A DNA stretch of 32,000 nt from Mycolicibacterium smegmatis (lineage in GTDB: Bacteria; Actinomycetota; Actinomycetes; Mycobacteriales; Mycobacteriaceae), in NCBI RefSeq assembly GCF_001457595.1, contig NZ_LN831039.1, forward strand, positions 5,850,001-5,882,000. Direction: 5' to 3'. This document shows, piece after piece, positions 1 through 32,000 of this stretch; the first letter of the stretch is position 1, and each line of letters begins with the position of its first letter. The notes under the pieces are model-generated. The model searched no databases, was not told where the DNA came from, and worked only from the letters and a program-made list of their open reading frames with translations. The position numbers and the translations under genes are program-made.

Positions 1-245
1 GGACGAAGGTGGGCGGCGAGGGCGTGATGCTCTCGCACTTCCCGTACGCGGGCACACCGGACCGGTTCTCCCGCAAGAGCTTCGACCAGTACCAGCTTCC
101 CGACCTCGGCATGTGGCTGATCCACGGCCACACGCACTCGGGCGAGCGGCGGTCGGGGAAGCGGTCGATCTGCGTCTCGCTGGAAGCGTGGGATCTCCGG
201 CCGGCATCGGCCGAGGAGATCACCGCGGAGATGCAGCTGCGCTAG
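1..245 (+). CDS. calcineurin-like metallophosphoesterase, C-terminal fragment (5' end outside window)
   Basis: The frame is open from the window edge, in frame with ORF 9..245, and ends at TAG 243-245. It contains LIHGHTHSGE, a GHTH-type metal-binding block typical of this family. Confidence 0.5.
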   Translation, partial: TKVGGEGVMLSHFPYAGTPDRFSRKSFDQYQLPDLGMWLIHGHTHSGERRSGKRSICVSLEAWDLRPASAEEITAEMQLR

Positions 246-745
246 GACTCACTGTTGTCTGTCGGCACCAGCTGGGCGAGGTACTCGTCGAACGACGCGG
301 CGACGAACGACTCGACGTCGGGCTCGCGCTCCTCGGTGTCGATCACGACGACGGCCGGGTTGGTTCGGAGCCCCGTCGGGTCCGTCGTTGACCGCCGATA
401 GTCGAGACACAGATCCCAGTGCCCGTCTCCGTCGAAGGGGACGAGCCACTCCGCGTCGGACGGCCTGGGTTCGAAGTCCTCGTCGTCGTGCCACCACGCG
501 TCCTTCTCGAGGCGCGGGAACCTCGTTCCGATGCCGCGGATGATGTCGTGGGTCGTGTTGTAGTCCCGGTCCTCGGGGAAGCCGACCTGGAGATAGCCAC
601 CGTTCTGGCGACGGAGCAGGGCGACGAGGGATTCGGGCAGGCGCACACCCAGTCGTTGTTCGGTCGCGTCGAGCAGCTCATCGGTCAACGGCGGCTGCAC
701 ATAGTTCTCGTAGGGCGGCACTTTCCAAACGTGTGCTGGGTCCAC
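242..745 (-). CDS. SMI1/KNR4 (SUKH-1) family protein, immunity-protein-like
   Basis: 167-aa ORF. The N-terminal pattern LTDELLDATEQRLGVRLPESLVALLRRQNGGYL matches the SMI1_KNR4 signature (LP..l..ll...NGG). Its stop overlaps the convergent upstream gene within CTAG 242-245. Confidence 0.65.
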   Translation of the reverse strand: MDPAHVWKVPPYENYVQPPLTDELLDATEQRLGVRLPESLVALLRRQNGGYLQVGFPEDRDYNTTHDIIRGIGTRFPRLEKDAWWHDDEDFEPRPSDAEWLVPFDGDGHWDLCLDYRRSTTDPTGLRTNPAVVVIDTEEREPDVESFVAASFDEYLAQLVPTDNSES

Positions 746-883
746 TGCGTCAGGCTAAGGGTAGGTGGGGGCCTCCGCCGAGCTGGCAAACACATGCGTA
801 GGCGGTAGCGGCGACCGCATCTACTGCACGTGAATGCTCGGCGTGTCGCGCAGAGCACACGTCGGACGCTGGAATCGCCTGGG

Positions 884-2098
884 ATGCTTCAGCGCATGGC
901 ACGGATACCCGACTACGTGAAGGTCATCGATCTGGACAGCGGCCGCCGCTACGAAGTGCGACCCGAGGTCACCGGCGCTGACGGCAAACGGAGGCAGAAG
1001 CGCAAGCGGTTCAAGACGTTGAAGGAGGCTGTCGACCACTACACGGCCATCGCCGGTGACCGCGGCCGCGGCGTGCACGTTGCGCCGTCGGAGCTCACTG
1101 TCGAGGATGCCGTGGACAGCTGGTTGCTCGGGCAGCGGATCAGACCCAAGACCATGAGCGCGTACATCACGAGCCTTCGACCGATCGTCGACCACCTCGG
1201 GAAGCGCACCGTCCAGTCCATCACCAAGGACGACCTGGAACAGGTAGTGCAGGCGCTGCGCGCGGGCACGTCGAAGATGGGCACCTGGAACGCCCCCACC
1301 AAGTTGACGAAAGCCGCGAAGAAGGTCCGCTCCCCCTGGGCGCCCAGCAGCATCAACCCGATGCTGGCCCGCACCCGGAGCATCTTCGAGGATCTTGTGA
1401 ACCAAGGCGTCGTGGTTCGGAATGTCGCCGCCCTGGTGAAGCCCCTCGCGACCGACACCGAGAAGACGATGAACACGTTGAACGCGGAGCAGGTCACCCA
1501 GTTGCTCGCCGTGACCGACTCGCATTGCTACGGAATCGCCTGGCGGCTGGCGGTTCTCGGCCTGCGCCGCGGCGAGATCCTCGCGTTGACGTGGGACGCG
1601 GTCGACTTCGACGCCGGCACCCTCGCCATCTCCGCCGCGCGGCTCGCCACAGCGGGCGGCGCCACGACCGGAGCCCCGAAGACGAAGACCAGCGTGCGCA
1701 CCCTCCCGATGCCCGACGACTTGACCGCTGCGCTCCGCCGCGTCCGGAAGCGTCAGAAGGAACAGAAGCTCGCGCTGGGATCGAAGTGGACCGACAGCGG
1801 CTACGTCATCGTGGACGAGTTCGGAGTCGCGCCGTATCCCGACACGTTGACCGCTGCGTGGCGCAAGGCACTCGCCAACGCCGGTCTCCCCCACGTTCGG
1901 CTGCATGATGCGCGACACAGCTGCGCGACCTTGATGCACCTCTCGGGTGTGCCGACCGTGGTGATCGCGGCGTGGCTCGGCCATCAAGATCCCGGCTTCA
2001 CGCTCCGGACCTACGCGCACTCGAACCACGACGCACTCGCCGATGCCGCAGCCATGCTCGGCTCGATCACGACCGGGAAGAAGAAGGAAGCGAAGTGA
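884..2098 (+). CDS. int: tyrosine recombinase / phage-type site-specific integrase
   Basis: Catalytic motifs are visible: GLRRGEILALTW (Arg), LHDARHSCATLM (H-x-x-R), WLGHQDPGFTLRTYAHS (His and Tyr). The start is uncertain: GTG 830, ATG 884 or ATG 896. The gene ends 132 nt from the 3' end of tRNA-Phe. Confidence 0.85.
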   Translation: MLQRMARIPDYVKVIDLDSGRRYEVRPEVTGADGKRRQKRKRFKTLKEAVDHYTAIAGDRGRGVHVAPSELTVEDAVDSWLLGQRIRPKTMSAYITSLRPIVDHLGKRTVQSITKDDLEQVVQALRAGTSKMGTWNAPTKLTKAAKKVRSPWAPSSINPMLARTRSIFEDLVNQGVVVRNVAALVKPLATDTEKTMNTLNAEQVTQLLAVTDSHCYGIAWRLAVLGLRRGEILALTWDAVDFDAGTLAISAARLATAGGATTGAPKTKTSVRTLPMPDDLTAALRRVRKRQKEQKLALGSKWTDSGYVIVDEFGVAPYPDTLTAAWRKALANAGLPHVRLHDARHSCATLMHLSGVPTVVIAAWLGHQDPGFTLRTYAHSNHDALADAAAMLGSITTGKKKEAK

Positions 2099-2163
2099 CA
2101 CAAGCCGTGTCACTTTCGGGAGCCGCCCGAAGAATAAGCGATCCGATGTGTCACATGTGTCAG
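2095..2163. repeat. GTGTCAC motif cluster (candidate arm-type recombinase/Xis binding sites)
   Basis: GTGACAC 2095-2101 and GTGTCAC 2107-2113 form a 7-bp inverted repeat over the integrase stop codon. Further direct copies are GTGTCAC 2148-2154 and GTGTCAG 2157-2163. Confidence 0.35.
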
Positions 2164-2195
2164 ATTCAGGCTTCCGAGCAACGTGCTCCAGATAC

Positions 2196-2222
2196 AGAAA
2201 AACCACCTGTCACCAGGTGGTT
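2196..2222 (-). terminator. intrinsic terminator downstream of the tRNA Glu-Asp-Phe cluster
   Basis: On the minus strand the stem AACCACCTG (loop GTGA) CAGGTGGTT is a perfect 9 bp and is followed by TTTTTCTG. It starts 8 nt after the tRNA-Phe discriminator base. Confidence 0.6.
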
Positions 2223-2229
2223 CTCTCAG

Positions 2230-2303
2230 TGGCCAGGGCCGGGATCGAACCGGCGACCTTCCGCTTTTCAGGCGGACGCTCGTACCAACTGAGCTACCTG
2301 GCC
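2230..2303 (-). tRNA. pheU: tRNA-Phe (GAA)
   Basis: The reverse complement reads GGCCAGGTAGCTCAGTTGGTACGAGCGTCCGCCTGAAAAGCGGAAGGTCGCCGGTTCGATCCCGGCCCTGGCCA. It folds as a cloverleaf with anticodon loop CT-GAA-AA. CCA is not encoded. Confidence 0.95.
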
Positions 2304-2344
2304 GGAAGGCACCGGCTCGGTCTGAACCGTATACCTCGCCGTGC

Positions 2345-2421
2345 TGGCGACCCTGACGGGACTTGAACCCGCGACCTCCGCCGTGACAGGGCGGCGCGCT
2401 AACCAACTGCGCCACAGGGCC
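2345..2421 (-). tRNA. aspT: tRNA-Asp (GTC)
   Basis: The reverse complement reads GGCCCTGTGGCGCAGTTGGTTAGCGCGCCGCCCTGTCACGGCGGAGGTCGCGGGTTCAAGTCCCGTCAGGGTCGCCA. The anticodon loop is CT-GTC-AC and CCA is encoded. Confidence 0.95.
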
Positions 2422-2457
2422 TTGCTTTTCCTGCGTGCTCCGCGTTTCCGCGTTGCG

Positions 2458-2530
2458 TACCCCCAACGGGATTCGAACCCGTGCTACCGCCGTGAAAGGG
2501 CGGCGTCCTAGGCCACTAGACGATGGGGGC
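2458..2530 (-). tRNA. gluT: tRNA-Glu (TTC)
   Basis: The reverse complement reads GCCCCCATCGTCTAGTGGCCTAGGACGCCGCCCTTTCACGGCGGTAGCACGGGTTCGAATCCCGTTGGGGGTA. The anticodon loop is CT-TTC-AC. Confidence 0.95.
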
Positions 2531-2667
2531 CTAATCCGAATCTCTCCGGGGCGCGTTCGCAACGTTTCCGTTGGGAGCTTGGATAGCTTAGGGTACGAAG
2601 GCCCAAATCCTCAAATTGGCTGGTCAGACCGCCTAAACGGGGTTACGGCGCGCCGAGTCGACGGTGC

Positions 2668-2699
2668 CCGCAGACACCGCCGCAGACACCAAGTATCCT
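2668..2699 (+). promoter_or_regulatory. candidate tRNA-Lys promoter region with an 11-mer direct repeat
   Basis: CCGCAGACACC occurs twice (2668-2678 and 2680-2690). It is followed by a TANNNT hexamer, TATCCT, at 2694-2699, about 9 nt before the mature tRNA-Lys 5' end. Confidence 0.3.
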
Positions 2700-2708
2700 T
2701 CTTTCCGC

Positions 2709-2781
2709 GCCCCTATAGCTCAGTTGGTAGAGCTACGGACTTTTAATCCGCAGGTCCCAGGTTCGAGCCCTGGTGGGGGCA
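2709..2781 (+). tRNA. lysT: tRNA-Lys (TTT)
   Basis: The sequence reads GCCCCTATAGCTCAGTTGGTAGAGCTACGGACTTTTAATCCGCAGGTCCCAGGTTCGAGCCCTGGTGGGGGCA. The anticodon loop is CT-TTT-AA. Confidence 0.95.
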
Positions 2782-2812
2782 CTCATCACAGCGTTTCCGT
2801 CGTGCGCAAACG

Positions 2813-3964
2813 CTACTCATCGCCGCGTTCGGCGTCGGCCCCAGAGTTGTCCGACGGGCTGTCGCCGGGCGGGTCGGACTTGGCACCGGCGTGAGCCGCG
2901 GACTCGGGCGTTGACGCCTGGGTGCGCACGTCAGGGCGCTCATCGTCTCGGGAATCCCGGAGTTCAGCCTCGACCACTCGGGCATGTCTGCCTTTGGCAG
3001 GCCCACCGACAGCGATGCGGCCGGGGCTGGCGACGCGCAGGTGCCGTTTGCGCTCGGGCTCGGGCTCGGGCTCGACCGATGCTGCCACCGGCTCAGGTGC
3101 CGGCTCATGCGTGAGTGCAGGCGTGCGCGGCGGATCGTTACGCACATAGCCGGCGTCGACGACGGGCTTGAGCGCTGCCTCGAGGTGCTTGACGATCTTC
3201 TCCGGCACCCCGAGGTCACGCGCCGGCTGCAGCAGCGGCAGCCGTTCGGTGCGCACCAGGTACGACGTGGTGACTCCACCGAGTGTGTTCGTGGTGACCG
3301 TCACGTCACGGTCGGGCACCGCGTCGAGATCCACGGAGGCGTATCCCGGTTGCGCGTGCACATACACGATGCCCACCAACGCATTTGCGACAGCGACGAG
3401 GTTGTGGACGCGGTCGGGGAAATCGGCGAAGCCGTCGTACTCGCGTGTGATGTAGATCGTGTTCCACGGCGTCTCAGGCGTTTTGACCACGGTCACGCCG
3501 AACCCGGGCAGCCGGAAGCCCTCGGGAAAGTGCCGCAGCAGCCCGCCCTGCGGGTTGGACGGGTCTCCTACACCGATGAACACCAGCTCACCGGACGCAG
3601 GCCGGTCGGACTCGGGCAGCGCCATCAGCCGCCGCTTCACCTCCGCGAGCACCAGACCGCCCTGTGAGATCCCGACGGTCGTCTTGCCTTCCGGTGTGGA
3701 CACGATCGCAGCGTGCAAGCTGCCTGCGCCGTGGGCCACCGACCAGTCCATGAACACCGGCGACGAGGGGTAGACGATGTTCACCTCCGGGGCGCCGTGC
3801 GTGTACGGCAGGCGCCACGACCCCTGATCGCCCACCAGCGCCGAGCCGGTCCCACCGACCGTCAGAACGGTGTCCGCGACGACGGCCGGCGCGACGGCAA
3901 TCGCCCCGGCGGCGATCACCGACCCGACCGCGATCAGCTTTCCAACCGCCGGCCCAACAGTCAT
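2813..3964 (-). CDS. PE-PPE C-terminal-domain (serine hydrolase-like) protein with N-terminal signal/TM segment and disordered charged tail
   Basis: 383-aa ORF. The N-terminus is hydrophobic (GKLIAVGSVIAAGAIAVAPAVVA). A nucleophile-elbow-like GISQGG is present. REYDGFADFP and the overall layout resemble mycobacterial PE-PPE (PF08237-type) domains. Family assignment is from memory of the fold signature. Confidence 0.7.
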   Translation of the reverse strand: MTVGPAVGKLIAVGSVIAAGAIAVAPAVVADTVLTVGGTGSALVGDQGSWRLPYTHGAPEVNIVYPSSPVFMDWSVAHGAGSLHAAIVSTPEGKTTVGISQGGLVLAEVKRRLMALPESDRPASGELVFIGVGDPSNPQGGLLRHFPEGFRLPGFGVTVVKTPETPWNTIYITREYDGFADFPDRVHNLVAVANALVGIVYVHAQPGYASVDLDAVPDRDVTVTTNTLGGVTTSYLVRTERLPLLQPARDLGVPEKIVKHLEAALKPVVDAGYVRNDPPRTPALTHEPAPEPVAASVEPEPEPERKRHLRVASPGRIAVGGPAKGRHARVVEAELRDSRDDERPDVRTQASTPESAAHAGAKSDPPGDSPSDNSGADAERGDE

Positions 3965-4270
3965 CGCCGCAGCCCCTCTCGTTTACGAAGACGCACAGCA
4001 ACACATCCGCAACGACGAGACGTCACCGTGATGCCTGCTGAGACTAGAGTCGATCTGTCGCTAACGCACCCAACCACGGTTGTTTGTGCAGGCCACAGCT
4101 TGATAGTGGATCATTTTCCATTTGCGGGTATCGCCACTTCACGTCGCGTCTCGATGGATGGGATCCCGGAGTCACGGCCGTCAGCAAGGCCAGAGCACAC
4201 AACCGCAATGCGGCGTGCAATACCGCGTGAGCCGGTCGGCGTTTCCTTAAGATCACGACGAGGAGACGCC

Positions 4271-5662
4271 ATGGACCGAATCGCTGGGCTGGATCTGCAT
4301 CTGGACCGCCCGGCCGGCAGGACCCGCGAGGCCCTCATGGACGCCGTACGCGACGCGATCCGCTCGGGCCGGCTGGTCTCGGGCACCCGGTTACCGTCGA
4401 GCCGTGCACTGGCCGCCGATCTCGGCGTCGCCCGCAACACCGTCGCGCGCGCCTATGCCGAGCTGATCGCGGAGGGCTGGCTGACCTCCCAGCACGGTTC
4501 GCACACCACGGTCTCGCAGCGCGCGGCCGAGGCGGTCCGGTCGGTCACCCCGCCTGCGCGTCCGCGGCCGCCCCGGCGCCTGGACCACGACCTACGGCCC
4601 GGCCATCCGGACCTGTCCTCGTTCCCGCGCACCGAGTGGAGTCGCGCGGTCAAACGCGCACTCGCCAACGCGCCGTCCGAGGCGTTCGGCTACGCCGAGC
4701 CGCAGGGCCGCCCCGAACTGCGGCGCGCACTTGCCGAGTACCTCGCCCGGGCGCGCGGAGTCCGGGCCCGCCCGTGCAACATCGTGGTGTGCTGCGGGGC
4801 CGCCGAAGGCCTCAACCTGGTCGCAGGCGCACTGGCGGAAATGGGCGTCGCGGCAACGGCAGTCGAGGCGTACGGCCTGCCCACGCAACGGGCCGCCCTG
4901 GCCCGCGCCGGCCTGCGCTGTCCCCCACTGGCAGTGGACGCCGACGGCGCCGACATCAATGCGCTGAACACGATGCCCGAAGTCGGCGCGGTGCTGCTGA
5001 CCCCCAGCCACCAGTTCCCGCTCGGCGTACCGCTGCACTCCGATCGCCGCGCCGCGGTCATCGACTGGGCGCGGCGCACCGGCGGGATGATCATCGAGGA
5101 CGACTACGACGGCGAGTTCCGCTACGACCGCAGCCCCGTCGGCGCGCTCCACGGCGTCGACCCCGCGCACGTGATCTATCTGGGCACGGCGAGCAAGTCT
5201 CTGGCACCCGGCCTGCGGCTGGGCTGGCTGGTCCTGCCGGACCGTCTGGTGGACGCGGTGCTGCGCCAGAAAGGTGAGACCGAGGAGACCTCCGGTTTCG
5301 TCGACCAACTGACGATGGCCGAGTTCATCGAATCCGGTTCGTACGACCGGCATATCCGCACCATGCGCGCGCAGTACCGGCGCCGCCGTGAACAACTCGT
5401 CGCCGCGGTCACCGCGGCATCACCGGCCACCACGGTGGCCGGGCTGCCGGCCGGCCTGCACGTGATGCTCGAGATCGCGGGAGCCAACGCCAGCGCGTTG
5501 GCCCATCAGCTCGCGTGGCGACGGCTCGGCGTCGAGAGCCTCGACCGCTACCGCCATCCCGAATTCGACAATGAGCGAAGCGGTTTGGTGTTCAGTTACG
5601 CCGCGCCGTCGCCGAGCGCTTGGTCGGCGGCCCTCGACGCGGTGGTGCGCCTGCTGCCCTGA
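4271..5662 (+). CDS. MocR/PdxR-type regulator (GntR wHTH fused to a fold-type I aminotransferase-like domain)
   Basis: ATG 4271 is preceded by AGGAGA 4261-4266. The N-terminal wHTH is LPSSRALAADLGVARNTVARAYAELIAEGWL. The C-terminal aminotransferase-like domain carries the PLP-lysine context GTASKSLAPGLRLGW. The track ORF 3713..5662 includes an implausible 5' extension. Confidence 0.85.
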   Translation: MDRIAGLDLHLDRPAGRTREALMDAVRDAIRSGRLVSGTRLPSSRALAADLGVARNTVARAYAELIAEGWLTSQHGSHTTVSQRAAEAVRSVTPPARPRPPRRLDHDLRPGHPDLSSFPRTEWSRAVKRALANAPSEAFGYAEPQGRPELRRALAEYLARARGVRARPCNIVVCCGAAEGLNLVAGALAEMGVAATAVEAYGLPTQRAALARAGLRCPPLAVDADGADINALNTMPEVGAVLLTPSHQFPLGVPLHSDRRAAVIDWARRTGGMIIEDDYDGEFRYDRSPVGALHGVDPAHVIYLGTASKSLAPGLRLGWLVLPDRLVDAVLRQKGETEETSGFVDQLTMAEFIESGSYDRHIRTMRAQYRRRREQLVAAVTAASPATTVAGLPAGLHVMLEIAGANASALAHQLAWRRLGVESLDRYRHPEFDNERSGLVFSYAAPSPSAWSAALDAVVRLLP

Positions 5663-5675
5663 GCGCCGTCGCAAC

Positions 5676-5706
5676 TGGACCCCGCACGCGGCGCAGAAGT
5701 GGACCC
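5676..5706 (+). promoter_or_regulatory. TGGACCC direct repeat (candidate MocR operator)
   Basis: TGGACCC occurs at 5676-5682 and 5700-5706, 24 bp apart. Both copies lie in the 77-bp gap between the MocR gene and the cupin operon. Confidence 0.25.
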
Positions 5707-5739
5707 AGATACTCGCTTTTGCGCGCCTAGCGTTGAGGC

Positions 5740-6150
5740 ATGTTGAATTCAGGCAATGTCAAGGTTTCCGATCTGCTGATCACCACTCCCCCACCCATAG
5801 CGCAGGGTGCTCATGCGATGACACAGTTGGTGGAGATCCCTCCGGCCGACGACGGCGTTGACCCGCACCGGCATTCCGGGCCGGTCTTCGGATACGTCCT
5901 CGAAGGCCGGATGCTGTTCGAACTCGAAGGCGAGGCGCCGCGTGAAATCGTTGCGGGCGAGGCATTCTGGGAACCCGGCGGTGATGTGGTCCACTACCAG
6001 ATGAAAAACCTCGAGGCCGAGAGCTGGACCCGCGTGCTCGCGGTGTGCCTCTGTGCGCCAGGTGTCGACATGATCACCATGCTCACCCCGGAGGAGATCG
6101 TCGAGCGAGATGCGTTGCGCCACCCCGACACCCGGCAGTTCGCGCGGTGA
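5740..6150 (+). CDS. cupin domain protein
   Basis: HRHSGPVFGYVLEGRMLFELEGE...GEAFWEPGGDVVHY fits the two-motif cupin pattern. An alternative start is ATG 5818. The stop TGA 6148-6150 overlaps GTG 6147 of the next gene. Confidence 0.65.
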   Translation: MLNSGNVKVSDLLITTPPPIAQGAHAMTQLVEIPPADDGVDPHRHSGPVFGYVLEGRMLFELEGEAPREIVAGEAFWEPGGDVVHYQMKNLEAESWTRVLAVCLCAPGVDMITMLTPEEIVERDALRHPDTRQFAR

Positions 6151-6155
6151 GCACG

Positions 6156-7079
6156 ATGCGAGCGATCATCGCGAAAGACCGCACAGCGGGCATCGACGGC
6201 CTGGCCCTCGCGGAGGTGCCGTATCCACATGCCGCCGAGAACGACGTCATCGTCGCGGTGCATACGGCGGCCTTCACACCGGGCGAACTCGACTGGCCGG
6301 GCACCTGGACCGACCGCGCCGGACGCGACCGGACACCGTCGGTTCCCGGCCACGAGGTGTCCGGTGTGGTCGCCGAACTGGGTTTCGGCACCACGGGTCT
6401 GGCCGTCGGGCAGCGGGTTTTCGGCCTCACCGACTGGTGCCGCAACGGCACGCTGGCCGAATACGTGGCCGTCGAGGCACGCAACCTCGCACCGTTGTCG
6501 GCCACGATCGACCACACCACGGCCGCGGCACTGCCGATCTCCGGGCTCACCGCGTGGCAGGGCCTGTTCACGCACGGTCACCTCACACCGGGTGAGACCG
6601 TCCTGATCCACGGTGCGGCAGGCGGAGTGGGATCGATCGCGGTGCAACTCGCCAGGGAAGCCGGAGCGCACGTCATCGGCAGCGGCCGTACCGCCGACCG
6701 CGAGTACGTGCTGGAAGTGGGCGCGGAAGCGTTCGTCGACCTGGAACACGACCGGCTCGAGGATGTCGGCGAGGTCGACCTGGTGCTCGACGTGATCGGC
6801 GGCCAGATCCTCTACCGCTCAGCGGCTCTCGTGCGCCCTACGGGCTCCGTCGTGAGCATCGTCGAACCCCCACGCATACCGGCCGACAACGGACGAGCAG
6901 TGTTCTTCGTCGTCGAACCAGACCGGGCGGGCCTGGTCGAACTCGAACAAAGGCTGCGCGACGGGCGGTTGCGCCCACGCGTCGGAACGGTCTACCCGCT
7001 CGCCGACGCGAAGGAGGCGTTCGCGCCGGCGCAGCGTCCGCGCGGCAAGTCGGTCATCCGGGTGATCGAGGAGTCCTGA
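6156..7079 (+). CDS. zinc-type alcohol dehydrogenase / NADPH:quinone oxidoreductase family protein
   Basis: The MDR-family layout is present: PGHEVSGVV and the Rossmann motif HGAAGGVGSIAVQLA. The start is ATG 6156, or GTG 6147 overlapping the cupin stop (GTGA). Confidence 0.8.
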   Translation: MRAIIAKDRTAGIDGLALAEVPYPHAAENDVIVAVHTAAFTPGELDWPGTWTDRAGRDRTPSVPGHEVSGVVAELGFGTTGLAVGQRVFGLTDWCRNGTLAEYVAVEARNLAPLSATIDHTTAAALPISGLTAWQGLFTHGHLTPGETVLIHGAAGGVGSIAVQLAREAGAHVIGSGRTADREYVLEVGAEAFVDLEHDRLEDVGEVDLVLDVIGGQILYRSAALVRPTGSVVSIVEPPRIPADNGRAVFFVVEPDRAGLVELEQRLRDGRLRPRVGTVYPLADAKEAFAPAQRPRGKSVIRVIEES

Positions 7080-7080
7080 C

Positions 7081-7755
7081 ATGATGCGGCCGTCCCTGCT
7101 CGTCGTCCACGGAGCCTGGCACCGACCCGAGCACTTCGATGCCCTGGTGGCACAACTTTCCGAGTTCGACGTGCACACGGTCGCGTTGACGAGCAGCGGT
7201 GTCGATCCGGCCAAGCTCGGGGACATGTACACCGACTCCGCCGTCATCGCCGCCGCGGCCGCGGCGATCGACGGACCTGTCGTGGTCCTCGCGCACTCCT
7301 ACGGCGGCATACCCACCACACAGGGACTGCGGTACGCGACCAACGTGCGCCGCATCCTCTATCTCGCATCGTTCCAGCTGCAGCCCGGGCAGTCCCTGCT
7401 GTCGCCCAACGACGGTGCGCTGATGCCGTGGGTCACACGTCAGGACAACCATGTTCGGGCCGACACCCCGCTGCACACCTTCTACAACGATGTCGACGAC
7501 CTCACCGCCCGGCGCGCCATGGCGCGGCTCGGTTACCAGTCCTACGCCTCGATGAACCAGCAACTCACCGTCGCCGCATGGCACGTCATCCCGAGCACCT
7601 ACATCGTCTGCGAAGCCGACAACGCGATCCCGCCCGCGCGACAGGAAGTGTTCGCGCGCAACGCCGGTACCGTCGTCCGGATGCCCACATCACACTCGCC
7701 GTTCCTGTCCCGGCCCGCCGAACTGGCGGCTCTGGTCGCCGGGTACCTCACCTGA
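7081..7755 (+). CDS. alpha/beta hydrolase fold protein
   Basis: The N-terminus LLVVHGAWHRPEHF, the nucleophile region VVLAHSYGG and the C-terminal THSPFLSRP are present. The start lies 1 nt after the preceding stop codon. Confidence 0.7.
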   Translation: MMRPSLLVVHGAWHRPEHFDALVAQLSEFDVHTVALTSSGVDPAKLGDMYTDSAVIAAAAAAIDGPVVVLAHSYGGIPTTQGLRYATNVRRILYLASFQLQPGQSLLSPNDGALMPWVTRQDNHVRADTPLHTFYNDVDDLTARRAMARLGYQSYASMNQQLTVAAWHVIPSTYIVCEADNAIPPARQEVFARNAGTVVRMPTSHSPFLSRPAELAALVAGYLT

Positions 7756-7766
7756 AGGACAAGCAC

Positions 7767-8366
7767 ATGAGCACAACCCTGCGTCCGATGTTCCCGCAGT
7801 CACCCACGGCGACAGCCGCGTTCAGCGTGGCCTCCCGCTTCTACTCCCCCGCCCTGCTCAACCACTGTCTGCGGTCGTACCTGTGGGGTTCGGCATACGC
7901 CGTGCGGCACGACATCTCGTTCGACAACGAGTTGTTCTACGTCGCGGCGCTGCTGCACGACATCAGCCTGACCGAACCGTTCGACAGTCACCGCATGGCA
8001 TTCGAGGAGGCCGGCGGGCAGCTGGCGTGGGTGTTCGGGGTGGCGGCCGGGTGGACGGACGCCCGGGCCGCGCGGGTCGCCGAGACCATCGTGTTGCACA
8101 TGCGCGACGATGTCGCGGCGACCGACGACACGGAAGCGCATCTGCTGCAGGTCGCGACGAGCTGGGATGTGGCAGGCCGGCATGCCGAGGAGTTCTCGGA
8201 CGCGACGCGCGCGGAGATCCTCACCCGGTACCCGCGGCTGGGGTTCGGAGACGAGTTCCTCGCATGCTTCGCAGATCAGGCCGCGCGCAAGCCCCAGTCC
8301 GCGGCGGCGCACTCGTTGCGCACCAACGGCGCGGGCCGCATCAAGGGCAATCCGCTCGACGCGTGA
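7767..8366 (+). CDS. HD-domain superfamily protein
   Basis: ATG 7767 has GAAGGA 7 nt upstream. An H...HD signature is present (NHCLRSYLWG ... AALLHDISL). The track ORF 7428..8366 overlaps the hydrolase gene and is over-extended. Confidence 0.6.
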   Translation: MSTTLRPMFPQSPTATAAFSVASRFYSPALLNHCLRSYLWGSAYAVRHDISFDNELFYVAALLHDISLTEPFDSHRMAFEEAGGQLAWVFGVAAGWTDARAARVAETIVLHMRDDVAATDDTEAHLLQVATSWDVAGRHAEEFSDATRAEILTRYPRLGFGDEFLACFADQAARKPQSAAAHSLRTNGAGRIKGNPLDA

Positions 8367-8373
8367 ACAACCC

Positions 8374-8739
8374 TCACGCCGTGCGGGCCGTGGCGATCTC
8401 CGGCGCGAGAGGGGCGATCGCGGCGATGATCTGGGAGGTGGTCGCGCCGGGCATACCGGCGGCGCTCAACGCGTCGCCGAGGTGTCCGGCGACGAGGTCG
8501 AAGTGGTGCATCGTGATACCGCGGCCCTGGTGGACCTGACGCATGGGCGCCCCGGTGTATTCGTCGGGCCCCCCGAGGGCGGTGGCGAAGAACTCGACCT
8601 GCCTGCCCTTGAGACGTGACATGTTGGTGCCGGTGAAGAACCCGGCAAGTTCGTCGTCGGCGAGTACGCGCCGGTAGAAGTCTTCGACGACGACCTCGAG
8701 TGCCTCCGCGCCGCCGATCTGCTCGTAGATGCTCGTCAT
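8374..8739 (-). CDS. glbN: group I truncated hemoglobin (trHbN)
   Basis: 121-aa product beginning [35 protein letters not shown]. The distal F-Y pair and the [11 protein letters not shown] proximal-His region are typical of trHbN. The longer track ORF (to 8925) adds a non-homologous N-terminus. Confidence 0.85.
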
Positions 8740-8926
8740 GCGTTCAGCGTCGGAGAACCCCGTTGCCGCACCATTGCCCAGGCGTACCGGGTCCGCTACG
8801 TGCTGCTCACATGTCTTGTGAGTGCGTTGTGAAAACCGTGTGAGGACGTCACGAGTGCCGACGTCTCGCCTTGCGTGGTCAGTACAGTTAATCTCTGTGC
8901 TCGGGATCGAACGAAAGGGCCACACG

Positions 8927-9268
8927 ATGATCTTCCGGCGTCAGACCGCCTGGGCCGTCGCCGCGGCTGCCATCGCGTCCGGCGTGGCATTCGGTACCGC
9001 CCCCGCACACGCGTCGGTCGAGGACGACCGGTATCTGAAAATCGTCGAACAACTCGACATCCCGGGCGAACCCGAGGCCGCCATCCAGGTCGGCCATGAG
9101 ATCTGCAAGGCCGTGGAGGCCGGGAAGATCGAACCCGCCCGCACGGTCCGTGGCGTGATCAACCATCTGATGAACCAGGCCGGAATCAGCAAGGGGCAGG
9201 CCGCCGGCCTGGTCCGCGGCGCGGTCAGCGTCTACTGCCCGCAGTACACCTCACTGGTCGGGCGGTAG
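8927..9268 (+). CDS. DUF732 family secreted protein
   Basis: Signal peptide [29 protein letters not shown]. The mature part has the DUF732-like DDRYL...[11 protein letters not shown]...VYCPQY with two Cys. Confidence 0.7.
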
Positions 9269-9274
9269 CTCCGG

Positions 9275-10321
9275 CTACTTGGTGACCGCCGGGCAGTAAT
9301 GCCACGGGCTGTCGCGCGCGTCCAGCGGCGGCAGGTTGCGCGCCGGTGTCTCGACCAGCGGCGCATCGGCCGGGATGCGGCCCTGGGCACGGTCCCAGCC
9401 TGCGCGGGCACGCGGATGCCTGCGACGGCGCTCGGGCAGCATCTTGAACGTGTAGTGCACTGCCTTGCCGAACAGCCTGTGCAGCTTTTCGTCCCGGTCG
9501 GACCACGTGTAACCCATGAGCTCGCGCACCGGCGGGTCGTAAAGACCCACGGTGACCCAAACTGCGAACGGCCCAAGGATTTTCAGGTTCAGCTTCCACA
9601 ACCAGTCCGGAATCCACTCCAGTGACGGGTGTTTGGGCATGGTCGAGAGGTCGAGCACCTCGCGTGCCGCGTAGTTGTTCTCCAACACGTTGCGGCAGAT
9701 GTGATCCCAGTACTCCTGGAACTCCTCCCACGTTTTGGGCACCGGCCGCATGCTCATGCCGTACTGGCGGTACCAGACGATGTGCTCGTCGAACAGCTGC
9801 CGCTTCTGGTCCTCGGTGAGCCCGCCGCCGAACCGCTCGGCGGTCAGTATCGTGCCCATGAAGAACGTCGAGTGCGCCCAGTAGAAGACGTCGGGGTTCA
9901 GCGCGCTGTAGCGGCGCCCCTGCGAATCGACGCCCTTGATCCCGATGTGGTAACCGCGGACCTGCGCGCCGGTCTGCGGAGCCCGGTCACCGTCGAACAC
10001 GACACCACCGATCGGGTACAGCGAGCGCAGCAGACGCGGGATGCGTTCACGGAAGAAGATCGAGTGCTCCTCGACCGCGGCTCCCAGTTGCGGATGCATG
10101 TTCTGCATGGACCCGGCCCACGGACCCTGCAGCAGACCGCGCCAGTCACCGAAGATCTTCCAGGTCAGGGAGTCCGGGCCGAGGACCTCCGGCGGTGCCT
10201 CGTAGCCGCCGAGAGCCGCGGGGCACCCAGCGGCCGGGCGGGCGGATCCGCTGGTCACCGGGCACGTCTCAGAAGTATCTTGTGTCACAGGATCGCTTTC
10301 TGCCGCGTAAGCGGTAGCCAT
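9275..10321 (-). CDS. MpaB/DUF2236 family oxygenase-like protein
   Basis: 348 aa. Blocks such as LTWKIFGDWRGLL, MQNMHPQLGAAVEEHS and YWAHSTFF match my memory of the DUF2236 (MpaB / rubber-oxygenase catalytic domain) family. Confidence 0.7.
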   Translation of the reverse strand: MATAYAAESDPVTQDTSETCPVTSGSARPAAGCPAALGGYEAPPEVLGPDSLTWKIFGDWRGLLQGPWAGSMQNMHPQLGAAVEEHSIFFRERIPRLLRSLYPIGGVVFDGDRAPQTGAQVRGYHIGIKGVDSQGRRYSALNPDVFYWAHSTFFMGTILTAERFGGGLTEDQKRQLFDEHIVWYRQYGMSMRPVPKTWEEFQEYWDHICRNVLENNYAAREVLDLSTMPKHPSLEWIPDWLWKLNLKILGPFAVWVTVGLYDPPVRELMGYTWSDRDEKLHRLFGKAVHYTFKMLPERRRRHPRARAGWDRAQGRIPADAPLVETPARNLPPLDARDSPWHYCPAVTK

Positions 10322-10330
10322 TTCGGGTTT

Positions 10331-10348
10331 TGACTACGCGTGTTGTCA
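10331..10348. promoter_or_regulatory. imperfect palindrome in the MpaB/TetR divergent gap (candidate TetR operator)
   Basis: TGACTACGCGTGTTGTCA has 7 of 9 positions self-complementary. It lies in the 45-bp gap between start codons at 10321 (minus) and 10367 (plus). Confidence 0.35.
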
Positions 10349-10366
10349 TCGAGCTTAGGAGTACAT

Positions 10367-10951
10367 GTGCCGTCCGGTCAACGACGTGGCCGATGGTCAG
10401 GCGTCCCGTTGCGGGAGCGCACGGCCCTTCGCCGCGACGAACTGATCGCCGCCGGGGTGAAGTTGCTCGGCGCCGCCGACGGGCCGGCGTTGACGGTGCG
10501 CGCGGTCTGCCGGGAAGCCGGACTCACCGAGCGTTACTTCTACGAGTGCTTCAACGACCGCGACGGGTTCGTGCGCGCGGTGTACGACGACGTGTGCGCG
10601 ACGGCGATGTCGGCCCTCACGGCAGCGGACACCCCGCGCAAGGCCGTGGAGCAGTTCGTGTCACTCATGGTCGACGATCCGACGCGCGGCCGGGTCCTGC
10701 TGCTCGCGCCGGAGTCCGAGCCCGTGCTGACGCGGTCGGGCGCGGAGTGGATGCCGAACTTCATCGACCTGTTGCAGCGCAAGCTGACCCGCATCGCCGA
10801 CCCGGTGCGTCAGGCGATGGTCGCCACGAGTTTGATCGGTGCGCTGACGGCGTTGTTCACCGCCTATCTCAACGACCGACTGCCCGCCACGCGCGAACAG
10901 TTCATCGATTTCTGCGTCGACATGCTGCTCGGGCGCGTCGGGAGTTTCTAG
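10367..10951 (+). CDS. TetR family transcriptional regulator
   Basis: GTG 10367 lies 5 nt after AGGAG 10357-10361. The HTH is LTVRAVCREAGLTERYFYECFNDRD. The longest ORF starts at GTG 10340. Confidence 0.8.
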   Translation: MPSGQRRGRWSGVPLRERTALRRDELIAAGVKLLGAADGPALTVRAVCREAGLTERYFYECFNDRDGFVRAVYDDVCATAMSALTAADTPRKAVEQFVSLMVDDPTRGRVLLLAPESEPVLTRSGAEWMPNFIDLLQRKLTRIADPVRQAMVATSLIGALTALFTAYLNDRLPATREQFIDFCVDMLLGRVGSF

Positions 10952-10962
10952 GTTGTCGCCGG

Positions 10963-11397
10963 CTACTCGTCCGGCGTGCTGACCTCGGCGAGTTCGCTCT
11001 CTTCCGAGGTCGCCGCCTCGTCGGCGGCCTCCTTGGCCTCACGACCGAGCGTGCTCGCCACCGAGGCACCGGGGTTGGTGGCGGTGGCATGGTCTCCCGC
11101 GCAGTTCAACGACAGTTGAACGACGTTGTCACTGCGCTCCCAGTAGACGTCGTCGGTCATCGGCACGACAGCCGTCGTGGTCCACGCGTTGGTGACGATG
11201 CACTCGTCCTGCGGCAGCCGGCTTCCGACCGTGACGGCGACGTGCGGCGTCCCGCCGCCGTCCTCGATCGCGGTGACGGCATCCGAATAGGGCTGCCCGA
11301 CCACATCGGGGGCAGCCGCGGCCATTCCCGCGCCGCAGAATGCGAGCGCGCAACCTGCGGTCGAGACACCGAGAACAGTTCCGAGTTCGATCTTCAT
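10963..11397 (-). CDS. small secreted protein, PASTA-like domain plus acidic C-terminal tail (paralog 1 of 3)
   Basis: Signal peptide ending AAA|APDVVG. The mature part is PDVVGQPYSDAVTAIEDGGG...CIVTNAW...LSLNCAGDHATATNPGASVAS..REAKEAADEA..EVSTPDE. GGAAGG lies 10 nt upstream of the ATG. Confidence 0.7.
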   Translation of the reverse strand: MKIELGTVLGVSTAGCALAFCGAGMAAAAPDVVGQPYSDAVTAIEDGGGTPHVAVTVGSRLPQDECIVTNAWTTTAVVPMTDDVYWERSDNVVQLSLNCAGDHATATNPGASVASTLGREAKEAADEAATSEESELAEVSTPDE

Positions 11398-11478
11398 CTG
11401 GTGCGGCCTTCCCTATCCGGTGATCACTCCCGGAGAGGCGGGGCGGCCAGCGCCAGATCGTGCTCTCAGTCGCCCCCG

Positions 11479-11500
11479 GCGCACGGCATGGGCCGTGCGC
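11479..11500 (-). terminator. GC-rich hairpin downstream of paralog 2
   Basis: GCGCACGGC (4-nt loop) GCCGTGCGC forms a perfect 9-bp stem. There is no U tract, so this would be a mycobacterial I-shaped type of terminator. Confidence 0.35.
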
Positions 11501-11565
11501 TTCCAGGAGCTACCAGGAATTTTAGTACTCGGAGCCACCGAGGGGATGGGCCCGAACGCGCCCGA

Positions 11566-12000
11566 TCACTCGTCGGGGGTGCTGACCTCTTCGAGGCCTT
11601 CCTGCTCTTCGGCGGCCGCCTCGTCGGCGGCGGCCTTGGCCTCGCGCCCGGCCGGGCTGGCGACCGAAGCACCCGGGTTGGTGGCGGTGGCGTGGTCGCC
11701 GTCGCAGTTGAGCGCGACCATCACCTCGCCGTCGGCGTGGCCGAATTCGCCACCGACGTCACGCATGAACGGGGCGTCCCAGGCGTTGGTGACGATGCAG
11801 TCGTCCTGAGACAGCTTGCTGCCCACGGTGACCGCGATCTTGGGCGAGCTTCCGGAGTCCTCGATCGCCGACGACGCATCCGCATAGGTCTCGCCCACGA
11901 CGTCAGGGGCGGCCGCAGCGATGCCCGCACCGAACAGTGCGGTCGAGATCGACGCGGCCGCACCCGCGGCCCCCACCACGACGAGTTTCTTGATGTTCAC
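11566..12000 (-). CDS. small secreted protein, PASTA-like domain plus acidic tail (paralog 2 of 3)
   Basis: ATG 12000 has AAGGAG 5 nt upstream. It has the same architecture and a near-identical C-terminal third as its neighbours (GDHATATNPGASVASPAGREAKAAADEA...EEVSTPDE). Confidence 0.7.
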   Translation of the reverse strand: MNIKKLVVVGAAGAAASISTALFGAGIAAAAPDVVGETYADASSAIEDSGSSPKIAVTVGSKLSQDDCIVTNAWDAPFMRDVGGEFGHADGEVMVALNCDGDHATATNPGASVASPAGREAKAAADEAAAEEQEGLEEVSTPDE

Positions 12001-12055
12001 GCTGACTCCTTTTCCCCCCGAGTACGCACTACCGATCAGGGGGAGAGTACCCAGC

Positions 12056-12073
12056 CGAGCGCGCGAGCGCTCG
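12056..12073 (-). terminator. short GC hairpin downstream of paralog 3
   Basis: CGAGCGC (GCGA loop on the plus strand) GCGCTCG gives a 7-bp stem. Confidence 0.25.
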
Positions 12074-12111
12074 TGAACATCAAGCGAATCTTGCGAGAAG
12101 AAAAGTACGAC

Positions 12112-12525
12112 TCACTCGTCGGGTGTGCTGACCTCTTCGAGGGCAGATTCCTCGGCCGCCGAGGCCTCGTCGGCGGCGGCCTTCGCCTCGCGCCCGAGCG
12201 GGCTGGCGACCGATGCGCCAGGGTTGGTGGCGGTGGCGTGGTCACCGTCGCAGTTCAGCGACACCATCACCACACCACCGGTGTGCTCGAACGTGGGCGC
12301 GTTCCATGCGTTGGTCACGATGCAGTCGTCCTGCGGCAATTTGCTGCCCACGGTGACCGCGATCTTGGGCGAGCCTCCGGAGTCCGAAATGGCCGAGGCG
12401 GCATCCCCGAACGTCGCCCCCACCACATCCGGCGCCGCGGCCGCGGTCCCCGCTCCGAAAACCAGGGTTGCGGTCGCACCGGCGGCAACCGCCGCCGAGG
12501 CCCCAAGAATGCTGCGCTTGTTCAC
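12112..12525 (-). CDS. small secreted protein, PASTA-like domain plus acidic tail (paralog 3 of 3)
   Basis: The preferred start is GTG 12525, with GGAGG 10 nt upstream, giving VNKRSILGASAAVAAG... The signal peptide aligns with the other two paralogs. The track ORF extends to a TTG at 12579. Confidence 0.7.
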   Translation of the reverse strand: MNKRSILGASAAVAAGATATLVFGAGTAAAAPDVVGATFGDAASAISDSGGSPKIAVTVGSKLPQDDCIVTNAWNAPTFEHTGGVVMVSLNCDGDHATATNPGASVASPLGREAKAAADEASAAEESALEEVSTPDE

Positions 12526-12661
12526 GTGTGCCCGACCTCCGAGTCTGGGTAACCGAGGGGATGGATGGCTGTCGGGCAAACAAGATCGCTCGACGGCTGA
12601 GCGGATCGTACCGTCATCCCCCGCGTGGCGCAGGGCGCATTGCGGCGCCCCCTGGCGTAAC

Positions 12662-12690
12662 TTGATGTCACCGGGTTACACAGATATATT
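12662..12690 (+). promoter_or_regulatory. candidate sigma-A-type promoter of desA1
   Basis: TTGATG (12662-12667), a 17-nt spacer, then TATATT (12685-12690). It lies in a conspicuously AT-rich stretch about 40 nt upstream of ATG 12731. Confidence 0.45.
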
Positions 12691-12730
12691 GACTGCAACC
12701 ACTAGGTACAGATAACTGGGAGAGGGCGCG

Positions 12731-13735
12731 ATGTCGACCGACGATTACACCGACCTCCAGCTCCTGCATGAACTCGAGCCTGTCGTCGAGACCCTCATCG
12801 ACCGCCACATGCGGATGTGCAAGGACTGGAACCCCCACGACTACATCCCGTGGTCCGACGGCAAGAACTATTACGCACTCGGCGGCCAGGACTGGGATCC
12901 GGAGCAGTCGAAACTGTCCGAGGTCGCACGGACCGCCATGGTGCAGAACCTGCTCACCGAGGACAACCTGCCCTCCTACCACCGCGAGATCGCGATGAAC
13001 ATGGGCATGGACGGCGCCTGGGGCCAGTGGGTCAACCGCTGGACCGCCGAGGAGAACCGCCACGGCATCGCGCTGCGCGACTACCTGGTCGTCACGCGTG
13101 CGTGCGATCCGGTTGAGCTCGAAGAGCTGCGCGTCGAGCAGGTCACCCGCGGCTTCTCGCCCGGCCAGAACCAGCAGGGCGACCTGTTTGCCGAGAGCCT
13201 GTTCGACTCGGTCATGTACGTGTCGTTCCAGGAGCTCGCGACCCGCGTGTCGCACCGCAACACCGGTAAGGCCTGCAACGATCCGGTCGCCGACCAGCTG
13301 CTGCAGCGCGTCTCGGCCGACGAGAACCTGCACATGATCTTCTACCGCGATGTGTCGGCAGCCGGCCTCGACATCGCGCCGAACCAGGCCATGGCGTCGC
13401 TGCACCGCGTGCTCGCGAACTTCAAGATGCCCGGCTACACGGTGCCCGACTTCCGCCGCAAGGCCGTCGTCATCGCCGTCGGCGGCGTGTACGACCCGCG
13501 CATCCACCTCGACGACGTCGTGATGCCGGTGCTCCGCAAGTGGCGGATCTTCGAGCGCGAGGACTTCACCGGTGAGGGCGCGCGCCTGCGTGACGACCTC
13601 GGCCGGCTCGTCGAAGAGCTCGAGGACGCCTGCGACAAGTTCGAGGTCGCCAAGGAGCGCCGCCTCGAGCGCGAGCGCAAGATGGCCGAGAAGCGGGAAA
13701 TGAAGAACCTGCTCGTCTCGTCTTCTTCTTCGTGA
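12731..13735 (+). CDS. desA1: acyl-ACP (stearoyl) desaturase DesA1
   Basis: The di-iron motifs TAEENRHG and ADENLHM are present. Long stretches match my memory of M. tuberculosis DesA1 (DLQLLHELEPVVE..., NPHDYIPWSDGKNYYALGGQDWDP, NLPSYHREIAMNMGMDGAWGQWVNRWTAEENRHGIALRDYLVVTR). Confidence 0.9.
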   Translation: MSTDDYTDLQLLHELEPVVETLIDRHMRMCKDWNPHDYIPWSDGKNYYALGGQDWDPEQSKLSEVARTAMVQNLLTEDNLPSYHREIAMNMGMDGAWGQWVNRWTAEENRHGIALRDYLVVTRACDPVELEELRVEQVTRGFSPGQNQQGDLFAESLFDSVMYVSFQELATRVSHRNTGKACNDPVADQLLQRVSADENLHMIFYRDVSAAGLDIAPNQAMASLHRVLANFKMPGYTVPDFRRKAVVIAVGGVYDPRIHLDDVVMPVLRKWRIFEREDFTGEGARLRDDLGRLVEELEDACDKFEVAKERRLERERKMAEKREMKNLLVSSSSS

Positions 13736-14901
13736 GCCTGACAGCCCTCGATCCGACCCGGTCTGCACTGCAGATCGGGTCGATCGCATTGCACAGCCCC
13801 GTCGTCCTCGCGCCCATGGCGGGCGTGACCAACGTGGCGTTCCGCACGTTGTGCCGGGAACTGGAGATCGCCCGCGCGGGCACCGTGAGCGGTCTGTACG
13901 TGTGCGAGATGGTGACCGCCCGCGCACTCGTCGAGCGCCACCCCGTGACGATGCACATGACAACGTTCGCGCCCGAGGAGTCGCCGCGGTCGCTGCAGCT
14001 GTACACCGTGGACCCGGAGAACACCTACAAGGCCGCCAAGATGATCGTCGAGGAGAACCTCGCCGACCACATCGACATGAACTTCGGCTGCCCGGTGCCC
14101 AAGGTGACCAAGCGCGGCGGCGGCGCGGCCCTGCCGTACAAGCGGCGCCTGTTCGGTCAGATCGTCGCGGCCGCGGTCCGCGCGACCGAGGGCACCGACA
14201 TCCCGGTGACGGTCAAGTTCCGCATCGGCATCGACGACGAGCACCACACGCATCTCGACGCCGGGCGCATCGCGGCCGAGGAAGGCGCGGCCGCGGTCGC
14301 GCTGCATGCCCGCACAGCCGCACAGCGCTACTCCGGAACCGCCGACTGGGAGCAGATCGCTGCCCTCAAGGCACACGTGACCGACATCCCGGTCCTGGGC
14401 AACGGAGACATCTTCGAAGCCGACGACGCGCTGGCCATGATGGACGCGACCGGATGCGACGGCGTGGTGATCGGGCGCGGGTGCCTCGGCCGCCCCTGGC
14501 TGTTCGCGGAACTGTCCGCGGCGTTCAACAACCGGCCCATCCCGACCCCACCCACCCTGGGCGAGGTCGCCGACATCGTGCGCCGCCACGGCGAACTGCT
14601 CAGCCTGCACTTCGGCGAGGACAAGGGCATGCGCGACATCCGCAAACACGTCGCGTGGTACCTGCACGGGTTTCCCGCGGGTGCCGACCTGCGCCGCGCG
14701 CTGGCACTGGTGAAGACGCGCCGCGAGCTCGACGAGCTGCTCGACCAGCTCGACCGTGACGCCCCGTTCCCGCCCGCGGCCACCGGTCCGCGCGGCAGGC
14801 AGGGCTCGGCGTCTTCGGTCCACCTGCCCGAGGGCTGGCTCGACGACCCCGACGACTGCGCGGTGCCCGTCGGCGCCGATGTCATGCACTCGGGCGGCTG
14901 A
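13732..14901 (+). CDS. dus: tRNA-dihydrouridine synthase
   Basis: LAPMAGVTNVAFR, the NFGCPVPKV catalytic-Cys block and the TIM-barrel FMN layout are present. The GTG start overlaps the desA1 stop (GTGA at 13732-13735). Confidence 0.9.
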   Translation: MSLTALDPTRSALQIGSIALHSPVVLAPMAGVTNVAFRTLCRELEIARAGTVSGLYVCEMVTARALVERHPVTMHMTTFAPEESPRSLQLYTVDPENTYKAAKMIVEENLADHIDMNFGCPVPKVTKRGGGAALPYKRRLFGQIVAAAVRATEGTDIPVTVKFRIGIDDEHHTHLDAGRIAAEEGAAAVALHARTAAQRYSGTADWEQIAALKAHVTDIPVLGNGDIFEADDALAMMDATGCDGVVIGRGCLGRPWLFAELSAAFNNRPIPTPPTLGEVADIVRRHGELLSLHFGEDKGMRDIRKHVAWYLHGFPAGADLRRALALVKTRRELDELLDQLDRDAPFPPAATGPRGRQGSASSVHLPEGWLDDPDDCAVPVGADVMHSGG

Positions 14902-15127
14902 CCTGGCATGACGGGCCCGAGACCCCTTCGAGATCATCCCGTCATCGGCTGTGACTGGCTGGCTCCAAGGTTGTCTAAGTACGATGTTGATCTTGCCGTG
15001 GTCGGCTCCGAGTGGCGGAGTCTCACGGTGTGCTGCTAGAAGACATAGAGAAATTTTCGGCAGCAGCGCCCGCCAACATCACCGCGCACCGACGCGCGCT
15101 GTTCGAACAGTCGGAGGCCGATAGGAC

Positions 15128-17059
15128 ATGAGTGACGGCGATAACGCCACTCCTGGCCGTCGGCGCCACCGCGCCCCGGAAGACGGCTTCACAACCAGTG
15201 GCGAGACCGGCCGGGACGCCGACAGTGAATGGATTACCCGAACGCCGCGGCCTTTACCAGGCGCCGCGCCGTGGGAGCGTCTCGACGACGCGCAATACAC
15301 CGAGGCCCCCGGGCAGCACGCGTCCACCGGCGAGCCGGCGAACGATCCGGTGGACGACGACGCCGAGCCCACCGGCAACCACGCCGACGGTGTCACGGTC
15401 GCCGATCTGATCGCCAAGGTCGCCGGGAGCGACGGCGCCACACCGCGCCGGTCACGGCGGCGACGGGCGGCAGAACCCGACCCCGAGCCCGAGATCCAGC
15501 CGGTTGCGTCGGAACCGCCCGCGTCGGCCGACCCCACCGAGGTCCTGCAGGCGATCCGATACGACGGGTATCCGGGTGGCCACGCGGGTGAGTACCCCGG
15601 CGACCATCCCGACGATGCCTACGCGGGCGCCGCGGATCCGAACCTCAACTCCATCTTCGAACCGGCGTTCGCGCCGATGCCGTTCACCGGCGTGGCTGCC
15701 GCACACCCCGATCTCGACTCATGCGACACCGAGATCATCCCGGCGGTCCCCGCGGCCGACGAGCACGCCGATCTGCCCGACACACATCGTGGTCCCTGGC
15801 GTCGCCGCACACGCCCGCAGCACGTGGGCACCGACGACTTCGACGAACCCCACACACGCCATCCCAACCGCAAGGCCATGATCGTGGGCCGTGCGGCGGC
15901 CGCGATGATCGCGGCACTGACACTCGTGCTGACCGGCGGCGCGTGGCAGTGGCAGTCGTCGAAGAACGACTCCCTCAACAAGGTGGCCGCGCTCGACCTG
16001 GGATCTCGCGACATCCTCGACCCCACCGCGCAGTTCGGTGACGAGAATTTCCTCATCGTCGGCATGGACAGCCGCTTCGGCGAGAACTCGCAGATGGGCG
16101 CGGGCAGCACCGACGACGCCGACGGCGCCCGCTCGGACACCATCATGCTGGTGAACATCCCCGCCAGCCGCGAACGCGTCGTGGCGGTGTCGTTCCCGCG
16201 TGACCTGGCCATCACGCCCATGAAGTGCGAGCCGTGGGATCCCGAGACCGGGACGTACGGCCCCGTGTGGGACGAGGCGTCGGGCACGTACGGCCCCGAC
16301 GAGGTCTACACCGAGACCAAGCTGAACTCGGCGTTCGCGTTCGGCGGCCCCAAGTGCCTGGTGAAGGTGATCCAGAAGATCTCCGGTCTGTCCGTCAACC
16401 GGTTCATGGCGGTCGACTTCGCCGGGTTCTCGAAGATGGTCGACGCGCTCGGCGGTGTCGAGGTGTGCAGCACCACGCCGCTGGAGGACTACGAGCTCGG
16501 CACCGTGCTGGCCAACGCGGGCAGACAGATCGTCGACGGGCACACCGCGCTGAACTACGTGCGCGCCCGGCAGGTCACCACCGAGTACAACGGCGACTAC
16601 GGCCGCATCAAACGCCAGCAGTTGTTCCTGTCGTCGCTGCTGCGCTCGCTGATCTCCAAGGACACGTTCTTCTCGTTGAGCAAGCTCAACAACGTCGTCA
16701 ACATGTTCATCGCCGACAGCTACGTCGACAACATCAAGACCAAGGACCTCGTCGACCTCGGGCAGTCGGTGCAGGGCGTCAACGCCGGTCGCATCACGTT
16801 CGTGACCATCCCGACCACGGGTTACGCCGACGAGTGGGGCAACGAGCAGCCGCGAATGGACGACGTGCGGGCGCTGTTCGACGCGATCATCAACGACGAC
16901 CCGCTGCCCGGGGAGAAGAACCCGGACAACACGCCCGTCCCGGGCACCCCCGAGTCGGCCACCAACGCCGCTCAGGCGCCGGAGGCCCCGAGGCCAGCGG
17001 CACGCCGCAGACCGAGGCGGCGCCCGCTCCCGAGTCCGCCGAGATGGTCGACACCGTGA
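15128..17059 (+). CDS. LCP (LytR-CpsA-Psr) family cell-wall glycopolymer ligase; the 3' part of the reading frame looks disrupted
   Basis: A disordered N-terminus and a TM segment (MIVGRAAAAMIAALTLVLTGGAW) precede the LCP core (FLIVGMDSR...RSDTIMLVNIP...SFPRDL...GHTALNYVRAR). After about 16990 the frame turns into an Arg/Pro-rich stretch with rare AGG/AGA codons up to TGA 17057-17059. Confidence 0.8.
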   Translation: MSDGDNATPGRRRHRAPEDGFTTSGETGRDADSEWITRTPRPLPGAAPWERLDDAQYTEAPGQHASTGEPANDPVDDDAEPTGNHADGVTVADLIAKVAGSDGATPRRSRRRRAAEPDPEPEIQPVASEPPASADPTEVLQAIRYDGYPGGHAGEYPGDHPDDAYAGAADPNLNSIFEPAFAPMPFTGVAAAHPDLDSCDTEIIPAVPAADEHADLPDTHRGPWRRRTRPQHVGTDDFDEPHTRHPNRKAMIVGRAAAAMIAALTLVLTGGAWQWQSSKNDSLNKVAALDLGSRDILDPTAQFGDENFLIVGMDSRFGENSQMGAGSTDDADGARSDTIMLVNIPASRERVVAVSFPRDLAITPMKCEPWDPETGTYGPVWDEASGTYGPDEVYTETKLNSAFAFGGPKCLVKVIQKISGLSVNRFMAVDFAGFSKMVDALGGVEVCSTTPLEDYELGTVLANAGRQIVDGHTALNYVRARQVTTEYNGDYGRIKRQQLFLSSLLRSLISKDTFFSLSKLNNVVNMFIADSYVDNIKTKDLVDLGQSVQGVNAGRITFVTIPTTGYADEWGNEQPRMDDVRALFDAIINDDPLPGEKNPDNTPVPGTPESATNAAQAPEAPRPAARRRPRRRPLPSPPRWSTP

Positions 17060-17460
17060 CCACCGAGCCGCAGGAGGTCACCGTCAAGGTGTCCAACTCG
17101 ACCGGACAGAGCGGGCTCGCGGCGACCGCGGCCGGCGAGCTCGAGCAGCACGGTTTCAACGTCACGACGCCCGACGACTACCCCGGCCCGCTGGACGCCA
17201 CCACGGTGTTCTTCTCCCCCGGCAACGAGGAGGCGGCCGCGACCGTCGCGTCGTCGTTCTCCAACGCCGCCATCGAGCGGGTCACCGGCCTCGGGGACGT
17301 GGTCCAGGTGGTGCTCGGATCCGACTTCATGGCCGTGAACCCGCCCAGCCCGAGCGGTTCCACCGTCCAGGTCAAGATGGTGCGCGGCACCAGCAGCACG
17401 CCGACGGAGTTGCCCGAGGATCTCTCGGTCACCAACGCCGCGGACGCCACCTGCGAGTGA
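17044..17460 (+). CDS. LytR_C domain segment in the -1 frame relative to the LCP ORF (a separate overlapping ORF or the displaced 3' part of one gene)
   Basis: EVTVKVSNSTGQSGLAATAAGELEQHGFNVTTPDDYP...TVFFSPGNEEAAATVASSF...VVQVVLGSDF is a typical LytR_C pattern, and this domain is normally fused to LCP proteins. ATG 17044 is the first in-frame ATG of this segment; the frame itself stays open upstream as far as 16225. Confidence 0.6.
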   Translation: MVDTVTTEPQEVTVKVSNSTGQSGLAATAAGELEQHGFNVTTPDDYPGPLDATTVFFSPGNEEAAATVASSFSNAAIERVTGLGDVVQVVLGSDFMAVNPPSPSGSTVQVKMVRGTSSTPTELPEDLSVTNAADATCE

Positions 17461-17473
17461 GCCTGCGGACGCC

Positions 17474-17490
17474 ATTCACCCGGCGTTCAC
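17474..17490 (+). promoter_or_regulatory. ATTCAC-N5-GTTCAC direct repeat upstream of phoU (candidate Pho box)
   Basis: ATTCAC 17474-17479 and GTTCAC 17485-17490 are spaced 11 bp apart, 47 nt upstream of ATG 17537. The pstS upstream region has the same architecture. Confidence 0.35.
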
Positions 17491-17536
17491 CAGCAGCTTC
17501 GTGACTCCGCGGTCCCCGACGGCCTAATCTGGGTGC

Positions 17537-18205
17537 ATGCGGATCCAGTACCACGAGCAGCTCGCGTCCCTGAACGACCAGCTGGGCGCGATGTGCGAGT
17601 TGGCGGGCACTGCGATGGAACGTGCCACCCAGTCGCTGCTGCAAGCCGATCTGGTGCTGGCCGAGCAGGTCATCAGTGACCACGACAAGATGACGACGCT
17701 CAGCGCGCAGGCCGAGGAGACAGCGTTCGTCCTGTTGGCCCTGCAGGCCCCGGTCGCAGGCGATCTGCGCACCGTGGTGGGCGCGATCCAGATCATCGCC
17801 GACGTCGATCGCATGGGCGCGCTCGCCCTGCACGTCGCCAAGATCGCCCGCAGGCGCCATCCGCAGCACGCGCTGCCCGAAGAGGTCAACGGCTACTTCG
17901 CCGAGATGGGCCGCGTCGCGGTGGAGCTCGGGCACGCCGCGCGCGAGGTGCTGATCACGCGGGATCCGGAGAAGGCCGCCCGGATCCAGGAGGAAGACGA
18001 TGCGATGGACGATCTGCACGGTCACCTCTTCACCGTGCTGATGGACCGCGAGTGGAAGCACGGTGTGATGGCCGCGGTCGACGTGACGCTGCTCAGCCGG
18101 TTCTACGAGCGCTTCGCCGACCATGCGGTCGAGGTGGCCCGCCGGGTCATCTTCCAGGTCACGGGCAACTACCCCGACGGCGACAAGGTCACCACGCAGC
18201 AGTGA
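17537..18205 (+). CDS. phoU: phosphate signalling regulator PhoU
   Basis: 222 aa with two PhoU repeats ([17 protein letters not shown]... and [14 protein letters not shown]...[17 protein letters not shown]). Confidence 0.9.
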
Positions 18206-18206
18206 C

Positions 18207-18731
18207 CTACGGCTGATCGGCCGCCACCACCCGCACCCCCACCTTCTGTGCGCTCGCGAGATCGCGCAGAACCTTGGTGAGCACCTGCAGTTCGTTCGCG
18301 CTGTAGCGCATCAGGAAGTCGCGCCAGCCCCGGTTCATCTCCTCGTGCAGTTCCCGGTGGGCCGCGGCCACCCGCTCGCCGTCGGCGGTCAGCCGCAATT
18401 CGATTTCCTTGCGGTTGCCCGGAACCGGCGTGCGCACCACCAGGCCGGCCTCCACCAGGCGCTGAACGTGTTTGGACACCGTGCCTTTGAGCTGCCCGGA
18501 CTTCGCGGCGAGCCCGACGATGCTGACCGGTCCGGCCGCGATCGTGTCGAGCAGGTGCATCGACAGCTTCGGCAGTGACCGCACGGCGGCCTCGAGCCCC
18601 GCCGGGCAGTGTGAGGCGACGAAATCGTGTTCGGCGTCGGTGTCCTCGTCGCCGTCGAATCGGTCGGCCACCGCGTCCATGAGCGCAGTGATGTCCTCGA
18701 CCAGCCCGCTCTTGGTTTTCACGGAAACCAT
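18207..18731 (-). CDS. MarR family transcriptional regulator
   Basis: The wHTH is SIVGLAAKSGQLKGTVSKHVQRLVEAGLVVRTPVPGNRKEIELRLT. A start at ATG 18731 leaves an 88-bp divergent gap. An alternative ATG is at 18794, and the track ORF is over-extended. Confidence 0.8.
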   Translation of the reverse strand: MVSVKTKSGLVEDITALMDAVADRFDGDEDTDAEHDFVASHCPAGLEAAVRSLPKLSMHLLDTIAAGPVSIVGLAAKSGQLKGTVSKHVQRLVEAGLVVRTPVPGNRKEIELRLTADGERVAAAHRELHEEMNRGWRDFLMRYSANELQVLTKVLRDLASAQKVGVRVVAADQP

Positions 18732-18777
18732 CTTGCCGCGCCGCGGCACTTCGTGGATAGTGGGCAGAGGAATTATC

Positions 18778-18808
18778 GTTTCCACCGAAACCATATCCGA
18801 GGAAACCA
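18778..18808. promoter_or_regulatory. GTTTC/GAAAC inverted repeat plus GAAACCA repeats (candidate MarR operator)
   Basis: GTTTC 18778-18782 pairs with GAAAC 18787-18791. GAAACCA recurs at 18724-18730, 18787-18793 and 18802-18808 in and next to the divergent gap. Confidence 0.3.
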
Positions 18809-18819
18809 AGAGGAGCGTC

Positions 18820-19794
18820 ATGAAAGCCGCCGTCGTGAGAGCCTGGGGCCAGTCGCCCGTGTACACCGACCTGCCCGACCCGAAACCGGGCGAAGGCACC
18901 GAGATCGCCGAGGTCGAGGCCAGCGCGCTCACCAACCTCACCAAGGGGATCGCCTCGGGAAAGCACTACGCCGCCAAGGACATCGAGCTTCCCGTCGTCC
19001 CCGGGTTCGACGGCGTGGCGCGACTGGCCGACGGCAGGCGGGTGTACACCATGAGCATCGGATCGCACGGGTTGATGGCCGAGCGCACCCTGGTCGACCC
19101 CGGGCGGGCCGTCGAGATCCCCGAACACGTCGACTCCGTGACCGCGGCCGCCCTGCCGAACCCGGGCACGTCGGCGTGGATCACCCTGTCGTACGCCGCA
19201 GCGGTCAAGCCCGGTGACCACGTCCTGGTGCTCGGCGCCACCGGCGTGACCGGATCGACGGCCGTGCAGTTGGCCGGCTCGATGTTCGGCGCGGAATCCG
19301 TCGTCGCGGTGGGCCGCAACGCCGAGCGGTTGCAGTGGCTGCGGTCGGCCGGGGCGCAGACCGTGATCCGGCTCGGTGACGACGATCTCGCTGCCCGTGT
19401 CGCCGAACTGCACGCCGCACGTCCGTTCGACGCGGTCCTGGACTATCTCTGGGGCGAACCGGCCGAACAGGTGCTCGGCGCGCTCGCGGCAGCTTCCCCG
19501 GCGGGCCGATTCCACGCCATCCGGTACGTGCAGGTCGGGTCCATGGCGGGCACCGCCCTCACCCTGGACGCCGCGGTGCTGCGATCGATCGGGATCACCA
19601 TCAGCGGTGTGGGGATCGGCGGTGTGCCCGACGACGTGTGGCGCCAGGCCCGGACCGAGGCCCTACCGAAACTGCTGTCCATGGTGGATGCCGGCGAGCT
19701 CCTGTTGCACACGCGGCAACGTCGGCTGGCCGACATCGAGACCGTCTGGTCGGAGAAGTCGCCGTCGGGAACGCGCATCGTGGTGACGCCGTGA
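18820..19794 (+). CDS. zinc-binding dehydrogenase / quinone oxidoreductase family protein
   Basis: ATG 18820 lies 4 nt after AGGAG 18811-18815. The MDR-family layout includes the Rossmann motif LGATGVTGSTAVQLA. Confidence 0.8.
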   Translation: MKAAVVRAWGQSPVYTDLPDPKPGEGTEIAEVEASALTNLTKGIASGKHYAAKDIELPVVPGFDGVARLADGRRVYTMSIGSHGLMAERTLVDPGRAVEIPEHVDSVTAAALPNPGTSAWITLSYAAAVKPGDHVLVLGATGVTGSTAVQLAGSMFGAESVVAVGRNAERLQWLRSAGAQTVIRLGDDDLAARVAELHAARPFDAVLDYLWGEPAEQVLGALAAASPAGRFHAIRYVQVGSMAGTALTLDAAVLRSIGITISGVGIGGVPDDVWRQARTEALPKLLSMVDAGELLLHTRQRRLADIETVWSEKSPSGTRIVVTP

Positions 19795-19806
19795 CGCCGT
19801 GACGCC
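19783..19806. repeat. perfect tandem 8-mer, three copies (GTGACGCC)
   Basis: Copies lie at 19783-19790, 19791-19798 and 19799-19806. They span the oxidoreductase stop codon (TGA 19792-19794) and fill the whole 12-nt gap to the convergent pstB stop. Confidence 0.85.
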
Positions 19807-20583
19807 TCAGCCGAAGCGGCCGGAGATGTAATCCTCGGTCGCCTTCTGGCGGGGATTGGAGAAGATCTTCTCGGTGTCGTCGATCTCGATCAGCCGGCCC
19901 GGCTTTCCGGTGGCCTCGAGGTTGAAGAACGCGGTCTGATCGCTCACGCGTGCGGCCTGCTGCATGTTGTGCGTGACGATGACGATCGTGTAGTCGAGCT
20001 TGAGCGTCGCGATCAGATCCTCGATCGCCAGCGTCGAGATCGGGTCGAGCGCCGAGCACGGTTCGTCCATCAGCAGCACATCGGGCTGTACCGCGATCGC
20101 ACGCGCGATGCACAGGCGCTGCTGCTGACCACCGGAGAGGCCGCCGCCCGGTTTGTCGAGCCGGTCCTTGACCTCGTTCCACAGGTTGGCGCCACGCAGT
20201 GAGCGCTCGGCGACCTCGTCGAGGGTCTTCTTGTTGCGCACCCCCTGCAGCTTGAGACCGGCCACCACGTTGTCACGAATCGACATGGTGGGGAACGGGT
20301 TCGGGCGCTGGAACACCATGCCGATGGTCTTGCGGACACCCACCGGGTCGACACCCGGACCGTAGATGTCCTCGCCGTCGAGCAGCACCGAACCCTCGAC
20401 ACGGGCACCGGGGATGACCTCGTGCATGCGGTTGAGCGTGCGCAGCACCGTGGACTTGCCGCAGCCCGACGGGCCGATGAACGCCGTGACGCTGCGCGGC
20501 TGGACCGCGAGCGACACATCGGCCACCGCATGGAACGCGCCGTAGTAGATGTTGACGTCTTTGAGATCGAGCCGTTTGGCCAT
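19807..20583 (-). CDS. pstB: phosphate ABC transporter ATP-binding protein PstB
   Basis: 258 aa from ATG 20583. Walker A is GPSGCGKST, the signature is LSGGQQQR, and Walker B is LLMDEP. The track ORF (to 20919) runs into pstA. Confidence 0.95.
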
Positions 20584-20591
20584 GAACGTTC

Positions 20592-21524
20592 CTAAATCTT
20601 CTTCGGGGCGAAGAGTTTGGCGACAAGACGGGCACCGACGTTGAGCACGGCGATGAGCAGGATCAGCGTGAGCGCCGCACCCCACAGCCGGTCCGTCGGC
20701 ACCGGATTGGCACCGGCGCCCGCCGAGATCTGGTCGTACATCATGCCGGGCAACGAGCCCATGAAACCGCTGAAAATGTCGAAGTTCATCGCCTGCGCGT
20801 AGCCCACGAGCACCAGCAGAGGCGCGGTCTCCCCCATCACGCGGGCCAGCGCGAGCATCACGCCGGTGACGATGCCGGACAGCGCCGTCGGGATCACGAT
20901 GCGCACGATGGTCTTCCACTTCGGCACGCCCAGCGCGTAACTGGCCTCACGCAGGTCCATCGGCACGATGCGCAGCATCTCCTCGGTGGCCCGCACGATC
21001 ACCGGGATCATCAACAGCACCAAAGAAAGTGACACCGCGAACCCGGACCGCTGGAAGCCCAGGGTGGCGACCCACAGCGCGTAGATGAACAGCGCGGCGA
21101 CGATCGACGGCACACCGGTGAGGATGTCCACCATGAACGTGGTGATCTTGCCCAGGCGCGAGTTGCCCGCGTACTCGACCAGATACACCGCGACCATGAC
21201 ACCGACGGGGATCGAGATCAGCGAACACACCAGGCCCTGCAGGACCGTGCCGACGATCGCGTGGTACACACCGCCGCCGGGCGAGAACGCCGTCATACCG
21301 GCCTGCGAATGGGTGAACCACACCGGTGACGTGACGGCGTGGATGCCCTTGCTGATCACCGAATACAGCACCCACAGCAGCGGGACGAGCGCGATCAGCA
21401 CCGAGATGGTCACGAGCACCGTGGCGAAGTGGTTGGTGAGCTTGCGGCGCAGGCTCACACCCTGGAACGCCGGCGCCTTGACGGGTTGTTCGAGCGTGGA
21501 GGCCGACGGGGCGTTGGTGGTCAT
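20592..21524 (-). CDS. pstA: phosphate ABC transporter permease PstA
   Basis: A polytopic permease with an EAA-like loop ([25 protein letters not shown]). Its position lies between pstC and pstB. The ATGA overlap with the pstC stop is at 21521-21524. Confidence 0.9.
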
Positions 21525-22576
21525 TCGCGTCCCTTCCCGCCGACCACGGCCCGCGCCAGCGAGTTCACGATGAACGTGAGGACGAACAGCACAAGACCGG
21601 CGGCGATGTACGCGCCTGCCTTGTACTGGTCGTTGAATTCGCTTGCCGTCGCGGCGATCTTGCTGGCGAACGTGTAGCCGCCGTCGAACAGCGACCAGCC
21701 GAACGCGGTCTGGGTGCCACGCAGGATGATCAGCAGCGCGATGGTCTCACCGAGCGCACGGCCGAGACCGAGCATGGCACCGCTGATGTAGCCGGACAGA
21801 CCGAACGGCAACACCGTGGTGCGCACGACCTCCCAGCGTGTGGCGCCGAGCGCGAGCGCGGCCTCGATCTGGCCGCGAGGGGTCTGCAGGAACACCTCGC
21901 GCGTGACCGCGGTGATGATCGGCAGGATCATCACCGCGAGCACGATGCCCGCGGTGAATATGGTTCCGCCGCCTGCGACCGACGCGTTGCCGGTGGAGAA
22001 CAGGAAGAACCAGCCCAGGTTTTCGTTGAGCCACACCGCAACCGGTTTGATCGCCGGGGCCAGCACGTAGAGACCCCACACGCCGTAGACGATCGACGGT
22101 ACGGCGGCCAGCAGATCGACCATGTAGGCCAGCGGACCGGCCAGCCGGCGCGGGGCGTACTGCGTCAGATAGATCGCGATGCCCAGGGCGACCGGCATCG
22201 CCAGGACGAGCGCGAAGATCGAGACGAACACCGTGACCTGCAGCAGGTCGAAGATGCCGAAATGCATCGCCGAGGTGTCGGTGGTGACCCAGTTGCCGCC
22301 GTAGAGGAAGAAGTTCTCCTGGTTGCGGGCCAGTGCCGGCACCGCGCGCATCAGCAGGAACATCCCGATCGCCGCGATGAGCGCGACGATCAAGAGGCCC
22401 GACCCCTCGGCGAGCCACTGGAAGATCCGGTCCGCCGGGCGGATCTTGGCCCGGCGGGAGGGGTTGGTGGAGATGGGTTCCGGCTCAGGGAAGGGGGACG
22501 CGAGCGTCTCCCCCGACCCTGAGTCAGCTGGATTCGGTGTTGTCACTGTTATCCCGTCGGGGAACCTGTCGGTCAT
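21521..22576 (-). CDS. pstC: phosphate ABC transporter permease PstC
   Basis: A polytopic permease with an EAA-like loop ([26 protein letters not shown]), located downstream of pstS. Confidence 0.9.
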
Positions 22577-22624
22577 GTGTTCCGAAATCCATCCTCACCA
22601 GATTCGTTCTGCAAATCCAGCTGA

Positions 22625-23746
22625 CTAGCTGATCGCATCGATGGAAGTGAGCAAACGCTCTTTGAAGGCGTTGGGCAGCGGCACATAGCCGGCGGCCGAG
22701 AGGTTGGCCTGCCCCTCGTTGGCGGCGACGGTCAGGAACGACTTCACCGCGGCCGCGGTGTCGGCGTCATAACCCTTGGAGCACACGATCTCGTAGGTGG
22801 CGAGCACCAGCGGGTACGCGCCGGCCTCCTTCGTGCCGTACAGCGAGTTCAGGTCGAGTGCAAGGTCGTTGCCCTCGGCCGCGAACTTCGCGGCGTCGAT
22901 GGCCTTTGCGGCCGACTCGTCGGTCAGCTCGACCGCACCGGCACCGCTGTCGATCTGCGCGAAGGGCAGGCCCGCCTGCTCGGCGAAGCCCTTCTCGACG
23001 TAGCCGATCGAACCCGGCGTCGCCTGCACGGCCTGCACCACGCCCGACGACTTCTGGGCGCCCTCGCCTGCGCCGCCGTTGAACTCGCTGCCGTCACCCT
23101 TGGTCCACGACTGCGGCGCGGCGGCAGTGAGGTACTTCTGGAAGTTGTCGGTGGTGCCGGAGGAATCCGAGCGGTAGATGGGTGTGATCGCGGCGTCGGG
23201 CAGCGAGGCGCCCTCGTTGAGCCCCGCGATCGCCGGATCGTTCCACTTGGTGATCTGGCCTTGGAAGATCTTGGCCAGCAGGTCGCCGTTGAGTACCAGC
23301 TTGTCGACGCCCTCGAGGTTGTACGCCATCGCCACCGGACCGAACACCAGCGGCAGGTTCCAGGCCGGATTGCCACCGCAGCGTTCGGCCGCGGCCGCCA
23401 CCTGATCACCGCTGAGCGCGGAGTCAGAACCCGCGATGTCGACCTGCTTGGCGATGAACTGCTCGCGGCCCGCGCCGGATCCGGTGGGGTTGTAGGAGAG
23501 GTTCTTGCCCCCGCACACCTGGCCCCACGCCTTGTTGAACTCGGCGATCGCGTTCTGTTGCGCGGTCGACCCCTCGGCCGTCAGCGAGTTCTTGCCACCG
23601 CACTCGGCCGAGGCGGCGCTGCCGGAGGGGGCCGCGCCGGAGGTGCCGGTGGCCGGAGCGTTGTTGTCGCTGCCGCACGCGCTGAGCGTGAGCGCCGCGA
23701 TGGCCGCCGCGGCGATACCAACCGGCCTGCCAACCTTCCGGCCCAT
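22625..23746 (-). CDS. pstS: phosphate-binding lipoprotein PstS
   Basis: ATG 23746 gives MGRKVGRPVGIAAAAIAALTLSAC, with lipobox LSAC. PBP-type motifs are present (NPTGSGAGREQF, RSDSSGTT). The track ORF has a 20-codon 5' extension. Confidence 0.9.
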   Translation of the reverse strand: MGRKVGRPVGIAAAAIAALTLSACGSDNNAPATGTSGAAPSGSAASAECGGKNSLTAEGSTAQQNAIAEFNKAWGQVCGGKNLSYNPTGSGAGREQFIAKQVDIAGSDSALSGDQVAAAAERCGGNPAWNLPLVFGPVAMAYNLEGVDKLVLNGDLLAKIFQGQITKWNDPAIAGLNEGASLPDAAITPIYRSDSSGTTDNFQKYLTAAAPQSWTKGDGSEFNGGAGEGAQKSSGVVQAVQATPGSIGYVEKGFAEQAGLPFAQIDSGAGAVELTDESAAKAIDAAKFAAEGNDLALDLNSLYGTKEAGAYPLVLATYEIVCSKGYDADTAAAVKSFLTVAANEGQANLSAAGYVPLPNAFKERLLTSIDAIS

Positions 23747-23842
23747 GCTGTTGAGCTTCACGTGTCGTGTCCCACTTTCCGTTGACGGCTTCAGACTCCC
23801 CGGCAACGTATTCGCCGCTCATTGACGGATTCGGGACAGCAG

Positions 23843-23876
23843 GTGAACGCACAGTGAACACGTTCAGCGTGTTCAC
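23843..23876 (-). promoter_or_regulatory. GTTCAC/GTGAAC hexamer cluster upstream of pstS (candidate RegX3-type Pho box)
   Basis: The plus strand carries GTGAAC at 23843 and 23854 (11-bp spacing), GTTCA at 23862 and GTTCAC at 23871. Read in the pstS direction this is GTTCAC-TGTGC-GTTCAC, preceded by an 8-bp inverted repeat (GTGAACAC/GTGTTCAC). It lies 97-130 nt upstream of the pstS start. Confidence 0.45.
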
Positions 23877-23916
23877 AGGCGCGAGGCGTCAACCAGCGGC
23901 GTACGCCGCAGGCCCG

Positions 23917-25589
<1,673 letters not shown>

Positions 25590-25751
25590 GTCCTCCCGGC
25601 TCGTCAGGAATCTCTGCGGGAGAACACAGACGCCGGTGTCGGGTGATCTTCCGGATTCATGACTGACATGTAGCCGTTACCGGCCTTTGGTGTTACGAGG
25701 ATAACGCCTCACCTGCTCGTCAGCCGCGCCGAGCGAATCTTTGCCGGTCTC

Positions 25752-26567
25752 GTGGGCAACAATGTCCCGGTGCGCAGACTGGTGGTCGGGTTCGTCGCGG
25801 CGGTGGCCGCGCTCGTCGTCGGGGCGGTCGGCACCGATTTCGGAGCAGCCATCTACGCCGAGTACCGGCTGGCCCGTACGGTCCGCAGCGCCGCGTCGCT
25901 CAACTGGGATCCGTGGGTCGCGATCCTCGGGTTCCCGTTCATCCCGCAGGCCCGCGACCACAGATACAACGAGATCGAGATCCGGGCCAACGGCGTCGAC
26001 CATCCCGTCGCCGAAAAGGTGTCGCTGGAGGCGACACTGCACGACGTCGACATCACCGAGGCCTCGTGGCTGATCCGCGAGGACGCACCGCTCCCGGTCG
26101 CCGAGGCCGAGAGCCGCATCATCATCGATTCCACGCATGTCGGCCGCTACATGGGCATCGACGACCTGCTGGTCGAGGCGCCCTCACGCGACACCAACGA
26201 CGCCACCGGCGGCACCACCGAATCCGGCATCTCCGGTAATACGGGTCTGGTTTTCACCGGCACACCCAAGGCGTCGGGCCTGGACAAGAGGGTCAGCGTC
26301 GCCGTCGACCTTTCGCTCGAGGGACCCGACCAGAGCACGCTGGTGCTGACGGCGACCGGCATCCTCACGGGCCCCAACACCGCCGACGAGCAGGTGCCCG
26401 ACGACAAACTCGCATCGGTGCTCGACGAATTCAGCAACACCATCCCCGACCTGAGACTGCCGTTCGGCATCGCACCGACGAGCCAGGGCGCCCGCGGATC
26501 CGACATCATCATCGAAGGGATCGGCGAGGGAGTAACCATCGACCTGGCGGGGTTCAGGAAGACATGA
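25752..26567 (+). CDS. lmeA: DUF2993 / LmeA-like envelope lipid-binding protein
   Basis: An N-terminal TM/signal segment (LVVGFVAAVAALVVGAV) precedes a DUF2993-like body. It occupies the synteny position of Rv0817c, whose M. smegmatis ortholog I recall being named LmeA. The start could instead be GTG 25770. Confidence 0.65.
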   Translation: MGNNVPVRRLVVGFVAAVAALVVGAVGTDFGAAIYAEYRLARTVRSAASLNWDPWVAILGFPFIPQARDHRYNEIEIRANGVDHPVAEKVSLEATLHDVDITEASWLIREDAPLPVAEAESRIIIDSTHVGRYMGIDDLLVEAPSRDTNDATGGTTESGISGNTGLVFTGTPKASGLDKRVSVAVDLSLEGPDQSTLVLTATGILTGPNTADEQVPDDKLASVLDEFSNTIPDLRLPFGIAPTSQGARGSDIIIEGIGEGVTIDLAGFRKT

Positions 26568-27028
26568 GCTCATCGATGGCGGCAGCCGTCGCGGTGCTGA
26601 TCGCGGCGCTCGTGCTGGCCTATGTGATCGGGCGCGTGCTGACCCGCCGGTCCGGCCGCGTTCGCCAGACGGGCCCGGGTTCTGCCGTCGGTGCCGAGAC
26701 CGACGCGGTTGCCCAGGCCGAGGCGGAACGCAACCTCACCGATCTGGGGCTGTCGCGCACCGGCCCGACGATCCTGCACTTCAGCGCCGAGTGGTGCGGA
26801 CCGTGCGCAGGCGTGCGCCGTGTGGTCGACCAGGTGTGCGCCGAGTTGCCCGCCATAGCGCACGTCGAGATCGACATGGACGCGAATCCCCAAGCCGCCA
26901 GGCGCCTTTCGGTGCTGTCGTTGCCGACGACGTTCATCTTCGATGCGCGCGGCCACCAGCGGTACCGCACCAGCGGCGTCCCCAGGGCCGCTGACCTGCG
27001 TACCGCGGTGGAGCCGCTGTTGGCCTGA
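26564..27028 (+). CDS. thiX: membrane-anchored thioredoxin-like protein
   Basis: An N-terminal TM helix precedes a thioredoxin fold with the WCGPC active site. The ATGA overlap with the upstream stop is at 26564-26567. Confidence 0.85.
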   Translation: MSSSMAAAVAVLIAALVLAYVIGRVLTRRSGRVRQTGPGSAVGAETDAVAQAEAERNLTDLGLSRTGPTILHFSAEWCGPCAGVRRVVDQVCAELPAIAHVEIDMDANPQAARRLSVLSLPTTFIFDARGHQRYRTSGVPRAADLRTAVEPLLA

Positions 27029-27057
27029 TCCGAGGGTCATTGGGTAAGCTGTCGCTC

Positions 27058-27150
27058 GTGTCAACCCGCCTTGAGCTCTCGCTCACCAAGCGCCGCGCAG
27101 TGGATCTGTGCCGCGTTGCGGGTTGTTGCTGTTGTTGTTGTTGCTGTTGA
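27058..27150 (+). CDS. poly-cysteine leader peptide sORF (30 codons; alternative 16-codon form from GTG 27100)
   Basis: The translation is MSTRLELSLTKRRAVDLCRVAGCCCCCCCC followed by a stop. Codons 27124-27147 are TGT TGC TGT TGT TGT TGT TGC TGT, then TGA. TAAGCT (a TANNNT hexamer) lies at 27045-27050, 7 nt before GTG 27058, with no SD, which suggests a leaderless transcript. Confidence 0.6.
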   Translation: MSTRLELSLTKRRAVDLCRVAGCCCCCCCC

Positions 27151-27233
27151 GCGCAGCCGCGCGCTTTGACGCGCCCGCTCGGAATTTTCTGTTCCGGCCT
27201 GCACCCAACCAGATCCAACGACAACAACAGGAG
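27121..27233 (+). promoter_or_regulatory. candidate attenuator RNA: the Cys-codon tract pairs with the SD-proximal sequence of the DUF4395 gene; a hairpin plus U-rich tract follows the sORF stop
   Basis: 27129-27143 (CUGUUGUUGUUGUUG) pairs with 27216-27230 (CAACGACAACAACAG) over 15 contiguous pairs, including one G-U. AGGAG lies at 27229-27233 and the ATG at 27242. A separate hairpin spans 27149-27180 (GAGCG...CGCUC with an inner GCGCG/CGCGC stem) and is followed by GGAAUUUUCUGUU. Confidence 0.45.
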
Positions 27234-27241
27234 TTTCTTTC

Positions 27242-27721
27242 ATGTCATCTTCGATCACCGATACGGCGCGGCCCCGCCTCGACCAGGTGGACGTGCGCGG
27301 TCCCCGCTTCGCGGCCTGGGTCACCACGGCGGTGCTGATCGTCGCGCTGCTGGTCTCCGGTGTCAGCTCGGCCGCGGCAGCGGTGGTGCTCGCCGCCCAG
27401 GCGCTGGTGTTCGCCATCGGCGCGCTCGGCGGTCCCCGTAGGCAGCCCTACGGCCGGTTGTTCGCGACCCTGGTCGCGCCCCGGCTGGGCCCGGTCACCG
27501 AACGTGAACCGGTTCCGCCGCTGAAGTTCGCTCAGCTCGTCGGTTTCGTGTTCGCGGCCGTCGGTGCCGTCGGCTTCGCGTTCGGCATCAGTGCAATCGG
27601 CCTCGCCGCGACGGCGTTCGCATTGGTGGCGGCGTTTCTCAACGCGGCCTTCGACATCTGTCTCGGATGCCAGATCTACCCGCTCGTGGCGCGTCTGCGT
27701 CGCACATCTGAATACGCCTGA
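27242..27721 (+). CDS. DUF4395 family membrane protein
   Basis: Four hydrophobic segments are present, and the C-terminal CLGC motif (AFDICLGCQIY) is typical of DUF4395. It is the first gene of the cysA2-sseC2 cluster. Confidence 0.8.
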   Translation: MSSSITDTARPRLDQVDVRGPRFAAWVTTAVLIVALLVSGVSSAAAAVVLAAQALVFAIGALGGPRRQPYGRLFATLVAPRLGPVTEREPVPPLKFAQLVGFVFAAVGAVGFAFGISAIGLAATAFALVAAFLNAAFDICLGCQIYPLVARLRRTSEYA

Positions 27722-27757
27722 AGCCTCAAAACCCAAGCAATCGAAAGGATCTCCTAC

Positions 27758-28591
27758 ATGGCACGCTCCGACGTCCTGGTCAGCACCGACTGGGCCGAGA
27801 GCAATCTCAAAGCGCCGAAGACCGTTTTCGTGGAGGTCGACGAAGACACCTCCGCCTACGACACGGGTCACATCGAAGGCGCTGTGAAGCTCGACTGGAA
27901 GACCGATCTGCAGGATCCGATCCGTCGCGACTTCGTCGACGCCCAGCAGTTCTCCAAGCTGCTGTCCGAGCGCGGCATCGCCAACGACGACACCGTGATC
28001 CTCTACGGCGGCAACAACAACTGGTTCGCGGCCTACGCCTACTGGTACTTCAAGCTCTACGGGCACCAGGACGTGAAGCTGCTCGACGGTGGCCGCAAGA
28101 AGTGGGAGCTCGACGCCCGCCCGCTGTCCGCCGAGAAGGTCGAGCGGCCGCAGACCAGCTACACCGCCAAGGAGCCCGACAACTCCATCCGCGCCTTCCG
28201 CGACGAGGTCATCGCCGCGATCGGGACCAAGAACCTGGTCGACGTGCGCTCGCCTGACGAGTTCTCGGGCAAGATTCTCGCGCCCGCGCATCTCCCGCAG
28301 GAGCAGAGCCAGCGCCCGGGACACATCCCCGGTGCGATCAACGTCCCGTGGAGCAAGGCCGCGAACGAGGACGGCACCTTCAAGTCCGACGAGGAGCTGG
28401 CGAAGCTGTACGCCGAGGCCGGCCTCGACGGCGAGAAGGAGACCATCGCCTACTGCCGCATCGGTGAGCGTTCGTCGCACACCTGGTTCGTGCTGCAGGA
28501 GCTCCTCGGACACAAGAACGTCAAGAACTACGACGGCAGTTGGACGGAATACGGCTCCCTGGTGGGGGCCCCGATCGAGTTGGGAAGTTGA
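27758..28591 (+). CDS. cysA2: thiosulfate sulfurtransferase (tandem rhodanese)
   Basis: 277 aa with two rhodanese domains. The active-site loop is YCRIGERSSH. The sequence strongly resembles my memory of mycobacterial CysA2/CysA3. Confidence 0.9.
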   Translation: MARSDVLVSTDWAESNLKAPKTVFVEVDEDTSAYDTGHIEGAVKLDWKTDLQDPIRRDFVDAQQFSKLLSERGIANDDTVILYGGNNNWFAAYAYWYFKLYGHQDVKLLDGGRKKWELDARPLSAEKVERPQTSYTAKEPDNSIRAFRDEVIAAIGTKNLVDVRSPDEFSGKILAPAHLPQEQSQRPGHIPGAINVPWSKAANEDGTFKSDEELAKLYAEAGLDGEKETIAYCRIGERSSHTWFVLQELLGHKNVKNYDGSWTEYGSLVGAPIELGS

Positions 28592-28592
28592 T

Positions 28593-28895
28593 ATGTGCTC
28601 TGCACCCAAGCAAGGGCTGACGTTGCCGGCCGGCGTTGACCTGGAGAAGGAAACCGTGATCACCGGTCGTGTGGTCGACGGCTCCGGCCAGGCGGTCGGC
28701 GGCGCGTTCGTCCGCCTGCTGGACGGCAGCGACGAGTTCACCGCCGAGGTGGTGGCATCGGCGACCGGTGATTTCCGGTTCTTCGCCGCGCCCGGCACCT
28801 GGACCGTGCGCGCCCTGTCGTCCGCGGGCAACGGCAACGTGACCGTCGCGCCGACCGGTGCGGGGATCCACGAAGTCGACGTGAAGGTCGCCTGA
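28593..28895 (+). CDS. sseC2: DUF1416 protein SseC-like
   Basis: 100 aa beginning MCSAPKQGLTLPAGVDLEKETVITGRVVDG, with a carboxypeptidase-regulatory-like beta fold. The start lies 1 nt after the cysA2 stop. Confidence 0.85.
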   Translation: MCSAPKQGLTLPAGVDLEKETVITGRVVDGSGQAVGGAFVRLLDGSDEFTAEVVASATGDFRFFAAPGTWTVRALSSAGNGNVTVAPTGAGIHEVDVKVA

Positions 28896-28929
28896 GTCGA
28901 GGTCGCCTGAGTCAAGGTCGCCTGAGGAC
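28885..28929. repeat. 15-bp tandem repeat, three copies, each carrying an in-frame TGA
   Basis: AGGTCGCCTGAGTC occurs at 28885 and 28900, and AGGTCGCCTGAG at 28915. Copy 1 contains the sseC2 stop codon (28893-28895). Confidence 0.85.
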
Positions 28930-28937
28930 CCGGCGTC

Positions 28938-28986
28938 AACAGCGATGCCCGCAGCGTCTCATCGAGGCGCTGCGGGCATCGCTGTT
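28938..28986 (+). terminator. strong stem-loop terminator after the cysA2-sseC2 operon
   Basis: AACAGCGATGCCCGCAGCG (28938-28956) and CGCTGCGGGCATCGCTGTT (28968-28986) form a perfect 19-bp stem with an 11-nt loop. There is no clear U tract. Confidence 0.7.
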
Positions 28987-29062
28987 CGCGTTACGGGCCT
29001 GCGCCGTCGGTTGACCCGGGCCAGGGCGAAAGCCTCGGCACCCTGCGGTTACACTGCTTGAC

Positions 29063-29161
29063 GTGGTGCTCTTCTTCGAGATCCTGCTTGTCGCGGCCGT
29101 GCTGGTCATCACGTGGTTCGCGGTGTACGCGCTGTACCGTCTGGTCACCGACGAGTCGTGA
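29063..29161 (+). CDS. candidate 32-aa single-pass membrane peptide, probably leaderless, coupled to the next gene
   Basis: The translation is (V/M)[31 protein letters not shown]. 30 of 32 codons end in G or C. TACACT (a TANNNT hexamer) at 29050-29055 lies 7 nt before GTG 29063. The stop TGA 29159-29161 overlaps GTG 29158 of the next gene. Confidence 0.45.
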
Positions 29162-29814
29162 CGTCCGCCGGGGACACTCCTGAGCGCGGCTCGGGCGACC
29201 GCGCGGTGGCCGAGGCTGCCGAACGTGCCAAAGCGACCGGCGCGCGCAACATCCCGGTCTTCGACGACCTTCCGCTGCCCGCCGACACCGCCAATCTGCG
29301 TGACGGCGTGAGCCTGAGCGATTCGCTGCTCGCGTTGCTGCCGCTGGTCGGTGTGTGGCGCGGCGAGGGCGAGGGCCGTGACGCCGACGGCGACTACCGC
29401 TTCGGCCAGCAGATCGTGGTCTCCCACGACGGCGGCGACTACCTGAACTGGGAAGCCCGTTCGTGGCGCCTCGACGAGTCCGGCGAGTACCACTCCCCCG
29501 CGCTGCGTGAGACGGGCTACTGGCGGTTCGTCAGTGATCCCGCGGATCCGCACGAGACCCAGGCGATCGAGCTGCTGCTCGCACATTCGTCGGGCTACAT
29601 CGAACTGTTCTACGGCAGGCCGCTCAACCAGTCCTCGTGGGAACTGGTCACCGATGCGCTGGCCCGCAGCAAGTCCGGGACGCTGGTCGGCGGTGCCAAA
29701 CGGCTGTACGGCATCGTCGAAGGCGGCGATCTCGGTTATGTCGAGGAACGAGTGGACGCCGACGGCGGGCTGGTCCCGCATCTGTCGGCCCGATTGTCGA
29801 GGTACGTCGGCTAG
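29158..29814 (+). CDS. nitrobindin / FABP-like beta-barrel protein (Rv0813c-like)
   Basis: [13 protein letters not shown]...[24 protein letters not shown]...[15 protein letters not shown] matches the THAP4/nitrobindin-like family. Between 29113 and 29158 this frame has only about half G/C at third positions, whereas the sORF frame has 15 of 16. That favours the GTG 29158 start. Confidence 0.75.
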
Positions 29815-29822
29815 TGCCCAAT

Positions 29823-30104
29823 ATGCGCCATGCGGCGGCGATCTTCGCCGTGGCCGCTGCCCTGTTGTCCGCGTGTGGTTCGAACGATTCCGAGCCCACC
29901 ACCACCACCGAGACCGGCGGCTCGCAGAGCGAGACCCCGACCGGTCACGGCTCGTATGCCCACTGCCTGTCCGAGCACGGCGTCTCTGCGCCTCCCGGAC
30001 CGGTGGCCGGCCCGCCGCCCGGGGTTGACCAGCAGAAGTGGCAGGAGGCCATGGACGCGTGCGCGACGCTGGCGCCCGGCCCCGCAGAGGCTCCGCAGGG
30101 CTGA
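29823..30104 (+). CDS. small lipoprotein (paralog A)
   Basis: MRHAAAIFAVAAALLSAC has lipobox LSAC. The mature part carries YAHCLSEHGVSAPP...PPPGVDQQKWQEAMDACATLAP. Confidence 0.65.
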   Translation: MRHAAAIFAVAAALLSACGSNDSEPTTTTETGGSQSETPTGHGSYAHCLSEHGVSAPPGPVAGPPPGVDQQKWQEAMDACATLAPGPAEAPQG

Positions 30105-30182
30105 CGTCTCGGCGGGCGTCTCACAGCCGGCGCATAGCGGGCAAAAAGTTGCTGCTCAGCGCGCCTTCCTACCGTCACAGGC

Positions 30183-30560
30183 GTGATACAGACAGTTCTG
30201 CGTTCGACGCTCGCCGGCCTGGCCGCGGCCGCACTCGTCGGTTCCGTCGCGGCATGTTCGTCGTCGGAAGATCCGGCCGCGTCGGCGTCCACCGGTGCCG
30301 TCACGTCCGCTGAAACCACCGCCTTCGATGCGTACGGGCAGTGCCTCATCGAACACGGCATGCCCGCACCACCTGCGGGATTCGGGCCCCCGCCGGGACA
30401 TCCGGACGGGCCGCCACCTCCGCCGCCCGGCGGCACGCCTCCCGGCGGGCCTCCTGGTGATGGTCAGGCTCCGCCTCCGCCGCCAGGCGTGGAACAGGCC
30501 GACTGGGACGACGCACGCGCGGCGTGCGAATCGCTCGCGCCCGCTTCGCCGCCCCGGTAG
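30183..30560 (+). CDS. small proline-rich lipoprotein (paralog B)
   Basis: The signal peptide has lipobox VAAC. The mature part carries YGQCLIEHGMPAPP...PPPGVEQADWDDARAACESLAP plus a long Pro/Gly insertion. Confidence 0.65.
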   Translation: MIQTVLRSTLAGLAAAALVGSVAACSSSEDPAASASTGAVTSAETTAFDAYGQCLIEHGMPAPPAGFGPPPGHPDGPPPPPPGGTPPGGPPGDGQAPPPPPGVEQADWDDARAACESLAPASPPR

Positions 30561-30573
30561 GGCCACGCGGTAA

Positions 30574-30642
30574 CCGCCCCCAGATATGGGGCGGCCCCCG
30601 AGCCGTTGTTCCTGGTTGGACTGACCAAGGGGCTCGGGGGCC
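30574..30642. terminator. two adjacent GC-rich hairpins between convergent genes
   Basis: CCGCCCC(cagatat)GGGGCGG spans 30574-30594. GGCCCCCGAGCC 30593-30604 pairs with GGCTCGGGGGCC 30631-30642 in a perfect 12-bp stem with a 26-nt partly self-pairing loop. Confidence 0.5.
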
Positions 30643-30812
30643 GGGTGGCTGCGGGGAATTCGCCAGCGCGCGCGGGCTATTCTCCCGGCGCTGCTAGCGG
30701 GCAGCCACCTCACATGTCCATAAGTCACTCAATTTGTCGGACCACCTCCTTCCCTGTGTAAAGGCGAAGGTACCCGCGTGAGCTGCGCCCTTCAAGCTAT
30801 TTTCTCCAATGC

Positions 30813-31700
30813 TCAGCGATCACCGAGGATCGCGGTGTCGACCAGGCCCGCGATGTCGGGTGCCGAGGCCGAGGTGCGCAGCCGCGTGCCGTCGAGGGTG
30901 TGCACGCGGGCGGCCAGCGTGATGCTCGAGATCAGCCAGATCCCTTGTGCGGTAAGGAGATCCGCAGGGCGTAGGGCGCGGTAGTCGCAGTCGATGCCCT
31001 TGTTGCGCGCCGTTTCGAACAGGGCCTGCTGGGTGGTGCCGCGCAAGATCGGGTACCACGGCGGCGGCGTGAGCAGCAGTGGCTGCCCGTCGTCGCCGCG
31101 CGTGGCGATCACCACGGTGGAGCGCGGCCCCTCGAGCAGGAACCCGTCGGAGCTCACGAAGATCACGTCTCCCGCGCCGTTGCGTGCGGCGTGACGCAGC
31201 GCGGCCATGTTCACCGCGTACGACAACGTCTTGGCGCCCGCGGCCAGCCAGGGCATCTCGCTGGCGCCGACCGGAAGGCCACGGTCGAGCGTGATCGCGG
31301 GGACGCCGTGCCGTCGTGCACCGGCCACCCGGTCGGCGAGCGCGCCGATCGTGGCGAACGCCGTCGGCGGCCCGCCACCTTCGCGGCCCCGGCTGTACAC
31401 GAGCCGCAGCACACCCTCCTCACCGTTCGCGGAGTGCTCGCTCGTCCACCGCTTCACACCGAGGGCCACCGCGGCCCGCCACGCGTCCAGGTCCGGCTCG
31501 GGCAGATCCAGCATCCTGGCGGATTGGGCGAGCCGCGCGAGGTGTGCCTCGAGCAGGCAGGGCCGCCCGTCGCGCACCAGCAGCGTCTCGAACACACCGT
31601 CGCCGCGGACCGCCGCCAGGTCGTCGGCGCACAGCAGCGGCGCGTCCGGATCGTGCAGTTGACCGTCGAGGGTGACCAGCACCGCTGGATGGCTTGCCAT
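30813..31700 (-). CDS. pabC: class IV aminotransferase-fold protein (aminodeoxychorismate lyase-like, Rv0812-like)
   Basis: 295 aa with fold-type IV blocks (RGDGVFETLLV, catalytic Lys context AGAKTLSY, LEGPRSTVV, ILRGTTQ). Confidence 0.8.
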   Translation of the reverse strand: MASHPAVLVTLDGQLHDPDAPLLCADDLAAVRGDGVFETLLVRDGRPCLLEAHLARLAQSARMLDLPEPDLDAWRAAVALGVKRWTSEHSANGEEGVLRLVYSRGREGGGPPTAFATIGALADRVAGARRHGVPAITLDRGLPVGASEMPWLAAGAKTLSYAVNMAALRHAARNGAGDVIFVSSDGFLLEGPRSTVVIATRGDDGQPLLLTPPPWYPILRGTTQQALFETARNKGIDCDYRALRPADLLTAQGIWLISSITLAARVHTLDGTRLRTSASAPDIAGLVDTAILGDR

Positions 31701-31782
31701 GGGGCCAAAGCGTAGCCCCGGTCCTCAGTGAGTGGTGCCGCCGCGAGCGGTGGGGACGACGCGGGTTCCCTAGAGTTGATGT

Positions 31783-32000
31783 ATGTCAGCAGTTCCTACG
31801 CCCGAGGGCAGTCCCGATGCCGGTGCCGTGTGGCACTACGGCGACCCACTCGGCGAGCAGCGCAGCGCGGCCACCGACGCGGTCGTGATCGACCGGTCCC
31901 ACCGGGCGGTGCTCGCGTTGACCGGCAAGGACCGCCAGGGATGGCTGCACAACATCTCGAGTCAGCACGTCAGCGCACAGCCCGACGGCACCGTCACCGA
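31783..32000 (+). CDS. ygfZ: YgfZ/GcvT-like folate-binding protein, N-terminal fragment (continues beyond window)
   Basis: ATG 31783 opens a frame without a stop up to the window end. It reads MSAVPTPEGSPDAGAVWHYGDPLGEQRSAATDAVVIDRSHRAVLALTGKDRQGWLHNISSQHV, the typical N-terminus of this family. It is divergent from the pabC-like gene. Confidence 0.6.
   Translation, partial: MSAVPTPEGSPDAGAVWHYGDPLGEQRSAATDAVVIDRSHRAVLALTGKDRQGWLHNISSQHVSAQPDGTVT

Follow-up and report, generated by a model that had tools for sequence, protein, structure and literature searches.

The window analyzed here, a stretch of 32,000 nucleotides of Mycolicibacterium smegmatis DNA, contains a gap of 213 nt (27029-27241) between the stop codon of thiX at 27028 and the ATG of a DUF4395 gene at 27242, the length given in the preliminary description of this locus. 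The gene located 5' of the gap, thiX (26564..27028, + strand), encodes a thioredoxin-like protein (Pfam Thioredoxin) and has been described as transcriptionally independent of the leader that follows it (Canestrari et al. 2020, Fig S1 legend, bioRxiv 10.1101/834739). According to Pfam assignments, GlnR and LmeA are found upstream. Downstream of the gap, three genes are encoded on the + strand: Ms5788 (MSMEG_5788; 27242..27721), a 159-aa DUF4395 membrane protein (PF14340, E = 1.8e-43) and the first regulated gene; cysA2 (Ms5789; 27758..28591), a rhodanese-type thiosulfate sulfurtransferase with two stretches matching Pfam Rhodanese; and sseC2 (Ms5790; 28593..28895), a DUF1416 protein (PF07210, E = 9.8e-43) and the last gene of the operon. 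MSMEG_5788-5789-5790 have been listed as an operon (Martini et al. 2019). A 23-bp inverted repeat located 3' of sseC2 (28938..28986, + strand; 96% complementary, 3-nt loop; -53.9 kcal/mol, z = -9.93) is probably the hairpin at the operon end. Based on Pfam matches and gene order, the small open reading frame (sORF) described below is thus positioned between thiX and the DUF4395-cysA2-sseC2 operon.

A leaderless polycysteine sORF

The gap contains an ORF of 30 codons followed by a TGA stop codon (27148-27150), running from GTG 27058 to 27150 on the + strand and translating to VSTRLELSLTKRRAVDLCRVAGCCCCCCCC*. Both direct reading of the sequence and a script check returned this frame, including the eight terminal Cys codons that had been noted in it. 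Directly upstream, a TAAGCT hexamer of the TANNNT type (27045..27050, + strand) is separated from the GTG by 7 nt (GTCGCTC), as had been stated, and no Shine-Dalgarno sequence (SD) precedes the start codon. The leaderless arrangement first proposed from these features agrees with the published transcription start site (TSS) at 5,858,964, which carries the identical peptide and from which the 5' end used here was taken. The minimum free energy (MFE) fold leaves nucleotides 1-4 of the transcript unpaired. Two other start codons were considered and rejected. GTG 27100, suggested earlier as an alternative start of a 16-codon sORF, is GTG in only 6/81 orthologous leaders and GTC, GTT or GTA in the 75 others, and it lies downstream of the mapped TSS, inside the transcript beginning at 27058. 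TTG 27040, the start assigned by the ORF lister, is located 5' of the TSS and overlaps the -10 region.

The polycysteine tract itself (27124..27147, + strand) consists of six TGT and two TGC codons, the sequence of 27124-27150 being TGT TGC TGT TGT TGT TGT TGC TGT TGA. TGT accounts for 18% of Cys codons (15 TGT, 68 TGC) in the high-GC3 ORFs of the window, and given this usage, the probability of finding at least six TGT among eight Cys codons is ~7e-4, which bears out the earlier remark that the disfavoured synonym predominates. Read in the +3 frame the tract yields poly-Leu and in the antisense frame poly-Gln, also as previously noted. One could ask if the tract is simply a chance (GTT)n microsatellite without function, and Tandem Repeats Finder does indeed call a period-3 array at 27122-27149. 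However, chance alone would produce only ~4e-8 runs of eight TGY triplets per window, the frame, start codon and complementary arm are kept in 81 species, and published experimental data exist for the tract, so that this explanation, to which we assign a negligible probability, can be regarded as already refuted. The tract is also the sole run of at least four TGY triplets in the window.

The antisense strand offers a second alternative, namely that a real gene, annotated as MSMEG_5787, is encoded there (ORF 26934-27227, - strand, containing the poly-Gln run) and that the sense sORF is incidental. A 97-aa antisense ORF is present, some public gene calls include an antisense ORF of 60-65 aa, and the frame is open in most species. 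However, open antisense frames are to be expected at ~68% G+C, so that openness is uninformative, and the ORF overlaps the ends of both thiX and the DUF4395 gene. Further, no antisense transcription or translation was found by Canestrari et al., who called Ms5787 a misannotation (Canestrari et al. 2020, bioRxiv 10.1101/834739), and all mutational data concern the sense frame. We consider a genuine antisense gene very improbable.

The sORF is Ms5788A of M. smegmatis, the type member of its family, and was thus already known from the same organism, at the same locus and with the same mechanism. Ms5788A was described as leaderless, located 5' of Ms5788-cysA2 and containing nine Cys codons, eight of which follow one another at its C-terminal end (Canestrari et al. 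2020, Mol Microbiol 114:93; bioRxiv 10.1101/834739). The peptide VSTRLELSLTKRRAVDLCRVAGCCCCCCCC equals the Table S1 entry with TSS 5,858,964 (+) upstream of MSMEG_5788 (Canestrari et al. 2020), the published 90-nt sORF and 97-nt 3' UTR correspond to 27058-27147 and 27148-27244, and the adjacent reading frame (ORF 27071-27169) encodes exactly the published frameshift product VAVVVVAVERSRAL*. The offset of 5,831,906 between published coordinates and the window also holds for another published leaderless sORF (5857566, minus strand), which falls at 25660. The published length of Ms5788, 159 aa, is that of the DUF4395 protein encoded here, which is 100% identical to the M. smegmatis protein. In addition, the NCBIfam equivalog model NF042933.1 (leader_Ms5788A, "Ms5788A family Cys-rich leader peptide") matches with 51.8 bits (cut-off 45, E = 4.6e-14). 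The exact DUF4395 sequence recurs in genomes that share the gene order found here, and the 217-nt leader is identical in all six such loci compared, one of which differs from the window at 1/6480 positions. Compared with strain mc2 155, the leader shows no differences; indels are found elsewhere only, one of them a 26-nt difference in repeat copies 3' of sseC2. The peptide and its TSS, the length of the leader, the genes downstream, the frameshift product and the predicted duplex between the Cys tract and the peri-SD region all agree with those published. The statement in the preliminary description that polycysteine attenuators were already known, including one at a cysA2-type locus, was accurate (Canestrari et al. 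2020).

Conservation and structure of the leader RNA

Scanning species-representative genomes with the DUF4395 profile yielded 80 loci from both fast- and slow-growing mycobacteria, giving 81 leaders together with M. smegmatis. Directly upstream, all 80 loci encode an ORF of 28-32 codons in which the pattern V-S-x-R-L-E-x-x-L-T-K-R-R-A-V-D-L-C-R-V-A-G precedes a Cys-rich tail; in 78/80 this tail includes three to ten Cys codons in a row, and in the remaining two the run is interrupted. The Cys-rich C-terminus is in frame with an invariant GTG in 81/81 leaders, and changes in tract length in the 81-sequence alignment are multiples of three. Other invariant positions in 81/81 leaders are the T, A and T of the -10 hexamer (T27045, A27046 and T27050), the preceding G27043 and G27044 and the GGA core of the downstream SD, the last G of which is nearly invariant. 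Ms5788A had previously been reported as conserved in many of 41 species (Canestrari et al. 2020, Table S3, bioRxiv 10.1101/834739).

The central RNA feature is a helix formed by the Cys tract and the region around the SD of Ms5788 (AGGAG, 27229-27233). Positions 27129-27143 (CUGUUGUUGUUGUUG) and 27216-27230 (CAACGACAACAACAG) can form 15 contiguous pairs including one G.U pair (U27139.G27220), and in the MFE fold this core extends with bulges over a 5' arm at 27126..27149 and a 3' arm at 27206..27233 that includes the SD (both + strand). The 15-bp pairing had been proposed from the sequence and holds as described, except that the core does not merely abut AGGAG; it overlaps its first two nucleotides, A27229 and G27230. 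The 203-nt leader folds with -83.9 kcal/mol compared with -64.5 +/- 4.1 kcal/mol for dinucleotide shuffles (z = -4.68), none of 200 shuffles being as good. Constraining the fold with a ribosome footprint on the tract removes ~24-28 kcal/mol of structure and raises the predicted probability of being unpaired from 0.07 to ~0.5 for 27216-27233; for AGGAG itself, the gain in accessibility is modest (0.26 to 0.38).

Pairing between tract and SD recurs across species. Based on per-sequence MFE folds, of the 14 nt up to and including GGAG, eight or more are paired with the Cys tract in 71/81 leaders, while the remaining ten, mostly slow-grower-like, lack tract/SD pairing in the MFE fold. When projected onto the alignment, the M. 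smegmatis structure is 80.7% paired versus 30-51% with partners slid, and the SD-adjacent helix is 98.3% paired. Cognate tract/SD duplexes have a mean energy of -17.2 kcal/mol compared with -9.9 kcal/mol for shuffled SD-upstream sequence. Measured against non-cognate duplexes, the effect is small (-17.2 vs -16.7 kcal/mol; 16/5000 permutations as good). With RNAalifold on the gappy 81-sequence MAFFT alignment, the long anti-SD helix was missed, as repeats and indels shift the two arms out of register; the per-sequence MFE folds and pair counts on the projected structure given above were used instead. It had been suggested that orthologous leaders be aligned to look for in-frame conservation of the Cys run and for covariation of the two arms. 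An in-frame Cys-rich tail is present throughout, but true compensatory covariation is scarce and most changes are one-sided (U-A to U-G, C-G to U-G), because one arm is fixed by the Cys codons. Judging from predicted folds, the pairing is conserved across species; strong covariation is not claimed.

The sORF itself harbors a 5' structured domain (27062..27125, + strand), made up in the MFE fold of a closing helix (27062-27069/27118-27125) and a hairpin at 27089-27117. Taken alone, this hairpin has -15.4 kcal/mol (z = -2.77); as helix 4 of the projected structure it is 90.5% paired in the 81 sequences, and substitutions in its stem keep pairs (C-G to U-G, G.U to A-U). Codons 9-21 (LTKRRAVDLCRVA, 27082-27120) are nearly invariant over 81 species, with a third-position identity of 0.917 versus 0.687 in well-conserved DUF4395 codons of the same genomes, and those third positions that do vary are located in the hairpin loop. 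These observations point to a nucleotide-level constraint on codons 9-21 beyond the published model. Canestrari et al. mentioned an extra role of the conserved 5' half as one possibility (bioRxiv 10.1101/834739). Tentatively, codons 9-21 might act as an RNA folding guide or insulator that limits the tract to either the ribosome or the peri-SD arm, or encode a nascent peptide that tunes stalling, although we would not consider either of these roles likely.

More broadly, the Cys-rich peptide or the 5' half could have a function of its own, be it nascent-peptide stalling, a metal- or redox-related small protein or a folding-guide hairpin. The near invariance of codons 9-21, synonymous sites included, and the well-paired hairpin speak in favor of such a function, as do the authors' own mention of it as a possibility and NF042934 'putative leader peptide', a further NCBIfam domain model, which spans residues 8-25. 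However, the published cis mechanism fully accounts for the cysteine response, and conservation at synonymous sites favors RNA over peptide. A phmmer search with the 30-aa peptide against 1.84 billion representatives did not find a broader LTKRRAVDL family with other sensor residues and returned only 13 matches, all of them Cys-tailed members of the same family, so that no wider module is apparent; Ms4527A, another sORF of this type, has no NF042934 match. An independent function of this kind is given about one chance in five by us.

Cysteine-responsive control of the operon

Two kinds of attenuation could connect the polycysteine tract with the downstream genes. In transcription attenuation of the trp/his type, the position of the ribosome would select between an antiterminator and an intrinsic terminator after the stop codon, and the leader does encode a short peptide with consecutive regulatory codons, while small hairpins are present at 27159-27174 and 27177-27198 together with a U-rich stretch. 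However, a terminator scan of 27029-27241 identified no terminator-like site, and 27148-27205 alone is no more structured than its shuffles (z = -0.87). Its U-rich stretch lies inside a small hairpin and not 3' of one, and a G+C-rich hairpin plus U run alternating with an antiterminator, as in trpL/hisL-type leaders, was not found. The "second hairpin plus U-rich tract" that had been pointed out at the stop codon is therefore not terminator-like. Further, a published reporter carrying an independent SD gave high and cysteine-insensitive expression, indicating that transcription reads through. Taken together, termination-based control appears highly unlikely. With respect to known RNA families, a gathering-level Rfam search returned no match in the leader, and Rfam 15 searched at E up to 10 over 26500-27800 gave three chance-level matches, none of them in the leader.

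The second kind, translational attenuation by SD sequestration, has been characterized experimentally on the same sequence. A reporter transcribed from a constitutive promoter and translated from the native GUG is repressed by cysteine (bioRxiv 10.1101/834739). Changing the GUG to the non-start codon ACC lowers expression and abolishes attenuation, while a nonsense mutation lowers both expression and the cysteine response but leaves a residual response (bioRxiv 10.1101/834739). Frameshifting the tract to poly-Leu eliminates the cysteine response, and UGY to UCY changes as well as silent swaps of Cys codons result in de-repression (bioRxiv 10.1101/834739). De-repression is also observed when the peri-SD partner is mutated, with attenuation being restored once complementary changes are combined (bioRxiv 10.1101/834739). 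The pairing geometry that had been put forward for direct testing was thus already tested through disruptive and compensatory mutations (Canestrari et al. 2020, Fig 5). The insertion of an independent SD, which leads to the high and cysteine-insensitive expression mentioned above (bioRxiv 10.1101/834739), places control at translation initiation and not at termination. A cysA2 fusion is still cysteine-responsive, indicating polarity, and in chromosomal out-of-frame and deletion mutants the levels of CysA2 and SseC2 shift as predicted (bioRxiv 10.1101/834739). Ribosomes have also been found to stall on Rv0815A, the now annotated M. tuberculosis orthologue, when VapC4 cleaves tRNA-Cys.

We conclude, with a probability of about 0.95, that Ms5788A controls the Ms5788 (DUF4395)-cysA2-sseC2 operon as a cysteine-responsive translational attenuator acting via SD sequestration. 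In this model, transcription directed by the TAAGCT -10 hexamer begins at the G of GTG 27058, and 70S ribosomes initiate directly on the 5' GUG and translate the 30 codons. With Cys-tRNA plentiful, the ribosome passes the eight Cys codons and terminates, after which the U/G-rich tract (27126-27149) pairs with the ACAACA-rich peri-SD region (27206-27233) and masks the SD of Ms5788. Ms5788 then remains untranslated and cysA2 and sseC2 expression drops through polarity. With Cys-tRNA scarce, ribosomes stall on the tract and block pairing, leaving the SD free and the operon expressed. The attenuator logic read from the sequence in the preliminary description, in which a stalled ribosome keeps the tract from sequestering the SD, is the published and experimentally supported mechanism of Ms5788A. 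The anatomy of the locus, its identity with the published sequence, the in silico pairing and the conservation over 81 species come from the present analysis. TSS, translation, cysteine response, the need for start codon, frame, codons and pairing, the lack of termination and the chromosomal phenotype were established by others on the same sequence. Evidence for the functional steps comes from the paper of a single group, with supporting M. tuberculosis data from others, and nothing contradicts the model.

Relation to known attenuators

At this locus an amino acid is sensed with no regulatory protein involved: the charging of tRNA-Cys is read by a leaderless mini-gene, which switches translation of a sulfur-transfer operon by masking an SD. 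Several loci of this type, the present one among them, make up a 'ribulon', and the significance of the element is already established in the literature, with the family represented in NCBI annotation models in addition to the annotated Rv0815A. The value of the present case is that of a positive control, in which a reading of the raw sequence recovered an experimentally validated element together with its mechanism.

The closest relatives are the other 'Cys ribulon' sORFs, namely Ms4527A/Rv2391A, Ms4533A, Rv2334A, Ms0113A and Ms5280A. Similar to Ms5788A, they are leaderless, contain clustered Cys codons and precede sulfur or cysteine genes; the operons concerned respond when cysteine is limiting, and ribosomes stall on these sORFs when VapC4 cleaves tRNA-Cys. 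In contrast to the orthologue Rv0815A, however, they belong to different families, for which distinct NCBIfam models exist (NF042936, NF042937), and have shorter Cys runs. The ermCL/ermC and cat leaders resemble Ms5788A in that a ribosome stalled on the leader remodels the mRNA and frees a downstream SD, an analogy drawn by Canestrari et al. They differ in their stall signal, since stalling is caused there by an antibiotic in combination with a specific nascent peptide and not by a shortage of charged tRNA, and their leader ORFs are SD-led whereas Ms5788A is leaderless. Finally, the trpL/hisL attenuators share with Ms5788A a run of codons in a leader peptide that senses tRNA charging. Their output is the choice between an intrinsic terminator and an antiterminator, whereas Ms5788A has no terminator and exerts control at translation initiation.

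Conservation and pairing in the Ms5788A leader

The 5' half of Ms5788A, the 30-codon leaderless sORF at 27058-27150 (+) that ends in eight Cys codons, is unusually conserved at synonymous sites. Across 81 mycobacterial species, third-position identity reaches 0.917 in sORF codons 9-21 (27082-27120), compared with 0.687 in conserved codons of the adjacent DUF4395 gene. A hairpin is located within this part of the sORF (27089-27117), where, in the same 81 species, the loop holds the variable sites and stem substitutions preserve the pairs. Taken together, the near-invariant synonymous sites, the confinement of variation to the loop and the pair-keeping changes in the stem suggest a constraint on codons 9-21 at the RNA level, one that is unaccounted for by the published SD-masking model, in which the Cys tract pairs with the region around the SD of the DUF4395 gene (Canestrari et al. 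2020, bioRxiv 10.1101/834739). In NCBIfam, residues 8-25 of the peptide also fall under a domain model of their own, NF042934 'putative leader peptide'.

Pairing between the Cys tract and the peri-SD region is absent from the minimum free energy fold in about 10 of the 81 leaders, mostly slow-grower-like (the orthologous leaders concerned are L022, L033, L035, L040, L045, L048-L050, L063, L067, L073 and L086). The SD of these non-pairing leaders stands in a different context (…GCAACAGGCAAATAGGAG…, GTG start), and they may use a different register or a different partner for pairing.

Public gene calls disagree over the leader among M. smegmatis loci in which it is identical to that of the window (L001-L006, locus positions 2817-3017, corresponding to window 27058-27258). 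Depending on the assembly, the 30-aa sORF, a 16-aa version from GTG 27100 or a 60-65-aa antisense ORF is called, and one assembly has no call.

3' end of the sulfur operon

The sseC2 stop codon is spanned by a tandem repeat at 28884-28926 (15-nt unit AAGGTCGCCTGAGTC, 2.9 copies), so that the last codons and the stop are duplicated in every copy. Genomes of M. smegmatis differ in copy number, with three copies in the window and in L006 and a variant in L004; L001 is shorter by 26 nt. Directly downstream of sseC2 lies a near-perfect 23-bp inverted repeat without a U tail (28938-28986; -53.9 kcal/mol, z = -9.9), which is probably an operon-end hairpin acting as terminator or stabiliser.

Other RNA genes and leaderless sORFs

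Two Rfam matches at gathering level were found in the window. One, at 30586-30759 (-), is to the actinobacterial sRNA Ms_IGR-5 (195.5 bits); the other, at 13052-13119 (-), is to ASdes (70.8 bits), a family of sRNAs that has been described in M. tuberculosis. A tRNA cluster at 2229-2782 comprises tRNA-Phe, tRNA-Asp and tRNA-Glu (-) and tRNA-Lys (+).

An 18-codon leaderless sORF at 25604-25660 (-) is located upstream of glnR (24801-25589 (-)), at a distance of about 15 nt from the TTG at 25589 with which the glnR ORF starts. To our knowledge it has no assigned function, and it could serve the nitrogen regulator GlnR as a leader. It is listed at 5857566 (-) in Table S1 of Canestrari et al. (bioRxiv 10.1101/834739). 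A hydrophobic 32-codon sORF at 29063-29161 (+) overlaps the start of a THAP4/nitrobindin-like gene (29113-29814) and matches the published leaderless TSS 5860943 (+), with a 26-nt shift in the window's strain. The published leaderless sORF MPTSHSPFLSRPAELALVAGYLT (mc2 155 coordinate 5839545) is found at about 7681 (+), 42 nt beyond the position predicted from the 25-27 kb offset, and this displacement implies that at least one indel separates the window's strain from mc2 155 between 7.7 and 25.6 kb.
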